Source: a virus. Taken from it: DNA of 64,000 nt. The position numbers and the translations under genes were made by a program. The notes under the pieces are model-generated. The model searched no databases and had not been told where the DNA came from. It worked only from the letters and a program-made list of their open reading frames with translations. Positions 1 to 64,000 of the stretch are shown in pieces. The stretch is taken from IMG/VR virus record IMGVR_UViG_3300045988_167063; one strand, written 5' to 3'. Positions within the stretch are counted from its first letter, which is position 1. Each line of letters starts with the position of its first letter.

Positions 1-441
1 TGCCAAAAACAAACTTTCCATTAAATCTGTTCGTTCACATAAAACACCCTCATAATAAACAAGGCAAGTTTTTTCATTTGTTAAGAAATCAAAATCATAA
101 CAAATAATTGCACTATTTCTTGCTTCGGGTACTGTTTGTGAACGATATAATCTAAATTGTGTTTGACTTTGGCTATCTGAAAGAATTGAGCCAACAATAG
201 GCTTTAAGAAAACACGATAATTCTGTTCATCCGTTTCGCCTGTCCAAATATAATTCCTTTTTTGTTCAAAAGTTAAATTATCTTTATCTAAAGCATCTTT
301 AGTGTCATAAATTAAACACTTCCAAAAATCTTCTGCCATTTGGCTTTTTTCTTTCATTAAAAATTCTAATATCTTATAAGTTACTAAAGGCTGTTGAGAA
401 AAATCATTATAAGACATTGTATTATTACCATTATAATTCAT
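1..441 (-). CDS. hypothetical virion-module protein (3' end cut by window edge)
   Basis: ATG at 441-439 just downstream of GGAGAG (rc of 445-450). My translation MNYNGNNTMSYNDFSQQ... stays open to nt 1 (147 codons). Absent from the ORF track because it is truncated. Confidence 0.5.
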   Translation of the reverse strand, partial: MNYNGNNTMSYNDFSQQPLVTYKILEFLMKEKSQMAEDFWKCLIYDTKDALDKDNLTFEQKRNYIWTGETDEQNYRVFLKPIVGSILSDSQSQTQFRLYRSQTVPEARNSAIICYDFDFLTNEKTCLVYYEGVLCERTDLMESLFLA

Positions 442-450
442 AAACTCTCC

Positions 451-1710
451 TTATAGTAAACTCTTTAATTTAATTTTAAGTTCAACATCATCGCAACCAT
501 CTGCTTTGAATGTCAATGTTAGTAAGTTCTTATCCATTTTTAAATTAGTTACTTTAAATCCGTCAATAGTTTCCTCTAATTGATAATGCCTACTATCTGC
601 TCCACTCGGAATACACTGAATAGCAATATTTTGTTTTTCGCCCTCAATATAAACACCACAAGTTATTTCTAAACTTTCCATTTCATTTAATTCGGTTACA
701 TCACTTGGACTAATAATTATCTTCTTTTCGGGCAAATAATCATCTACTATGTTAATTGTAATAGTATCGTAAATATTTTCATTATCTGTTAAATATGCCT
801 TTATTTCGGCTTTAGAGCCTTTATTGCCTATAAGACGATAAATTCCATTACTATCAATAGAAACAGTCTTATTATCGCTTGTAGACCACGATATAGGCAT
901 ATCTGTAGCTAATTCATTATCTTTCATTACATTAGCAGTTAATTGACCTTGAAAACCTTGAATTTGCGAAATATTATCGCTATCAATTTTTACTCTATAA
1001 TCAACTGCATAATAGTCGCAAACATTAAGCTCTTTATTGTCAATCGGCAATAATGGACTATAAACAAGATAAATCTTTATCATTGTCACATCTCCATTAG
1101 TGCCTTCTTCTTGATTGTAATTATCAATCTGTTCGACTTTATAACATTGACTATGTTGAAACATAAATCTTTGATTTAAGTCTATTGTTTTTGTTTTGTC
1201 ATTTCCTTGAACATAAAGTATCAATCTCCTGTTCTCAACCGTTGCTGTTTTTGCAACTTGCTGATTTGTACTCGATACTTCATATCCAAAAAAGACCTTT
1301 TCAGTCAAAATATTTCCATTACTCTTATCTAACCAAGAAATTTCATTATTACAACGAATAAGCTTTGCATTTGCAACTTTTGATAGTTTATTTATTTTAT
1401 CATAACACAAATAGGTTTCGCCTTCCCATTTGTATTTTTGCCCCCTATAATTTCTATGAGAACAATCTTTAAATAAAACGGCAATATAATCGCCCATTAC
1501 TTTAGTTAAGTTAGTAGAAACCTCACTAACGCTATCAATATGCACATCAAAACTTTTATATTGTTCATTAAATGGATATTTTTCTTCTTTAATAATTGTA
1601 TTCAGCGTAGTATCTTCAAAAGTATCGTTTATCCATTCTTGAGTAATTTCTTTATAATAATCTTTGTTAGATTGAGCCATATTATCTATAAAATTACTAT
1701 ACCAACTCAC
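451..1710 (-). CDS. virion structural protein with C-terminal bacterial Ig-like (Big_2-type) repeats
   Basis: 419 aa. The C-terminal segment ISWSTSDNKTVSIDSNGIYRLIGNKGSKAEIKAYL plus a second beta-rich repeat resembles Ig-like domains of phage tail or decoration proteins. The start overlaps the upstream stop. Confidence 0.5.
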   Translation of the reverse strand: MSWYSNFIDNMAQSNKDYYKEITQEWINDTFEDTTLNTIIKEEKYPFNEQYKSFDVHIDSVSEVSTNLTKVMGDYIAVLFKDCSHRNYRGQKYKWEGETYLCYDKINKLSKVANAKLIRCNNEISWLDKSNGNILTEKVFFGYEVSSTNQQVAKTATVENRRLILYVQGNDKTKTIDLNQRFMFQHSQCYKVEQIDNYNQEEGTNGDVTMIKIYLVYSPLLPIDNKELNVCDYYAVDYRVKIDSDNISQIQGFQGQLTANVMKDNELATDMPISWSTSDNKTVSIDSNGIYRLIGNKGSKAEIKAYLTDNENIYDTITINIVDDYLPEKKIIISPSDVTELNEMESLEITCGVYIEGEKQNIAIQCIPSGADSRHYQLEETIDGFKVTNLKMDKNLLTLTFKADGCDDVELKIKLKSLL

Positions 1711-2204
1711 GATAAATCACTCCAATACGGCAATTCATCTAAATGCTTTAAATGATAATTAGCAATATCCTCTTGATATTCACTAACAAGATTGTTATAC
1801 CAATTATCATTTTGTTTCATTATTGGGGCAATAGAGTCTTTTTTAAACTCTCTCTGCGAAATATAAGGCACTCTTGCCTTAATATCTTGTGTCAATCTTT
1901 TGAAATATTTTGAAACTGCAATTTCCGAAACAATTTTCTTTTCATCATCATCTAAATCATAATCAAAATAATATGCTGTTTTGTTTTCTTCTGTATCTTC
2001 AATAAAAACTTTTTCTATGTGATAAGTCAATGGCTTAATACAGTCAAAATCACTTAATCCACTTTTAAGAAAACCACAAAGATAATCAAAAACAACATCT
2101 TTATTTATTTCATATAATTTATCTATTTTATAATCATTGATTATTGGAAGCATCCAATCCTCGTATATTTCAATAAAACTCGTTCCCAATTTGGCTACCT
2201 CCAT
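1707..2204 (-). CDS. hypothetical protein (structural module, connector/head-completion position)
   Basis: 165-aa acidic ORF between the capsid genes and the Ig-domain protein. Placement is by position only. Confidence 0.5.
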   Translation of the reverse strand: MEVAKLGTSFIEIYEDWMLPIINDYKIDKLYEINKDVVFDYLCGFLKSGLSDFDCIKPLTYHIEKVFIEDTEENKTAYYFDYDLDDDEKKIVSEIAVSKYFKRLTQDIKARVPYISQREFKKDSIAPIMKQNDNWYNNLVSEYQEDIANYHLKHLDELPYWSDLS

Positions 2205-2214
2205 TTTATTAAAT

Positions 2215-2868
2215 TTATTTTGCAGAAATAAGATTACTCATCTCATCAATGTCATAACCATTCTTTTCAAGTTCCTTAATCTTGTTAAAATCATAGTTAT
2301 AACCCTCACTCATTTTACGAGCAATAAGAGCGACAAATCTTTCAGCAGTGTCTTTATCCATATTAAGAATAGTATCAACTGCATTATCATCAACAAGACT
2401 AATAAGTCTTTCTACTGTTTCTTTATTCATAACTTCATTATAAATATATCCAATACCTAAATCCTCATAGTCTTTTTGAGAAGTAAGAATAGCGTAGCCT
2501 TTTTCAAACTGCGAATTGTAATTATTTACAATTTCAACCATATCTGAAAATCTAATATTCTTAACCTCGCCAAACTTATCAAACACATAAGTACGACCTT
2601 TTTCTTTAGGATTTGACTTTACTGAAAGAACATAAGTGTGTGGGAGCATAGAAACAACCTTAACAGTTCTTGTAATATCTGAATTAGATTGAACTACAAC
2701 ATTTGGCTGACTTTGTGCTTGTGCCAACTGTGACTGTAACTGTTCAATCTGCTTTTGCATTTGCTTAATCAAATCAAGATTTTCGTCTTTATTCTTTTCA
2801 TCATTAGCAGACTTCGTTGTAGAAGTTTTAGTTGAAGTTCTGCTTTTCTTTGCTGTTTGTTCAGCCAT
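2215..2868 (-). CDS. hypothetical protein (structural module)
   Basis: 217 aa. Lys/Thr-rich N-terminus followed by the coiled-coil-like QMQKQIEQLQSQLAQAQ. GGAG upstream of the ATG. Confidence 0.5.
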   Translation of the reverse strand: MAEQTAKKSRTSTKTSTTKSANDEKNKDENLDLIKQMQKQIEQLQSQLAQAQSQPNVVVQSNSDITRTVKVVSMLPHTYVLSVKSNPKEKGRTYVFDKFGEVKNIRFSDMVEIVNNYNSQFEKGYAILTSQKDYEDLGIGYIYNEVMNKETVERLISLVDDNAVDTILNMDKDTAERFVALIARKMSEGYNYDFNKIKELEKNGYDIDEMSNLISAK

Positions 2869-2905
2869 ATATAAAACTCCTATATTTTATAAATAATATG
2901 TACGA

Positions 2906-2927
2906 GGTGGGTATATTTCAACCCACC
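2906..2927 (-). terminator. GC-rich stem-loop just downstream of the capsid gene (possible attenuating terminator)
   Basis: GGTGGGT (2906-2912) pairs with ACCCACC (2921-2927) in the 93-nt gap after the capsid gene stop. There is no clean U-tract, so termination is uncertain. Confidence 0.35.
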
Positions 2928-2961
2928 CCAAATATAATCAACTCTAATCTAAAAGAGTAAA

Positions 2962-4059
2962 TTAACCAGCAAGTTTAACCTTTACAATCTTCTTATTTGT
3001 AGCAAGAGAAACACCAAGTTCCTTACGAAGTGTTGAAAGAATTGCAAGGTTATTGTTGTCATAATCTTCATCTGTATTAGTAGATGTATAACCAATAGCA
3101 ACCTGAATAAGCTTTGAGCCATTAACAGGGAGTGCATAAATTCTATCTGTTGGAAGTCCAACTACACCGTCATTTCCGTCTGAAACAACATTAAATCCAA
3201 GAACAGTATAACCATTGAATACTGACATATAACCAACAGTATTGTATTCATCACCAAGAAGAATACGAGTTCTTGCTTCAGCAGGAAGAACTGACTTAAG
3301 GGCAACAGCGTCACCAACGATTACCATTTTAGCACCATTACGAGCAGAAGCAAGACGGAGCTTCTTGAGGAACTCTGTTTCATCAAAGTTTTCAAGAACA
3401 AGATTTTCATCAGTCATAGCCTCTGAAACAGTTGTAAATTCACCAATAACAAGCTGATAAATCTTTGCAACCATTGAAATAGCCTTGAGCATTACATCCT
3501 CAGCAAACATAGAGTCACCTACAAGGATTTCAGGAAGATTAGTAATGGTAGTGATACCATACATATCTGTTGCAATAGTCTTAGTAGAAGCTTTCTTTGT
3601 CTGTGTTCTTGTGTGCTTTTGGCGTCTGCCCATTCTTGATACTTCATAAATGCTATTATCTACAAGTTCAAATTCAAATACATCGCCATAGCCACCATAC
3701 TGAATATTAGAAAGTGCCGAAAGACCCATAGCATCTGTTACGATAGGTGTAACAGTATCAAGCATTACTTTTTGAATATTTGCAGCCATTTGAGCAACTA
3801 CACCATAAGTAGCGTATTCCTGAATATCATTATTGAAATCTTCAAGAGAATACTTACTTCTACGAGCAAGTTCGCTCTTAAATGTTTCGTTAATCTTATT
3901 TGCCTTTTCCTCAAGACTATATTTAGTTGTTTCGTATGAAAGACCCTTTACATCATACTTGCTTGACATATAATGTCTTGCATAATCTTCCATACTTGAA
4001 ACCAACTTATTTGAGTCTGCTGTTGTAGCAAACTTAACTACTGTATCAAATCTCTTCAT
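2962..4059 (-). CDS. major capsid protein (putative)
   Basis: 365 aa in the canonical position after the portal and scaffold genes. Visibly less AT-biased codon usage than its neighbours, as expected for a highly expressed gene. Strong GGAGAAAA RBS. No database search was possible. Confidence 0.6.
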   Translation of the reverse strand: MKRFDTVVKFATTADSNKLVSSMEDYARHYMSSKYDVKGLSYETTKYSLEEKANKINETFKSELARRSKYSLEDFNNDIQEYATYGVVAQMAANIQKVMLDTVTPIVTDAMGLSALSNIQYGGYGDVFEFELVDNSIYEVSRMGRRQKHTRTQTKKASTKTIATDMYGITTITNLPEILVGDSMFAEDVMLKAISMVAKIYQLVIGEFTTVSEAMTDENLVLENFDETEFLKKLRLASARNGAKMVIVGDAVALKSVLPAEARTRILLGDEYNTVGYMSVFNGYTVLGFNVVSDGNDGVVGLPTDRIYALPVNGSKLIQVAIGYTSTNTDEDYDNNNLAILSTLRKELGVSLATNKKIVKVKLAG

Positions 4060-4084
4060 TAATATTTTCTCCTTTTCCTACAAA

Positions 4085-4615
4085 TTAACCATTGAAAACA
4101 GTTTTAAGAATATAAACCTTTTCTGTATCATCATCAAAATTGAATGTAGGATATTTTGCACTATCTACAATATCAACAACCTTAAATGAAGCTACATCGG
4201 CTGTTTGAATAGCCTTTGTTACCCAACCGTCTGCTGATGGCTCTAAAAATTGACCCTTTGTTGGAGCAGCACCCTTAATTCCGTGTGCAAGAACACCAAA
4301 TTCAATATTTACTTTAGGAATGAAAAAGTCAAGTGGATGCTTTGCAGGATTTGTATAGTTTCTATCATCCTTGCTTCTTGCAGGATAAAGATTGTCACCA
4401 ATAATATCATACTTTACAGACGGATTAAAAGCAATAGCAACTTCTTTAGCACCAGCTTCAGCCTTTGTTACCGTGTAAAGTTCCTTGTCTTTAGTATCAT
4501 AATCACCAACAGCAAGTGCAGTACCGCCGTCAATATCTACTGTTGCAATACCACCTCTGTTAATGCAACTTGGAATAAAATTATCTGTTTCAAACAAAAC
4601 ATTATGTTTAGCCAT
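4085..4615 (-). CDS. hypothetical capsid-associated protein
   Basis: 176 aa between the scaffold-like gene and the capsid gene. AAGGAG RBS. Function is inferred from position only. Confidence 0.45.
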   Translation of the reverse strand: MAKHNVLFETDNFIPSCINRGGIATVDIDGGTALAVGDYDTKDKELYTVTKAEAGAKEVAIAFNPSVKYDIIGDNLYPARSKDDRNYTNPAKHPLDFFIPKVNIEFGVLAHGIKGAAPTKGQFLEPSADGWVTKAIQTADVASFKVVDIVDSAKYPTFNFDDDTEKVYILKTVFNG

Positions 4616-4642
4616 ATATTTAATCTCCTTATAAAAAGTTAA

Positions 4643-6157
4643 TTAGTCGTAAATGCTTGTCGGTTGGTCTTTCTTTTCTGTTTGAACCATACCCATATCA
4701 AGCATATCTTTTTCTGTACTCTTTGACATCACACTTACATAAGCCTGTGCAAGAGCGTTGTTTTTCCACGCACCTATGTTCTCATAAGCACATTCTTTTG
4801 AAGCCTTTTCGATTTCTGCATATTTATTTTCGTCAACACTACCCTTAATTTGTGAAAGAGTAGACTGAACGATACTATCTTTCTTTGCAGTTTCTACATC
4901 GGCTTTATATTTTTCAAGTGTTTTTACTTTTGCCTTATATGTTTCAAGTTCGGCTTTAGTAGTTTCAAGTTCTGACTTGAGTTCAGCCATTTTTGTTTCG
5001 GTGTCATCCTCTTTTTCAGGTTCTCCCTCTTTTTTGGCTGTATCGTCATCGGTAACTTCGGCTTTTGTATCAGGTTCTTTTTGAGTATCAGTTGTTTCGG
5101 TTTCTTTTTCGTCTACCTTTACATCTTCCTCTTTTGGAGTAACCTTTTCTTTCTCTTTAGCCATAGTTTCCTCCTTTAATTGATTTTCTATATTTTCAAG
5201 TTTTTCTAAAATATCATTCATTTTTTCTTCTTGGTCTAAACCAAGTTTCTTATAAATTTTTTGAATTTTAGATACTACTGCTGACTCATTTTCTTTTTGA
5301 GCATATCCAAGAGCAGAAGCAAGTCCTTTTCGATTATAAACCCATTCTCCCTCTTTAATGTTCATTATAGGATAACCAAGTTTTGTTACTTGTCTATCTT
5401 CCCAACCCTCTTCAAGTTTCATACACACACTTTTTGCAAGTGTTTTAAAGTTTTTCTCTTTAATAAGGTCTTGTTTAGCTTTATCGCCATTCCAATCTCC
5501 CTCATCAAGAGCCTCTTTTGACTTATTAACAGGGTGAGATACAAAATTATCCTTTTCAGCCATTTTGTGTTCAGAATACTTTACATATTCCTTTTCAATT
5601 TCTTTTTCACTCATTTGAGTTAATTTTATATTTGCATTTGGAACACTTGGCTTATACTTCAAACCCAAAATTGTAATGCCTGTAATATTAAAGCCTTCAA
5701 CAATTTTCGGCTTATCCCCACCGTCCATATAATTCTTTGTTTCGGGTGTAAAACCAACAAGTTCCTCAATGCTTACATTTCTATAATTATGTTCACGAAA
5801 TAATGAATAAACATCATTTGCATAAAGTTTTGACATAACTATATCTACTGAGGCAATTAAATCATTGTCATCATCATATCTATACTTTATATCTTGCTGT
5901 GGCACAAAACCAACGATTTTTTGATTTTCAGTATGTTCGGTAACATCGCCCTCAAAATTATCATATTCGGCAAGTACCCATTTACCTATAACAGTAGGAG
6001 CATATTTTTTAATTACTTCTTCACTATAAAGGTGATTATGTGAATTTTTCTTTGTACTTAAAAAATCAACTGTACCATATGCAAATTCATAATCTTCATC
6101 ATTTTCGTATTTTCGCCAATCTTCTATTGACATTTTTACTTTATTTTCAAAAGTCAT
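4643..6157 (-). CDS. scaffolding protein (possibly a protease-scaffold fusion)
   Basis: 504 aa. The C-terminal half is strongly acidic and coiled-coil (EKEKVTPKEEDVKVDEKETETTD...ELETTKAELETYKAKVKTLEKYKADVE). It lies between the portal and capsid genes. Confidence 0.45.
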   Translation of the reverse strand: MTFENKVKMSIEDWRKYENDEDYEFAYGTVDFLSTKKNSHNHLYSEEVIKKYAPTVIGKWVLAEYDNFEGDVTEHTENQKIVGFVPQQDIKYRYDDDNDLIASVDIVMSKLYANDVYSLFREHNYRNVSIEELVGFTPETKNYMDGGDKPKIVEGFNITGITILGLKYKPSVPNANIKLTQMSEKEIEKEYVKYSEHKMAEKDNFVSHPVNKSKEALDEGDWNGDKAKQDLIKEKNFKTLAKSVCMKLEEGWEDRQVTKLGYPIMNIKEGEWVYNRKGLASALGYAQKENESAVVSKIQKIYKKLGLDQEEKMNDILEKLENIENQLKEETMAKEKEKVTPKEEDVKVDEKETETTDTQKEPDTKAEVTDDDTAKKEGEPEKEDDTETKMAELKSELETTKAELETYKAKVKTLEKYKADVETAKKDSIVQSTLSQIKGSVDENKYAEIEKASKECAYENIGAWKNNALAQAYVSVMSKSTEKDMLDMGMVQTEKKDQPTSIYD

Positions 6158-6339
6158 TTTTGCGGAGTTTCCCCCTTTCCTAAAATTTTACATATCTTAT
6201 CTGTTTTAAGATAATATATTTTATCTACACCGATTTCACGATAAATCGGAATAAAACCTAATTTATGTAATTTTTTAGACTGTTCGGAGGTAACGCAAAT
6301 ATAATCATCAATATTGTTAGGTTTTCCTAAAATAATCAT
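6154..6339 (-). CDS. hypothetical protein
   Basis: 61 aa. The stop overlaps the start of the downstream gene and it lies 11 nt after the portal stop. Confidence 0.45.
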   Translation of the reverse strand: MIILGKPNNIDDYICVTSEQSKKLHKLGFIPIYREIGVDKIYYLKTDKICKILGKGETPQK

Positions 6340-6350
6340 ATCATTATCTC

Positions 6351-7982
6351 CTATTGATACTCACGACTGACCGCTCCACCCTCAGCTAAATCACTATTAT
6401 CCTTTTGTGGTGCGCCAATATCGTAAGTATTTGTATTAGCATTAAACAAGGCAAATAAAGTATTTTGCATATCACTATGTTTAGCCTCTTTTACCATTGT
6501 TTCAAATTCACTGCCCTCATAACCTAAAAGAGTTCCCCACTTTCTTAAAGGCACTTGTATTCCTTTATCAGATAATTTTAAATGAGTATCAATATCTTCT
6601 TTCCTCTTAAAAGGCAGTGTACTACCACTAACACGAAATCTAAATTTATATCTTTTAGTTTTCTTGTTTACAAAGAAATTTAAAAAGTTTTCAAATTGTG
6701 GATAAACTGCATTTGCAATTTCTTGATAATCAGCGTTTGCAGCCAACTGTGCCTCTTCTTGTGATAATCTTTCATCTGTATAAATAAGTGAACTATTTGA
6801 AGCACCTAAACCAGCACTTGTTTTAAGTTGATTTTTATACATATTACTATTATTATCAGCAAATTGATAAAGCCTTGTTTCTTCAAGAGGTAAAGCAATT
6901 TGCTTAATATTTTTGTTAATGCCATTTCTTGCCAATCTCATAAGTTGTCCGACAACTTTAGGGTCAATAGTAAAGGCATTTTTATTATTGCCAACATTAT
7001 CTTTATCTCTTGTTTTCATTTCTCCAAGAATAATTGCATTTGCAGAAATAATATCCTTATCTCTTTGTAATTTAGAAATTATATCATCATCAAATACTGA
7101 CTTTAATAAGGAAGTTAAAGGTGGAACAGTATTAAAATTAGAGGTATCATATTTAAACAACCAACTTCCTGCATTTACCTTTGTTCTTATATAATTTTCA
7201 GCATTAAAAGTATTTTGCCTACCCAAATTTGACATATTGTCTACAATAAAGTTTTGCATTTGTTTGCTATTATCTTTACTACTTTGTCCTAATTTAGAAT
7301 AGGCTTGGGCAAGTGTTTCGTCATAATTAAGAACATTTACATTTGAACCATTAAAATAATTCAAATTAAAATCCCATAAAAAGCCATTTGCCCCACTACT
7401 TATAAAACGACCTGTGAGTTTACAATACTTTTGTGGCATCATTTGTAATGAAAAAGACTCTTTATTATCGTTCAAATCAATCGGAGTATCGTCAAAAGTC
7501 TTTTCGCTATCTCTAAGCCAACAAAAATAAGTATCTGTTTTGAGCATATTTTTGACAACATTTCTAAATTCTTGTTTCGCTTTAAAATAATTAAAGAATT
7601 TATCTACTCTTTTGCAATCCTCTTTATACTCTTCACTTTCAAACTCATCATCGTCTACTATATTAATCGGAACTCTATCTATATCAAAAGCCAATAAATT
7701 TGTTTTATATTCTATTGCCCTTTTATAAATAGCATCCCAAGTTTCCATAAATTCGGAATAATCTTGTAATGTTTCAGCAGAATTTTTATAAGTAGCAATA
7801 GCTTGCCTTAAACTATCTCTGTCAGGTATTTGTTCATTATTATTTAAGTCAACTAATGTTTTATATTCGTTTATAGTATCATAAAAATAATTATTCTTAT
7901 CTAATGGTGCTGAACTATAAAGTGCGTTCATAAAATCAATTACATTCCACACTTCGTCACGAGTTATAACTTCATCAGGCAA
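6351..7982 (-). CDS. portal protein (putative)
   Basis: 543 aa immediately downstream of the terminase large subunit. TTG start about 10 nt after GGAGG. Called from size and position only. Confidence 0.55.
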   Translation of the reverse strand: MPDEVITRDEVWNVIDFMNALYSSAPLDKNNYFYDTINEYKTLVDLNNNEQIPDRDSLRQAIATYKNSAETLQDYSEFMETWDAIYKRAIEYKTNLLAFDIDRVPINIVDDDEFESEEYKEDCKRVDKFFNYFKAKQEFRNVVKNMLKTDTYFCWLRDSEKTFDDTPIDLNDNKESFSLQMMPQKYCKLTGRFISSGANGFLWDFNLNYFNGSNVNVLNYDETLAQAYSKLGQSSKDNSKQMQNFIVDNMSNLGRQNTFNAENYIRTKVNAGSWLFKYDTSNFNTVPPLTSLLKSVFDDDIISKLQRDKDIISANAIILGEMKTRDKDNVGNNKNAFTIDPKVVGQLMRLARNGINKNIKQIALPLEETRLYQFADNNSNMYKNQLKTSAGLGASNSSLIYTDERLSQEEAQLAANADYQEIANAVYPQFENFLNFFVNKKTKRYKFRFRVSGSTLPFKRKEDIDTHLKLSDKGIQVPLRKWGTLLGYEGSEFETMVKEAKHSDMQNTLFALFNANTNTYDIGAPQKDNSDLAEGGAVSREYQ

Positions 7983-8006
7983 TAACGACTATTCCTCCTT
8001 TCTTAT

Positions 8007-8582
8007 TTAACCATAATCGTAAATATCACTGAAATCATCTAAATCAATTTCAGCATCTTGTTCATCTTTCACATACTTAATATAGACTTTATCACAAAAG
8101 TAATTAAACATTGCCAAAGTCATATATCTATCCTTTGTAGCTGTACTTTTTTCTTTAACTCTAACACCTTTATCTTTAAATTCTGTTGTTAAAGTAATTG
8201 CCTCATTAATAGCATACCTTGTTTCAACAAACGGTACAAGGTCATAAGCCTTCTTTTCAGAGGACTTCAATATCCATTTACTATCTTTTTCTTGAAATAG
8301 TAATTCCATTTCAGAGTCATCTTTAAGAAAACTAATTATATTATCTTTAAGATTTTTTCTCATCGCTAAGTGCATATCACTATTGATTTCACTTGTACCA
8401 GCAATAGGAATAATTACTTCTTCGGCATTAGAGTCCATAGTCCTATTAATTTTATCATTTATGATTTTATCAGAGCTTATTTGTAAAATTTTATCTCTAC
8501 ATACAGTCCACGCAGGATATGTAATATCTCTTTCATCATCATATGTTTCAGTTGTCAATAAATCAAAGAAAACATTTCCTAC
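8007..8582 (-). CDS. terL: terminase large subunit, exon 3 of 3
   Basis: Begins VGNVFFDLL..., which continues exon 2 (...YFVMDSKG) into a D-x-x-G-x-G nuclease-domain block. 576 nt, phase 0. The boundary is inferred. Confidence 0.7.
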   Translation of the reverse strand, partial: VGNVFFDLLTTETYDDERDITYPAWTVCRDKILQISSDKIINDKINRTMDSNAEEVIIPIAGTSEINSDMHLAMRKNLKDNIISFLKDDSEMELLFQEKDSKWILKSSEKKAYDLVPFVETRYAINEAITLTTEFKDKGVRVKEKSTATKDRYMTLAMFNYFCDKVYIKYVKDEQDAEIDLDDFSDIYDYG

Positions 8583-8937
8583 CAATTATGTTATCATATA
8601 AGTTTTTTATCTTATATTTCTTATAGTTGTATTTCCTATAAGTTCGGCGTACCTTTTCATCTAATAAATTTATTTATATAAAAATGACAAGTTTATTTTA
8701 TTTTTTTGCGTTCCAAAATACATATACTTCTTCACTTATTATCATTTATTACTACTAATTATTTATTAGATGCCGAGAACTCTTGGCAAAATTATATTCT
8801 ATAAAAATAGTTTCATTTGCTACGCTCTGCGTGTGACTATTCTTTTAAAAATAGCCTTCCACTCGGATTGACATTTCAGTTTTTCCGTTTCTTTCTCGGT
8901 TCGATTATATATCACTATATAAAAGGGCGAAGTTTTC
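8583..8937 (-). mobile_element. group-I-like intron, ORF-less (355 nt)
   Basis: Separates two in-phase terL exons and has an in-frame stop shortly after the 5' junction. The proposed junctions are GGU| and ...GAUAACAUAAUUG|. It shares conserved blocks (CCAAGAGU, GAACUUAU, GAUAAAA..CUUAUAUGAUAACA) with the other two intervening sequences. Confidence 0.6.
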
Positions 8938-9918
8938 ACCTTTTGAGTCCATAACAAAATATGTGCATTTATAATCATAAAATAATCTTTTTATCATTAC
9001 AATTTGTTTTTGAGAATTTAAACCATTTTCGGCTTTTATATACTCTACTTTTCTTTGATTTGTTTCTATATCTATATTTCCTAATACAAAAACTGTATTA
9101 TCGTTTTCTCTACCACCACTAACGGCAATATCCATTGCCAATACTCTTATTTCATTTTCGTGACTAAAATCATATTTATTTTTAATATTATAATAATAGT
9201 CATCATTTGTAGTTGGTAAAAAAGCAGTTTCAAGCACTTGATTTTTATGAAAATCATCATACAAAAACAAACTACCTTCTGTTTCACCAAGCCACAAATT
9301 CAAAAACTCCATTTCAAAATCCAAATCATTTGTATTTTCTCGTCTTGTTAAATACTGATTTTTTGTTTGAATTTTATTAGCAACTGCTGTAAATATATCA
9401 CCTGCAAAAAAGCCATATTTAATTCTTTTATCTGTGTAATGCTTTCTAACTACTGTTTTTAAATAAGTCCAAACCCAATTATCTTTCGTTCTTGCCGAAG
9501 TCATAAATATTTGCTTTGGCTCAATCATTAACCCATTAAAACTATATGGCTCAAGCATAGGTTCAACAATAGACTCATAGTCTCTTTTCTTAACAATTCT
9601 TGCCTCATCTGTTATAGTTATATTAGCTCTTGCACCACGACCTGTTTCATTACACGCAACAGCGAATATTTTACTACCATTGCCATATTCGACAACTCTA
9701 CCACCTGTTGTTTTATCTTTTGTAAAGTTAATATAGCCATCTGCTCGTAGTTGTTTTAAAATAGGACTTATGCCTTTTTTGTCACTACTTAACAACTTAT
9801 CAATTTTATCATCAATAATTTTATTACTTTGACCTAAAGTAAGCGAAGTAATAGCAATTTGAACTCCGGGTAAAAGCAAAGCAAGGTCATTGGCGAGAAC
9901 ACCTATGGTAAAGGATTT
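8938..9918 (-). CDS. terL: terminase large subunit, exon 2 of 3
   Basis: Begins K-SFTIGVL, which completes the Walker A motif started in exon 1. Contains VLAMDIAVSGGRENDNTVFVLG, a nuclease Asp motif. 981 nt, phase 0. Confidence 0.7.
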
Positions 9919-10204
9919 CAATTTTGTTATCGTATAGGCTCTTTATCCTATACTTCTTATACTGTACTAATTTTCGTATAAGTTCAGAGTACATTTTCAT
10001 ACATAAATACAGAGTATGTGGACACTCTTGGTGATATTATATTCTTCCATTTCAAAAGTTTCAATCACTACTCGTTACAATACTATTAATTTTTACATTA
10101 AATAGTTATCTCGGTGTTGTACTTAAAATTAGTGTAGTTTCACCGATTTTGCCCAATTTGCTTTATAACTATCTATAATTCATTATAAAGGAGCATTATT
10201 ATTT
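9919..10204 (-). mobile_element. group-I-like intron, ORF-less (286 nt)
   Basis: Interrupts the Walker A codons. The 5' exon ends in U (AGU|), followed directly by AAAUAA (a stop). The intron ends ...CCUAUACGAUAACAAAAUUG|. It belongs to the same sequence family as 8583-8937 and 15073-15962. Confidence 0.6.
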
Positions 10205-10444
10205 ACTCAATCCTCTACTTGCAATAAACGCATAAATATCATATTCCCAACAGTCAAGTAATACTTGTCTTTGAAAATAATGTAGTGGTATTTTTAAATG
10301 TTCTTCAGTAAAAATATCAAGATTATTAAGATAAAATAATTGCCAATTAGCAATTCTCCTATCATAATCTTTTTTACTCAATTTTTTATTTTCTTTTATT
10401 TTCTTTTCTTTTGCCAAGCTAATAAGTTGTTTTTCGTCAATCAA
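10205..10444 (-). CDS. terL: terminase large subunit, exon 1 of 3
   Basis: Ends ...FIASRGLS. Joined to exon 2 it reads SRGLSKS, comparable with the T4 gp17 Walker A motif SRQLGKT. 240 nt, phase 0. Confidence 0.7.
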
Positions 10445-11381
10445 GATTATATTTGTCTATGTCATCAATAGATAAATTAAAATCTCTATTGCCTGCCAAC
10501 ATATTTCCTAACGGTCTTAAAACCATATCTTTTTCATATTGATGTACTTTATTGAGGTCATAATATCTGCTTGGCTCTGAATATACATCCTCGACATTAT
10601 TTTCGTCTACAAGTCTTATCTTTTCAAACAAAGACTGTTCCGAAGCCGTTTTAGGCTTATTGCTTTCATATTCATCAATACGAAGTTTATTCATATCTCT
10701 TATAATTCGATTTTGAACTTTATCTCTTGTTTCTTCACCACTATATGAACCGTCATCAATTTTTCTCAATAGCAATCTATCTCTACATAAATCACGATAA
10801 AGGTCATCTTGCGGTTCATTTATGATTTCTACATTTTTTGTATATCTCTCATAGGTTCTTTCAAGATATTGATAATCTTCTGAACTTTCTTGTTTTCCCC
10901 AATTAAGTTCAAATTCATCAAGTTCTTTTTGTCTTAATTCTCGTTGTTCTATTCTACTATCAATATCACTTAAATTAACATTTGTTGCTGATAATTCATT
11001 CCAAATATTCTTTTTAGTTTTTGACTTATGTAATTCAGAAATATACAATCCCAAATAATTGTTCATTCGTTTGCCTTCTTTGCGACCTTCTTTCATTCGG
11101 TTTTCGACACCTGCCCAAACCTCAAGAATAAAAGGAATGTCATTTCGCAAACAAGTATAATAAACGGCTGATTTCATACTACAACCATTTTTAATATAAT
11201 AATCAATCATTTTTTGACAACAATCTTTACAATAAGGTGTATGCCCACTTGCAAAAGGTGACCAACTTTCGTAAAAATTAGTCGCACCTCTCATACCACT
11301 ACACCCTAATTCTGTATTATTGCCGAGGCAAAGAAACATATCGGTTTCCTTTTTTATGTTTTTAGAAGCCAACGCTTTCAC
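10437..11381 (-). CDS. terminase small subunit (putative)
   Basis: Its stop overlaps the terL start by 8 nt. Cys-rich N-terminal region followed by a charged helical region. The likelier start is the ATG at 11339 (MFLCLGNN...), which is preceded by AAGGAA. Confidence 0.4.
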   Translation of the reverse strand: MKALASKNIKKETDMFLCLGNNTELGCSGMRGATNFYESWSPFASGHTPYCKDCCQKMIDYYIKNGCSMKSAVYYTCLRNDIPFILEVWAGVENRMKEGRKEGKRMNNYLGLYISELHKSKTKKNIWNELSATNVNLSDIDSRIEQRELRQKELDEFELNWGKQESSEDYQYLERTYERYTKNVEIINEPQDDLYRDLCRDRLLLRKIDDGSYSGEETRDKVQNRIIRDMNKLRIDEYESNKPKTASEQSLFEKIRLVDENNVEDVYSEPSRYYDLNKVHQYEKDMVLRPLGNMLAGNRDFNLSIDDIDKYNLD

Positions 11382-11392
11382 CTCTATGTACT

Positions 11393-11425
11393 AAAAAATA
11401 AAAGAGAGAACTTTTGCTCTCTCTT
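11393..11425 (-). terminator. rho-independent terminator
   Basis: On the minus strand an AAGAGAGAGC/GUUCUCUCUU hairpin is followed by UUUAUUUUUU. It lies in the gap between the phosphoesterase stop and the small-terminase start. Confidence 0.55.
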
Positions 11426-11450
11426 AAATTATATTTTACTAAATCTTAAT

Positions 11451-12647
11451 TTAATTTAATACTATTGTAAAATCTGCCACTTTACCTTTATTTTCCTCAT
11501 AGCAAATAAGACTTGCAGAAGCGTCAGCAGACTTTCTTATTCTCATAGAATAATCATCTATACCTACAACAGAAGCCACGCCAATAGCACCTCTACGCAC
11601 ACCACAGTTGGCATATTCATTATAATGCTTATGCCCTGCAATAATATAGTCAATATTTATGCCATAAATTTCTCTATAATCTTTAATTGCACGACTTAAA
11701 TCTTTAACTTCTCCGTGAATACCGAGAAAATTAAAGCCAGCAATGGTATCATAAATAAATCCTGTTTTATTTTCTTTAAAAGTAAAGTTAGGATTATCTT
11801 TATTTTTAATTTTAATGATATTAGCAATTATTTTATCTGTTGTTTCACAAAGATGTTCATTCTTTTTACCGTCAAGCAATCTTAATTCATCGTGGTTGCC
11901 TGCCGTTTGGTTATAAATAATTTTTGTATATTTTGATAATTCTAAAAGCCATTCGCCTATATAATTACCAAAGTTAATTGCACTATCAACTACACCATAT
12001 CTTAAAGACCAAAGTTGAGAATTTCTTATAAAACCTTCCGTACTATCTCCAAGATTGTTAATGTGTAATTCTTTAATGTCAAACAACTTTATTTTTTCAA
12101 TAGTTTCAGATAAAATTGTTTCCATTCTCTGTTCAAAAATTTCAGGACTATATTCATTGATAATTTCATTCATAAGTCCATAAACTTTAATATCTTTTCC
12201 ATAATGGCAATCTGCAAAATTTAATTGCCAACCTAATTTGCTATGTTCGACAGGAATAGGTTTAATATTAACAGAGTTGCAATTTTCATTGATTGACTCA
12301 ATTACTTTTTCTTCAAAAAGTTCATCTCTTGCATTTTCACGCAACCATCTGTTATATTCAAGTTTTTCTGTTTGTAGTTTCTTTCGTTCTTTTTCAAGTT
12401 CCCTTGTTTGTTCTTTTATGTCATTCAAAAGTTCTTCACTATCAGCAAATTTAGATTGGTTAGCAACCATTATTTTTTGAAAAGATTGATATTTTTTTCT
12501 ATAAGCACTTTCAGAATAGTTATTATCTAATAATTCATTAAGAATTTTTGCTACATCTTGCCAAGTGCCAATAATATCCTTTTCAGAACAGACACGATAA
12601 ATCAATTCATCTTCTGTTTCGTTTTCAAATCTCTTATAGGTCATCAT
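11451..12647 (-). CDS. calcineurin-like metallophosphoesterase with N-terminal coiled-coil region
   Basis: The motifs NNLGDSTEG, TAGNHDE, LGIHGE and IAGHKHY match the GD / GNH(D/E) / GH signature set. Confidence 0.7.
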   Translation of the reverse strand: MMTYKRFENETEDELIYRVCSEKDIIGTWQDVAKILNELLDNNYSESAYRKKYQSFQKIMVANQSKFADSEELLNDIKEQTRELEKERKKLQTEKLEYNRWLRENARDELFEEKVIESINENCNSVNIKPIPVEHSKLGWQLNFADCHYGKDIKVYGLMNEIINEYSPEIFEQRMETILSETIEKIKLFDIKELHINNLGDSTEGFIRNSQLWSLRYGVVDSAINFGNYIGEWLLELSKYTKIIYNQTAGNHDELRLLDGKKNEHLCETTDKIIANIIKIKNKDNPNFTFKENKTGFIYDTIAGFNFLGIHGEVKDLSRAIKDYREIYGINIDYIIAGHKHYNEYANCGVRRGAIGVASVVGIDDYSMRIRKSADASASLICYEENKGKVADFTIVLN

Positions 12648-12648
12648 A

Positions 12649-12834
12649 CTATTCCTTTTCGAGTATTGTCTTTATTTGAACTGTGTTCCCAACCATTGTA
12701 TCTAAAAGGTCAATAATAGGAATTTCCTTAATATTATCCTTTAATTCAACAAATATGCACAATTCATTATTTTCATTTTTATCCAAAACACCAACAATAT
12801 CAGTAATTGAATATGAGTCAAATTTATGTTTCAT
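12649..12834 (-). CDS. hypothetical protein
   Basis: 61 aa, translationally coupled on both sides. Confidence 0.5.
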   Translation of the reverse strand: MKHKFDSYSITDIVGVLDKNENNELCIFVELKDNIKEIPIIDLLDTMVGNTVQIKTILEKE

Positions 12835-13280
12835 TATTGATTAACCACCTTATTAAGTAAATTGATTACACTATCTTCCATAGGCTTTTTAGGAGGCTTA
12901 TGTCTTTCATAATGCGCTCTTTCTCTTTCTTTGGCATTTTTATAAATTTTTCTTGTTTTCATTTTAGGCAAAGTATAATCACATTCATTTACTGCCTTAT
13001 TAAAAGTATCTGACGGTCTAAAGGTTATCTTTTCTTTAGGTTGAACATATCTTATAACTCCGTCAAGATTTATTTTTTTGTCATATCCACCAACTTGCTT
13101 AATTTCAAAAATGCCAAATCTAAAAATACTTATTCGACCATTTAATTTGAGTTCATCTAAAATAACCTCATAAAGTGCTTTAAGATATTTTTTTGCAAGA
13201 TTGGGTGTGGCATTTTGACCTACTTTTTTAGCAATAAGGTTATAAAAGTCATCTGTTCTTAAATCATTCGGTCTACCCAT
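12834..13280 (-). CDS. HU/IHF-family DNA-binding protein
   Basis: DFYNLIAKKVG...AKKYLKALYEVILDELKLNGRISIFRFGIFEIKQ...ITFRPSDTFNKAVN follows the HU fold pattern (helix-helix, then GFGxF, then a beta-arm, then xFKxGxxLK). It has a basic C-terminal tail. Confidence 0.65.
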   Translation of the reverse strand: MGRPNDLRTDDFYNLIAKKVGQNATPNLAKKYLKALYEVILDELKLNGRISIFRFGIFEIKQVGGYDKKINLDGVIRYVQPKEKITFRPSDTFNKAVNECDYTLPKMKTRKIYKNAKERERAHYERHKPPKKPMEDSVINLLNKVVNQ

Positions 13281-13849
13281 TATGCTTTACTCCTCTTCTT
13301 TTCTTTTTCATATCTATTAGAAGAATATTCACGGAGTCTTTCTTTGTATTCTCTTTTAACATTTACTTTAAAAACATCATAATCGGGTTTATCTTCCTCA
13401 ATAATATGTTTTGTACTCTTTTCACCTATTTGTGAAGGACAATTTATTACAGTACCTGCTTTTTTACCCTTTTTATGCTTAAATTCTACTTTTGCAAAAT
13501 ACGGAATAGCAAAACTAATATTTGACCTATTATTTGATTTAATAAGAGTGTCAACAATATGAACGAAAGTTGTAAATACTTCATCAACTTCGTCAATGGA
13601 AAGAGAAGAGTTCCTTGCAATAAGTTTAACCATATCTCCACCATTTATGTACCCAAGAGTTAATTCTCTCGTAACTTGTTCTTCCGTAATTTCATTTCTT
13701 TTAATATGTTGCCTAAGAACATTCATAATATCATTTCTTGCTTTTTCATCGGTATCAATAAGTTGCACTGCTTCATCAGCCGAAATGTTTTCTTTATAAT
13801 AAGTTCTTAAAACTTTTAAAATTCTTGATTTAACAAGTTTATTATTCAC
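13280..13849 (-). CDS. HU-like domain protein with N-terminal extension
   Basis: The C-terminal part (DMVKLIARNSSLSIDEVDEVFTTFVHIVDTLIKSNN...FAKVEFKHKKGKKAG...FKVNVKREYKERL) follows the same HU-like pattern. ATGA start/stop overlap with the next gene. Confidence 0.5.
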   Translation of the reverse strand: MNNKLVKSRILKVLRTYYKENISADEAVQLIDTDEKARNDIMNVLRQHIKRNEITEEQVTRELTLGYINGGDMVKLIARNSSLSIDEVDEVFTTFVHIVDTLIKSNNRSNISFAIPYFAKVEFKHKKGKKAGTVINCPSQIGEKSTKHIIEEDKPDYDVFKVNVKREYKERLREYSSNRYEKEKKRSKA

Positions 13850-14098
13850 TATTTAATTCTCCTTTCTATGAAATTTACCTTTAAGGCGATAGCCCACAAT
13901 TAAGTGGACTATCTTAAAAAATACTTTGAGAATATAATTGCAATCCCATATTTATTAAACGCATTGGCAATAGCGTTGGAATGTAATAAAGGACATCTCC
14001 TCGTTCCCCTTCCATATTACAGACGCATTTCAATATCGAAAATTTGGCTTAACCAAGCCATTTTCAAAGCTTTTTCGCAAATAGTTTTCTGCAATTTT

Positions 14099-15072
14099 TT
14101 AGTCATTTTCGCCAAAAATAAAGCAATTTAAGAATTTTTCTTTGTTTGTTTTATACAAAACATTAAGCATTTTTCTTGTAAATTTAGATGTTGATTTATC
14201 AATAGGTCTACCTGTAATATTACTTTCAAGACCCAAAGCACTTTCAACAAGTCTATTGATTGTCACTAAATTATTTACTTTAACCTTTGAAACATTGTCA
14301 ATTAACTGTTGAAATTTCTCAATATTTTTTTCAACATCATTTCCTTGCTCTTTATTAGTTTTTACAAAAGTATCATATTCATCAACGAGTTTTCGTATTT
14401 TAGACATTTGCCTATGATTAGGTTTTCCCTCAATCTTAACAAAAAACTCATTTGTCGGAATAGTGTTTGTTGTACCACTTGGCTCAATCTCGTCTAAAAT
14501 TTCTTCAAGCCAATTCATAGGACAAATTATATCATAGTTAATTCTATCATAAACTTTTTTCTTATTATTTCTAACAATCTCAAAAGACAACTCTACACCA
14601 TTTTTAGTATACGGAATATCTTTTGTATATTTCATAAATTTAGGATAATCACATTTGACTTTTTTTTCTTTGTCATTATTTGTAATTATTGTTTTAGTTT
14701 TTTGCATACAAGACATATTTTGTATTCTGTCTATTTCATCCATTCCGTTAATTTCATACTCTCTTTTACACCCATCAATTATAATTTGGGCAACAACAGA
14801 TAAAATCACAAAATTATTATACAAATCTTCATCTTGTTCAGTCCAATAATAACTCATAGCAAGTTGAGCTAAATTACTCGACCATCCTATTCCGAGCCTT
14901 GATTTAGCAAATTTATTATCCATTTGAGAATAAGCAAGTTTTGTATTTTCGTATGTAATAGAACTTTCTTTTAGTTGATTTACAATAGTAGGAAATTCAT
15001 CATAACATCTTTTTGCACACTTAACCATAATGGGATTATTGGTTGCAAAAATGAAGTCAGAATCGAAATCTG
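14099..15072 (-). CDS. YonO/RdRP-like two-barrel RNA polymerase, exon 2 of 2
   Basis: The frame stays open upstream of the track's Met and reads (S)DFDSDFIFATNNPIMVKCAKRCY.... The DFDSD matches a DxDxD metal-binding loop. The 5' boundary at 15072 is inferred by analogy with the terL introns (...GAUAACAUAUUG|CA). Confidence 0.55.
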
Positions 15073-15962
15073 CAATATGTTATCGTATAGGTTTTTTATC
15101 CCATACCTCTTATGGTTTCCCATAAGTTCAGACTATCTCTTTACCCTCGTCTTATCCGTTAGGGTATTCGGCACTCTTGCAAAGGATTATTGTTTGTCTA
15201 CTCACCTTGTAGTCGTTAAACCTTACTGCCTACTTTTACGACATTCAGCAGTCTTGGTAATTGATTGGCTTATGTGTGTTAATTTTTGCAATATATCCAT
15301 AGCAAGGCTTATTACATTTTGCCCTTCTTGCTATAAATCCACTAATTGCATTTATGCTTCCTTTAAGGTTCTGTTTAGTTTTAATCCATTCCGAACAATT
15401 CTTTATGCAAGAAAACGATTTTACCAAATTATCATTTTTATATAAGTCGACAGACTTACTTTTACCATTTTTATCTCCGAGTTTACAAACACTATATTTA
15501 CCAATATCGGAACTATATCGAACATTATCTTTGTGTGTAATCCATTCAAGATTATCAACACGATTATTTGTTCTATTATAGTCTTTATGATTTATTTCTA
15601 AATATTTATTTGGATTTGGAATAAATGCTTCTGCTACTAATCTGTGAACAGATACATATCTTTTATTTCCACACATTTGTAAACAAACTACTTTATATCC
15701 ATCTGAATTTGTTTTTGGCTTTTTAATCTTTTCATTCCTTACAATATATCCACATTTTGCTTGTGGATGAGGAACTTTTCTACAAAGAGATTTTACTCTT
15801 CCAAAATTACTAATTTGATAATAGCCTAAAAATCCATCTATATCCTTCCATTGTTCTTTCAAAAAATCACCTCCTTGTTTATTTTTTTACACACACTTAG
15901 CGTTCCAATTTTCACCGAATAGTTTTAGAAAAGTGTTTCCACTTAACCGACCCATTTTATTA
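15073..15962 (-). mobile_element. group-I-like intron carrying an HNH homing endonuclease ORF (about 890 nt)
   Basis: It has the same conserved 3' block and internal GCAAGAGUG / GAACUUAU blocks as the two terL introns. It sits directly before the catalytic DFDSD codons. The 5' boundary is ambiguous (15962, or 9 nt lower). Confidence 0.6.
15245..15862 (-). CDS. HNH homing endonuclease (NUMOD4 + HNH_3 type)
   Basis: The N-terminal WKDIDGFLGYYQISNFGRVKS is NUMOD4-like. EINHKDYNRTNNRVDNLEWITHKDN is an HNH motif. It lies wholly inside the intervening sequence, on the same strand as the host gene. Confidence 0.85.
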   Translation of the reverse strand: MKEQWKDIDGFLGYYQISNFGRVKSLCRKVPHPQAKCGYIVRNEKIKKPKTNSDGYKVVCLQMCGNKRYVSVHRLVAEAFIPNPNKYLEINHKDYNRTNNRVDNLEWITHKDNVRYSSDIGKYSVCKLGDKNGKSKSVDLYKNDNLVKSFSCIKNCSEWIKTKQNLKGSINAISGFIARRAKCNKPCYGYIAKINTHKPINYQDC

Positions 15963-17772
15963 AGCCATTAGTCCTATCTTGTAAATCCGTTCCAATACAA
16001 TTCACAGCCACAATATTCTCACTAAAAGGAAAATATTTTTGCATCTCTTTTGAGTAAGTATTTTTTAAATAACAAATATTATTTGGACTGTTTTGAGGTG
16101 ACCTTATACCACATAAATATTCTCCGTCATTAAATCTTGTAGTATAACATTGAATAGTTCCCTGCTCTTGTTCAAAGCAAGGGTCTTTAGTCCAATCCTC
16201 GCCAACTGCATATAACAGTAAAGCATAGGGGTTTCCACACATTGTCAAATTATCTGCATTGACAGTTATTTTGCCTTTACGCAATTTTTCAACATAAGCA
16301 AAAATAATTTTTCGCTTTTCAGTTCTAAACCACTTACTATTTGCAAAATCTTTATTTTGATTATATAAATCTGCCATCATTTCATAATGATTTATTTCAT
16401 TTGCATTTAATCTTAAAAACTTTTCAAACTCATCGTTATCTTGCTTTAACTTTTCAACATACGCTACACTATATTGAGCAAGTTCTTTAATTTCATCTTT
16501 ACTACAAGGCAATGAATTAACCATTTGATAACTCATTTGTTGAACATTTCCGAGTTTACTTTTATGGTCTGTTTTAACGATACCAAAAATGCTGTTGTCA
16601 GCCTTTATTCTATCACACCAATATTTATAAGGGTTATCCCCCATAAGCTCTGTAAACTTTTTCCATTTAATCGCATTGTCTGTTGTAATAACTTTAATAT
16701 TTTTTGCTAAATGTTTCACGCCAAACATATCTTCAATTTCAAAAGTTTCATAATCAACATTGTTTTCAATACACCAATCTTTTAAAAATTGTTGTAAATT
16801 AGTTCTAAATCCACACATTTTAAAAAAATGATTTCTTAACAACATCATTCCGTTGACATATTTAGGCATTATAGAAGTTTCAACTAACCCCATACCATCC
16901 CATAAAGTATTTTTTAGATTAACATTTTCTTTATGTACGACACATTTTTTAGTTGGTACTCGTATTTTTTTAAATACTCTTTTAGGCTTTTTACCTTGAC
17001 TTAAAGCTTTTTGTCTATTAATTTCAGTTTTTTCTGTATCAATAACTTTTTTCTCAACAAAATACTCTTCAGCTCTAACAATATTTGCCATTGTTTGAAA
17101 ATAACTATCTTGGTCTTTTAAAATTAAAATATCCTCAACAGGAATATGAATGTTCCCTACAATAGTGCTTGTAGTTAAAGGGGCATAAGCAGACATTTCA
17201 ACAATTTTTGCCTTTTTTTTATCCATTTTGTTCCCCAAACCCATAGTAAGCCATTCGTATGCTGTTTTATAATACTTTTCGTTAATAAAGATAGATTGCC
17301 CGACTTTAGCTTTTGAGGGCGTTCTAAAGAGCATTTTATAATGAATTGTTTGTGTCTTTTTTATTGCTCCGTTCTTATCTCTTGTCACATAATCAATAGA
17401 AACACCATTTTGATAATATTCATCTCTTATTTCTTCCATACTCTTTTTTATAAATTTATCTTTATTCTCGTGTACTGTATTTAAAATTTCATTTAATCGT
17501 TCTAATGATTTTTCATCTGCTTTTTCAATAAGCGTTTCTATCTGTTGTACTTTTTCTTCATAAGACTTTGAGCCAAAGTCAAATTCAAGACAAACAATAT
17601 CTCTTGTAGACTCACCTTTGTAAACATTAAGACCTTTATTTATAATATAATTACTAAACAATGAATTATTAAACATTGCGTCAGTATAATCAAGCCTATC
17701 CCTTACTCCGAGATTATATTCATAAAGCGTTCCTGCCTTAATATTTTTAATTTTTATTCCAAACTCGGACAA
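15963..17772 (-). CDS. YonO/RdRP-like two-barrel RNA polymerase, exon 1 of 2
   Basis: Ends ...CGIRSPQNSPNNICYL-(about 40 aa)-IVAVNCIGTDLQDRTNG. This resembles the R-x-P-x-x-H-P-G-D-I strand that precedes the DxDGD loop in RdRP/QDE-1/YonO-type enzymes. 1810 + 974 nt gives 928 codons. Confidence 0.55.
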
Positions 17773-17891
17773 TTTATCACTCCTTATATCGCCTGTGTGC
17801 CTATATAAGCCATTTTTATATTAAAGGAATATAATTTCACTATTATTATATAAAAGTGTCTTATTCAGCCTTACAGAGCATTATAATTATA

Positions 17892-18056
17892 TTATTTATT
17901 AAATTCATCTATTACAAATGCTTTTTCAACACCAAAAGTATTGTCGTAGCATAAATTTTCGTATAGACCATAGAATACTACATTTTCATAATCAGCCGAA
18001 GCTAAATCTTTTCTTTGTAGTTCGTGTTTTCTATTGGCAAATTTATAATATGACAT
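17892..18056 (-). CDS. hypothetical small protein (54 aa)
   Basis: Hand-found ORF MSYYKFANRKHELQRKDLASADYENVVFYGLYENLCYDNTFGVEKAFVIDEFNK. AAAGGAGA lies 19 nt upstream, and a GTG 12 nt further upstream is an alternative start. It lies between the minus-strand promoter and the RNA polymerase gene. Confidence 0.35.
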   Translation of the reverse strand: MSYYKFANRKHELQRKDLASADYENVVFYGLYENLCYDNTFGVEKAFVIDEFNK

Positions 18057-18160
18057 TTCGTTCCACACGATTTCGTTATTCTCCTTTCGTGTTATAGATT
18101 ACTTTTATGCTTTGATATTGAAATTTGTAAGCACAAAAGTAAATTTTCAATCTTTTCTTA

Positions 18161-18189
18161 ATTATACCATATTTCATTGTAAAAGTCAA
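18161..18189 (-). promoter_or_regulatory. sigma-A-type promoter for the minus-strand block
   Basis: On the minus strand: AAAAAAACAC-TTGACT-17 nt-TGgTATAAT. This is the same consensus as the plus-strand promoter family. Confidence 0.6.
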
Positions 18190-18194
18190 GTGTT

Positions 18195-18225
18195 TTTTTA
18201 CTTTACCACTTTTTTACTTTACCAC
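18195..18225. repeat. tandem direct repeat TTTTTACTTTACCAC x2
   Basis: Copies at 18195-18209 and 18211-18225. They sit immediately upstream of the -35 of the minus-strand promoter, where they read GTGGTAAAGTAAAAA on that strand. Confidence 0.8.
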
Positions 18226-18272
18226 TTTATTTTTTATATATTTATATATACTTTATAATATAATATAATACT

Positions 18273-18294
18273 TATATATATATATATATATATA
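18273..18294. repeat. (TA)11 microsatellite
   Basis: An uninterrupted TA dinucleotide run in the core of the 18.1-18.4 kb palindromic region. Confidence 0.95.
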
Positions 18295-18330
18295 TTATAT
18301 TTATATTAAATAATAATAATTAATATAATA

Positions 18331-18413
18331 ATATAGACAAGGAATGATACCAAATCCTGAAAAATAATGCAAATTTCCATTATTTTAATATGTTTTGTCA
18401 ACGATAAAAGGTA
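18331..18413. repeat. about 83-bp element, copy A (related to the 28.0-28.2 kb palindrome arms)
   Basis: ATATAGACAAGG..GATACCAAATCCTGAAAA..AAATTTCCATTAT..TGTTTTGTCAACGATAA aligns with the reverse complement of 28021-28100 and with 28131-28212. A weaker inverted partner lies at about 18095-18180. Confidence 0.6.
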
Positions 18414-18816
18414 CTTATTTTAAAGAGGCACTATAAAAATCAATAATGAAATAATATATAATTTACATCTTTTTAAAGAAATCTTTGGGAAATTATCGGC
18501 TTTTCGTAAGAAAAGCTTTAATCGAAAAAGTTAAGACACGATAGTGGCTTAATTTTTTTGTCAAAAGTTAAGGAGCGTAGCGACTTAACTTGCGACAGCC
18601 TTGTGAAATCTTATGAGGAATATTTATTTTTAATATTTATAAATTAAATTTTATATTATATAATAAAATATATAATAAATATATTAATATATAAATTATA
18701 ATATAATAAGATAATCTAATAAATAATATAAATAAAAACATTTTAAACATATTCTATTAACTTGATATGTAATATGATACAGTTAAATTTCAATCACAAT
18801 TTTTTTAAAAAAGTTC

Positions 18817-18845
18817 TTGACATTTAGATAAAACTATGGTATAAT
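18817..18845 (+). promoter_or_regulatory. sigma-A-type promoter
   Basis: TTGACA (18817-22), 17-nt spacer, TGgTATAAT (-10 at 18840-45), with an A-rich upstream tract. Confidence 0.65.
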
Positions 18846-18864
18846 TAAGAAAATCGACAAAGAG

Positions 18865-19788
18865 GTGATATTTATTGAATTAGAATTTGATAAAAAATAT
18901 AAATATCAACAACTATGTAGTATCTTTCAGCTTGAAGTTAAAAGAGGTTCGGCACAAAGAACTCAAATAAGTAAACTTAAAGAAAAGTATGATATTGAAA
19001 AAGATAATGGCTTTTATATTATTCATAGAGAATATTCACAAGAAGAACAATTAGATAATATAAAATATCATAAATATAAAAAACTTATTGAGCCTATGTT
19101 ATATACCATTTTGTCGCAGCCGAATAAAGATGTGATAAGAATGGATATGCACGAACTTATGGAGTTTTTAGGAATAGTCAATAAAGATTATCATTATGCT
19201 AAATATCATCCAAAAGAATGTATTGAGCAAATTGATAAAGGTACGGTCGCAGGACTTACTATATTTTCAAGAGAAAGTGAACCTTTATTAAAAAGAATTA
19301 TTGTAGATGTTCTTAAAGATATGCAAAGAAAATGTTTAATTAAAGTTAATATGATACCTATGTTTGCCAAAAAGTATATCAACAACGAGGATGGCAAATT
19401 ATATACAAAAGTATGGGAAGCAAATAAAATAACAGAAATTCCTAAATTACTTGAGGCTAAAAGGTTAGTCCTTAAAGAATTTAACATTGAATATTGGGAT
19501 GATTTACAATATAATCAATTTGGGAGAGCAAAAGATATTATTGCAGAACAATTAGGTATTGATTATTTTTATTATGAATATGAATTGATATTAAATAAGC
19601 AAGGACTTAATGAGTTAATTACTGAAAATTACACGGAATTAAAAAAAGCTCTTAATAAACACATTCAGTCAAAAACTAAAATGTCAAAACAAGGAAATTT
19701 AAAATTCCTTACAGACAATGAAAAAAGTGTTTACATTGAGCATTTTATCAATACTGAAAAAGATTATAGATTGAGGGATAAAAAATAA
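18865..19788 (+). CDS. hypothetical protein (first early gene)
   Basis: 307 aa with a GTG start close behind AAGAGG. No motif was recognised. Confidence 0.5.
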   Translation: MIFIELEFDKKYKYQQLCSIFQLEVKRGSAQRTQISKLKEKYDIEKDNGFYIIHREYSQEEQLDNIKYHKYKKLIEPMLYTILSQPNKDVIRMDMHELMEFLGIVNKDYHYAKYHPKECIEQIDKGTVAGLTIFSRESEPLLKRIIVDVLKDMQRKCLIKVNMIPMFAKKYINNEDGKLYTKVWEANKITEIPKLLEAKRLVLKEFNIEYWDDLQYNQFGRAKDIIAEQLGIDYFYYEYELILNKQGLNELITENYTELKKALNKHIQSKTKMSKQGNLKFLTDNEKSVYIEHFINTEKDYRLRDKK

Positions 19789-19891
19789 AAAATGAATATA
19801 GATTTTAAATATTTATACGAAAAGAAAAGATTAAGACTTAGTTCAAAGAAAGGTCACATTGATGAAAAATTATTAACGAAAGGTAAAAAAT

Positions 19892-20029
19892 ATGACAATA
19901 AAAGAATTGATGAATAAATTAAACCAAATTGAAAATAAAGACTTACCAATTAAATATTTTAGTTACAATGGCTATACTAAGACCATTGAAAATATTGAAA
20001 TAAAAGATAATTATTTGGAGGTAAAATAA
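19892..20029 (+). CDS. hypothetical small protein (45 aa)
   Basis: Hand-found ORF MTIKELMNKLNQIENKDLPIKYFSYNGYTKTIENIEIKDNYLEVK. TAATG overlap with the next gene. Confidence 0.35.
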   Translation: MTIKELMNKLNQIENKDLPIKYFSYNGYTKTIENIEIKDNYLEVK

Positions 20030-20403
20030 TGACTTGTAAAGAAAATATTAAATGGCTTGAAAGCCTTAAAAAAGAGTTAGAACAAAGCCAATATCAATGT
20101 TTATGGCATTATGAGCAAGCATTAGCAGAAACTATTGAACTATTGCAAAGCGACAGGCTTGTTGAACTGCCTTGTAGAATTGACGATAAAGTCTATTATA
20201 TAATAATAAAAAGATATGTTCCTTTAACATACAAGATAGTAGAAGCCAAAGTACTTGATTATAACATTAATAGATACGGAATTTGTGGTGTGAAAATAAG
20301 ACCGTTAAATTCAGAGTATACATTCGAAACAAATATTGATAAGATATTTCTCACTAAAGAAGAAGCAGAAGCAAAGTTAAAGGAGTTGAACGGCAATGAT
20401 TGA
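20029..20403 (+). CDS. hypothetical protein, paralogue of 50921-51442
   Basis: Shares VELPCRIDDKVYYI and FLTKEEAEAKLKELN with the other copy (VELPCRVGEEIYVL and FRTKEEAEEKLKELN). GGAGG RBS. Confidence 0.6.
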   Translation: MTCKENIKWLESLKKELEQSQYQCLWHYEQALAETIELLQSDRLVELPCRIDDKVYYIIIKRYVPLTYKIVEAKVLDYNINRYGICGVKIRPLNSEYTFETNIDKIFLTKEEAEAKLKELNGND

Positions 20404-20542
20404 TGAAACTTTAGAACTTACACTTGACGAAGTGGAATATATAATTGCGTTCATTCGCAGTCACGAATGGAATGACATACCTGAAACATTAAAAAGTAAA
20501 ATTTTACCGAAGTTAGAAAATTTCTGTGATGAATGTTATTAA
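20396..20542 (+). CDS. hypothetical small protein (48 aa)
   Basis: Hand-found ORF MIDETLELTLDEVEYIIAFIRSHEWNDIPETLKSKILPKLENFCDECY. Its start overlaps the upstream stop. Confidence 0.35.
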   Translation: MIDETLELTLDEVEYIIAFIRSHEWNDIPETLKSKILPKLENFCDECY

Positions 20543-20562
20543 TCAAAGGAGTTGAATGAAAA

Positions 20563-20877
20563 ATGAAAGAAAATTTAATGTTGTTTTTTACTTTCTTTGG
20601 AATAATATCTTCAGTTATAGTATTAGTAACTATCATAATGTTTATTATAATGGCGGCATATTATTTTATCACAGAAAAAATTGAAGAATTGAAATATGAT
20701 TATAAAGCCAAGCATCGTTTCGATAAACCACCATTAGCTAATTGTTATTGCATAGATTGCAAGTCTTACAATCGTGAAAATGAGAGATGTTATAGGCTTA
20801 ACCGAAGCACAGCAGATAATTGGTTTTGTAGTTGGGCAGAAAGGAAACGAGTAGAAAATGAGCAAGAAAAAGCGTAA
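20563..20877 (+). CDS. hypothetical membrane-anchored Cys-rich protein
   Basis: 104 aa with an N-terminal hydrophobic helix, then CYCIDCKSYNRENERCY. AAAGGAG lies 10 nt upstream. Confidence 0.55.
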   Translation: MKENLMLFFTFFGIISSVIVLVTIIMFIIMAAYYFITEKIEELKYDYKAKHRFDKPPLANCYCIDCKSYNRENERCYRLNRSTADNWFCSWAERKRVENEQEKA

Positions 20878-21076
20878 GTTTAGGGTTATGACTCTTGATG
20901 AATATTGTACTTATAGAAAAACGGGGTGTAATGGCTGTGAGTATCGCCAAAGTTTAACTTATTATGATTATTACTGTGATTATTCAAACTTTAATAAAGT
21001 AAATCGAGAGCGTGACAAAAGTAAGCCTTACAAAACAAAAGACGGCAAATACATATTGATTGAGGTAAAAGAATAA
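20858..21076 (+). CDS. hypothetical Cys-rich protein
   Basis: 72 aa, co-oriented and overlapping its neighbours. Confidence 0.5.
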   Translation: MSKKKRKFRVMTLDEYCTYRKTGCNGCEYRQSLTYYDYYCDYSNFNKVNRERDKSKPYKTKDGKYILIEVKE

Positions 21077-21342
21077 TGACAGAAAGTAATGTATTTTTAA
21101 AATTTGGTGCATTGAGTAACGATTTTAATACTCAATTCAAACAGCAAGGTTATGAATTGAAAAACAAAAAAATACCTATCCAATTCACCAATATGGTTAC
21201 AGTTGTCCGTTGTAAAAATTGTAAACATTATATCACAAACACAGAATTATTAGGCAATGTATGCAATCGCTTGTTTACAGTATTTCCAATGAAACCCAAC
21301 GATTTTTGCAGTTATGGAGAACGGAAAGGAGAGCAAAAATGA
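21076..21342 (+). CDS. hypothetical Cys-rich protein
   Basis: 88 aa with CKNCKHY...CNRL. GAGG RBS. Confidence 0.5.
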   Translation: MTESNVFLKFGALSNDFNTQFKQQGYELKNKKIPIQFTNMVTVVRCKNCKHYITNTELLGNVCNRLFTVFPMKPNDFCSYGERKGEQK

Positions 21343-21827
21343 GAGAGATTTTATTTAGAGCAACGGATTTGTCAGGTGTTAACAATCGCTCTTGGGTTTT
21401 TGGCAGTTTAGATACAACTGAAAATGAATATACAATAATGATTTACCCCGACAGATTTGGTAACAAGTGTAGAATTTTTGTTGACCCTAAAACAGTAGGG
21501 CAATACACAGGACTGATTGATAAAAACGGCAAAAAGATATTTGAGGGTGATATTGTTCAGTATTTAACTTATGATGAATTTGATTGTCAATCTGTCGTTA
21601 AATTTGGCAAATACAAACAAGACGGTAGTGAAGGTGAATATAAAGCGAGTGACTGTTTAGGATTTTATGTTGAAGTAGATAATTTTACTTGCCCCGATTG
21701 GTGTGATAACGAACCTGAAAAATTTCACGATTACTTGGAACAGCAAAGTTTAGCAGAGATAGCGAGTCGATGCGAAGTTATTGGCAATATACACGATAAC
21801 CCCGAATTGTTGGAGGTAAAAGAATGA
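21339..21827 (+). CDS. yopX: YopX-family protein
   Basis: MREILFRA...TVGQYTGLIDKNGKKIFEGDIV...IGNIHDNPELLE is the characteristic YopX pattern. I prefer the ATG at 21339 (GGAAAGGAGAG RBS, ATGA overlap) to the track start at 21261. Confidence 0.75.
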   Translation: MREILFRATDLSGVNNRSWVFGSLDTTENEYTIMIYPDRFGNKCRIFVDPKTVGQYTGLIDKNGKKIFEGDIVQYLTYDEFDCQSVVKFGKYKQDGSEGEYKASDCLGFYVEVDNFTCPDWCDNEPEKFHDYLEQQSLAEIASRCEVIGNIHDNPELLEVKE

Positions 21828-22027
21828 ATAATTTTGAAGATATTAAAAATAAAAACATTCAAGAAATGGCTGAATGGATAGAGGAAATATTTTCAAGTAA
21901 CCCCTGTTATTGTTGTGTAAAAAAAGATATTGATAAATGTCATTATTATGAAAAAAATTATTATGATAGAATAGAACTTTGTGTCGAAAATAGAAAATTG
22001 TGGCTTGAAAGTGAGGTAGAGGAATAA
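21824..22027 (+). CDS. hypothetical protein, paralogue of 50745-50924
   Basis: 67 aa. MNNFEDIKNKNIQEMAEWI...LWLESEVEE compares with MTNFERIKNMSVEEMASEI...KWFESEVEE. Confidence 0.55.
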   Translation: MNNFEDIKNKNIQEMAEWIEEIFSSNPCYCCVKKDIDKCHYYEKNYYDRIELCVENRKLWLESEVEE

Positions 22028-22290
22028 TGGCAGGAATTATAGCAAAGCAACCTAATGGCTTATATTGTAGAATTTCAACCATAATTGACGCACCTACACA
22101 TTCCAATATGACAAAACAAGATTATATTGATATGTGTGTTGAAAAAGCAAAAGAAGAAGCTGAAAGTGTACTTGAAAATTATTGTTATGATTTTGATAGA
22201 GCATTAACATATATCAATTATGGGGATAATACAAATATGACAAATGAAGAATATGAACAATTTATTAAATATTGTAATACAAAACCTTAA
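22027..22290 (+). CDS. hypothetical protein
   Basis: 87 aa with TAATG coupling. Confidence 0.5.
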   Translation: MAGIIAKQPNGLYCRISTIIDAPTHSNMTKQDYIDMCVEKAKEEAESVLENYCYDFDRALTYINYGDNTNMTNEEYEQFIKYCNTKP

Positions 22291-22304
22291 GGGAGTGATT
22301 AAAT

Positions 22305-22643
22305 TTGGATAGAAGAATTATCGCCGTTGATTTTGACGGCACATTATGTGAAAGCAATTATCCTTATTGTGGCAAACCTATTATGCCTGTTATCAGAGCT
22401 ATTACCGAAGAAAAGAAAAAAGGGTCAATTATTATTCTTTACACTATGAGAGAAGGCAAGGAACTTGATTTGGCTTTAAAATGGTGTAAATGTTATGGCA
22501 TTGAATTTGATGCCGTAAATGAAAATTGTCAATGGGCAAAAGAATACTTCAATAACCCACGAAAAATATTTTATACTGAATTATGGGATGATAGGGCATT
22601 TAATGTTGACGATATTATTAGACTATATAATCAATTTTGTTAA
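22305..22643 (+). CDS. HAD-like small phosphatase/nucleotidase-like protein (putative)
   Basis: 112 aa. IIAVDFDGTLCE matches HAD motif I (DxDGT). TTG start after GGGAG. Confidence 0.4.
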   Translation: MDRRIIAVDFDGTLCESNYPYCGKPIMPVIRAITEEKKKGSIIILYTMREGKELDLALKWCKCYGIEFDAVNENCQWAKEYFNNPRKIFYTELWDDRAFNVDDIIRLYNQFC

Positions 22644-22798
22644 TGAATATGAATTATGAATATAGAATTTATGAAGTTAGTTCACAATACAGGCAAGGAA
22701 AAGTATTAAAAGATTATAAAAATTACAATAATGCTATTGCTCATATGAAAAAATCAATTTTTAAATTTATAAAAGAAATAAAAATAATAAAGGAATAA
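22643..22798 (+). CDS. hypothetical small protein (51 aa)
   Basis: Hand-found ORF with TAATG coupling to the upstream gene. Confidence 0.3.
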   Translation: MNMNYEYRIYEVSSQYRQGKVLKDYKNYNNAIAHMKKSIFKFIKEIKIIKE

Positions 22799-22803
22799 AA
22801 TAA

Positions 22804-22968
22804 ATGTTATTTAAAATAATAATTTCAGTTATGATTTGGTGTTTTGTGTTGAATTTGCCTCTTATATATGAACCAGCAGATATAACACCTAAACAATTTC
22901 GTATTTTTTGTTGGTATGAATTTATTGTTTTAATTGTTGGAACAATTATTATATTTAATTTAAAATAA
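22804..22968 (+). CDS. hypothetical small membrane protein (54 aa)
   Basis: Hand-found ORF MLFKIIISVMIWCFVLNLPLIYEPADITPKQFRIFCWYEFIVLIVGTIIIFNLK, with two hydrophobic segments. Confidence 0.35.
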   Translation: MLFKIIISVMIWCFVLNLPLIYEPADITPKQFRIFCWYEFIVLIVGTIIIFNLK

Positions 22969-22971
22969 CTC

Positions 22972-23000
22972 TTGACAAATTGATATTTTTATGGTATAAT
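22972..23000 (+). promoter_or_regulatory. sigma-A-type promoter
   Basis: TTGACA (22972-77), 17-nt spacer, TGgTATAAT (-10 at 22995-23000). Confidence 0.65.
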
Positions 23001-23337
23001 AAGGGAGAAATCTCGAAAAGGTGTATTATTAAGCAAATAAAAATCTCGATTTGGTGATAATACGCATAATTAGATTTACTAAAATAACCAATAAAACGCA
23101 AAATAATGTTTAAAAATATGAACGGAATTAAGAATTATGTTTGTATTTTTAAACATAAAAAGATTGGACTAAAGATGATTGGGATAGAGAAGTAGCAAAA
23201 TTTAAGGCACAAGGATGTGAATTATTTTGATTGTAGAAAAGCAAATATTATTTAAAAATGGAAACAAAATCAATTTAATTGAACCTAAAGAAAGTTATCG
23301 TGGAAAAAATCATTTTAAAACAAGAAAGGAAAAATCA

Positions 23338-24363
23338 ATGATATATTTTGACAACGCAGCGACAACACCACTTTCGGAAAATGTCAAAAATGATATAAAA
23401 AATAACCTTGATAATTTTGGCAATCCGAGTTCTATATACTCAATCGGTTTTAAATCAAAAGAAATTATTGAAAATGCAAGAAAAAAAGTTGCCGAATGTA
23501 TAAATTGCAAGCCGACAGAAGTTTTTTTTACAAGTGGTGCTTCTGAAAGTAATACTTGGGCATTGCAAGACTTATTTTGGTGTAACCCATTTGAACACCA
23601 TAGTATTTTAAATAACCCAAACAAAGTTTATAAAACAAGAGATGCTTATATTATTACTTGTATGCTTGTAAACAATGAATTAGGAATTGATTTTACTGAT
23701 TATCTTGCAGAATTAAGACAAAATTCCTCAAAACAAATTCATTGTGATGCTACTCAAGCAATCGGCACACTTGATGTTGATGTTCAAAAATTAGGTGTTG
23801 ATACAATGTCATTTAGTGGGCATAAATTTCACGCTCCTAAAGGAACAGGAGTATTATATATAAAAGAGGGAATTGAATTGCCTCGAACAATTTATGGTGG
23901 AAAGCAAGAAAGTGGCTTGAGAGGTGGCACAGAGAATATTTTAGGCATTTCTGCTCTTGGTGTTGCTATTCAAGACGCTTATAATAACCTTGAAAAGAAA
24001 AATCAACATTGTGAACATCTTAAAAATGTTTTTCTTAATAAATTAAAGCATTATTGGAGTTTAGATTATGAAATAAATGCTACTAAATATGATACTGTGC
24101 CAAATATTATAAGTTTTTCGCTAAAAGATATTGAAAGTGAGCCTATTTTGACTCAACTTGACCTTGAAAATATTTATGTTTCAAGTGGTTCAGCTTGTAA
24201 TACAGGCACTCTTGAACCGAGCGAAACGCTAAAATGGTATGGTATTCCTGAAGATTACATAAATGGAACAATTAGGGTTTCATTCGATTTAGAAAATACT
24301 GAAGAAGAAATTGATATTTTCTTACATAAATTAGCAGAAATTGTAAAGAGGGTAAAAAATTGA
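23338..24363 (+). CDS. NifS/IscS-type cysteine desulfurase (class V aminotransferase)
   Basis: MIYFDNAATTP at the N-terminus, the PLP-lysine motif SFSGHKFHAPKG and the catalytic-Cys loop SSGSACNTG. The track ORF starts at a TTG at 23227, but the family normally starts at the IYxDNAATT block. Confidence 0.8.
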   Translation: MIYFDNAATTPLSENVKNDIKNNLDNFGNPSSIYSIGFKSKEIIENARKKVAECINCKPTEVFFTSGASESNTWALQDLFWCNPFEHHSILNNPNKVYKTRDAYIITCMLVNNELGIDFTDYLAELRQNSSKQIHCDATQAIGTLDVDVQKLGVDTMSFSGHKFHAPKGTGVLYIKEGIELPRTIYGGKQESGLRGGTENILGISALGVAIQDAYNNLEKKNQHCEHLKNVFLNKLKHYWSLDYEINATKYDTVPNIISFSLKDIESEPILTQLDLENIYVSSGSACNTGTLEPSETLKWYGIPEDYINGTIRVSFDLENTEEEIDIFLHKLAEIVKRVKN

Positions 24364-24638
24364 AGTTTGTAAGACCGAGTTTATTAAAATTTGAATTTAC
24401 ATACAAAGATATATATGATGAACTACATAAAAGAGTTTTTGAGTCAAAAGATTATGAAAATTCGACAAATAGTTTGCTAAATATTCATAAAGACATTGAT
24501 GACTTTATTGATACATTAAAAAGTTATAGTCCTAAAGATGTAATTATGAATTTTAATGGTGAATATACTGTGGGGTTAGAGGATATTGAAATTGATTTAG
24601 GAATTATTTTTAATGCTATTTCGCCAAAAAATTCATAA
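24360..24638 (+). CDS. hypothetical protein
   Basis: 92 aa with a TTG start overlapping the desulfurase stop. Confidence 0.45.
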   Translation: MKFVRPSLLKFEFTYKDIYDELHKRVFESKDYENSTNSLLNIHKDIDDFIDTLKSYSPKDVIMNFNGEYTVGLEDIEIDLGIIFNAISPKNS

Positions 24639-24744
24639 AAGGAGTCAAGATAATGCTTTATTTTATGGTACTAATTACAATAGTCATAATATTTATTATT
24701 TCTGCTTATTCTAACCCACGAATAAACCATTAAAGGAGTTAAAT

Positions 24745-25008
24745 ATGATTAAATATGATAATATTGAATATTTTGATGAGCCGATATATAAAAATTTGAC
24801 CGAAATTCAACAAGGTGATGTAATTTATACTGAATTTGGTGATTATGGCAATTATATTCAAGCAATTTTTGATGATTTTGAAAAGACAAAACCTAATATA
24901 TCAAAGATTTCTTTTCATTATCCAGACGGAAGATTTGATGAAATGTATGGATTTTTAAATATCGACACGACAGAATATAAAATTATAGGAAAGGAAATAC
25001 AAAAATGA
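24745..25008 (+). CDS. hypothetical protein
   Basis: 87 aa with an AAAGGAG RBS. Confidence 0.55.
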   Translation: MIKYDNIEYFDEPIYKNLTEIQQGDVIYTEFGDYGNYIQAIFDDFEKTKPNISKISFHYPDGRFDEMYGFLNIDTTEYKIIGKEIQK

Positions 25009-25211
25009 CAGAAAAAGTCTATGAAAATACTGATTATACAACAATAAATCAATATCTTGAAGTAACAATTGGTACAATTTGTGATAAAATTGAGGACACT
25101 ATTATTCAAATGACCTGCACCGACCATAAGAGGCAACGAGAAAAATTAAAGGATATTTGCCAATGCTATATTGATGACATTTATACAATTATAGGAATGA
25201 AAGAACAATAA
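25005..25211 (+). CDS. hypothetical protein
   Basis: 68 aa with ATGA coupling. Confidence 0.5.
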   Translation: MTEKVYENTDYTTINQYLEVTIGTICDKIEDTIIQMTCTDHKRQREKLKDICQCYIDDIYTIIGMKEQ

Positions 25212-25414
25212 TGAAATTATATTTTAGAGACTCAAACAGTAAAGAACTTAAATTTGTAAGAGAGGTAGACTCTCAACAAGAAGTTTTTTACGAAATTAGA
25301 AAATATGCCAAAGAAAATAACATTGATGTCTACTACATAAGAACTTTTGGCACTGATAAAGTGACAACTTATGATTTTGGTAGTCATTTAGACTTTTTTG
25401 AGTTACATAAATGA
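25211..25414 (+). CDS. hypothetical protein
   Basis: 67 aa with TAATG coupling. Confidence 0.5.
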   Translation: MKLYFRDSNSKELKFVREVDSQQEVFYEIRKYAKENNIDVYYIRTFGTDKVTTYDFGSHLDFFELHK

Positions 25415-25493
25415 AAATGATAAATTTTATAAAATCAATAATTAAATTCATAAAAGACCCTATGTGGTTATTTTAAAACAAAGAGGTGATTAA

Positions 25494-26015
25494 ATGGAAA
25501 CAGTTAAATTTGCAAAAGTTAAAGAAAACGCAATTATTCCTACAAAAACCAATGAAAATATGGGATATGATATTTATGCTTGTTTTGACGAGGACTATAT
25601 TGAAATTCGCCCACACGAAACAAAGCTAATTCCGACAGGTATTGCAAGTTGTTGTAGTGATGAATATGGATTTATTATTAAAGAGCGTGGTTCAACAGGT
25701 TCTCAAGGCATTGCTGTTCGCTGTGGTGTCATTGATAGCGGTTTTAGAGGGGAATGGTTTATTGCTCTTACAAATACTACAGCAGAAACAATGAGAATTA
25801 CTAAAAAGGTCAATAAAGTGCAACAAGGTGTTGCATATAGTGGTAAAGAGGAAAAATATTATCTTGGAACTAATAAAAATGTAGACTTCGTTCAAAATGA
25901 CCCATTTGTTTATGGTGAAACTTTAAAACTTTATCCATATAATAAAGCTATCGCCCAAGCTATTCTTGTGCCTGTGCCAAAGGTTAAGGTTGAAGAAGTC
26001 ACCTATATGAATTAA
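25494..26015 (+). CDS. dut: dUTP diphosphatase (trimeric dUTPase family)
   Basis: Contains NMGYDIYA, IKERGSTG and GVIDSGFRGEW, which correspond to dUTPase motifs 1-3. AGAGGTG RBS. Confidence 0.8.
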   Translation: METVKFAKVKENAIIPTKTNENMGYDIYACFDEDYIEIRPHETKLIPTGIASCCSDEYGFIIKERGSTGSQGIAVRCGVIDSGFRGEWFIALTNTTAETMRITKKVNKVQQGVAYSGKEEKYYLGTNKNVDFVQNDPFVYGETLKLYPYNKAIAQAILVPVPKVKVEEVTYMN

Positions 26016-26067
26016 AATCAATTAAATCAGACAGAATGAACGGTCAATTAGGGAGTAGTGGAAAATA

Positions 26068-26256
26068 ATGAAAATTTCAACTAAAATGTTAATTGCTACA
26101 ATCATATCGGCAATATTATCTATTACTTTTTGTACAATTAGAGCATTAGTACCTGTTCTCGAAAATGGTTTTGTGCCATTAGCGATAATGAGTTTAGCAG
26201 TCTTTTTTGTATCTTTTTTTGCTTGGATATTTGAAACTTGTTATCCTCTTAATTAA
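26068..26256 (+). CDS. hypothetical small membrane protein
   Basis: 62 aa with two hydrophobic helices. GGGAG RBS. Confidence 0.55.
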   Translation: MKISTKMLIATIISAILSITFCTIRALVPVLENGFVPLAIMSLAVFFVSFFAWIFETCYPLN

Positions 26257-26261
26257 AATAG

Positions 26262-26741
26262 ATGGCAACAATGAAAAATAAATATAAAATAAATAAACTC
26301 AAAAGAGATTTATCCTATTGCAAACACGGAAGTTTAAAATATAGGCTTAAATATTTCTTTAAAGCCTTTAAAAATGCCTTTCATCGCTTTATTTACGGCT
26401 ATGATGACCGAGATTGGTATGATTACTATTATAGCTTTATAGAACGCAATATGGCTTTATTTCAAGAACTTGTTAATAATGTTGAGTTGACAAAAACAAA
26501 CGAAAAATATTGTTGTGGTTGTTTGCCCATAATTATTAACGGTAAAAGAATAGGTGATATGACTGTCGAGCAAACACAGGAATTTTATACCGAACTTATC
26601 AAACTATTAAAAGACATTGATAAATTTGAAAATTCAGACTTTGGTGATAAAAATTATATTGAAAAATATAAAAAAGCAAAAGAAAGCCTTAACGCTTATT
26701 TTGACATTATGAAAGAATATTTTTGGGAGTTATGGGATTGA
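26262..26741 (+). CDS. hypothetical protein
   Basis: 159 aa. No motif was recognised. Confidence 0.5.
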   Translation: MATMKNKYKINKLKRDLSYCKHGSLKYRLKYFFKAFKNAFHRFIYGYDDRDWYDYYYSFIERNMALFQELVNNVELTKTNEKYCCGCLPIIINGKRIGDMTVEQTQEFYTELIKLLKDIDKFENSDFGDKNYIEKYKKAKESLNAYFDIMKEYFWELWD

Positions 26742-26959
26742 TGATAGATGATGAAACGCTATTAAATATAGCAATTACTGAAACTTATAAAAGATTTGCT
26801 ATGCGAGGAAGTTCTAAAAGTCTTGTAACTCCAACATTATATGCATTAAAATTATATAGTTGGTTAAAGACGGAAAATCAACTAAACAAATATAATTTTA
26901 ATTTACCCAAAGAACGAATAGCAATGAATTTAAGGAGGAATAGTTTTGATAGATTATAA
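26723..26959 (+). CDS. hypothetical protein
   Basis: 78 aa. The start is uncertain because several in-frame ATGs lie at 26723-26744. Confidence 0.45.
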   Translation: MGVMGLMIDDETLLNIAITETYKRFAMRGSSKSLVTPTLYALKLYSWLKTENQLNKYNFNLPKERIAMNLRRNSFDRL

Positions 26960-27347
26960 AAGATATGTTATTTTATTAGGCTTTGACAATACAATAAAAA
27001 GTTCTAAGGAGGTCTTTCCTTTTCTTATGAGTGGCACTGACCTTAATAATGCCCTTCGTCACTTTTTAGACCTTGAATGTGGTATTCCTTTCCACAAAAC
27101 AGATAATCTTACCACATATGAACTTATTTCTAAAATTCCACAAATGGTATTGAGTATTTATGAATTAAAACTCGACAATATGATTTATTTTGGAGATAAT
27201 AAAGAAGAGCTTACAAATAAAGATGAGACTAAATCTATAAAAGATGTTAAACCCACACCTGTTTTAAAACAATATAAACACGGGAAGATTGTGGTTTCAT
27301 CATTAGAATTAAAAGATGAGAACGGAAATACTATATTGAATTTATGA
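26946..27347 (+). CDS. hypothetical protein
   Basis: 133 aa with a TTG start after GGAGG. Confidence 0.5.
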   Translation: MIDYKRYVILLGFDNTIKSSKEVFPFLMSGTDLNNALRHFLDLECGIPFHKTDNLTTYELISKIPQMVLSIYELKLDNMIYFGDNKEELTNKDETKSIKDVKPTPVLKQYKHGKIVVSSLELKDENGNTILNL

Positions 27348-27528
27348 AAATAATAATCAAACCTAAAGCAAAGGTGAAAGACAAAAGACTTATTTGCCCC
27401 TTTTGTGGAGAAGATAAGCCTTTTATCCGCTACATAAAGAAAGGCATATTAAATCGTGTATAGGTTTTATTGACACAAATGAAAGTGTTTATAAGTGCAA
27501 TACCTGTGGAACACAATGGACTAATTAA
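27344..27528 (+). pseudogene. zinc-ribbon small protein split across two frames (frameshift or -1 recoding)
   Basis: Frame A reads MKIIIKPKAKVKDKRLICPFCGEDKPFIRYIKKGILNRV and stops at 27461. The -1 frame continues ...HIKSCIGFIDTNESVYKCNTCGTQWTN and stops at 27526-28. The CPFC and CNTC halves together make one zinc ribbon. Confidence 0.45.
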
Positions 27529-27540
27529 AAAGGTGAACTT

Positions 27541-27924
27541 ATGAAAATTTATTTAAGATATAAACTATTACTTATTAAAGAATGGTTTGAAAATACTATA
27601 AAGAAAAAATATCTTGATAGTAGAAAATATAAATTATTTAAAAAGAAATATAAAAATGAATTAAATGCTTTGAGTAAGAATGTACTATCAATAGCCTCAT
27701 CTTCTGACTCTAAACTCATTAAAATTCCTTGTTATACTTTTCTTAATAACTGCAATCTTATTACTCACTCTAATATTTGTGTTTCTGACCAAGACTTTCA
27801 AGACTTTATCGAAATGATTTTATCTAAACATTTTAAACATATATTATTATGTAAATGCTTTATTTGTCACGATGGAGATATTTATGATAACAAAAATTTA
27901 ACACTCGTAATGAGATTGAAATAA
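27541..27924 (+). CDS. hypothetical protein
   Basis: 127 aa. It is the last gene of the early plus-strand block and is followed by a terminator. Confidence 0.5.
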   Translation: MKIYLRYKLLLIKEWFENTIKKKYLDSRKYKLFKKKYKNELNALSKNVLSIASSSDSKLIKIPCYTFLNNCNLITHSNICVSDQDFQDFIEMILSKHFKHILLCKCFICHDGDIYDNKNLTLVMRLK

Positions 27925-27926
27925 TT

Positions 27927-27957
27927 ATAAGTGCCTTTGTTGGCACTTATTTTTTTA
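27927..27957 (+). terminator. rho-independent terminator
   Basis: ATAAGTGCC (27927-35) pairs with GGCACTTAT (27942-50), followed by T7. Confidence 0.8.
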
Positions 27958-28022
27958 TTTTATAGATAGTTCAACTTTGAACAGCACTCAATTACATATA
28001 ATTTCCACCTTTGACCTCCGTA

Positions 28023-28209
28023 CCTATCGTTGAAAAAACATACTCAAATAACATAAATTCAACGCTACTTTCAGTTTTTGATACCAAACCTTGTCTATAT
28101 TATATATATTATATAATTTAATCCTGCCACCAGTATGACACGCTTTGGTATCAAATCCGAAAACTAAAGCTAAATTTTCATTATCTGAAACAAATTTTCA
28201 ACGATAGCA
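28023..28209. repeat. about 190-bp imperfect palindrome with a TA-rich core
   Basis: Outer arms CTATCGTTGAAAA (28024-36) and TTTTCAACGATAG (28196-208) are perfect complements. Inner arms TTGATACCAAA (28078-88) and TTTGGTATCAA (28144-54) are also perfect complements. The centre is TATATTATATATATTATATAA. Confidence 0.85.
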
Positions 28210-28337
28210 AGTCCTTAATATAAGGGGTAATTACTTTTTAGGAGTGGCTAAATATAGTAAAAAATCGGAAAAATGAAAGAAAATGTTGAAAATAATGGAA
28301 ATTGGGAATAGAGTTGCGAGTGTTGAATAGCCGAGCG

Positions 28338-28354
28338 TGTGAATAAAAATCACA
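28338..28354. promoter_or_regulatory. palindromic site TGTGA-N7-TCACA (copy 1 of 4)
   Basis: TGTGAataaaaaTCACA in non-coding DNA. Confidence 0.5.
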
Positions 28355-28659
28355 AGGGGTTGTGAATTTGAGAAACACCCCCGTTAATAGACACTTTTAT
28401 TATTTTTGTCTATTATCTTTTAAACTTTCAGCGATTCAAGCGGTAAGCGGTTAAAATCATTTAAAATCTTGTAAAAAAATGATATATAAATAATATTATA
28501 CAATGTTTTTATAAGCGGTTGAAAAAATCAAGCATTTATTAAATTGTATACTTTTTTTTGAAGATTTTTTTGTGTATTTTTAGTATACAGTGCTTTCAGG
28601 TAATCGCGTAAAGTCCAAAAAGTGTACTATACAATCAACCTATACGAATGCTTATCATT

Positions 28660-29100
28660 ATAGCCTTAATCTATATCAATATTATATCATTACTTATATA
28701 TACTATATATCAATATATATATATATACTCTTATATATTATAGTATCTTTTAGTATAATATAACATACTCTTATTATATACCATCATATCAATATCACAT
28801 ATACAATTTTAAAAATCAATAGTACAATTTTATACACTATATATCATATTATATATAACTATATCTTTATTGATATAGTACAATTATATACACTATAATA
28901 TATATAATAATCTTAATATATAATACTTCAGTATATAGTATATTGTAATATATTATATAAGATATAATAATATATCAATATCAATTTAAAATATTAAATA
29001 TTAAAATAAAATTTAATTATTAAAAATATTGCCTATAAACCTATATAAAGCCGTTTTAATATAAAATAATGATATTATATTATTAAATATTAAAAAGTGT
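28660..29100. repeat. TA-rich low-complexity tract with internal repeats
   Basis: Almost pure A/T over several hundred bp. It contains an (AT)7 run (28713-27) and a 23-nt repeat ATAGTACAATT(T/A)TATACACTATA at 28819-41 and 28875-97. Confidence 0.8.
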
Positions 29101-29160
29101 TTATATAAGCGTCAGAGAGCCTGACTTTAATGATTTAGCGTATTAAAGTGGGCAGGCAAT

Positions 29161-29188
29161 AAAAAAAAGCCTTGCATTATACAAGGCT
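29161..29188 (-). terminator. rho-independent terminator of the reverse cassette
   Basis: On the minus strand AGCCUUG/CAAGGCU is followed by U8. It lies 10 nt after the stop of 29198-29425. Confidence 0.8.
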
Positions 29189-29197
29189 TTAAAAATT

Positions 29198-29425
29198 TTA
29201 ATTTATTGAATTAAAAAGCTTCGAAGCTTCTATATCGTCAACAGCGTATAACTCACTTTTATAATTCCCGTCATTAAGTATAAAATAACGAGTCTTAATA
29301 GGTGCGCCGCATATCTTCGCCCAATCTTCCCGCTCTGCTGCTGTTGGTAATACTTCATCTCTAAATAAAGCCATAAAGCCTCGGCGGTCTATCTCGTACG
29401 CTTTATAGTTATTATTATAATACAT
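29198..29425 (-). CDS. hypothetical protein
   Basis: 75 aa. It is the second gene of the reverse-oriented cassette and looks visibly GC-richer than its surroundings. Confidence 0.55.
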   Translation of the reverse strand: MYYNNNYKAYEIDRRGFMALFRDEVLPTAAEREDWAKICGAPIKTRYFILNDGNYKSELYAVDDIEASKLFNSIN

Positions 29426-29439
29426 TTTATACCCTCTTT

Positions 29440-29844
29440 CTATTCTTCTGCTGATTGTATTTTATCTAATCTTGATTCTAATTCAAGACGGTTATCTTCT
29501 ATATATTCGGCAATGCAAGACGGCAATACATAGCATCTAATTATAACATCAAGCCATTCTGTGCCCTTGTCTAATACATCAATATTATTATATCCAAATT
29601 CCTGAAGTGCTTCACTTGCTAAACTCAAGTTATTTATTAGTGCTTCTTCTGCTTTATAAGAATTGCAATAATAAGAGCCCGAAGCGTTCCCTGTTACTGC
29701 GTCTTCGTTCCATAACTCATCATTTAAAACTTCTTCATATTCTTCCAAATCATTAGGACGAACCGCTTCAATGTTTAAATAATATGCTTCATCATTTATA
29801 ACATCTTCTATTGATTGTTTTACTTCTTCATAGTAATTATACAT
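29440..29844 (-). CDS. hypothetical strongly acidic protein
   Basis: 134 aa, rich in D/E (e.g. EEYEEVLNDELWNEDAVTGNASGSYYCNSYKAEEAL). GGAGGT RBS. Confidence 0.55.
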   Translation of the reverse strand: MYNYYEEVKQSIEDVINDEAYYLNIEAVRPNDLEEYEEVLNDELWNEDAVTGNASGSYYCNSYKAEEALINNLSLASEALQEFGYNNIDVLDKGTEWLDVIIRCYVLPSCIAEYIEDNRLELESRLDKIQSAEE

Positions 29845-29918
29845 AATAAATACCTCCGTTTAACGCCCGTCGGCTTATTCTTTTTAACTCTTGGCGTTAC
29901 GCCCTTCGTTCTGTCTAT

Positions 29919-29947
29919 ACTATAACACGCATCCGCCGATTTGTCAA
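29919..29947 (-). promoter_or_regulatory. sigma-A-type promoter of the reverse cassette
   Basis: On the minus strand: TTGACA (rc of 29942-47), 17-nt spacer, TGtTATAGT (rc of 29919-24). Confidence 0.6.
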
Positions 29948-30367
29948 CATATTTCTTGAAGTTTATGCAACTTGTATACTTCAAGCCGATTTATAGCCGG
30001 CTTTTTGTGCATATTGCATAAATTCAGAGCTTTTGGTATGTTTTATAGTACAATTTAATTAAAAGTGTATTATAACTAACTTCGTGTGCTTTAGTCAAGT
30101 AAAGTTTGCCACTTTTGAGGGTGTAGGAATATAGATATATTACTAACACTAAAAACGGCTTATATCGGCTTTCAGAGCCTTATAATACACTTTGATATAA
30201 AATGCACATTATTTTAGCGTTCATATTATTACACTTTGTATATATCAATTTTACTATATGTAATATAACTAATTGTATAGTTTATGTTTACATATTGTAT
30301 AATAGACTTTTGTTTATTATTATATCATTGTCTATTTATGAATAAATTGTAAAATTTAAAATAATTG

Positions 30368-30396
30368 TTGACTTTTAAACGGCTTTATGTTATTAT
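30368..30396 (+). promoter_or_regulatory. sigma-A-type promoter with no ORF downstream
   Basis: TTGACT, 17-nt spacer, TGtTATTAT. The next about 340 nt have no plausible ORF. Confidence 0.5.
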
Positions 30397-30625
30397 ACAA
30401 AGTGAATTATAACGACTTTTAGTGCTTTATAATTGTAACAATTTTGTAATAACCTATTAAAATTATAGGTATTGTAATTTTATGCAGGGTATCACGCTTT
30501 ACCGTGATAAAGTGTTAAAGTCCTATTAAATTAGTAGGATATTATATATTATTTAATTGATAAAAATATATCAATCTTATTTAAAATTTTATCAATCTTA
30601 AATGTGAATAATTATATAATTTTTA

Positions 30626-30642
30626 TGTGAATTTTAGTCACA
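30626..30642. promoter_or_regulatory. palindromic site TGTGA-N7-TCACA (copy 2 of 4)
   Basis: TGTGAattttagTCACA in non-coding DNA. Confidence 0.5.
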
Positions 30643-30737
30643 AAGTCAAAGTGTAGTGAACGCTTGTGAGGGTAATGGTGAGATTGAAATTTGCCCCGAG
30701 GAAATTATGAACAGTTTGTAAACAAATCAAAAAAGTC

Positions 30738-30766
30738 TTGACGAGTGCAAACAAGTATGTTATATT
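30738..30766 (+). promoter_or_regulatory. sigma-A-type promoter
   Basis: TTGACG, 17-nt spacer, TGtTATATT, with an A-tract upstream. Confidence 0.6.
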
Positions 30767-30822
30767 GTAATCAAGCTAAACGGCAAAAGCCGAAAATAAA
30801 TGTAGTATAGGGAGGTTTAATT

Positions 30823-31044
30823 ATGACATTAGATAATCAAATTAAAAATTATAATTATAGGGTTAATGTGCTTTTCAAAAACCATCTAACAGGTTGGGAA
30901 AAAAGATATACAGTAGAATTTCCTGAATTTTGGCTGGCAATGAAGTATGTTGAAGCATTACAAGATAACGAAGATATTGTAAAAATTTTTCTATTAGAAC
31001 GCATATCAGACGGTAGTTTTGATATTACAAGGAAGTTTAAATAA
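30823..31044 (+). CDS. hypothetical protein
   Basis: 73 aa with a GGGAGG RBS and its own promoter. Confidence 0.6.
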   Translation: MTLDNQIKNYNYRVNVLFKNHLTGWEKRYTVEFPEFWLAMKYVEALQDNEDIVKIFLLERISDGSFDITRKFK

Positions 31045-31066
31045 ATTCAATTTTTTCAAAAAAGTA

Positions 31067-31095
31067 TTGACAAGTTCATAAATTTGTGCTATATT
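31067..31095 (+). promoter_or_regulatory. sigma-A-type promoter
   Basis: TTGACA, 17-nt spacer, TGcTATATT. Confidence 0.6.
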
Positions 31096-31147
31096 AAAAT
31101 CAACAAATAAAACTGTGCTAACGGTTATACGGGCAGGAGATATTATT

Positions 31148-31351
31148 ATGTGTTATCTAATTGAGGTCACGGAGATAGAGGAAGTAACGCCAAAACAACA
31201 AGGCTACACGCACAGCAAGGATTTTTGCATTGCAACGCTTGAGGAGGCAATGTGCGGAGCGTATGATAAAGTCGATATATTAAACGCTGTAACAGGCGAA
31301 GTGTTAGCAGCCTTCTATGATGAGGAATTAGCCTATAACATTTTATATTGA
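31148..31351 (+). CDS. hypothetical protein
   Basis: 67 aa counted from the ATG at 31148 (GCAGGAGA RBS). The track's longer ORF starts at 31115 without an RBS. Confidence 0.55.
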   Translation: MCYLIEVTEIEEVTPKQQGYTHSKDFCIATLEEAMCGAYDKVDILNAVTGEVLAAFYDEELAYNILY

Positions 31352-31446
31352 TTTTAAAAAAACAATTTTCGTTTTCAGATTTGAAAATCAAAATCAAAAT
31401 TCAGATTTGAAAACGAAAATTGAAAATTGAAAATGAGGTTTGAAAA

Positions 31447-31767
31447 ATGAAAACTAACAAAAATATAAACATTTATACATTTACGAAGATTTTTGAAAAT
31501 GAAATTGAAAAAATCAATAAATTTAAAAATCCGCATACAATGGCAGGATTTGACGAAGCCGTTGATTTTTTTATTCACGATTTTTTACCGTTGCAATATG
31601 ATTTTTGCAAAGAATTTTTTAATTGTTATTACAAAGATAATTTTGAGTTATCACAAGAAGTTGAATATGACGGCAAAAAAACAATTTATTATTCTATAAC
31701 CGAGGTTGAAATGGTGGCTTTTGCCTTCACAATTACATATTTTGAAGATTTTAATGCTTATTATTAA
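31447..31767 (+). CDS. hypothetical protein
   Basis: 106 aa with a GAGG RBS. The alternative-frame ORF 31493-31699 was rejected. Confidence 0.55.
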   Translation: MKTNKNINIYTFTKIFENEIEKINKFKNPHTMAGFDEAVDFFIHDFLPLQYDFCKEFFNCYYKDNFELSQEVEYDGKKTIYYSITEVEMVAFAFTITYFEDFNAYY

Positions 31768-31785
31768 TTTTTTTTGAAAAAACAC

Positions 31786-31814
31786 TTGACAATTCAGCAA
31801 ATGTATGCTATTAT
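31786..31814 (+). promoter_or_regulatory. sigma-A-type promoter
   Basis: AAAAAACAC-TTGACA, 17-nt spacer, TGcTATTAT. Confidence 0.6.
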
Positions 31815-31846
31815 ATAGACAATGAATAACAAAGGAGTTAATTATT

Positions 31847-32050
31847 ATGACTAAAGAAATTATTGCAAAATTAAACACAATCGCAAAAGAGGATTTTACA
31901 AAAGCAAAAATAATGCTTGAGGGTATAAACCTTGCTTTAGGAACAGAATACGGATGGTTAAATAAAAGAGTTGTATTTTTTGATAATTCAAATAGTTCAA
32001 CTGCTGAAAAATATGCACATTCTCACGATGCATATGCATATTTTAATTAA
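31847..32050 (+). CDS. hypothetical protein
   Basis: 67 aa with an AAAGGAG RBS. Confidence 0.6.
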   Translation: MTKEIIAKLNTIAKEDFTKAKIMLEGINLALGTEYGWLNKRVVFFDNSNSSTAEKYAHSHDAYAYFN

Positions 32051-32133
32051 AAAACACGCTTCTTGAGGGTTGAGCGCATCAGCCCTATACCATTAAAATT
32101 ATAGTCGGCGGACTTAAAACGCAAAGGAAAATT

Positions 32134-32586
32134 ATGAGAACAGAAAAAGAGATTAGACAAGAATTAAAAGACTTGTTTGAGGAGGACAATGCACTATTTA
32201 ACGAAACTATTGAGGAATTAGACTCTTATAATGGTTACTTGGGCGATGACCGTTATTATTTTATGGAAGACTTAACAGATTATATTGATACTTCAGATTT
32301 GTGGAGCAGTTTAATTTATCGTATGTTTTATGGTAGAGACGATGACTGTTATATTACTAATAGTCAAGGCGAAAAAGAATATTCACAATTCAACCCAAAT
32401 AGAGAATATTATTATTATGATGGTTATGGTAATTTGGTTAGTAGTGATGATAAAGATTATTCAAATTATCTTGATGATTATTTTATTGATGATTTGCTTG
32501 AAAACCGTTCTTATTTAAGTCTTGACACAGATGTTGAAGCATTACTTGACGAGTTGGAAAACGCAGAGCAGGGCGAGGAGGAATAA
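32134..32586 (+). CDS. hypothetical strongly acidic Asp/Tyr-rich protein
   Basis: 150 aa. It has long D/E/Y-rich stretches such as DDKDYSNYLDDYFIDDLLEN and an EQGEEE tail. Confidence 0.55.
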   Translation: MRTEKEIRQELKDLFEEDNALFNETIEELDSYNGYLGDDRYYFMEDLTDYIDTSDLWSSLIYRMFYGRDDDCYITNSQGEKEYSQFNPNREYYYYDGYGNLVSSDDKDYSNYLDDYFIDDLLENRSYLSLDTDVEALLDELENAEQGEEE

Positions 32587-32589
32587 ACA

Positions 32590-33174
32590 ATGGCAACACT
32601 AAAACAAAAGCAGACGGCTGCTAATAAGATTTTGAAAGTTAATTATCCCACCTATGGCATCAAAAGAAGAGAATACTTGGGAAACGCTTTAGTTGATAAT
32701 GAAGGCAATCAATATTATTTTTGCAATTATATGGGCGTTAAAACAAGTGAAAAAATCATTGATGAGCAAGACTTAAAACTGTTAGATTTTGAAAATTATA
32801 ATCTTATTAACAATTCTTTAATTAAAAGTTATTGTCTTGATGTAGATTTGTCAAAATATAAAAAAGTCAAGTGTGACTTAAAGTCACTAAAAGTTGAAAA
32901 GAAATGGTACAAAGAAAACAAAAAAAAATATAGTCCGAATATTTTTTTGTATGATTTTCATTTTTGTGATAATTCCACAATAGTCGACATTGATTATCTT
33001 ATAACACTCTTAACTATTATTGATGAAGGAGATATATATATTCCACCGCAAATTACAAAGCCTATTGTAATTAAGAATGATAATTCAATAGGTATTCTAA
33101 TGCAATGTAAACCGAGCGACGAAACAGCCGAAATCTTTGCAAAGCGTGACAAGGAGTTCAAATATGTTGACTAA
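32590..33174 (+). CDS. hypothetical protein
   Basis: 194 aa, beginning 3 nt after the upstream stop. Confidence 0.55.
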   Translation: MATLKQKQTAANKILKVNYPTYGIKRREYLGNALVDNEGNQYYFCNYMGVKTSEKIIDEQDLKLLDFENYNLINNSLIKSYCLDVDLSKYKKVKCDLKSLKVEKKWYKENKKKYSPNIFLYDFHFCDNSTIVDIDYLITLLTIIDEGDIYIPPQITKPIVIKNDNSIGILMQCKPSDETAEIFAKRDKEFKYVD

Positions 33175-33376
33175 TGTTCAGTTAATTCAAAGTAGCAAAA
33201 ACTATACTATTATTCAGGTTGACAATGATATAATATGCTTCAGCTTTAAGAAGCCTATAAGTGTTTATAATGGCGAAAATAAAAAACTTGTGAAATTTAA
33301 TAAAAATATTACAACAGAAACAAATAAAAAGCATTTTGCATTTTTTTTAAAATATTTACTTGACAAGTTGAAATAA
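33164..33376 (+). CDS. hypothetical protein
   Basis: 70 aa counted from the ATG at 33164 (AAGGAG RBS). The track start at 33137 lies inside the upstream gene. Confidence 0.5.
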   Translation: MLTNVQLIQSSKNYTIIQVDNDIICFSFKKPISVYNGENKKLVKFNKNITTETNKKHFAFFLKYLLDKLK

Positions 33377-33388
33377 AAGTGATATATT
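33360..33388 (+). promoter_or_regulatory. sigma-A-type promoter
   Basis: TTGACA, 17-nt spacer, TGaTATATT. It overlaps the last codons of the upstream ORF. Confidence 0.55.
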
Positions 33389-33426
33389 TAAACTACAAAA
33401 TAAATTAAGTTTTGGAGGAAATAAAA

Positions 33427-34038
33427 ATGAGTAAAAAGCAATTAAGTGTTGCTACCATTAAGAAATGGTTAATTAATGATGATTGGCATCTTCGTGTTGT
33501 TGCAATGAATACTTGTAAAAATCGTGATGTTTCACTTAATATTATCAAACAAGGATTGAATGATAATGATTGTGATGTCCGTGCAGCCGCAATGAAAGCT
33601 TGTCAAGGTCGTGATATTTCATTAGATATTATTAAACAGGGATTAAATGATGATAATTGGATAGTTCGCAAAGTTGCAATAAAATACATTAAAGATAATA
33701 ATATTGAGAATGTATATGTACCATATAGAGCGATTGAGCCACCGAAAAAAGTTTATAAAAAATGTATGGGCGATGTTATTGTTGTAGCTACAATTCCAGA
33801 TGATGCTGAAGTCAGAGGCAGTTATAATAACAAGTGTAGAACGAATAAAGCAAAAATCATTGATATTATAGGTACATTTGGTGAAGTGAAAGTCGGTATA
33901 TCAATGTACGATATGACAACAACATACTTCGTTGGGGATGATGTTTATATTGATGATTTTGATTTATCAAATAGGGAGTGTTCAACAGGTTTTCATTTCT
34001 TTTGTGATATTGAACAGGCAAAAAACTATAATTTTTAA
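33427..34038 (+). CDS. HEAT-repeat protein with an uncharacterised C-terminal domain
   Basis: Tandem repeats DDWHLRVVAMNTCKNRDVSLNIIKQGLND, NDCDVRAAAMKACQGRDISLDIIKQGLND and DNWIVRKVAIKY. The ATG at 33427 follows GGAGGA. Confidence 0.6.
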   Translation: MSKKQLSVATIKKWLINDDWHLRVVAMNTCKNRDVSLNIIKQGLNDNDCDVRAAAMKACQGRDISLDIIKQGLNDDNWIVRKVAIKYIKDNNIENVYVPYRAIEPPKKVYKKCMGDVIVVATIPDDAEVRGSYNNKCRTNKAKIIDIIGTFGEVKVGISMYDMTTTYFVGDDVYIDDFDLSNRECSTGFHFFCDIEQAKNYNF

Positions 34039-34055
34039 AATTTAATGAAAAACAC

Positions 34056-34084
34056 TTGACAATTAAATAAATTTATGATAATAT
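34056..34084 (+). promoter_or_regulatory. sigma-A-type promoter
   Basis: AAAAACAC-TTGACA, 17-nt spacer, TGaTAATAT. Confidence 0.55.
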
Positions 34085-34122
34085 GTTATTGTAATCGAAA
34101 GCAATAACATATTATTTTTTTT
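34081..34122 (+). terminator. rho-independent terminator overlapping the -10 of the next promoter
   Basis: ATATGTTATTG (34081-91) pairs with CAATAACATAT (34102-12), followed by TA and T8. Confidence 0.65.
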
Positions 34123-34136
34123 AGGAGGATTTGATT

Positions 34137-34292
34137 ATGAACACGATTAGACAATATAATAAAAGGCGCAATAATTATATGCCAATTAAAGAGCAGTATG
34201 CACTTATTAAACAATATTTTGGCAAAAAATTATTATCCGTTCAATTAGATAAAGAAGATAGAAATTACATAACAATTATTGTACGAGTTTAA
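34137..34292 (+). CDS. hypothetical small protein (51 aa)
   Basis: Hand-found ORF MNTIRQYNKRRNNYMPIKEQYALIKQYFGKKLLSVQLDKEDRNYITIIVRV. A strong AGGAGGA RBS lies 7 nt upstream. Confidence 0.5.
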   Translation: MNTIRQYNKRRNNYMPIKEQYALIKQYFGKKLLSVQLDKEDRNYITIIVRV

Positions 34293-34372
34293 TCATTTAT
34301 ACAAATTGCACAATATGATATAATACAAGTACAACAAAGGCAAGAAAGCTAATAACAAAGGAGTTAATTATT

Positions 34373-34579
34373 ATGAAGATAACAAAAAATACGACAATCA
34401 ATAAAATGTTTGAATTAGGGTTTACAGAGATGCGTTTTAAACAACTTATTGTTAATGAAAACGAAGATATTTTCACCTTGGAAGATTTTAAAAAAAATGG
34501 AAGAATGTATGGATTCGGCAATTATTCAATAGACAGATTTGAAAATGCGTTTTGCTGTGTTATTTCTTTTAGTATATAA
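34373..34579 (+). CDS. hypothetical protein
   Basis: 68 aa with an AAAGGAG RBS. Confidence 0.55.
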   Translation: MKITKNTTINKMFELGFTEMRFKQLIVNENEDIFTLEDFKKNGRMYGFGNYSIDRFENAFCCVISFSI

Positions 34580-34600
34580 TCATTATAGGAGGTAATAACA

Positions 34601-34777
34601 ATGACTGAATATCAATTTTTTGGAGTTTTATTTTTCGGTTTTATTCTTTTACTTATTCTTTTTGCGTTAGTTCTTGATTTTTCAGAAAAATGCAAAAATA
34701 AACGCAGGGAGCAGGAGCTTCAGCAATGGCAGCACAAAAGAAATAAAAAACATATTGAAAAAGGATTTGAATTATAA
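34601..34777 (+). CDS. hypothetical small membrane protein (58 aa)
   Basis: Hand-found ORF MTEYQFFGVLFFGFILLLILFALVLDFSEKCKNKRREQELQQWQHKRNKKHIEKGFEL. AGGAGGT RBS. Confidence 0.5.
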   Translation: MTEYQFFGVLFFGFILLLILFALVLDFSEKCKNKRREQELQQWQHKRNKKHIEKGFEL

Positions 34778-34782
34778 TTTTT

Positions 34783-34819
34783 AAAAGCACATTATTGCAA
34801 TGTGCTTTTATTTTTTTTT
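34783..34819 (+). terminator. rho-independent terminator
   Basis: AAAAGCACATT pairs with AATGTGCTTTT, followed by a T-run (34811-19). Confidence 0.8.
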
Positions 34820-34949
34820 GTTTGCTTGCTATTGTCGTTCGCTACAACGCTATCTAACACGCTTTTATGTATTATCAATAAAAATACTCGAATAAACTTT
34901 AAAAGCCGTTATAAAGCGTTGTAGGCGATATTCAGAACAGTAATATATT

Positions 34950-34966
34950 TGTGACTTTTATTCACA
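34950..34966. promoter_or_regulatory. palindromic site TGTGA-N7-TCACA (copy 3 of 4)
   Basis: TGTGActtttatTCACA. The 22-nt context ATTTGTGACTTTTATTCACAA is identical to copy 4. Confidence 0.55.
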
Positions 34967-34970
34967 ATTC

Positions 34971-34988
34971 TTTTTTTTTTTTTTTTTT
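34971..34988. repeat. T18 homopolymer
   Basis: 18 consecutive T, followed by ACTTCCCAT and ACTTTCCCAC. Confidence 0.95.
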
Positions 34989-35209
34989 ACTTCCCATACT
35001 TTCCCACTTCTAATTATACAGATTTTTTCAGAAAAAGTCAATAGATATTTTGTTAATTTTATTTGGCATTTTGCACAAATATTTGGCGGTTTATTTGTGC
35101 AATTTTACAACAAAATTTTTCTTGCTTTTTTGTGTCAAATATGCTATTATATATACAAACAGAAAAAACAAAAACACGAAAGCGTGTAATTATTTTTGGG
35201 AGGTATATT

Positions 35210-35551
35210 ATGAAATATATTTTTGACACGATTGCAACAACAAAAGAATACGACAAGGGAAAGTGGTGGATTGACCCTGACATTATTAGTAGTAAAACGA
35301 TTAAAGCAGATACAGTAATTGCTGCCCTTGAACGATTCCAAGCGTTAGTTGAAGAAGAACGCTATGTCTCTATTTCCAATAATGCCATAAAAAATAAAGA
35401 ACCTATGTATATTGAAACTGAAAACGGCGCAAAACAAACAGGTTTTGTTATTACGGGAAAAACCTGTTTTCAAACAGATTCTGGGCGTTGGGTATGTCAT
35501 TATATAGACTTATGGATAAATGTTTTAACTGTTGTTGATACGAAATTTTAA
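35210..35551 (+). CDS. hypothetical protein
   Basis: 113 aa counted from the ATG at 35210 (GGGAGG RBS). The track's 5' extension to 35063 runs through promoter-like DNA. Confidence 0.55.
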   Translation: MKYIFDTIATTKEYDKGKWWIDPDIISSKTIKADTVIAALERFQALVEEERYVSISNNAIKNKEPMYIETENGAKQTGFVITGKTCFQTDSGRWVCHYIDLWINVLTVVDTKF

Positions 35552-35616
35552 TTATAAACGGATTTACCTATTGACAATACAGCCCTAAAAGATTAGATTA
35601 AATAAATAATAATTAT

Positions 35617-35651
35617 AAAGTCGGTATATTTTATATCGACTTTATTTTTTT
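35617..35651 (+). terminator. rho-independent terminator
   Basis: AAAGTCGGTATA pairs with TATATCGACTTT (one G-U pair), followed by A and T7. Confidence 0.75.
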
Positions 35652-35827
35652 ATTCTTAATTTACATAATTACTATTATAATTATCATATAATAGCCTTGA
35701 GAGCCTCCAGAACGCTATATAAAGCGTTTTTATTATAAAGTAGTAAAAGTATATTACTTAAATCAAAAGTGTTAAAATAAGCGTTACAGAGCCTATTAAA
35801 AATTTTTAAAAAAGTTTGAAAAAATGC

Positions 35828-35856
35828 TTGACAATTCAGAAAACTTGTGCTATAAT
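35828..35856 (+). promoter_or_regulatory. sigma-A-type promoter driving a short ORF-less unit
   Basis: TTGACA, 17-nt spacer, TGcTATAAT. Confidence 0.6.
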
Positions 35857-35963
35857 TTAGATATGATAAAGATTTGGAGTGATTACGATGCAAAACAGTA
35901 AGCGAAATCACTCAAGGTGCAATTTTTTAAATATGAACAAATTGTAAACAATTAAAATAATGC

Positions 35964-35992
35964 TTGACTTTTGCGTTCATATTTGGTAGAAT
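35964..35992 (+). promoter_or_regulatory. sigma-A-type promoter driving a second short ORF-less unit
   Basis: TTGACT, 17-nt spacer, TGgTAGAAT. Confidence 0.5.
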
Positions 35993-36141
35993 AAAGACAA
36001 CAAATGAATATGATAAAATAGGCTGAAGTGAGAAGCGTGGCTGAAGAGTCAAAATGCTTTGCCTCGGTCAATCATCTAAGCAACAATTTTTTAAATATGA
36101 ATAAATTGTTAATAAATTGTAAATGCAAATAATATTCAATT

Positions 36142-36158
36142 TGTGACTTTTATTCACA
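36142..36158. promoter_or_regulatory. palindromic site TGTGA-N7-TCACA (copy 4 of 4)
   Basis: TGTGActtttatTCACA. Confidence 0.55.
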
Positions 36159-36168
36159 AAAACACACC

Positions 36169-36265
36169 AAACCTACCAACATTGTAGACTTTAGTGTGGT
36201 AAAGCATTAAAGTTCTTAAAACCTACCAAGTTAATATGTTTTTAAGAATGACTCAAGGTGGTAAA
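36169..36265. repeat. paired direct repeats AAACCTACCAA x2 and GTGGTAAA x2
   Basis: AAACCTACCAA at 36169-79 and 36219-29. GTGGTAAAG at 36196-204 and GTGGTAAA at 36258-65. GTGGTAAAG is the reverse complement of the core of the 18195-18225 repeat. Confidence 0.6.
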
Positions 36266-36422
36266 AGGGTAATCGGGCGAATAAAAATTCCCCCACGGAA
36301 AATTTGGTTCAAAGAAAATTATATCCAATTTTCTGCACACAGTTTTAAATATTTGTGTGCTAAAAGTTGGAATTAAAAGGAAATATTATATTTAAGTATA
36401 TATTATTAAAAGGAGATAAATT

Positions 36423-37022
36423 ATGTTTAGAATTAGAGTGAACAAAAATAAAATGCCTTATATTATTGAGGCTTTTTGCAAAAGAATTAAGAAAGAAAAG
36501 TTAAGAGATATTGAATATTGGCTTGATAACAATTTGGATATAGCTCAATATTTCTTAACTAACTATGTAAAATTGGCTAAATTAAAGCAATTATATGATG
36601 ATTTAACAGTTGACATTATGAGGTATTATCAAAGAAAAGACTTAACTGCAAACGAAATGAAAAATGAATTTAATCATATTATGTGGAAAACTCAATTTAA
36701 TCATTCGTTTGATACTATGGCAAATAAAAATCCTATCAATATAAATGATTTTAATAGCCGAATTGATTATTATTTAGAAGAGATAAATTATATAAATAAT
36801 AATAAATTCCATTATAAACACTTATCTTTTACCACAATTATGGCAGATTGGGCAGTTTTGGGAAGTTATCTAACTGTATTATCATCAAGATATGGCAGGA
36901 ATTTGACTAAATCTGAATATGAACTTGCTGATAGAATGATAAAAGAGAATAAAAAGTTAAATTATAGGCAATTTAAAAATTCAATTTCAAAATCAAAAAT
37001 GAAAATCGAAAATAAGAATTGA
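36423..37022 (+). CDS. hypothetical protein
   Basis: 199 aa with an AAAGGAG RBS. Confidence 0.6.
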   Translation: MFRIRVNKNKMPYIIEAFCKRIKKEKLRDIEYWLDNNLDIAQYFLTNYVKLAKLKQLYDDLTVDIMRYYQRKDLTANEMKNEFNHIMWKTQFNHSFDTMANKNPININDFNSRIDYYLEEINYINNNKFHYKHLSFTTIMADWAVLGSYLTVLSSRYGRNLTKSEYELADRMIKENKKLNYRQFKNSISKSKMKIENKN

Positions 37023-37051
37023 AATTTAAAAATGAAAATTAAAATTTGATA

Positions 37052-37080
37052 TTGACTTTTGGATTTTGTTGTGATATAAT
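37052..37080 (+). promoter_or_regulatory. sigma-A-type promoter
   Basis: TTGACT, 17-nt spacer, TGaTATAAT. Confidence 0.6.
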
Positions 37081-37258
37081 GTAGACATCAAAGGAAATAA
37101 AACATTGAGGTGACTTTTATGATAAGAAATAATTTACGACCAAAAGCAAATTTAGATTTAATGGAACTAAAAAGAATAGCGGTTTGCTCTCTCGAATGAA
37201 AGAAAGAGATGGAAATGAAAAATTAAATAAAATTTGTTTAGAAAATTATAAAAAAGAC

Positions 37259-37287
37259 TTGACAAAATAAAAAGGTTATGGTAAAAT
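37259..37287 (+). promoter_or_regulatory. sigma-A-type promoter
   Basis: TTGACA, 17-nt spacer, TGgTAAAAT. The -10 overlaps the first ATG of the next ORF. Confidence 0.5.
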
Positions 37288-37546
37288 GATTATGACAGAG
37301 AAAGAAAGAAAAGTAAAAGACAGCAAAACAACAGTAAAGGTTCGTGCTTCTATTGAAATGAATATAGAAGTACCCGAAAATGTTAAAAACCCTACTAAAT
37401 TTGCTATAAGTACTATGGAAAATGAAATTGAAAGTAACATTGTAAGACAATCATTTGACTACAATGATTTTAATTATGAAGTTTTAGAAATAAAGAATAA
37501 AAGTTTGATTGAAGAAAAAGTTAATTATACAGATAAGGAGATTTAA
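37286..37546 (+). CDS. hypothetical protein
   Basis: 86 aa. If it is transcribed from the 37259 promoter, the real start would be the ATG at 37292 (near-leaderless). Confidence 0.5.
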   Translation: MIMTEKERKVKDSKTTVKVRASIEMNIEVPENVKNPTKFAISTMENEIESNIVRQSFDYNDFNYEVLEIKNKSLIEEKVNYTDKEI

Positions 37547-37597
37547 TTATGAGAACAACAGGTGAGATTAGAAGAATGGATGAAGAGGTTGATAAAA

Positions 37598-37876
37598 ATG
37601 AATAAATACTTAATAATGAGTAGTAGTGACATAAATGAAGATGAAAATATCATAGAAGCAAATACACTAACTGAGGCTTTAATTGATTATATTGAAAATT
37701 CTACGTATGGTGTAAGTATTGATATTAATATCTTAAAGAAAACGATTGTGCCTTTAAACGAAACAAAAGAACTAATAGAATATATTAATGCTTTGTTTCT
37801 TAATTGGGAAGATATGATTATAGATATTTATTTATTGGGTGAACATATTTATAATTCTAAAGACTTAAAAAGATAA
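37598..37876 (+). CDS. hypothetical acidic protein
   Basis: 92 aa counted from the ATG at 37598 (GAGG 9 nt upstream). The track start is a GTG at 37562. Confidence 0.5.
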   Translation: MNKYLIMSSSDINEDENIIEANTLTEALIDYIENSTYGVSIDINILKKTIVPLNETKELIEYINALFLNWEDMIIDIYLLGEHIYNSKDLKR

Positions 37877-37999
37877 AGAGAAATTTATAAAAAATGAAAC
37901 AAATAATTATTAAAGATAAAAAAGTTAAATGTGTAACAGAAATTCCATATTCACAAGAAATTATTAAAGAAATGAAAAAGGCAGGATATAAGGTCAAAA

Positions 38000-38188
38000 A
38001 TGAAGAATAAAATTATTATTTGTATTTTAACCATTTTAATTTTTGGTGTTTTATCTTTTTGTGCAGGAAGTAGATATACTATAACACACCAAAAAATTCA
38101 AGGAGATGTGTTTAAATATGTTGTTGTTTTCAATGGTTCAAGATATGGTTACTCGGTAGAAAATGGAAAATTCACAGGTTTGGCATAA
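38000..38188 (+). CDS. hypothetical small membrane protein
   Basis: 62 aa with an N-terminal hydrophobic helix. Confidence 0.5.
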   Translation: MKNKIIICILTILIFGVLSFCAGSRYTITHQKIQGDVFKYVVVFNGSRYGYSVENGKFTGLA

Positions 38189-38206
38189 TTTTTTTTAAAA
38201 AAACAC

Positions 38207-38235
38207 TTGACATTCTTTATTTTATGTGTTATAAT
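38207..38235 (+). promoter_or_regulatory. sigma-A-type promoter of the recombinase gene
   Basis: AAAAAAACAC-TTGACA, 17-nt spacer, TGtTATAAT. Confidence 0.65.
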
Positions 38236-38267
38236 AAGGTCAACAAATAAAGAAAGAGGTCGTTATT

Positions 38268-39152
38268 ATGACAAACACAGAGTTAATAAAGATATTTGAA
38301 CAGACAATAAGGCAAAAACCATTCTCTTTAAGTGAGAATACAATTAAGACTTATTTATATCATATTGATAGTCTTTTAAAATTCCTCGACAATAAAAACA
38401 TTGCCGAGATTATAACAAAAGACATTAAAAAATATTTGTTTAATATCAGTTCTGTGGGTGTTTCAGATACAACCTATAATATTTCATTGGCAGGGTTTAA
38501 ATGCTTGTATAAAGCTTTGAGATACAATCCTATGACAGAAGATATTATTCAAAATAATCCAGCTATTGATATTCCAAGTATCAAAAACGCAAAACAAAAG
38601 AAAAAGACACCTTTAAATGAAATTGAAAAACAGGCATTATTGCATAGTTGTAAAAATGTAAGAGATTATGCTATTCTTGTAACTTATTTGAATGTTGGCT
38701 TGCGTGTTCACGAACTTGTTAATTTAACACTTGAACAATATCTTAATCGTGGCGAAAATGGCGAAATTAAACTTGTTGTTAATAAAGGCTCTTATGATGA
38801 TGAATATATTTTTATCAACGAACAGACCGAAAAGGCAATAGATAATTATATTAAGAATTTAAGAAAAGATTGTGGCTGTAAATATCTTTTTGTATCAAAT
38901 CAAGGCAACCAAATGACACCAAGTTGTATTTCTAAAACTATTAAGACTTTGGCAAGAAGAAGTGGTAAGTTTTCAGAAGATAGAATTTCACAATTATCAA
39001 ATCATATTATGCGACACACTATGGCAACTGATTTAGTTAATGAAAATGTGCCGATTGATGTTGTTGCAATGGTATTAAGACATCATAGTCTTGCAACAGT
39101 TATGACTTATGCAAAGACGGATAAAGAAAGAGTTATGGAGGCAGTAAGATGA
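38268..39152 (+). CDS. int: tyrosine site-specific recombinase (XerC/D-like or phage integrase family)
   Basis: 294 aa. It has an N-terminal SAM-like core-binding region. The catalytic signature is GLRVHEL (Arg), HIMRHTMAT (H-x-x-R), LRHHS and TYAKT (Tyr). Confidence 0.8.
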   Translation: MTNTELIKIFEQTIRQKPFSLSENTIKTYLYHIDSLLKFLDNKNIAEIITKDIKKYLFNISSVGVSDTTYNISLAGFKCLYKALRYNPMTEDIIQNNPAIDIPSIKNAKQKKKTPLNEIEKQALLHSCKNVRDYAILVTYLNVGLRVHELVNLTLEQYLNRGENGEIKLVVNKGSYDDEYIFINEQTEKAIDNYIKNLRKDCGCKYLFVSNQGNQMTPSCISKTIKTLARRSGKFSEDRISQLSNHIMRHTMATDLVNENVPIDVVAMVLRHHSLATVMTYAKTDKERVMEAVR

Positions 39153-39310
39153 CAGATATTCAAGAGGAAAAAGTTGACGAAATTAAAAGAAGTCTTGATA
39201 GGGTTTATTTTTACACAGACGCTGGGGATTGTGTAGTAATTACGGGCAGTAAAAATGGTGATTTAGTCACTTATGATATATATAGTAACGGTTGGGCTAC
39301 GAAAATATGA
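39149..39310 (+). CDS. hypothetical small protein (53 aa)
   Basis: Hand-found ORF with ATGA overlap with the recombinase stop. Confidence 0.4.
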   Translation: MTDIQEEKVDEIKRSLDRVYFYTDAGDCVVITGSKNGDLVTYDIYSNGWATKI

Positions 39311-39321
39311 GGAGATAAAAT

Positions 39322-39585
39322 ATGAATATAAATATAATAAGACCTTCAGTTGAAATAAAATCTATTAAACTTAAAGATGTTAAAGCAGGAGATGTGTTTT
39401 ATATCCAAGGGGCAGATGATGTTCCTTTTTTAAAAACAAAACTTCGTATTCCTGATTTTACTAATAGATATTCTGATGAATATTTGATTGGTGCAATGAA
39501 TTTGACAAACGGTAATATAATTGATTTTACTCAAGATACATATGTAAGACTTTATAAAAAAACTAAATTAACAATAGAGGTTTGA
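39322..39585 (+). CDS. hypothetical protein
   Basis: 87 aa with a GAGGAG RBS. Confidence 0.55.
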   Translation: MNINIIRPSVEIKSIKLKDVKAGDVFYIQGADDVPFLKTKLRIPDFTNRYSDEYLIGAMNLTNGNIIDFTQDTYVRLYKKTKLTIEV

Positions 39586-39586
39586 T

Positions 39587-39853
39587 ATGGAACAATATTA
39601 TATGACAGAAACAAAAATGGGCGATTTTAGTCTACACAAAATTAAGCGTTTATATGGCATTTTAAAGGCTTTTAAAATCTATGATACTTATTTCCGTATT
39701 GAAAGTAAAAATGGAAAATTCACGCTCTCAACCTGCTCATTTCTTATTTTAACAAGTTTGTGTGGACTTAATGAAGTAGTAACAATTAAATTGTATGGAA
39801 ATGATAAAGAATTATTGGAAAATACAAAAAGACAACTCGAAAGGATAGCATAA
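39587..39853 (+). CDS. hypothetical protein
   Basis: 88 aa with a GAGG RBS. Confidence 0.55.
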   Translation: MEQYYMTETKMGDFSLHKIKRLYGILKAFKIYDTYFRIESKNGKFTLSTCSFLILTSLCGLNEVVTIKLYGNDKELLENTKRQLERIA

Positions 39854-40029
39854 TGACAGTTGAAGAATTAGTTTATAAAAAAGACCTATATAATAGTGTT
39901 GTATTTATATATGATAACCATAAGGGTTATTATATCTATATAGGTAAAGCTAAAGATATTCCACAATGTATTTTAGAACGCATTGCAGATGAAAATTCTT
40001 ATAAGTCAAGACATTTTAATATTTTGTAA
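39853..40029 (+). CDS. hypothetical small protein (58 aa)
   Basis: Hand-found ORF MTVEELVYKKDLYNSVVFIYDNHKGYYIYIGKAKDIPQCILERIADENSYKSRHFNIL, with TAATG coupling. Confidence 0.4.
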   Translation: MTVEELVYKKDLYNSVVFIYDNHKGYYIYIGKAKDIPQCILERIADENSYKSRHFNIL

Positions 40030-40038
40030 AAAAAGTTC

Positions 40039-40067
40039 TTGACTTTTGCTTTATTTTGTGGTATAAT
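40039..40067 (+). promoter_or_regulatory. sigma-A-type promoter of the non-coding RNA locus
   Basis: AAAAAAGTTC-TTGACT (40039-44), 17-nt spacer, TGgTATAAT (-10 at 40062-67). Confidence 0.65.
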
Positions 40068-40073
40068 ACAGAA

Positions 40074-41051
40074 GAAGTTAAGAGTTGAGCAATTAGAGAT
40101 TATACTTACTTGTTTGTTTTCATAATGTATACCTCTTTCAATTAAAATAATTTACCTCCAAAAAAAATATATAAAACAGGTAGGTGTAATCTTTAATTGC
40201 TCAACCAAATATAGAGAGTTAGTATAATAGTAGTACAACAGACTTTGAATCTGTCGGAAAAGGGGCAGAACCTTTACTCTCTGCCAATCCCTAACGGCGA
40301 GGGTTATAATGTGTCCGTACATAAGATGAAATCAAATTCCCTAAATGGAGAGTAATCGTGTGTCGTTTTAGGTTTTGCGACTATAAATAATAATTACTTT
40401 GTATAGTCTTTTAGGGTGACTCCAAAGAGTGAGATAATATCAAGAGTGGGTGTGTAAGTTTTGGTAGTTCTTATAGTCAAAATACTACTAAGCACAATAT
40501 GATAATAGTGAGGTTCTAATTAAATATTATTATTTAATATTCCGACTATTTGATAGTGCTTTTATGTGGCAAAAGATATTAAGGAATTTAGCCACGGATT
40601 TTTAATTCAAAATCTAAAATTCCATTAGACAGTTAGCCATTTAAGTGGCAGTGTGTTAAGCACAGAAGATTTTAGGCAAGTTAGTCAAGCCTTCGGTTAA
40701 GAAAGACTTAATTGAAAACGGACTACACGCAGTCTGAGCGTGACAAAATCAAGTGTGGTGACTTGAAAAGAAAGATAAGAAAAGCCAAATACTAATTATT
40801 ACCAAAATAAGTTAGGACTTTTTGTATTGAGTGGGTTATTGACCTATCCATAGTTTTTCTAATGTTGTAATTTTACGATAAAAGAGTGTGCATTATTTTA
40901 TACGAATTTTACAACACCGACTTTGCATTGTTTTTTTCTTTGCTCTGACATACGGCAAATTAAATATAGTATGTTATTTATGGCAGATATAGTCCAAGTA
41001 AGGCATCTATTAACTAAATAGAAAATAAGAGTTCAATTCTCTTTATCTGCC
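40074..41051 (+). ncRNA. candidate large structured non-coding RNA / tRNA-like precursor (class unknown)
   Basis: About 1 kb with no ORF of 60 aa or more on either strand and no RBS-preceded small ORF, transcribed from a consensus promoter. It has a 32-bp uninterrupted helix (40084-40115 with 40174-40205) containing 4 G-U pairs that would be C-A mismatches on the opposite strand. It also has cloverleaf-like modules at 40213-40286 and 40982-41051 and several further local helices. Confidence 0.5.
40213..40286 (+). tRNA. tRNA-like gene, anticodon UUG (Gln), non-canonical D/T loops, encoded CCA
   Basis: Hand fold. Acceptor AGAGAGT/ACTCTCT (7 bp). D stem GTAT/GTAC. Anticodon stem ACAGA/TCTGT with loop CTTTGAA. 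T stem AAAGG/CCTTT with loop GGCAGAA. Then GCCA at the 3' end. It lacks the usual D-loop GG and T-loop TTC. Confidence 0.4.
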
Positions 41052-41079
41052 TCTATTGAATAATAATAGGAGATGAATT

Positions 41080-41256
41080 ATGCGAAAGTATAAAAGAAAA
41101 ATTGCTCACTATAAAATGGAGCGAGAAGGTATTAAACACATCAATAAAACAGTAAGAAAGCGAAATGGTGAGGTTATTCCGAGTTTTTTCTCTCAATTTT
41201 GGAAAACTTATGTGACTAAACCATTAGCACCAAAAGTATCATTAAGGAAAGGTTGA
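41080..41256 (+). CDS. hypothetical small basic protein (58 aa)
   Basis: Hand-found ORF MRKYKRKIAHYKMEREGIKHINKTVRKRNGEVIPSFFSQFWKTYVTKPLAPKVSLRKG. TAGGAGA RBS. Confidence 0.45.
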   Translation: MRKYKRKIAHYKMEREGIKHINKTVRKRNGEVIPSFFSQFWKTYVTKPLAPKVSLRKG

Positions 41257-41263
41257 TAAAAGT

Positions 41264-41608
41264 ATGAAGAAATATGTAACATACACATCTGATGATGGTA
41301 AGTTTAGTCATTCAGATGTCAAGAAAGTAGAACAGTATGAGGCAAAGGTAAAGGCTGAAAAGGAAAGAAAAGCCGAACTTAAAGCAACAAAAGAAGCAAG
41401 AAAAGCAGAAGTTGATGAGGCTATAAATAAGGCTTATGAACTTTTTAAGCAGTTTATGAAAGATTATGGCACTTATGAAACCAAATACACCACAGTAAGC
41501 AATTATAAAGGTGAAAAATTTGATGATTTTTTTAAATTTTATAAAATGTTAAATCCGTCATTTTCCGATGCTTTGTCATTTCTTGACGGTTCGTTTTACA
41601 AGGATTAA
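41264..41608 (+). CDS. hypothetical protein
   Basis: 114 aa with a central Lys/Glu-rich helix. Confidence 0.55.
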   Translation: MKKYVTYTSDDGKFSHSDVKKVEQYEAKVKAEKERKAELKATKEARKAEVDEAINKAYELFKQFMKDYGTYETKYTTVSNYKGEKFDDFFKFYKMLNPSFSDALSFLDGSFYKD

Positions 41609-41611
41609 AAT

Positions 41612-41845
41612 ATGGAATTAGAATTAAAAGAAAAAATTGTTGATACTTTTAACAAAGAGTTAAAAGGAAATTATATTAAAAATCTTATAGAAGGCTCTGA
41701 AATCGCTTATACGCTTATTTTAGATAATATCAACAAAGGATATAGCCTTGAGCAAGTAAAGGCTTTTTGTGAATTACAGTTAAGTCCTAAAGGCAAAGAA
41801 ACAATGAGAAAAGTAGCAGGAGCAAAGATAACAAATAATAATTAA
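41612..41845 (+). CDS. hypothetical protein
   Basis: 77 aa, tightly coupled to its neighbours. Confidence 0.55.
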   Translation: MELELKEKIVDTFNKELKGNYIKNLIEGSEIAYTLILDNINKGYSLEQVKAFCELQLSPKGKETMRKVAGAKITNNN

Positions 41846-41862
41846 ATATATAAGGAGAATTT

Positions 41863-42885
41863 ATGGCAAGAGAAATTAGAAGAACAGACTCACAAGGCTT
41901 GATTGTAGGTGTGCTTTCTGAATTAGCACTTGAAATTATTGACGATGAAATTAAGCTTTCAAATGGTAAAACAAAAAAGTGTAAGAGAATTGTAGCAAAA
42001 GACAAGAAGTTTAATAGTGCAATTAGTATTGAAACAGCAAATGGCACTTTTGAATTTCCTGCACCGAGTTTTTGTTCAAGCATCACACGAGAGGGTGAAG
42101 AAAGTAAGTCTTTTAAGTCTTGGGAAACAGTGGTCAATGAGTATAAGGATAAATTGCATTATGGCGAAAATGCCGACAGAGTTGCATTGACAGTTAGTTA
42201 TGCCCCTCAAGTTAGTTATAATAGACAAAAAGATGATGTGTTAGTCTATGCAAATTCCTTTAATACAAGATATATTACAAGAGTTAGTGAAGAAACTGAA
42301 AGTTCAACAGATATGTCAACAGAATGTATTATCAAGGCAATTAGACCTGAAATGAGAAATGAAGAAGAAACAGGTCGAAAGATTGTCGATATTATGACAG
42401 TTGGTTATGGTGATGCTAATACTCCTTTGATTGGTATTATTTCATCACTTATTATTCCTGAAAATCTTGTTGATGATTTTGAAAATACTTTTGAAATCGG
42501 TCAAACTTGTAAGCTTGACTTTGAACTGAAAAAGGTAAGGGTTGGTGGCAGTCAAACACAGCAGTCACACGGCTTTGGTAGAAAAGCAAAGGTTAATGAA
42601 GGCTTTTCTGTAACAGAAAGAGTAGTTATTGGTGGTGACGAACCTTATAATGATAGTGATATGGAAACCACACAAGAACTTGCTTATACAAAGACTGAAA
42701 TTAAGTCGCTCCTCAAGGATTTTGAAATTGTTAAAAAGGCAAAGCTTGAAAAGGGGAAAGAAAATGCCTCAAATTCAAATAGTAAGCCGAGAGGTTTAGG
42801 TCATAGAGCAACAGTTGAAACACCGACTGCAAGTGACAGTCCTTTTGATATTGATGACGAAGATGACGAAAATCCATTTATGTAA
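41863..42885 (+). CDS. single-stranded-DNA-binding-like protein (putative)
   Basis: 340 aa. The acidic C-terminal tip DSPFDIDDEDDENPFM resembles the SSB protein-interaction tail (DDDIPF type). It sits next to a recombination ATPase. AAGGAGA RBS. Confidence 0.45.
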   Translation: MAREIRRTDSQGLIVGVLSELALEIIDDEIKLSNGKTKKCKRIVAKDKKFNSAISIETANGTFEFPAPSFCSSITREGEESKSFKSWETVVNEYKDKLHYGENADRVALTVSYAPQVSYNRQKDDVLVYANSFNTRYITRVSEETESSTDMSTECIIKAIRPEMRNEEETGRKIVDIMTVGYGDANTPLIGIISSLIIPENLVDDFENTFEIGQTCKLDFELKKVRVGGSQTQQSHGFGRKAKVNEGFSVTERVVIGGDEPYNDSDMETTQELAYTKTEIKSLLKDFEIVKKAKLEKGKENASNSNSKPRGLGHRATVETPTASDSPFDIDDEDDENPFM

Positions 42886-42904
42886 TCAGGGGAGGGGATA
42901 ATAT

Positions 42905-43921
42905 ATGTCGCTACTTGATGAACTTAAAAGTATTGCACAAGATAAAGGTGCTTTAGTTGGTGGATTAGAGGGCAAAAAGATTTTAATTTATGGCTCAAAT
43001 GATTGTGGAAAGACTTATCAATCAATGCACTTAGATAAACCACTACTTCTTATGACCGAGAGTGGTGGTGGTGCATTAAGCAATCGTAAAAAGTCTATTT
43101 CGACTTGGAGTGCATTTTGTCAAATGGTTGAAACTTTGGCAGGTAAGCATTATGAGGAAATGAAAAAACTCTTTTCTACAATTATTATTGATACAGCCGA
43201 AAATCTTGTTGATTTGTCTGAAAAGTCAACTTGTAATGAATTTGGTGTTCGTGATTTGAGTGAAATTCAAGGCAGACAAAATGGCTACAAAATTTCAAGG
43301 AATAATTTTTCAGCACAAATTAATAAATTGACATCACAAGGTTATTGTGTTGTATTTATTTCACACGAGGAAACAGTGGAAAGAACTGACCCTGTTACTA
43401 ATGAAAAATACTCGTATGTTCAGCCAAAGGGAACATCAAATGAAAAATCCTCAATGCGTATGCTCCGTGATTTGTGCGATTTTGCCATTTATGTAAGACC
43501 AAATGGCATTGACCCAAGCACTTATGAAACAATACCTTCTACGGCTATTTGTAAAGAAACAAAAACAAGTTTTGCTCGTTCAAGATTTGCTATGCAGACT
43601 TTTATTGACCCATTTACAGCCGAAGGACTTAAAGAGGCTATTGAAAAAGCCATTGAAAAGTCGGCAGAAAATGAGGGTGTAGCCGTTGAAAAATATAAGC
43701 AAAAGAAAGAGTCTTATACAAAACAAGACTATTTTGATATGATTGCCCCTTATGTTAAGAGGTTGTCAAAGAACTTTGCTAACGAAATTTCAAATATTAT
43801 TGAGAGTGAACTTGGCGAAGGTCGTAAAATTACAAGTGCTGACGATGACGAAATTATAAATCTTGATAATATTTATAATAGACTTGTCACACTTGCAACA
43901 TCGTTAGACATAACGGTGTGA
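42905..43921 (+). CDS. RecA-fold ATPase (AAA_24 / Sak4-like recombination protein)
   Basis: Walker A ILIYGSNDCGKT and Walker B TIIIDTAENL. Typical size and neighbourhood for this family. Confidence 0.6.
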   Translation: MSLLDELKSIAQDKGALVGGLEGKKILIYGSNDCGKTYQSMHLDKPLLLMTESGGGALSNRKKSISTWSAFCQMVETLAGKHYEEMKKLFSTIIIDTAENLVDLSEKSTCNEFGVRDLSEIQGRQNGYKISRNNFSAQINKLTSQGYCVVFISHEETVERTDPVTNEKYSYVQPKGTSNEKSSMRMLRDLCDFAIYVRPNGIDPSTYETIPSTAICKETKTSFARSRFAMQTFIDPFTAEGLKEAIEKAIEKSAENEGVAVEKYKQKKESYTKQDYFDMIAPYVKRLSKNFANEISNIIESELGEGRKITSADDDEIINLDNIYNRLVTLATSLDITV

Positions 43922-43946
43922 GTACATAAGAATATAATTGCAAATT

Positions 43947-43983
43947 ATTTAGCCACTTTGATTTTGTGTCGGAGTGGCTAAAT
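43947..43983 (+). promoter_or_regulatory. 10-bp perfect hairpin in front of the first methyltransferase
   Basis: ATTTAGCCAC (43947-56) pairs with GTGGCTAAAT (43974-83). There is no U-tract, and the RBS AAAGGAG follows at 43986. Confidence 0.4.
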
Positions 43984-44000
43984 TTAAAGGAGTGTTTAAA

Positions 44001-44702
44001 TTGTTCAATAAATTATTTAATAATGATTGTTTTAATATAATGAAAAATCTAATAAATGAAAATATTAAAGTAGATGCAATTATTGCCGACCCACCCTATA
44101 ACATAAAATATACTGATTGGGATAAAGAATTTAATACTCCTTTGGCTATTGATTTATGTTTAAATTTATTAAAACCCAACGGAAATTTGATTTTATTTCA
44201 AGGTTGGTCGAATGTTTGTAAAACAATTACATATATAGAAAATGAGCATAAAGAATTATTATTAAATAATTGGATTGCATATGATAGAATAAAAGGTCGT
44301 GGAGCAAAGAAAAACTTTGTTTCTACAAGAGAAGATATTTTATGGTATTCAAAAGGCAAAAATCCGACTTTTAATAAAATTTATTCAAATATCCCTAAAA
44401 AAACAGGCGGTATGGGCAAAAAGAACGGAGAAGAAAATCGTGCATTAACAAATGTTTGGTATGATTTGTCACCTATTGTTCCTTGGAGTAAAGAAAGAGT
44501 GGCACACCCCTCACAAAAATCTATTCAGCTTATGGAAAGATGTGTAACTATTTGGACTAATGAAGAAGATACTATTCTTGATTTTACTATGGGTAGTGGC
44601 AGTACAGGTGTAGCTTGTAAAAACTTAAATAGAAATTTTATAGGAATTGAAAATAACGAAGAATATTTTAAAATTGCAAAGGACAGAATATTAAATGCCT
44701 AA
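44001..44702 (+). CDS. DNA methyltransferase, N6A/N4C family (DPPY, beta-class order)
   Basis: LFNNDCFNIMKNL, IIADPPYN, then the C-terminal HPSQKSIQLMERCV and [13 protein letters not shown] (FxGxG). TTG start at 44001, 8 nt after AAAGGAG. The track starts at a GTG at 43974. Confidence 0.8.
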   Translation: MFNKLFNNDCFNIMKNLINENIKVDAIIADPPYNIKYTDWDKEFNTPLAIDLCLNLLKPNGNLILFQGWSNVCKTITYIENEHKELLLNNWIAYDRIKGRGAKKNFVSTREDILWYSKGKNPTFNKIYSNIPKKTGGMGKKNGEENRALTNVWYDLSPIVPWSKERVAHPSQKSIQLMERCVTIWTNEEDTILDFTMGSGSTGVACKNLNRNFIGIENNEEYFKIAKDRILNA

Positions 44703-45243
44703 ATGTAGATTTTGCAAAAAAGAAATAAAGAACACAAAAGAGTGCTATATAGTCGCAGGAGAGCGTAGAAACACTTATTTTTGTAATATTGAGTGTTATC
44801 ATAACCAACTTGCAAAAGACAAATATAAGCCAAGTAAGACTACAATAACAGGTGATATAAATCCAAGACGAGAATTGACGGACTATATTTTAGCACTTTA
44901 TGTCAATCAAGGCATAGATAAACACAATATTCCGTGGCAAATGATGATGTCACAATTAAAAAATATTATAGATAATCATAAAGAACAAAAATACACTTAT
45001 CAGTCAATATTATATGTGCTTAAATATATGAATATGATAGGTGTTAATTTATTTGATGAAAGGTCAAATGGTTCAGTATTGTCGCTTGTAGAATATTATT
45101 ATAACGAGGCAAGGCAATATTGTATTGATACAAATAGACTTAAAAAGGTTTTTGAAAAAGTAGAATTAAATGAAGAACCGATAATTATAACTAAAAATGT
45201 GGGCAAAAGTAAATTACAGTCCAAAAAAATGGACTTTGACTAA
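44695..45243 (+). CDS. hypothetical zinc-ribbon protein (possible replication/helicase-loading role, by position only)
   Basis: 182 aa with an N-terminal CRFCKKEI...CNIEC. It overlaps both neighbours and lies directly upstream of the helicase. Confidence 0.35.
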   Translation: MPKCRFCKKEIKNTKECYIVAGERRNTYFCNIECYHNQLAKDKYKPSKTTITGDINPRRELTDYILALYVNQGIDKHNIPWQMMMSQLKNIIDNHKEQKYTYQSILYVLKYMNMIGVNLFDERSNGSVLSLVEYYYNEARQYCIDTNRLKKVFEKVELNEEPIIITKNVGKSKLQSKKMDFD

Positions 45244-46784
45244 TGGAGGGGTATATGCTATATTTTAATGATATTGGAAATTTAATTTTAGGTGCAATTT
45301 GTAATGATTGTTCTTTAGCTTTAAAGGATAAAATGCCCCTTGTAAAATATGATTTTGAACCTAATCAATTTCATAAAATTGTTTTTGTAAGTGTATATAA
45401 TCTTGCTTTAAAAGGTGTTAAAGAGGCAACAGAGGTAGAAATAACAGAGTTTCTTGAAAATTATACTTCAGAGTATAATACTTTCACGGATAATAATGGA
45501 ATTGAATATATAAAGACAATAAGAACACTTGCAAAAGTTGATAACTTTGATTATTATTGGCAAACTCTCAAAAAATATTCTTTATTAAGAAAATATAAAG
45601 AGAGTGGCTTTGACATAAATAAATTTTTTGATGAGTCAAAAGACGAAACAAAAGAAAGGCAAAAAGTTGATAAAGTTAGTATTGATGATATTGTAAATTA
45701 TTATGACAAATTACAATGTGACATAAAAAATGACTTTTTATTTAACAATGATATAGAGGAAATGATATGTGGTGATGGCTTTGATAATTTACTTGACGAA
45801 TTAGAAAAAGAGCCTATGATTGGTGGGCAACTTGCCTCACCTATTTTGACGAACTTATATCGTGGTTGGTGTAAAGGACACCTACTTTTGCGTGGTGCTC
45901 CGAGTTCTTTTGGTAAAACCTTAATGAGTATTATGGATTTGCTTATGGTTGGTTGTTTAAAGATATGGAGTGAAGATGAACAGAAATTTGTTGACAATCC
46001 CTATTATCAAGGTAAGGCAGTTTTAATTCATTCCGAGCAAAAATCTTTTACTGAAATTCAGCCGAGAGTTGTTTCAGTATTAGCAAAAATCAATTATTCA
46101 ACTGTTCTTGACGGAAATTATACAAAAGAAGAAAAACAAAGGCTTATCGAGGCAGGTCGTATACTTAAAGAAAGCGAATTTAAAATTGTCAATTATCCTA
46201 ATTTTACTTCTTCAGGTATGAGAGAAAAATGTAAACAATTAGCACTTGAGGGATATGAGTATTTTTATCAAGATTACATTTGGAATAATAGTTATATCAT
46301 TTCAGATATGAAAAAAACAATGGGATTGACAAATATTTCAGAGCCTAATGCTTTGTTGAATTTTTCAAATCAACTTAAAATGATTGCCGAGGAATTTGAT
46401 ATTGCTATGGCTACTTCGATGCAGTTGAATGATACATATAAAACAGCCGAAATACTCGATGAGGGTTGTCTATATGCCTCAAAAGCAGTTAAAACAAAGC
46501 TCGATAATGGTTGTATTACAACCCATCCAAAAGAAAAGGACATAAAGCAACTTGACTTACTGATTTCTAAATGGAATAGAAAATACAATACTAATAATAA
46601 CTTTGAACTTCTAAGACCGAATATGTTGACGAGTTGCTTTAAAACAAGATATGGTAAATATGGTGATAATGTAAAAATTTGGTCTTATATTGATAAGTCA
46701 ATAGGTAAAATTACAGATATGTTTGCAACAGATGAACATAATAATTTGATAAATATTCAACCTATGTATATTAAAAGGGTGTAA
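45243..46784 (+). CDS. DnaB-like replicative DNA helicase
   Basis: 513 aa. It has an N-terminal DnaB-type helical domain, then the Walker A motif LLLRGAPSSFGKTLMS and a RecA-like C-terminal domain. Confidence 0.7.
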   Translation: MEGYMLYFNDIGNLILGAICNDCSLALKDKMPLVKYDFEPNQFHKIVFVSVYNLALKGVKEATEVEITEFLENYTSEYNTFTDNNGIEYIKTIRTLAKVDNFDYYWQTLKKYSLLRKYKESGFDINKFFDESKDETKERQKVDKVSIDDIVNYYDKLQCDIKNDFLFNNDIEEMICGDGFDNLLDELEKEPMIGGQLASPILTNLYRGWCKGHLLLRGAPSSFGKTLMSIMDLLMVGCLKIWSEDEQKFVDNPYYQGKAVLIHSEQKSFTEIQPRVVSVLAKINYSTVLDGNYTKEEKQRLIEAGRILKESEFKIVNYPNFTSSGMREKCKQLALEGYEYFYQDYIWNNSYIISDMKKTMGLTNISEPNALLNFSNQLKMIAEEFDIAMATSMQLNDTYKTAEILDEGCLYASKAVKTKLDNGCITTHPKEKDIKQLDLLISKWNRKYNTNNNFELLRPNMLTSCFKTRYGKYGDNVKIWSYIDKSIGKITDMFATDEHNNLINIQPMYIKRV

Positions 46785-46787
46785 TGT

Positions 46788-47198
46788 ATGAACGATTTAG
46801 ATAGAAACAAAATAAACAGATTAAAATTACTTTACGAGTCGGAATTATATGATAATAAAGGTTTGAGTGCTAATACAACTAACATATGTTTAAATAAACC
46901 TTTTGAATTTGAGTATGACACAAACACAGATATGACTAATAATAATTTTTCCAAATCTAAAAATGAAGTTATTGTTTTATATATTCAAAATAGAACGCAT
47001 AGAAAAAAGAGAATAAACAAAAAATGGTTAAAAAAATTTGGTGTAACTGAAAGAAAAATAAATTGCCATATAGATTATAATATGAAAAATATATGTAATT
47101 ATGAAGTTAAGATAAATACAACAGAATTGACCGATTTTATTAAAGAGATGAAACAACATAGAAATAGAATTTATTTTGAAAATCCGATTAATAATTAA
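46788..47198 (+). CDS. hypothetical protein
   Basis: 136 aa, beginning 3 nt after the helicase stop. Confidence 0.5.
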   Translation: MNDLDRNKINRLKLLYESELYDNKGLSANTTNICLNKPFEFEYDTNTDMTNNNFSKSKNEVIVLYIQNRTHRKKRINKKWLKKFGVTERKINCHIDYNMKNICNYEVKINTTELTDFIKEMKQHRNRIYFENPINN

Positions 47199-47318
47199 GG
47201 TGAATATGATATTATGAATGTAAAATATGATTATAAAAATCGCACATATTATATTAAAGAGAAAGTCCACAATCAAACAATGATTATGTAGTTTGAAGAA
47301 TGTGACAGGTCTTTTGAT

Positions 47319-47618
47319 ATGATATATTATAATGTTGTATTGGGTGTATATAATAAAAGAAAGCACACACAGAAAAACGAAAATGATGCTATCGTTACAG
47401 GAAAATATCCATTTGAAACAGTAGCAAAAGCTATGAGAGTATTTAATCTTTTAGAGGAAGAAGTTATAAAAGAAAATAAATTCTACAATAGAAAAATAAT
47501 GATAATGATTAGTTGGGTTGACAATAGACGAAGGGATATATATTATAAATATTTATCAAGGCGTGGTTATAAATACGAAGTAGTAGATGGACAGAAATTT
47601 ATTTGCAAAATATATTGA
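47319..47618 (+). CDS. hypothetical protein
   Basis: 99 aa. No motif was recognised. Confidence 0.45.
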   Translation: MIYYNVVLGVYNKRKHTQKNENDAIVTGKYPFETVAKAMRVFNLLEEEVIKENKFYNRKIMIMISWVDNRRRDIYYKYLSRRGYKYEVVDGQKFICKIY

Positions 47619-47643
47619 CAAGCAGAATGAAATATGTTATAAT
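47615..47643 (+). promoter_or_regulatory. sigma-A-type promoter
   Basis: TTGACA, 17-nt spacer, TGtTATAAT. It overlaps the upstream stop codon. Confidence 0.6.
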
Positions 47644-47786
47644 TAAGACACAATAAAAATAAAAAAGGAGATTTATGTGGACGAAAATATGGAATGTATT
47701 TTAGTTTTAGGTTTATTTTTTCTATATTTAATAGTAGATAGATTTTTTGATTATTTAAACGAAAGAAATAATAGGAGGTAAAAATA

Positions 47787-48434
47787 ATGCTTAGTGGAAC
47801 TAAACTTGCAGGTAGTAATTCTAAAAGAGGTAGAGTTGAGAATGATTTTTATGCAACAAATCCAAAAGCAGTTGAAATGTTGCTCTCAAATAGTGAATTT
47901 AAAAAATGGTTTTGGAAAGATTATAACAATGGAAGCGATATAGAACTTTTAGAACCTTGTGTGGGTCAAGGACATATTATTCAAGGAATAAAAAATTATT
48001 ATAATAACAAAAATCTACTTATTAATTTTACCTGTCTTGACATTGCTGACCGTGGATATGATAATGTTATTGTGCAAGATTTTATGGAATATGATACAGA
48101 TAAGCGTTTTGATTGTATTATGACAAATCCACCTTATGAAATTGCAATGGAATTTGCACAAAAAGGAATGGAATTGTTGAAGCCTAATGGCAAAATGTGT
48201 ATGTTTTTAAAAATTCAGTTTTTAGAGGGTAGAAAGAGAAGAGAATTTTTTGACAAATACCCTCCTCGTTATATTTATGTATTTGAAAAAAGAATGGGAA
48301 CTTGGCGAAACGGAGAAGAATTTGAAGAAACGGAAGATGGAAAGAAAAAAAGATTATCGACAACAATGTGCCACGCTTGGTTTTGTTGGGAAAAGGGATT
48401 TACAGGTGAACCGATTGTGAGATGGGTTAGATAG
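47787..48434 (+). CDS. DNA N6-adenine methyltransferase (NPPY, gamma-class order)
   Basis: LEPCVGQGHI corresponds to motif I and IMTNPPYE to motif IV. AGGAGG RBS. Confidence 0.7.
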   Translation: MLSGTKLAGSNSKRGRVENDFYATNPKAVEMLLSNSEFKKWFWKDYNNGSDIELLEPCVGQGHIIQGIKNYYNNKNLLINFTCLDIADRGYDNVIVQDFMEYDTDKRFDCIMTNPPYEIAMEFAQKGMELLKPNGKMCMFLKIQFLEGRKRREFFDKYPPRYIYVFEKRMGTWRNGEEFEETEDGKKKRLSTTMCHAWFCWEKGFTGEPIVRWVR

Positions 48435-48443
48435 GAGATAAAT

Positions 48444-49230
48444 ATGAGTTTAGCTGAAATGTATAAGAGCGCAGATTATAAAGATAAAAATGGAATGTTG
48501 TTTAATAATGATTGTCTTGAGATTATGAAGAATATACCAGACGAAAGCATAGATTGTATTATTTGCGATTTACCTTATGGAACTACTGACTGTAAATGGG
48601 ATAGTGTAATTCCCTTTGAGTCTTTGTGGGGGGGGGTACGAAAGAATAATAAAAAATGATGGTGCTATTATACTGTTTGGTTCAGAGCCATTTAGCAGTG
48701 CGTTAAGAATGAGTAACTTAAATTTATATAAATATGATTGGGTTTGGGATAAAATTCAAGGTGCTAATTTTCTAAATGTTAAGTATCAGCCCTTAAAAAA
48801 TGTTGAAAATATTATGGTGTTTTCAAAAGGTCGTATAACTAATGGTAAAAGACAACCGATTAAGTATAATCCACAAGGAGTACACAAAACAAATACTGTA
48901 AAAACAAATTCATCTGATTATAATGGCACTTTTGGTTCATCAAGCGTTAAAAAAGGCAAGGAATATGTAACAACAGGAAGTGGTTATCCTAAATGTATTT
49001 TACAATTCGCAAAAGATAAAGATGGATTGCATCCAACACAAAAACCCGTTAAATTACTTGAATACTTAATTAAAACCTACACAGACGAAAACAATATTGT
49101 TTTAGATAACTGTATGGGTTCTGGTAGCACAGGAGTAGCGTGTTTAAATACAAATAGAAAATTTATAGGTATAGAATTAGACAAACAGTATTTTAATATT
49201 GCAGTTGAAAGAATGAAAAATAAGGAGTAA
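48444..49230 (+). CDS. DNA methyltransferase (DPPY-type, N6A/N4C family) interrupted by a +1 frameshift in a G9 tract
   Basis: Track ORFs 48444-48659 (...[26 protein letters not shown]) and 48616-49230 ([19 protein letters not shown]...[14 protein letters not shown]...[13 protein letters not shown]) are the two halves of one enzyme. With 8 G instead of 9 the frame is continuous (WGGYERII). Confidence 0.75.
48628..48636 (+). repeat. G9 homopolymer inside a methyltransferase gene
   Basis: Counted directly: 9 consecutive G in an otherwise AT-rich genome. Confidence 0.95.
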
Positions 49231-49237
49231 AAAAAAT

Positions 49238-49969
49238 ATGGTATATATGGGCAGTAAATCACGAATAGCTAAAGAAATTGTGCCGATTATTCAGTCTTAT
49301 ATTGATGATAATAATATTCATAATTATTTAGAGCCATTTTGTGGGGGGGGCAATGTAATTGATAAGGTAAAATGTGAACATAAATATGCAAGTGATGTTC
49401 ATCCTTATTTAATTGCATTGTTAAAGCAAGCACAAAAAGATACAAGTGTATTTCCTGAAACGATTACTTTAGAAGAATATAAAGATGTTAAAGACAATAA
49501 AGAAAAATATCCTGCTTGGTATGTTGGACTTGTTGGGTTTTGTGCAAGTTATAATGGTAAATGGTTCAGTGGTTATGCAAATAATATTAAAACTAAAATC
49601 GGAACAGTTAGAAAGTATGCAGACGAAAAAATAAGAAACCTCATCAAACAATCATTAAACTTAAAAGATATTCAATTTACTTGTTGTGATTTTAGAAATA
49701 TTAAGCCGACTATTAAGAATTTTGTGATTTATTGCGACATTCCTTATAAAAATTCTACAAAATATAAAGTAGATGATTTCCCTTATGATGAATTTTATGA
49801 TTGGTGTAGACAAATGGCTAAAAATAATATAGTATTAGTCAGCGAATATAATATGCCAGATGATTTTGAGTGTATATGGCAAAAAGAAATTAAAACCTCA
49901 TTGTGTATAGATAGAGCAAAAACAGACTCAAAACGAGTTGAAAAACTTTTTATAATAAATTCAAAATAA
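49238..49969 (+). CDS. Dam-like (D12-class) DNA N6-adenine methyltransferase
   Basis: YMGSKSRIAKEI, LEPFCGGGNV (motif I) and YCDIPYKNST (a DPPY variant). Confidence 0.75.
   Translation: MVYMGSKSRIAKEIVPIIQSYIDDNNIHNYLEPFCGGGNVIDKVKCEHKYASDVHPYLIALLKQAQKDTSVFPETITLEEYKDVKDNKEKYPAWYVGLVGFCASYNGKWFSGYANNIKTKIGTVRKYADEKIRNLIKQSLNLKDIQFTCCDFRNIKPTIKNFVIYCDIPYKNSTKYKVDDFPYDEFYDWCRQMAKNNIVLVSEYNMPDDFECIWQKEIKTSLCIDRAKTDSKRVEKLFIINSK
49343..49350 (+). repeat. G8 homopolymer inside the Dam-like gene (in frame; encodes the motif I GGG)
   Basis: Counted directly: TGT GGG GGG GGC. Confidence 0.95.
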
Positions 49970-49972
49970 TAC

Positions 49973-50001
49973 TTGACAATCTCCTTATCTTGTGATATAA
50001 T
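49973..50001 (+). promoter_or_regulatory. sigma-A-type promoter
   Basis: TTGACA, 17-nt spacer, TGaTATAAT. Confidence 0.65.
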
Positions 50002-50032
50002 TAAGACAACAAATAGATAAGGAGATTTTTTT

Positions 50033-50218
50033 ATGAGAATTTATACAATATTAGTCAATGGAGAGAAAGTCTTGCCAAAAGCATATAAAACTTATGGTGA
50101 AGCATTAGAGTGTATTCTTTGCCCATTAAATATAAAGAACACACAAAGGTTAGGTCAAGGATTGTTTGTAGTAAACGATACAACATATCAGATTACAGAA
50201 TGTTATGTGGAGGATTAA
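50033..50218 (+). CDS. hypothetical protein
   Basis: 61 aa with an AAGGAGA RBS. Confidence 0.55.
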   Translation: MRIYTILVNGEKVLPKAYKTYGEALECILCPLNIKNTQRLGQGLFVVNDTTYQITECYVED

Positions 50219-50220
50219 CT

Positions 50221-50748
50221 ATGAGAGAAATATTATTTAGAGGGAAACCTGTTCATAAAGAAGATTATACACTTTACGAAAAACTTTACAAGTCTGATGT
50301 TTTTAAAGATGGATTTGCCTATGGTTCTTTAGTTGTAATAAAAGATAAATATTATATTTGTATAGGTGTTGCAGGTGTTTCGATTAACAGTTTAATCAAT
50401 AATACAACAGCGACTTTAGTTGAGGTTATTCCTGAAACCGTAGGACAATTCACAGGCTTGACCGACAAAAACGGTAAAAAGATTTTTGAGGGGGATATTG
50501 TAAAAACTCAACCATTTTCTGATAAACCTTATTCCAGCAAAGCAAAATATAAAAAGCATATTGGTGTTGTCGAATATCGGATACGACATTTCAAAAATCA
50601 TTTTTATGGACAGGATTACGAAGCCAGATGGACAGTTACAATCATTGACTATGGCAAATTCACTTGTTATAATTGGAATGAATTTTTTAAATGCGAAATT
50701 ATCGGCAACATACACGATAACCCTGAATTGTTGGAGGTAAAAGAATGA
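50221..50748 (+). CDS. yopX: YopX-family protein (second copy)
   Basis: MREILFRGKPV...TVGQFTGLTDKNGKKIFEGDIV...IGNIHDNPELLEVKE. ATG at 50221 after GTGGAGGA. The track ORF starts upstream at 50110 in the same frame. Confidence 0.75.
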   Translation: MREILFRGKPVHKEDYTLYEKLYKSDVFKDGFAYGSLVVIKDKYYICIGVAGVSINSLINNTTATLVEVIPETVGQFTGLTDKNGKKIFEGDIVKTQPFSDKPYSSKAKYKKHIGVVEYRIRHFKNHFYGQDYEARWTVTIIDYGKFTCYNWNEFFKCEIIGNIHDNPELLEVKE

Positions 50749-50924
50749 CAAATTTTGAGCGAATTAAAAATATGAGTGTTGAGGAAATGGCAAGTGAAAT
50801 CAATCACATAGGCAATGTTCCTTGCTTTCCTTGCAATGACAGAAGATGTACAGGAGATAGCGGTAGTGTTATCAAATGTTGCAAAGGTATAAAAAAGTGG
50901 TTTGAAAGCGAGGTAGAGGAATGA
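50745..50924 (+). CDS. hypothetical small Cys-rich protein (59 aa), paralogue of 21824-22027
   Basis: Hand-found ORF MTNFERIKNMSVEEMASEINHIGNVPCFPCNDRRCTGDSGSVIKCCKGIKKWFESEVEE, with ATGA overlaps on both sides. Confidence 0.5.
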   Translation: MTNFERIKNMSVEEMASEINHIGNVPCFPCNDRRCTGDSGSVIKCCKGIKKWFESEVEE

Positions 50925-51442
50925 AAGCACAAGAAGCAATTAAAACGCTCAAAATGGAAATGTTGGGCGATGATGAGCAAATGAAATATGCTAAACAAAT
51001 GGCAATAGAAGCACTTGAAAAACAAATACCTAAAGAGCCTATTAAAAAATATGATTGTAAAAATTGTATTCACGATGAAATATGCCCTGTATGGGATGAT
51101 TATAATGACGAACCTTGCAAAGACGGATATAGAGGATTTTGTCATAATTATGATAAATTTAAAGATAAATCACTAATTGTTGAATTGCCTTGTAGGGTTG
51201 GCGAAGAAATTTATGTTTTAAACAAAGAGAACATACCGCAAAGAATGATTTTAGACAAACCCGACATAAGATGTTATTGTCCAAAAGAAGACTATTTATG
51301 TAAGGCTTCGTGTGATGATATGAAACACTGTTATTGTGCATATCATTTTAACTATGATGGGTCAGATATTGGTGAAAAAGTTTTTCGCACTAAAGAAGAA
51401 GCAGAAGAAAAGTTAAAGGAGTTAAATAATGAACAAGATTAA
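50921..51442 (+). CDS. hypothetical protein, paralogue of 20029-20403
   Basis: 173 aa. It shares the VELPCR...Y and F-TKEEAE-KLKELN blocks with the other copy. Confidence 0.6.
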   Translation: MKAQEAIKTLKMEMLGDDEQMKYAKQMAIEALEKQIPKEPIKKYDCKNCIHDEICPVWDDYNDEPCKDGYRGFCHNYDKFKDKSLIVELPCRVGEEIYVLNKENIPQRMILDKPDIRCYCPKEDYLCKASCDDMKHCYCAYHFNYDGSDIGEKVFRTKEEAEEKLKELNNEQD

Positions 51443-51728
51443 AGATATTGAATTAGAACAAATGAAAGACCTTAATAATTGGAAAGAGATTACGAAAGGA
51501 TTATATCGTTATGTGATTAGTGCAAATGCTTGTTATGAAATTCATATCAAGATACGCAAATTTGATAGACCTATTTTAATGGCAAACGCAAGTTTGTTTT
51601 TAGTCGGTGATTGGCGTGATAAAAATGGGGGTAGTTTCTTTTCAAGAGAGTGTTTATTATCAAAGAACCAAACTGTTCAGAAATGTATTGAAAAGGCAAT
51701 ACAAGATTACAAGGAAAATATGAATTAA
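51429..51728 (+). CDS. hypothetical protein
   Basis: 99 aa with an AAGGAG RBS. Confidence 0.55.
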   Translation: MNKIKDIELEQMKDLNNWKEITKGLYRYVISANACYEIHIKIRKFDRPILMANASLFLVGDWRDKNGGSFFSRECLLSKNQTVQKCIEKAIQDYKENMN

Positions 51729-51740
51729 AGGGGACTTATA

Positions 51741-51965
51741 ATGAATAATAACGATTGGATAAGTATTGATGAAGCTTTACCTACTCACAATTGTAGAGTT
51801 CTTGTTTTTAAAAAAGGAAATGCACCTTATAACGATATAGTAGAAGTATTTTATTATAATAGTGATGAAAAAGTATTTTATAATTATTATTGGAGTTATT
51901 ACGAAGAGATTGCCCCAACATATTGGAAATATATTTATTTACCAGACGGAACAGAGGTATTATAG
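51741..51965 (+). CDS. hypothetical protein
   Basis: 74 aa with an AGGGGA RBS. Confidence 0.55.
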   Translation: MNNNDWISIDEALPTHNCRVLVFKKGNAPYNDIVEVFYYNSDEKVFYNYYWSYYEEIAPTYWKYIYLPDGTEVL

Positions 51966-52012
51966 GAAAATTTAATTGAAAAGTTCAAGAGAAAAAGATT
52001 GGAGAAAAATGA

Positions 52013-52453
52013 ATGAATAGTTATTTAGATTTTGATTTAATGAAAAAATATCCCAATAAATACAACTTAACACCTAAAAACATAAGTACAATTAAAGTAT
52101 TGGATTGGGATAGGCTTAAAGAACATACTTCTGATTACACAAAAAGGGATAATCAATTTTGTTGTCATCTTGAAGGATGTGAAAAAGAAGGACAACCATT
52201 TAATAATAAAAATGAATTTTGGATAGGCTTTTTTGTAGACGGAGAAGTTGCTTGTTATTTTACTACTCTCTTTGCTATTTTCCACAAAAAAAATGAAAGT
52301 CCTTATTCTCTTTATAGCGATTATTATAATTTTGAAAAGTTTTATTCCATAAAAAGTATTAAAAATCCCTACGATATGCAAGTTCAAGTAAATGCAATTA
52401 AGTACCTAAATATGTTAATTGACGAGAAAATTATTTCACCACCAAACGAATAA
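52013..52453 (+). CDS. hypothetical protein
   Basis: 146 aa with a GGAGAAAAA RBS. Confidence 0.55.
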   Translation: MNSYLDFDLMKKYPNKYNLTPKNISTIKVLDWDRLKEHTSDYTKRDNQFCCHLEGCEKEGQPFNNKNEFWIGFFVDGEVACYFTTLFAIFHKKNESPYSLYSDYYNFEKFYSIKSIKNPYDMQVQVNAIKYLNMLIDEKIISPPNE

Positions 52454-52486
52454 ACATACCCTATGAGGTATAAAGGAGAAAGTTAA

Positions 52487-53137
52487 ATGAAAATATTATA
52501 TCCTAATGGGTATATTGTTATAAACGAAGATACTCACGAATACCGATTTTTTGATTATTTAAAAAATTATTCCAATTTTAGTACAGTTAATATAAGCAAA
52601 CAGGAAATTGATAATTTAATTTCAAAGTATCAAAATTGGTTTAAATTTTCTCTTGTTTCGGACAGAATATTTGGTGAGCCAAAATTAAAAAAGCCTAAAG
52701 AGTTAAACAATATAAAACAAAGTGGAAATATTAGCTTTTGTCGTAATAAATGTAAATGCCCTTATTTTATAAAAGGCAACGATATTTATATTAAACACCG
52801 AGATTATTTTTCTAAAAGTTTTGAAATACCAAAAGAAGATATGAACGCACCATTAAATGTTATTTTAAATAAATATTTCAATAAAAATAAAGCAAATAAA
52901 TTTGTATATCCTGACTGTTGGGGAGATGTAGTTTTACGCAATGAGGCTTGGATAAAATTAGAAAATATAATGTTGTTTGTTAATGATTATCTTCCAAGTC
53001 AACTCGCCTATATGGTATGTCAACAACAAAAAGAATATCATAAATTTGAAGATGATTTAGATATGGAATGGGAGAATTTTTATGAGGAACTATTTAGAAA
53101 ATTGAGAAAAACACTTGACAATCAATCTACTTTATGA
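52487..53137 (+). CDS. hypothetical protein
   Basis: 216 aa with an AAAGGAGA RBS. Its last codons contain the next promoter. Confidence 0.55.
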   Translation: MKILYPNGYIVINEDTHEYRFFDYLKNYSNFSTVNISKQEIDNLISKYQNWFKFSLVSDRIFGEPKLKKPKELNNIKQSGNISFCRNKCKCPYFIKGNDIYIKHRDYFSKSFEIPKEDMNAPLNVILNKYFNKNKANKFVYPDCWGDVVLRNEAWIKLENIMLFVNDYLPSQLAYMVCQQQKEYHKFEDDLDMEWENFYEELFRKLRKTLDNQSTL

Positions 53138-53143
53138 TATAAT
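53115..53143 (+). promoter_or_regulatory. sigma-A-type promoter embedded in the 3' end of the upstream ORF
   Basis: AAAAACAC-TTGACA, 17-nt spacer, TGaTATAAT. Confidence 0.6.
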
Positions 53144-53173
53144 CAAACCATACTAATTAAAGGAGTGTTTATT

Positions 53174-54103
53174 ATGTATTTACACAAAAGTTTAGACGAA
53201 AATGGAATTGAAAAGAAATTGCCTATTTTTGAGGCAGGAGATATTGTCTATTTTATCAATTATGATAGAAAAGTTCCAAAAATAAGCAGACACTATCGAG
53301 TTGATATTGGTATAGTTTATGATGATTGGTTTTATACTAATGAAGTAAAGGTTTCATTACTTGTACCTAAAGAAGATAGATTAGTTAATGGTGTGTCTTG
53401 GAATGAATTTAAAACACCGACAAAAGTTATGCCTTTAGTCTCAAATGATAGAAAACTAAAGCCTTATGAGATATATAATAAATATGTTCATATTACACAC
53501 GAAAAAACTTCGATTTTTTATAAAGATATAGATATTTCAAATCGTGATGAGATTGTAAAATATGTATTAAGCAAAGATTTAATTCCGTTAGTTGAAAGAG
53601 ATAATAGTTACATAAGTTTTAGATATGATGATAGTGGTAAAGGTTATTATTTAACAAGAGAATATGACCCATATGTCCATCCGTTTATTTATATTTCAAA
53701 ATATTATAGTAAATATGTATGGGAAAACGAACATAAATTATGTTATTCAGATACTTTTTCAATAGGATTTAATTATAATAAAATAAAAACTCTTTGTGAT
53801 AAATTAAATGAATTGCAAATTTTACATAAAGAAAAAATTGATAATATGACAGAATTAGATTTTGTTATTGAGGAAATTGATGATGTTTGTGGCAAATACA
53901 ATAAAATATATTGTGACGATATTTATTATACACGAGCAGTAAAACAATGGCTTTTAGCAAAGAAAAACGCAGATAAACTTTGTGTAAGATTATATTGTGG
54001 AGATATTCAATGGAAGTATTCGCAAAATTCAAAATGGCAAAAGGTTGATAAAGATGAAATCAACACTATAATCTTTATGAATAAGAGGTCACGGGAGGTT
54101 TGA
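53174..54103 (+). CDS. hypothetical protein
   Basis: 309 aa counted from the ATG at 53174 (AAAGGAG 8 nt upstream). The track start is a GTG at 53165. Confidence 0.55.
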   Translation: MYLHKSLDENGIEKKLPIFEAGDIVYFINYDRKVPKISRHYRVDIGIVYDDWFYTNEVKVSLLVPKEDRLVNGVSWNEFKTPTKVMPLVSNDRKLKPYEIYNKYVHITHEKTSIFYKDIDISNRDEIVKYVLSKDLIPLVERDNSYISFRYDDSGKGYYLTREYDPYVHPFIYISKYYSKYVWENEHKLCYSDTFSIGFNYNKIKTLCDKLNELQILHKEKIDNMTELDFVIEEIDDVCGKYNKIYCDDIYYTRAVKQWLLAKKNADKLCVRLYCGDIQWKYSQNSKWQKVDKDEINTIIFMNKRSREV

Positions 54104-54104
54104 T

Positions 54105-54692
54105 ATGGAGTATTTAATTACGAATGGCAACTTATATGTTGGTGGAGATAAAAACGGCACACGCACGCTTACAACGAATATAAATAATGCTTGTGTATAT
54201 TCTACTAAAGCAAAAGCAGAAAACGAGCTTGAAAACGCTGTTAGAAGTAAAAATGGTTGGTCTTTAACTGTAAATAATGAATGGTTTATTAAAGGCAAAC
54301 AAGATATTGAAATGGTTGAACCTATTGAACTTGATTTTGATTTTCATAAAGAAATAATTGAATTACAAGATAAAATAAACCAACTTGAACAAAGAAAAGA
54401 ATATTTAAAATATCTTATAAGTAAGTGTGATAGAGAAATTAGTGATATTCAACATTGTGCCGAGTTTTATAATCTTAATGCAAGTCAAGGCTATAAACTT
54501 TATAAAATGTTACATAATGTAACTAATAAGCGTAGAGAAGTTAAAAATGAATTTAATTCAATTAGTCTGATTTTATCATCTAAAATAACAAGTGCTGAAA
54601 TCAATAATGTAAATAAATCAATTTATGGTATATATAACAACCAACAATATTCAAACAGAGTATTTGATGATTTATTTGATATAGTAAAGTGA
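54105..54692 (+). CDS. hypothetical protein
   Basis: 195 aa with a central coiled-coil-like segment (IELQDKINQLEQRKEYLKYLISK). Confidence 0.55.
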   Translation: MEYLITNGNLYVGGDKNGTRTLTTNINNACVYSTKAKAENELENAVRSKNGWSLTVNNEWFIKGKQDIEMVEPIELDFDFHKEIIELQDKINQLEQRKEYLKYLISKCDREISDIQHCAEFYNLNASQGYKLYKMLHNVTNKRREVKNEFNSISLILSSKITSAEINNVNKSIYGIYNNQQYSNRVFDDLFDIVK

Positions 54693-54702
54693 GGTATATA
54701 AA

Positions 54703-54876
54703 ATGTTTAATGTGTATAAAAAAGAAACAGATGAAATTGTAGATGTATATGATGTAAGAACAGATAGAGCAGGTTATCCTATGTTTCTAATTTTTGAGAA
54801 TAATCAATGGAAGTATAGAAGTGCAAAGCATTTTAAACCTTATGTATGTTGGGTGAGAGCCGAGGAGGATATTTAA
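54703..54876 (+). CDS. hypothetical small protein (57 aa)
   Basis: Hand-found ORF MFNVYKKETDEIVDVYDVRTDRAGYPMFLIFENNQWKYRSAKHFKPYVCWVRAEEDI, with a GTGAGG RBS. Confidence 0.45.
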   Translation: MFNVYKKETDEIVDVYDVRTDRAGYPMFLIFENNQWKYRSAKHFKPYVCWVRAEEDI

Positions 54877-54878
54877 TA

Positions 54879-55328
54879 ATGAGATTATGGCATTATGAAT
54901 TATTAAGTGTTTTACCTCGTTGTCAACTTGTATCACAATTAAGGGAGTGTACTGCTATCGCTAAAAACATTCATAAATATGGTACACCAAATCATTTACT
55001 TGTGAATAAGATTTCTGATTATGATATTAGAGATTTTAATATCTATTGCAATAAAGTTATTTACTATATGTTGCAAAGAGGTTATAATGTTTCAGAAAGC
55101 ACTTTAGATAAACTTGAGGAATATACAAATTTTAAACTTGTAGGCTCTCCCTCGCTTGAATATTCAACAGTATTTAAAGATTGGCACAATAAAGAATATT
55201 TAAGAATTTGTATGGCTAACCTTTATGAAAAACATATCAGTCAAGGTGAAAGTCAAATAACAGACGAAGAATGGCAAAAGATAATAGATAAATATAAAAA
55301 AATTACGAAAGAGGAATATAAAGTTTGA
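54879..55328 (+). CDS. pyrimidine-dimer DNA glycosylase-like protein (T4 endonuclease V / DenV superfamily)
   Basis: MRLWHYELLSVLPRCQLVSQLRECTAIAKNI parallels the N-terminal [20 protein letters not shown] block of T4 endonuclease V. ATG at 54879, 9 nt after GAGGAGGA. Confidence 0.55.
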   Translation: MRLWHYELLSVLPRCQLVSQLRECTAIAKNIHKYGTPNHLLVNKISDYDIRDFNIYCNKVIYYMLQRGYNVSESTLDKLEEYTNFKLVGSPSLEYSTVFKDWHNKEYLRICMANLYEKHISQGESQITDEEWQKIIDKYKKITKEEYKV

Positions 55329-55476
55329 CAGTAATTGTAAATAACGAAAAAATTTCAAATGTTAAATTTATACTACAAGAAAAAGACTATATAAATATTA
55401 TCTATGGTGGAGAATATTGGGCATTGAGCCGACTTATAGATAATAAAAATATCAACCTTAAAGTAGTGGCATAATT

Positions 55477-56574
55477 ATGAAATTTGACATTGAAAAAATA
55501 AATGAACAACTTAATACTGAAGATGTAAAAAAAGTGCTTTATTCCCTTAATAGTGATGTTTTTAAAGAGGATGAGGAACAGATAATATTTTATTCGGCTT
55601 GCCACAATAAAGAGCCTTGTGACCCCTCACATAAAGCTAAATTATATTATTATAAAAGTTCAAAGATTTTCACTTGTTATGTGTGTAGTGAGAGTTTTGA
55701 TATTTATGATTTAGTCAAAAAGAATAAGGCATTATTTAATGAACAATGGTCTTTTCCTAAATGTGTCAAATATGTTTGTGAGATTGCTAATATACCATTT
55801 GATTATAGCGGTGAAATAAAAGAAAATCCTAATAAATATAATTGGCAAAGTAGTTTGGCTAAATTTATGGGCAAAAATAAAAACTTCAATGCTAATTATT
55901 ATAATAGGAATGTATTGTTGTTTTTTGAGCCTATATATCATCAATCTTGGCTGGATGATAATATTTCTATTAAAACAATGGAAAAATATAATATAGGTTA
56001 TTATCCTTTGCAGGACTGCATTACTATTCCTTGTTTTGACGATAAGGCTAATTTAATCGGCATAAGAGGTCGTTTTTTAAATCCTGAAAGTCAAGTTAAA
56101 TATTTACCTATTAGATTATTGAATGGTGTTGAATATAAATTTCAAACAAACAATTACTTATATGGTATTTGGTATACAAAACAGGCAATTAAATATCATA
56201 AAAAATGTGTTTTATTTGAAGCTGAAAAAAGCACCTTACAATGTGATACTTATTTTGGAGAGGATAATTTTTCTGTTTCGCTTTATGGCTCGGCAATGAG
56301 CAAACAAAAAAGAGATATTATTCTTGAACAGGGTGTAAATGAGGTTATTATTGCTATTGATTTTGACTATGATACAATATTAGATGAAAATGGCAATAAA
56401 ACAGAAGATTTTACTCAATTTGAGAATAAGGTTTATAAAATTTCAAAGTTTTTTAAAGGCTTTTGTAAGGTATCTGCATTAGTAAGTTATGGTGGGCATA
56501 ATTATAAAGATAGTCCAAGCGATTTAGGGAAAGAAAAATATTTAGAATTATATAAAAATAGGGAAGTGATTTAA
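55477..56574 (+). CDS. DnaG-type DNA primase (zinc finger + TOPRIM)
   Basis: CHC2-like zinc site CHNKEPCDPSHKAKLYYYKSSKIFTCYVC. TOPRIM Glu in VLFEAEKSTLQ and DxD in IIAIDFDYD. Confidence 0.7.
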   Translation: MKFDIEKINEQLNTEDVKKVLYSLNSDVFKEDEEQIIFYSACHNKEPCDPSHKAKLYYYKSSKIFTCYVCSESFDIYDLVKKNKALFNEQWSFPKCVKYVCEIANIPFDYSGEIKENPNKYNWQSSLAKFMGKNKNFNANYYNRNVLLFFEPIYHQSWLDDNISIKTMEKYNIGYYPLQDCITIPCFDDKANLIGIRGRFLNPESQVKYLPIRLLNGVEYKFQTNNYLYGIWYTKQAIKYHKKCVLFEAEKSTLQCDTYFGEDNFSVSLYGSAMSKQKRDIILEQGVNEVIIAIDFDYDTILDENGNKTEDFTQFENKVYKISKFFKGFCKVSALVSYGGHNYKDSPSDLGKEKYLELYKNREVI

Positions 56575-56643
56575 AACTTTAGTGCATTTTAACTAATTTT
56601 TTAAATCACTTTTTGTTGATTTTGCTTAAATAATAAATTTTTC

Positions 56644-56672
56644 TTGACTTTTGGCAATATTTGTGGTATAAT
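56644..56672 (+). promoter_or_regulatory. sigma-A-type promoter
   Basis: TTGACT, 17-nt spacer, TGgTATAAT. Confidence 0.65.
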
Positions 56673-56704
56673 TCAAGTAAACTTAAAGAAAGGAAGTTTT
56701 GAAG

Positions 56705-56914
56705 ATGTTTACTAATTGTATAAATATAAAACACAAAAATTCACAAACAAAAACTCAAATTGAAAATGCAATCAAATATTTTGAAAATTGTCTTGTTGAT
56801 ATTCAAAGTAATGGCAGTTGTTATGAACAAAGTGCTTATAAAAATACAAAAATTGCATTAAAATCATTAAGAACAAATCTTAAATTGTTGGAGGAAATGA
56901 AAAATGCCGATTAA
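56705..56914 (+). CDS. hypothetical protein
   Basis: 69 aa counted from the ATG at 56705 (AAAGGAAG 8 nt upstream). The track starts at a TTG at 56699. Confidence 0.5.
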   Translation: MFTNCINIKHKNSQTKTQIENAIKYFENCLVDIQSNGSCYEQSAYKNTKIALKSLRTNLKLLEEMKNAD

Positions 56915-57182
56915 TGTTAAACTTAATAAAGAAAAAGAATTTTCTAATACCCTTGATTTTCATAAAGATATTCAATACGGAGATGTATTTGAATATTGTG
57001 ACCCAAATGATTATAATATTGGTGATGACAAATGGTATGGAATGAAAGTTGGCAAAGAAGCTGATAATGGTGTTTGGGTTGATTGTATTGTTGACCTTGA
57101 TACTTTTGAAATTTATACAGATATTGAACATTATAAATTTTTGGAAATTATTGATTGTAGTTTGGTGAAAGATGCAGATTAA
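56904..57182 (+). CDS. hypothetical protein
   Basis: 92 aa with a GGAGGAAA RBS. Confidence 0.55.
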   Translation: MPINVKLNKEKEFSNTLDFHKDIQYGDVFEYCDPNDYNIGDDKWYGMKVGKEADNGVWVDCIVDLDTFEIYTDIEHYKFLEIIDCSLVKDAD

Positions 57183-58806
57183 ACCACTTTATAAAAACAC
57201 AGATTATGTTACAATTTCAGATTATCTTGCTAAATGTGGAGTAGTTAATACACAAAAATGGCTTTCACACAAAGCGTTAGAAAAATCAAGTGATTATGAC
57301 AATATAGATAAATGGTGTGAAAAATTAAATTATGCTATCAACGAAAAAGAAAAATTTTATCTATTAGTTGATAGTGACCTTGACGGATATTTCAGCAGTT
57401 CAATGTTTTACATTTATTGTAAACACATAAACCCGAATGTTAATATTATTCCTATATTTCATACAGAAAAGCAACACGGAATTGATAAAGATAATTTAAA
57501 ATATCTTAAAAGTCAAGAGCCTTCGATTTTAGTAGTCCTTGACGCAGGTACAAATGACATTAAACAAGATAAAAAGTTGACCAAACTTGGTTGGCAAATT
57601 CTTTGTGCAGACCACCATAAACAAGAGAAAAAAATAAATTCCTATTGTCTATTGGTTAATAATCAAGTAAGTAATAAAGTTATCAACAAGGGTCTTTCAG
57701 GTACAGGTGTAGCGTGGAAAATTTGTAAAAGATATGACGAACTTTATGGATATAATTTTAGTAAAAAGTTAATATCTTATGTTGCTATTGCAAATATAGG
57801 TGATAGTATGTCTTTTACATTTGCCGAAAATGAAACATTTAGGCATTGGGGTATGTTATCTATCTATAAGGTACTTAAACCTTTTGTGGCTAATCTAAAT
57901 AGAAATGACGAAACTGATAATAAGGCTTTTTCTTTTGGTTTAATCACAAATATAAACTCTCTTATTCGTTTAGGAACACAAGAAGATAAAATAGAATTAT
58001 TTAAAGCGTTATGTGGCGAAATTAACTCGGCAGAAACCATTGATAAATGTAAAAAGTTACATAATAAGCAGTCAAGCGAAACAAAAAGACTTTTAGAACA
58101 TTCAGTTGAAATTATAGATAATAATAAATTTGTAATTGCAAGAATACTTGAAAAGACAACACTTACAGGTCTTGTAGCAAACAAAATGATGAGTATTTAT
58201 GAAAAGCCGATTTTCTTAACCCACAGTAGAGATAATGGAGAATTAGCAGGAAGTGTTCGTAGTCCTTTTGAAATCAAAGACTTGTTGCCCCAAGAATTAT
58301 TTAATTATAACCAAGGGCATAATTGTGCATTTGGTACTTCTTATCAAAAAGAAAACGAGCAAGCGTTAATTAAAGCTTTAAATAGTCTTGACATTCCGTC
58401 AGAGCCTTTACAAGCCGTTTTTATATCTACAACAACAAAGGATATACCTAACTACTTATATGACTTTATAGACGATTACAGAGCGTATTTTGGAATGGAT
58501 ATACCGATACCAAGAATACATATAAAACCTTTTAGTCTTTATAATGATGAAATTCAGGTATTGGGTGCAACACAAAGGACTATAAAATTTAGACGAAACG
58601 GTATTGACTTTATTTTGTTTAATTGTTCAAACAAACTTAAAGAGCAATTAAAACTTAATAGTCAACAAAAACAAATGGTTGCTCTTGAATTTATAGGTGA
58701 GCCTTGTTATAATGAATTTAGAGGGCAACGAAATAAACAATTTATTATTGACTCAAATAATATAGAAATAAGTTATAATAAGAAAAGTTTTGAGGATTTT
58801 ATGTAA
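57172..58806 (+). CDS. DHH-family phosphoesterase, RecJ-like single-strand DNA exonuclease
   Basis: The motifs appear in the canonical DHH order: LLVDSDLDGYFS (DxD), VVLDAGTND, CADHHKQ (DHH) and IANIGDSM. Confidence 0.7.
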   Translation: MQIKPLYKNTDYVTISDYLAKCGVVNTQKWLSHKALEKSSDYDNIDKWCEKLNYAINEKEKFYLLVDSDLDGYFSSSMFYIYCKHINPNVNIIPIFHTEKQHGIDKDNLKYLKSQEPSILVVLDAGTNDIKQDKKLTKLGWQILCADHHKQEKKINSYCLLVNNQVSNKVINKGLSGTGVAWKICKRYDELYGYNFSKKLISYVAIANIGDSMSFTFAENETFRHWGMLSIYKVLKPFVANLNRNDETDNKAFSFGLITNINSLIRLGTQEDKIELFKALCGEINSAETIDKCKKLHNKQSSETKRLLEHSVEIIDNNKFVIARILEKTTLTGLVANKMMSIYEKPIFLTHSRDNGELAGSVRSPFEIKDLLPQELFNYNQGHNCAFGTSYQKENEQALIKALNSLDIPSEPLQAVFISTTTKDIPNYLYDFIDDYRAYFGMDIPIPRIHIKPFSLYNDEIQVLGATQRTIKFRRNGIDFILFNCSNKLKEQLKLNSQQKQMVALEFIGEPCYNEFRGQRNKQFIIDSNNIEISYNKKSFEDFM

Positions 58807-59168
58807 TGACAAAAAATAAAGAATTAAAGAAATTGCAAAGAGCAGTAAATAAATATGTTCAAGGATTGAATGATAACATCTTAAATGATGATTTATGGCG
58901 AGGAAGATTTATTGTTCGACAAGTTAATCGTTATGATTATAAGTACGGAGATGGAAGTGGCTATCATTTTACTATAAAACTTGAATTTAAAGATTTGAAA
59001 ACAGGTCAAACAAAAATCTTTTATGAGCCATTATATTTTGCAAGTTTTTTAATTGGAAATAATCTTTTTAGTTTAATGAACGACTTTATTGTAAAAGATT
59101 GTGATATATGGAGTAAAGAAACAACACAAGAATTAAAAAATGACAAAACAATTTATAGGAGAAAATAA
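58806..59168 (+). CDS. hypothetical protein
   Basis: 120 aa with TAATG coupling. Confidence 0.55.
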   Translation: MTKNKELKKLQRAVNKYVQGLNDNILNDDLWRGRFIVRQVNRYDYKYGDGSGYHFTIKLEFKDLKTGQTKIFYEPLYFASFLIGNNLFSLMNDFIVKDCDIWSKETTQELKNDKTIYRRK

Positions 59169-59170
59169 TT

Positions 59171-59602
59171 ATGAAACTTATTATGGATAGTGATTTGACA
59201 AAAAAAGAAAATCTTATTGAGTGTGAAGATTGTGGTAGTGTTATTGAGGTCAGCAAGGAAGATTGGCAAATTGGCGAATATGGACTTAAATATTTTGAAT
59301 GTCCTAAATGTCATAAAAGACAATATCACCATATGGGGATTAATATTGATGAAAACAATATTGAATATCCAAAGCATTTTGATACAAATGACGGCTATCT
59401 TGAAACAGAAGAAAATGCAACCAACGAGGAAATAACAGAACTGTGTCGAAAGGCTATTAAAGAATTTAAAGAAACTAAACAAATTGTGAAAATGTATCTT
59501 AAAAATACCGTTGTTACTGTATTTGATAATGTAGAAGAAAAGGCTTATGAAGTTGTAGTAGCAAGAAAGCCTTATCATACTTATGTTCCATATAAAAATT
59601 AA
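59171..59602 (+). CDS. hypothetical zinc-ribbon protein
   Basis: 143 aa with CEDCGS...CPKCH. Confidence 0.55.
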   Translation: MKLIMDSDLTKKENLIECEDCGSVIEVSKEDWQIGEYGLKYFECPKCHKRQYHHMGINIDENNIEYPKHFDTNDGYLETEENATNEEITELCRKAIKEFKETKQIVKMYLKNTVVTVFDNVEEKAYEVVVARKPYHTYVPYKN

Positions 59603-59638
59603 ATAAATACTTATTTTAAAAGGGAAGGAGGCATATGG

Positions 59639-59950
59639 TTGAAACGAAACTTAATAATTTCAGTATTAGGAACGGCAGGGTTGATTTCTTTGTTCTATTA
59701 TATGATAAAATTCTGTTCAATTATGAACAAAACTGAATTTATGTGTTGGATTATCGTATCTACTATCATCATAATAACTATTGCAATAGGCATTGTTAAT
59801 ACTTTTAAATTAAATAAAGTTCAAAAACAACTTTCTTGTCTAACTGAAATTATAAAGATAGAAAGAGAGATTATTGAGAAATATCATTATGACGAATTGT
59901 CGGCTATTGAAAATAATCTTGAAAGCATATTAGATTTAGATAGGAAGTGA
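59639..59950 (+). CDS. hypothetical membrane protein
   Basis: 103 aa with two hydrophobic helices. TTG start (an ATG at 59635 is out of frame). Its 5' end contains repeat copy 1. Confidence 0.45.
   Translation: MKRNLIISVLGTAGLISLFYYMIKFCSIMNKTEFMCWIIVSTIIIITIAIGIVNTFKLNKVQKQLSCLTEIIKIEREIIEKYHYDELSAIENNLESILDLDRK
59648..59683. repeat. 36-bp exact direct repeat, copy 1
   Basis: AACTTAATAATTTCAGTATTAGGAACGGCAGGGTTG, identical to 60266-60301. Confidence 0.95.
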
Positions 59951-60267
59951 CTGACATAGCGTGGTATGAACACTATAATTACGATAATCAACAAGAATTG
60001 ATATTAAAATTATGTAAAAAATTTAATATTTCTTATCCAAATGTAAGATATAATTGTTTCGGTCAAACGGATGTCACTTTTTTGCAAGGACTTTATGAAT
60101 ATTTGGTCGAATTAGATATAAAAAACGAAAATTTTATAATTAAGCGTAAAAATAACAAATCAAATGGCTATAAATCAAACAAAAATTATATGGCAACAGT
60201 TAAAACTATAAAAACAGGTGGTTGGTATCAAGTTATTAAATGGATTGCAAAAAATAGCGAGATATAA
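59947..60267 (+). CDS. hypothetical protein
   Basis: 106 aa with a GTG start overlapping the upstream stop. Confidence 0.45.
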   Translation: MTDIAWYEHYNYDNQQELILKLCKKFNISYPNVRYNCFGQTDVTFLQGLYEYLVELDIKNENFIIKRKNNKSNGYKSNKNYMATVKTIKTGGWYQVIKWIAKNSEI

Positions 60268-60301
60268 CTTAATAATTTCAGTATTAGGAACGGCAGGGTT
60301 G
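60266..60301. repeat. 36-bp exact direct repeat, copy 2
   Basis: Identical to 59648-59683. It ends 4 nt before the dnaE-like ATG. Confidence 0.95.
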
Positions 60302-60305
60302 GTAA

Positions 60306-63300
60306 ATGAATATAGATAAAAAAATAATTGAAAATGTTATAGATAATTTAACTTTTAAATTTCCATATACCATAGATGAATATGTCAACAATCCTATTAT
60401 TGAAAATTATCATTATCACTCTTATTTTTCTAATGTTGGAATGGCAGACTCCCCAACTAATAATGAAAGTTTCGCAAAAAGAATTAAAGAACTTAATGGA
60501 AAATGTATTTTTTCAGGCGAACACGGTTGGCAAGGAAATCAATTTGAAGTATATGAGATAGCTGAAAAATATGGACTTAAATATCGTCATTCTACTGAGG
60601 CTTATTGGGTTAAAAATAGGCTTGAACAAGATAGAACAAATTGCCATATTTGTTTAATTGCTTTAACTCCAAAAGCAAGAGAAGATATTAACTATATTCT
60701 ATCTATTGCAAATATTGACGGATATTATGGTAATCCAAGAATAGATTTAGAATTATTATTTTCTTTAAATCCGAATGAAGTTATTGTTACTTCTGCTTGT
60801 GTTGCAGGTTGGAAATATGATGATGCTGAAAATATTTGGCTTAAAGTGGCTAATTATTTTGGCGATAACTTTTTCTTTGAAATTCAGCCTCATAATACGG
60901 ATAAACAAAAAGAATTAAATCAAAAAATTCTTGAATTATCAAAAGAATATAATATTCAAATAATTTGTGGACTTGACTCTCACTATATTGATACTGATTT
61001 AGATGATATTAAAAGAGAAAAAATACTTGAATATAAAAAGATAAAATATGATGATGAACAGGGTTGGTATTTAGATTTTCCAAATATTGAAATTATTTAT
61101 AATAGATTGAAAGAACAAGGTGTTTTATCTGAATATGAAATTTGGCAATCTATAATGAATACTAATGTATTCAATTCAAATAAAGCACAGGAAATTATAT
61201 TAGATAAATCATTTAAAATTCCTTCTATTTATAAAGATAAAACCTATGAGGAAAAAGTTAAGATATTTAAAAATATTTTAAATAATGAATATGCAAATGA
61301 AAAAGACAAGTCTAAAGCAAGAGTAGAGGGGATAAGATATGAAGCAGAACAAGTAATTGATAGTAAAGTTGTTGACTATTTCTTAACTAACAGAGCCATT
61401 TTGCAAGAAGCAATAAATAATCAAGGTGGTATTCTTACCAAAACTTCAAGAGGTAGTATGTCATCTTTTTATATAAATAAACTACTTGGATTTACAACGC
61501 TTGATAGATTTAATGCTGAAGTTCCTATTTACCCTGAACGATTTTTAACAAAAGAAAGAGTACAAAGTGGGCAAATGCCTGACTGTGACTTTAACATTGC
61601 TCAACAAGAACCTTTTGTAAAAGCTGCTCGAAAACTTATTGGCAAAGAGTCTTGCTATCCTTTAATGGCTATTGAAAAAATGAAAACAAGTGCAGCTTGG
61701 CAAATGTATGCAAGTGTAAATAATATTGAACCGACAATAGCAAATGAAGTATCTAAACAAATTAAAGAATATGAGGAAAAGAAAAAACATCTTGATGAGG
61801 ACTCAAAAGATTTACTTGACATTAGTGATTTTATTCCTAAAGAATATATAGATATTTACAACAAGAGTAAGGAGTATCAAGGTATTGTAATTAATTTAAA
61901 AGTTCACGCTTGTGCTTTTTTACTTTTTGACGGCGATATTCGTAGAGAAATTGGATTGACAAGTGCCGTATCTCAATCAACTAAAAAAAGAACATTAGTT
62001 GTATGTGCCGAGGGAAAATATTTAGATACTTTCGGATATGTAAAAGATGATTTTCTTATTGTAGATGTTGTTGGACTTATTCAAGAATGTTGGGATAGTA
62101 TAAATCAACCTGTGCCAATATTTAATGAATTAAGAGAATTGATTAAAGATGATAATGCTACTTGGGATATTTATTCTAAAGGAATTGTATGTTGTGTAAA
62201 CCAAGTAGAGAAAAAAGAAACAGCAAAAAAAGCACAAATTTATCAAATGAGAAATTTAGGGGAAAGTGCCTCATTTATTGCAGGAATTAGACCTGGATTT
62301 AAAAGCCTTTTGCCGACCTTTTTACATAGAGAAAAATTTACAACAGGTGAAAGCAAAATTGACGATTTACTTAAAGAGAGTTCCTCGTTTATACTTTATC
62401 AAGAGTCAGTAATGAAAATTTTGGCTTATCTTGGTTTGTCAATGGCTGAATGTTATACGGTTATTAAAAGTATCTCAAAGAAAAAATATAAAGAACACCC
62501 TGAAAAACTAAAAGCATTGAAAGAACAACTATTAAAAGGTTGGACTGAAAAAATTGGCAAAACAGATAATTTTGATAAAGTATGGCAAGTAATTGAAGAT
62601 GCTGCCTCTTATTCTTTTAATTCTCCTCACGCTTTAAGTATGGCTGGCGATAGTGCTTATATTGCTTATTTTAAAGCTCATTATCCTGCTAATTTTTATA
62701 AAGTAGCAATTTCTCATTATATGAAAAAAGATAATAAAAAGAAAATTGCCGAACTTATGTCGGAAGCAAATACTTTTTTCGGATATAAAACTAAATTATG
62801 GTGCTTTGGTGAGGATAATAGAGATGTAATTGTTGATGAAAAAAATAAAACAATAACGCTCGCTATGTCAAGTATTAAAGATATGCAGAAGGTTGCTCCT
62901 CAAATTTTATATGATTTAGGTCAAACGAATAATATAAACAATGTTATGCAATTATTTGAGAATGTTTTAAAATGTGGTGTAAATAAAACAAGTAGAAACA
63001 TTTTAATAAAACTTGATTATTTTAAAAATTTTGGAACAATAAATCAATTATTGTATGGCTTTAATATATATGAAAAATTTGCTAATTCAAAAGTAATTAG
63101 TAAAAATAAATTATCCGAAATAGAATTAAAGGCTATTCAAGGTAATTTTAATAAAGAAACAAAAACACAATTTAGAGAAATTAACAATAAAAAATTTATT
63201 TTTGATATTTTAAAATCTTCAACTATTCCACATACAACAGACTTGACAAAAGCTCATTATCAACTTCAATTACTTGGCAGTACAAATATTATTATTCCTA

Positions 63301-63584
63301 ATTGTGAATATTATGGTATTGAGTCGGTTGAAACAAATAGTTATGGCACTCCATTTATTACACTTTATGATTTTCAAAATGGTATGACAAAACAATTTAA
63401 GTGTAATAAAAAGTGGTATGATGAGTTTAAATGTAAACAAGGAGATATAGTTGAGGTGAGTTTTTCACAAAAGAAAAAGGTTAGATTTATCGGAACTGAC
63501 GAAAACGGCAAAAATATCTATCAGCCAACAGGCGAATATGAAGATATAATTAAATTATATTCAATAATTGATATAGAGATATAA
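60306..63584 (+). CDS. dnaE: DNA polymerase III alpha-type (DnaE-like) replicative polymerase
   Basis: 1092 aa. The N-terminal PHP domain shows YHYHSYFSN, FSGEHGW and LDSHY, followed by a long polymerase core. The size is typical of C-family polymerases. Confidence 0.75.
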   Translation: MNIDKKIIENVIDNLTFKFPYTIDEYVNNPIIENYHYHSYFSNVGMADSPTNNESFAKRIKELNGKCIFSGEHGWQGNQFEVYEIAEKYGLKYRHSTEAYWVKNRLEQDRTNCHICLIALTPKAREDINYILSIANIDGYYGNPRIDLELLFSLNPNEVIVTSACVAGWKYDDAENIWLKVANYFGDNFFFEIQPHNTDKQKELNQKILELSKEYNIQIICGLDSHYIDTDLDDIKREKILEYKKIKYDDEQGWYLDFPNIEIIYNRLKEQGVLSEYEIWQSIMNTNVFNSNKAQEIILDKSFKIPSIYKDKTYEEKVKIFKNILNNEYANEKDKSKARVEGIRYEAEQVIDSKVVDYFLTNRAILQEAINNQGGILTKTSRGSMSSFYINKLLGFTTLDRFNAEVPIYPERFLTKERVQSGQMPDCDFNIAQQEPFVKAARKLIGKESCYPLMAIEKMKTSAAWQMYASVNNIEPTIANEVSKQIKEYEEKKKHLDEDSKDLLDISDFIPKEYIDIYNKSKEYQGIVINLKVHACAFLLFDGDIRREIGLTSAVSQSTKKRTLVVCAEGKYLDTFGYVKDDFLIVDVVGLIQECWDSINQPVPIFNELRELIKDDNATWDIYSKGIVCCVNQVEKKETAKKAQIYQMRNLGESASFIAGIRPGFKSLLPTFLHREKFTTGESKIDDLLKESSSFILYQESVMKILAYLGLSMAECYTVIKSISKKKYKEHPEKLKALKEQLLKGWTEKIGKTDNFDKVWQVIEDAASYSFNSPHALSMAGDSAYIAYFKAHYPANFYKVAISHYMKKDNKKKIAELMSEANTFFGYKTKLWCFGEDNRDVIVDEKNKTITLAMSSIKDMQKVAPQILYDLGQTNNINNVMQLFENVLKCGVNKTSRNILIKLDYFKNFGTINQLLYGFNIYEKFANSKVISKNKLSEIELKAIQGNFNKETKTQFREINNKKFIFDILKSSTIPHTTDLTKAHYQLQLLGSTNIIIPNCEYYGIESVETNSYGTPFITLYDFQNGMTKQFKCNKKWYDEFKCKQGDIVEVSFSQKKKVRFIGTDENGKNIYQPTGEYEDIIKLYSIIDIEI

Positions 63585-63588
63585 TGTT

Positions 63589-64000
63589 ATGAAATGGGAA
63601 TTAATAAATTATTGTGAACTTGATAAATATGCTTCTAAAGCATATAGTGCAATTCACAATGTTAATGAAAATCAAAATCTTGGAGATATTACTAAAGTAA
63701 ATGCAAAAGATTTAAAAGATTTTGATTTAATGACTTGGGGTTTTCCTTGCACAGATATTTCTATTTGTGGTAAACAACAAGGTTTAATAGATAATCAAGG
63801 AAATCAAACACGAAGTGGTTTATATTATGATGGACTAAGAATTTTAAAAGAGAAGAAACCTAAAGTTTCTATTATTGAAAATGTAAAGGCTTTAACAAGT
63901 AAAAAGTTCAAAAAAGAATTTGAAATGATTTTATCTGACTTAGAAAAAATAGGCTATAATAATCATTATAAAGTAATTAATTCAAAGGATTATGGCTCGG
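63589..64000 (+). CDS. DNA cytosine-5 methyltransferase, partial (runs off the window); N-terminal motif I apparently missing
   Basis: ELDKYASKAYSAIHN (motif II region), WGFPCTDIS (motif IV, PC) and IIENVKAL (motif VI, ENV). An in-frame TAG at 63574-76 lies 5 codons upstream of the ATG, so no FxGxG block can be read. Confidence 0.7.
   Translation, partial: MKWELINYCELDKYASKAYSAIHNVNENQNLGDITKVNAKDLKDFDLMTWGFPCTDISICGKQQGLIDNQGNQTRSGLYYDGLRILKEKKPKVSIIENVKALTSKKFKKEFEMILSDLEKIGYNNHYKVINSKDYGS

Follow-up and report, generated by a model that had tools for sequence, protein, structure and literature searches.

Three DNA methyltransferase genes lie next to each other on the + strand of the window, as we call the whole 64,000-base stretch (28.6% GC) analysed here, which derives from a common human-gut phage of about 105 kb. 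The first gene (47787..48434) encodes a 215-aa NPPY, Eco57I-like enzyme (Pfam PF07669, 30.1 bits against a cut-off of 25.3) and carries no poly-G tract in this phage. The middle gene, for an N6/N4 methyltransferase of the beta class, is split. Its 71-aa N-terminal fragment (48444..48659) contains motif IV in the form DLPY and is cut short by a premature TGA, since a run of nine G (tract 1, 48628..48636) puts the gene out of frame (OFF); the C-terminal frame (48616..49230) is intact and matches PF01555, N6_N4_Mtase, with 99.1 bits (cut-off, 26.7). With DLPY on the N-terminal piece and GSGST close to the C terminus, the enzyme has the circular permutation of the beta class, and the PDB relatives of its intact form are chains of DpnA, CcrM, MboIIA, and RsrI. 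The third gene (49238..49969) has its own AAGGAG ribosome-binding site and encodes a D12-class (Dam-like) N6-adenine methyltransferase of 243 aa (PF02086, 66.2 bits; cut-off, 22). It is in frame (ON), with eight G (tract 2, 49343..49350) coding for Gly-Gly-Gly of motif I (FCGGGN), and its motif IV reads DIPY. Searched against the PDB sequences, the Dam-like protein had no relative at an E value of 0.01 or lower.

A promoter-like site with TG (TTGACA, 17-nt spacer, TG, TATAAT; 47615..47643, + strand) precedes the three-gene block, and another, also with TG, directly follows the Dam-like stop codon (49973..50001, + strand) and appears to mark the end of the block; both are 12/12 matches to the consensus and consensus matches only. 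The two tract-bearing genes are probably read from one shared transcript.

Around the tract-bearing genes lie other methyltransferases, a DnaB-like helicase, and a gene with a YopX domain. Neither an endonuclease nor a specificity subunit, nor a res or hsdR partner, adjoined them in the phage contigs; judged by gene neighbourhood, both tract-bearing enzymes are orphan methyltransferases. The window also encodes a primase, a DnaE-type polymerase, and a tyrosine-recombinase/integrase-like protein at 38268-39152 (phrog_1, E = 4.7e-40). It had no close relative among the INPHARED phage records, where the best DNA match was to Enterocloster phages, at 68% identity and in the Dam-like gene only, and the best match of the polymerase was an unannotated faecal contig (53% amino-acid identity). 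The long contigs of the same phage were all free-standing, at about 103 to 110 kb, and none was embedded within a longer host contig.

Altogether, the phage carries five methyltransferases, and restriction-site palindromes are extremely avoided in its DNA; these two features point to heavy restriction pressure. The window contains no GATC site (0, with about 121 expected), and therefore an enzyme of GATC specificity would have no target there. The Dam-like enzyme cannot be protecting GATC sites on the window DNA.

Poly-G tracts beyond chance expectation

The two tracts are the sole G/C runs of six or more bases in the 64,000-base window. The distribution of G runs has two of length 5 and then goes straight to 8 and 9, and a first-order Markov model predicts about 0.05 G/C runs of eight or more. 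GGG makes up just 7.3% of the glycine codons, and all GGG-GGG codon pairs in the ORFs of the window fall inside the two tracts, which lie 715 bp apart, both within methyltransferase genes. The tracts are thus far beyond chance. A first-pass annotation, made from the letters of the window and a list of its ORFs, had drawn attention to both runs as very unlikely to be accidental and had placed them in DNA methyltransferase genes. On recheck its tract coordinates were exact, and the Pfam matches above cut-off agreed with its gene assignments; the ORF split that it ascribed to the G9 run is likewise as it described. A minor correction applies to the middle enzyme, which had been called DPPY type and has DLPY instead.

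The product that had been predicted from repair of tract 1 to G8 turned out to exist in nature. It is a 261-aa protein (P0124), identical to both halves of the gene in the window and encoded by DNA with a G8 run. A G8 tract (or G11) would be in frame, and G8 yields the 261-aa enzyme, while G7, G9, and G10 yield stubs of 67 to 71 aa followed by an untranslated frame of 200 aa. At tract 2, G8 gives the 243-aa protein, and G6, G7, and G9 give split genes (OFF), found both in relatives and in near-identical contigs. The G7 and G9 split forms bear out the earlier proposal that the Dam-like gene is in frame at G8 and would be switched off by a change of one G.

Length polymorphism in gut metagenomes

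A scan with the exact flanks gave 0 matches in viral contigs and one match, with G9, in metagenome contigs; the allele survey was therefore built on protein clusters and the contigs encoding their members. ON and OFF forms of the middle enzyme fell into one protein cluster at 90% identity. The contigs read numbered 21 for the 261-aa P0124, 15 for the 204-aa form, 10 for the 200-aa form, and 3 plus 6 for the 201-aa forms; by tract 1 allele they numbered 21 (G8), 15 (G9), 10 (G7), and 9 (G10).

Twenty independent contigs from different human-gut samples matched the window at 99.9 to 100% identity over stretches of up to 5.7 kb, and tract 1 alone took four lengths among them: G7 in 4, G8 in 6, G9 in 9, and G10 in 1. 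In an alignment of all 35 contigs, the small indels that recurred, divergent haplotypes aside, lay at 48628 in 25 contigs and at 49343 in 7, and the two tracts are essentially the sole indel sites in near-identical contigs. The five A/T runs of 7 to 8 bases in the same region showed a single change, in one near-identical contig.

Across the wider set of contigs, tract 2 ranged from G6 to G9. One contig (L103) has G8 and G9 at tracts 1 and 2, the reciprocal of the G9/G8 state of the window. Two others share a haplotype and differ at tract 2 (G8 in L109, G7 in L110), and the same holds for a further pair (G6 in L136, G9 in L137). That two length-variable tracts toggle two methyltransferase genes, as had been proposed from the window, is borne out by dozens of contigs from independent assemblies, all with the same flanks, in which the tracts span G7 to G10 and G6 to G9, respectively.

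The least biased sample for tract 1 consisted of the 24 contigs encoding an identical Dam-like protein, three of which carried a different cassette. In the remaining 21, tract 1 was G7 in 5, G8 in 4, G9 in 11, and G10 in 1, so that the middle gene was ON in 4 and OFF in 17, with the modal length, G9, being an OFF length. Of 36 contigs, 28 had the Dam-like gene in the ON state. These counts refer to assemblies, which report the majority allele only and in which homopolymers are error prone. Contig ends, inspected as a sign of within-sample bubbles, did not coincide with the tract positions.

Tracts in other methyltransferase alleles and classes

Poly-G tracts also occurred in related phages, at other places. 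The nearest IMG/VR record (L003) has just two tracts of G7 or longer in 87 kb: a G8 in another allele of the middle gene, where its position also differs (ON), and a G9 in the Dam-like gene (OFF). A third allele of the middle gene, in L002, contains a G8, and the Dam-like gene of L012 has a G9 elsewhere in its sequence (OFF). A 64.8-kb contig (L009) has three tracts, all in methyltransferases: G8 in a D12 gene (ON), G7 in a second D12 gene (OFF), and G8 in an NPPY gene (ON). The last of these (ORF 7726-8337) is a homologue of the first gene of the block, and its in-frame G8 (7912-7919) is located at motif I (CGGGH). In a more distant phage, whose middle enzyme is 82 to 86% identical, the tract is found as a pair of G7 OFF and G8 ON (L104 and L105). 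Tract 2 also exists in interrupted forms, one of them locked ON (GGTGGGTG in L001) and another (L138) out of frame and apparently locked OFF. In the cultured relative CB473P1, an Enterocloster phage, motif I has a G7 that is in frame. Given that the tracts of related phages sit at differing sites, and in further alleles and classes of methyltransferase, the sequences suggest that poly-G tracts have arisen convergently.

Discussion

The findings at this locus are in keeping with a contingency locus: an over-long repeat within an ORF, length polymorphism on near-identical genomes, and toggling between intact and truncated frames. We therefore think it probable, with good confidence, that the poly-G runs are slipped-strand contingency loci which together form a two-bit methylation switch of the phage, with a presumed benefit in bet-hedging against restriction. 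Gain or loss of one base in either run during replication of the phage DNA would move the methyltransferase gene in or out of frame, and because the two genes would switch independently, four methylation states would be available, of which the window would represent the one with the middle enzyme OFF (G9) and the Dam-like enzyme ON (G8). Switching would be fast and reversible within a single population. Methylation would protect the phage in hosts with a matching restriction enzyme, and would be a liability or a plain cost where the host has modification-dependent (Type IV) nucleases. That the middle gene is so strongly biased towards OFF agrees with a modification which as a rule carries a cost and is essential now and then. 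From this bias at tract 1 and from the heavy anti-restriction investment of the phage (five methyltransferases and palindrome avoidance), we infer a trade-off between protection and sensitisation in which both states are selected in turn.

The switches could also be real and serve a regulatory purpose, with methylation of host or phage DNA altering expression or the life cycle, in the manner of a phasevarion, during a carrier or lysogenic state. The integrase-like protein of the window would suit such a role, and prophage methyltransferases can reprogram their hosts, as exemplified by PamA of Staphylococcus aureus (as cited in PMC13076061). Moreover, with GATC absent from the phage DNA, an activity of the GATC type would act on the host only. 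However, the long contigs all stand alone and none lies within a host contig, and the number of methyltransferases with the extreme avoidance of palindromes argues for strong pressure from restriction. We regard a regulatory purpose as rather unlikely, and it is compatible with bet-hedging and does not exclude it.

Decay of the middle gene, with its tract in neutral drift, is a less probable account, and we consider it improbable. Relaxed selection could be an alternative source of the OFF bias of tract 1 (about four-fifths of the contigs, with a mode at G9), and the apparently locked-OFF tract 2 of L138 might be read in the same way. Yet downstream of tract 1 dN/dS was 0.09 to 0.15, even when OFF alleles were compared with each other at a dS of about 0.83. 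The coding sequence is under purifying selection, which argues against decay. None of the OFF alleles examined had a second lesion, and the very same haplotype, at 100% identity, also comes with ON alleles. The tract is also kept in the more distant pair L104 and L105, and other alleles of the middle gene have, independently, G8 tracts of their own.

Homopolymers are classic sites of indel errors in sequencing and assembly, and if the length differences were such errors, the genes would be constant. Errors of this kind do occur in the data, as two singleton indels, at an A7 and a T6 run of low-coverage contigs, demonstrate. But each allele recurred in independent samples and pipelines (the assemblies of ENA submitters and Logan), the A/T runs of 7 to 8 bases were essentially invariant in the same contigs, and ON and OFF lengths were present in distant relatives, at homologous and non-homologous tracts alike. 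A one-off assembly or homopolymer error, which the first-pass annotation had itself raised, does not fit the occurrence of the exact G9/G8 allele of the window in at least 15 contigs from differing samples and assemblers, and we hold error to be a highly improbable explanation.

Equally improbable in our estimate is the production of full-length enzyme from G9, which would mean that the gene is not OFF: long homopolymers can trigger transcriptional slippage by RNA polymerase, and G9 could plausibly give a little in-frame mRNA, but G7 to G10 coexist on identical backgrounds where a recoding site should have a fixed length, so that programmed ribosomal frameshifting is rejected, and G8 is a simple uninterrupted ORF.

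Beyond the contingency switch itself, a broader proposition can be put forward tentatively, its chances being in our view somewhat below even. In a prevalent lineage of human-gut phages of about 90 to 125 kb, whose nearest cultured relatives infect Enterocloster, such tracts may have been placed in exchangeable methyltransferase cassettes on repeated, independent occasions and at differing codons. The cassettes would form a hypermutable "methylome switchboard" comprising the beta N6/N4, D12, and NPPY classes and possibly C5 and PAPS-reductase-like modification enzymes, and each burst would contain virions with mixed DNA marks. The predominance of OFF alleles of one enzyme would then reflect a methylation that is as a rule a liability, with modification-dependent (Type IV) nucleases of the hosts as the most plausible reason. 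If so, the phage's own epigenome would be a contingency trait, as surface antigens are in bacteria.

Phase-variable methyltransferases are a textbook feature of host-adapted bacteria, and to our knowledge contingency loci of phages have been demonstrated only recently, in T2 and T4. No paper describing phase-variable methyltransferases of gut phages came up in a literature search. The present locus unites the two phenomena in an abundant uncultured phage of the human gut, for which natural allele frequencies from dozens of people are already at hand. If confirmed, it would mean that phages gamble with anti-restriction methyltransferases, beyond just carrying them, and that the methylated state is often truly costly in the gut. 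A "frameshifted" methyltransferase of a phage or virome should then be neither annotated as a pseudogene nor corrected as an error, and both host-range prediction and phage-therapy cocktails would have to reckon with a mixture of methylomes in one and the same phage stock. Tract length could serve as a simple marker of phage-host arms races in longitudinal metagenomes.

Comparison with known systems

In bacterial phasevarions, such as those governed by the Type III mod genes of Haemophilus, Neisseria, Helicobacter, and Moraxella, and in the poly-G Type IIG gene cj0031 of Campylobacter jejuni, a repeat within an ORF gains or loses units and so toggles the frame and hence methylation, and ON and OFF alleles coexist naturally, as they do here. 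Unlike those systems, the genes of the window encode orphan methyltransferases on a phage of about 105 kb and are no part of a restriction-modification system of the host, whether Type III (mod) or Type I (hsd). The DNA that is marked is presumably the phage's own, and there are two independent switches in adjacent genes.

Among phages, Campylobacter Fletchervirus has hypermutable poly-G tracts of 7 to 11 bases in receptor-binding protein genes, which reportedly give phenotypically mixed progeny (Sorensen et al. 2021, Cell Rep 35:109214). What these tracts control is host recognition instead of DNA modification, in a phage family and a host phylum other than those considered here. Bordetella phage BPP-1 likewise reportedly has a DNA methylase gene with a poly-G run (Liu et al. 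2004, J Bacteriol 186:1503); in a preprint citing that work, the tract is said to have been noted, but neither termed a contingency locus nor studied further.

An experimentally established case is agt of coliphage T2, a glucosyltransferase contingency locus with an A9 run, in which +/-1 frameshifts switch the modification off and reversion is about 1000-fold faster than point mutation (bioRxiv 10.1101/2025.10.21.683753; Gomez, Barrick and Waters). Glucosylation protects T2 against McrA/BC and sensitises it to TgvAB (same preprint). The window differs in having G8 and G9 runs, far less expected in an AT-rich genome than A9, and in involving two methyltransferase genes, with evidence from population genomics. 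What the two phages share is a homopolymer in a DNA-modification gene, and the trade-off that we propose here follows the same logic as that of agt.

Two poly-G tracts in a block of methyltransferase genes

The window holds five methyltransferase genes, which fall into four classes (PF01555 with two genes; Eco57I/NPPY-like, D12, and C5 with one each); two of the five contain a poly-G tract. Three lie head to tail, with spacings of 9 and 7 bases: an NPPY/Eco57I-like gene (PF07669; 47787-48434), the gene of a beta-class N6/N4 enzyme (PF01555; 48444-49230), referred to here as the middle enzyme, and a D12-class Dam-like gene (PF02086; 49238-49969). The block is bounded by promoter-like sites, each a perfect consensus match only, at 47615-47643 and 49973-50001. 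The second PF01555 gene is at 43974-44702, and the C5 gene starts at 63589 (63589-64000 in the window). Further phage genes code for a portal protein, a tail-fibre-like protein, RecJ-like and SbcD-like nucleases, and the phage's own replisome (DnaB-like helicase, primase, DnaE-type polymerase), with which a tyrosine-recombinase/integrase-like gene co-occurs (38268-39152; phrog_1, E = 4.7e-40).

The first-pass annotation had described a G9 and a G8 run as improbable by chance and had placed them inside two methyltransferase genes. A run scan of the window found them at 48628-48636 (PF01555) and 49343-49350 (PF02086), and confirmed that both are well beyond chance: at 28.6% GC, the 64,000 bases contain no other G or C run of at least 6 bases (G runs reach 5, then only 8 and 9), and 0.05 G/C runs of at least 8 bases are expected under a first-order Markov model. 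GGG is the least used glycine codon in the window (7.3%), and every GGG-GGG codon pair in its ORFs falls within one of the two tracts. A T18 homopolymer (34971-34988) lies in an apparently non-coding stretch, close to a T9 (34811-34819).

The effects ascribed to the two runs were also borne out. The G9 divides the middle enzyme into a 71-aa stub, which contains motif IV (DLPY), and a frame of 204 aa downstream of it, and an intact natural protein of 261 aa (P0124), encoded with G8, is identical to the two halves. The G8 of the Dam-like gene encodes Gly-Gly-Gly of motif I (FCGGGN) in frame; a change of one G was predicted to switch this gene off, and the G9 allele of contig L103 is indeed OFF.

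Both tracts vary in length in nature

The protein predicted for a G8 allele of tract 1 was used as a query to retrieve its 90%-identity protein cluster, and the encoding contigs were then read as DNA. The cluster holds two forms, full-length proteins of 259-261 aa and proteins of 200, 201, and 204 aa that begin right at the tract. The window phage has been assembled many times over from human-gut metagenomes (ENA submitters, Logan), in contigs of up to 110 kb. On identical flanks, tract 1 occurs as G7, G8, G9, and G10, and tract 2 as G6, G7, G8, and G9. L103 (G8, ON; G9, OFF) has exactly the opposite states to the window. Since all four combinations (ON/ON, ON/OFF, OFF/ON, and OFF/OFF) are present among the contigs, the two switches vary independently. 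Tract length is shown to set the reading frame.

Of 35 contigs aligned to window positions 45900-51600, 20 matched the window at 99.9-100% identity, and several of these had zero substitutions across 5.3-5.5 kb; tract 1 in these 20 was G7 in 4, G8 in 6, G9 in 9, and G10 in 1. Small indels occurred at 48628 in 25 of the 35 contigs and at 49343 in 7. In the near-identical contigs, the region's five A/T runs of 7-8 bases yielded a single change, seen once; a further singleton indel affected a T6 run, in a contig covered 3x. Tract 2 differs even within haplotypes (G8 in L109 versus G7 in L110; G6 in L136 versus G9 in L137 and L139). Because near-identical contigs differ at the tracts while the A/T runs stay nearly constant, the tracts mutate far faster than all other DNA in the region. 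The recurrence of the same alleles across many samples and pipelines does not fit a one-off assembly error as the source of the length differences. In many near-identical contigs (e.g., L108, L109, and L128), about 840 bp are missing or substituted within 46777-47680, between the DnaB-like gene and the first methyltransferase gene, a presence/absence polymorphism of small ORFs.

The Dam-like enzyme is mostly ON and the middle enzyme mostly OFF

Allele frequencies are approximate, as they were counted in assemblies retrieved by look-ups in which similar places are collapsed. Contigs found via tract-1 protein variants, a sample biased for tract 1 and unbiased for tract 2, carried tract 2 as G8 (ON) in 28 cases, G9 in 4, G7 in 1, and G6 in 2; in one more contig, the tract was interrupted and out of frame (GGGGGAG). 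The 24 contigs encoding the exact Dam-like protein, roughly unbiased for tract 1, had G7 in 5, G8 in 4, G9 in 11, and G10 in 1, and the remaining 3 had a different gene in the middle slot. Therefore, the Dam-like enzyme is mostly ON and the middle enzyme mostly OFF.

That the middle gene is simply decaying is argued against by a dN/dS of 0.09-0.15 downstream of tract 1 (197-200 codons, untranslated in OFF alleles) and by the absence of a second lesion in the OFF alleles read. The dN/dS range includes an OFF-versus-OFF pair, the window (G9) and L104 (G7), with a dS of ~0.83. L104 and L105 represent a different phage, whose middle enzyme is 82-86% identical; there, the tract is retained at the same codons, and both OFF and ON states are found. 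As gauged by codon substitution, the tract-bearing genes are shown to have been functional over evolutionary time.

Tracts at other positions in related phages

In related phages, the middle slot (48444-49230 in the window, 4292-4996 in L001 and L002, 4225-4995 in L003, and 326-1195 in L151) is a swap cassette: ~23-25 N-terminal and ~24 C-terminal residues are conserved and the catalytic or specificity cores differ, L151 having a 289-aa D12 enzyme instead. The exchange looks like recombination between the conserved gene ends. L003, the nearest IMG/VR record (sharing 27% of the 31-letter words sampled from the window), has a core of another kind, with G8 at a different site (RGGRKP; ON), and a G9 in its Dam-like gene (OFF), the only two tracts of at least G7 in 87 kb. 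A third core, with G8 (ENGGGRV; ON), is found in L002 and is shared by L001, in which the G run is interrupted (GGTGGGGG); the Dam-like motif I of L001 is likewise interrupted (GGTGGGTG). The 64.8-kb L009 contig has three tracts, each in a methyltransferase gene: a D12 G8 (ON), a G7 in the homologous motif I of a second D12 gene (OFF), and a G8 in an NPPY motif I (ON). The Dam-like gene of L012 carries G9 at another codon (DNWGGG; OFF), and L030 has a G9 within yet another PF01555 enzyme. Poly-G thus appears, from these comparisons, to have arisen at different positions in different methyltransferase genes, which argues for selection for mutability itself and not for Gly-Gly coding.

G/C runs 7-10 bases long occur at about ten sites in the L012 contig (G005; 124,408 bp), which comes from a relative at 40% GC: 2819, 22107, 25185, 25617, 39931, 46302, 67125, 70670, 118156, and 120445. 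They lie in methyltransferase genes (C5, G7, in frame; second D12, C8, in frame; Dam-like, C9, OFF), in a PAPS-reductase/PP-loop-like gene that is apparently OFF (C10), in the gene of a Gly-rich tail-fibre-like protein, and in a pair of small paralogous ORFs (25185 and 25617). The nearest, though distant, cultured relatives of the window phage infect Enterocloster bolteae. In one of them, CB473P1 (L140), motif I of the Dam-like gene likewise contains a G tract, an in-frame G7 (4122-4128), and one small gene contains a C9 run (8578-8586). In CB473P3 (L141), the Dam-like gene falls into two parts at a T6-to-T7 run (~4337) and is annotated as two hypothetical proteins; two CDSs are annotated at this locus in CB457P2 and CB473P2 too.

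Restriction context and possible benefit of switching

Beside its five methyltransferase genes, the window shows a very strong signature of restriction-site avoidance, with GATC (0 observed, 121 expected), CATG (0, 141), GGCC (0, 68), CTAG (0, 78), ACGT (1, 83), CCGG (2, 32), CGCG (1, 14), and GAATTC (0, 22) depleted; AATT, TTAA, TATA, and TGCA are close to their expected counts. Because GATC is absent, protection of this site in window DNA by the Dam-like enzyme is ruled out.

The tracts would slip while the phage's own DnaE-type replisome copies them, single phage populations would be mixed for tract states, and the benefit may be bet-hedging against restriction. The middle-enzyme mark would usually be costly, for example if modification-dependent nucleases recognise it, and sometimes needed; the OFF bias is consistent with such a mark. 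Alternatively, the switches may act in regulation, like a phasevarion, during a carrier state. The integrase-like gene at 38268-39152 speaks for this; however, the long contigs of the window phage are all stand-alone units of ~103-110 kb.

Bacteria are well known to have phase-variable methyltransferases and SSR contingency loci. Among phages, poly-G tracts are known from receptor-binding genes of Campylobacter phages, and a poly-G run is reported to have been noticed, without further study, in the methylase gene of BPP-1. No description of poly-G-switched orphan methyltransferases from gut phages emerged from a literature search. For phages T2 and T4, contingency loci were demonstrated in 2025. 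At the agt contingency locus of T2, glucosylation protects from McrA/BC and exposes the phage to TgvAB (bioRxiv 10.1101/2025.10.21.683753), the same trade-off logic as that proposed here for the middle enzyme.
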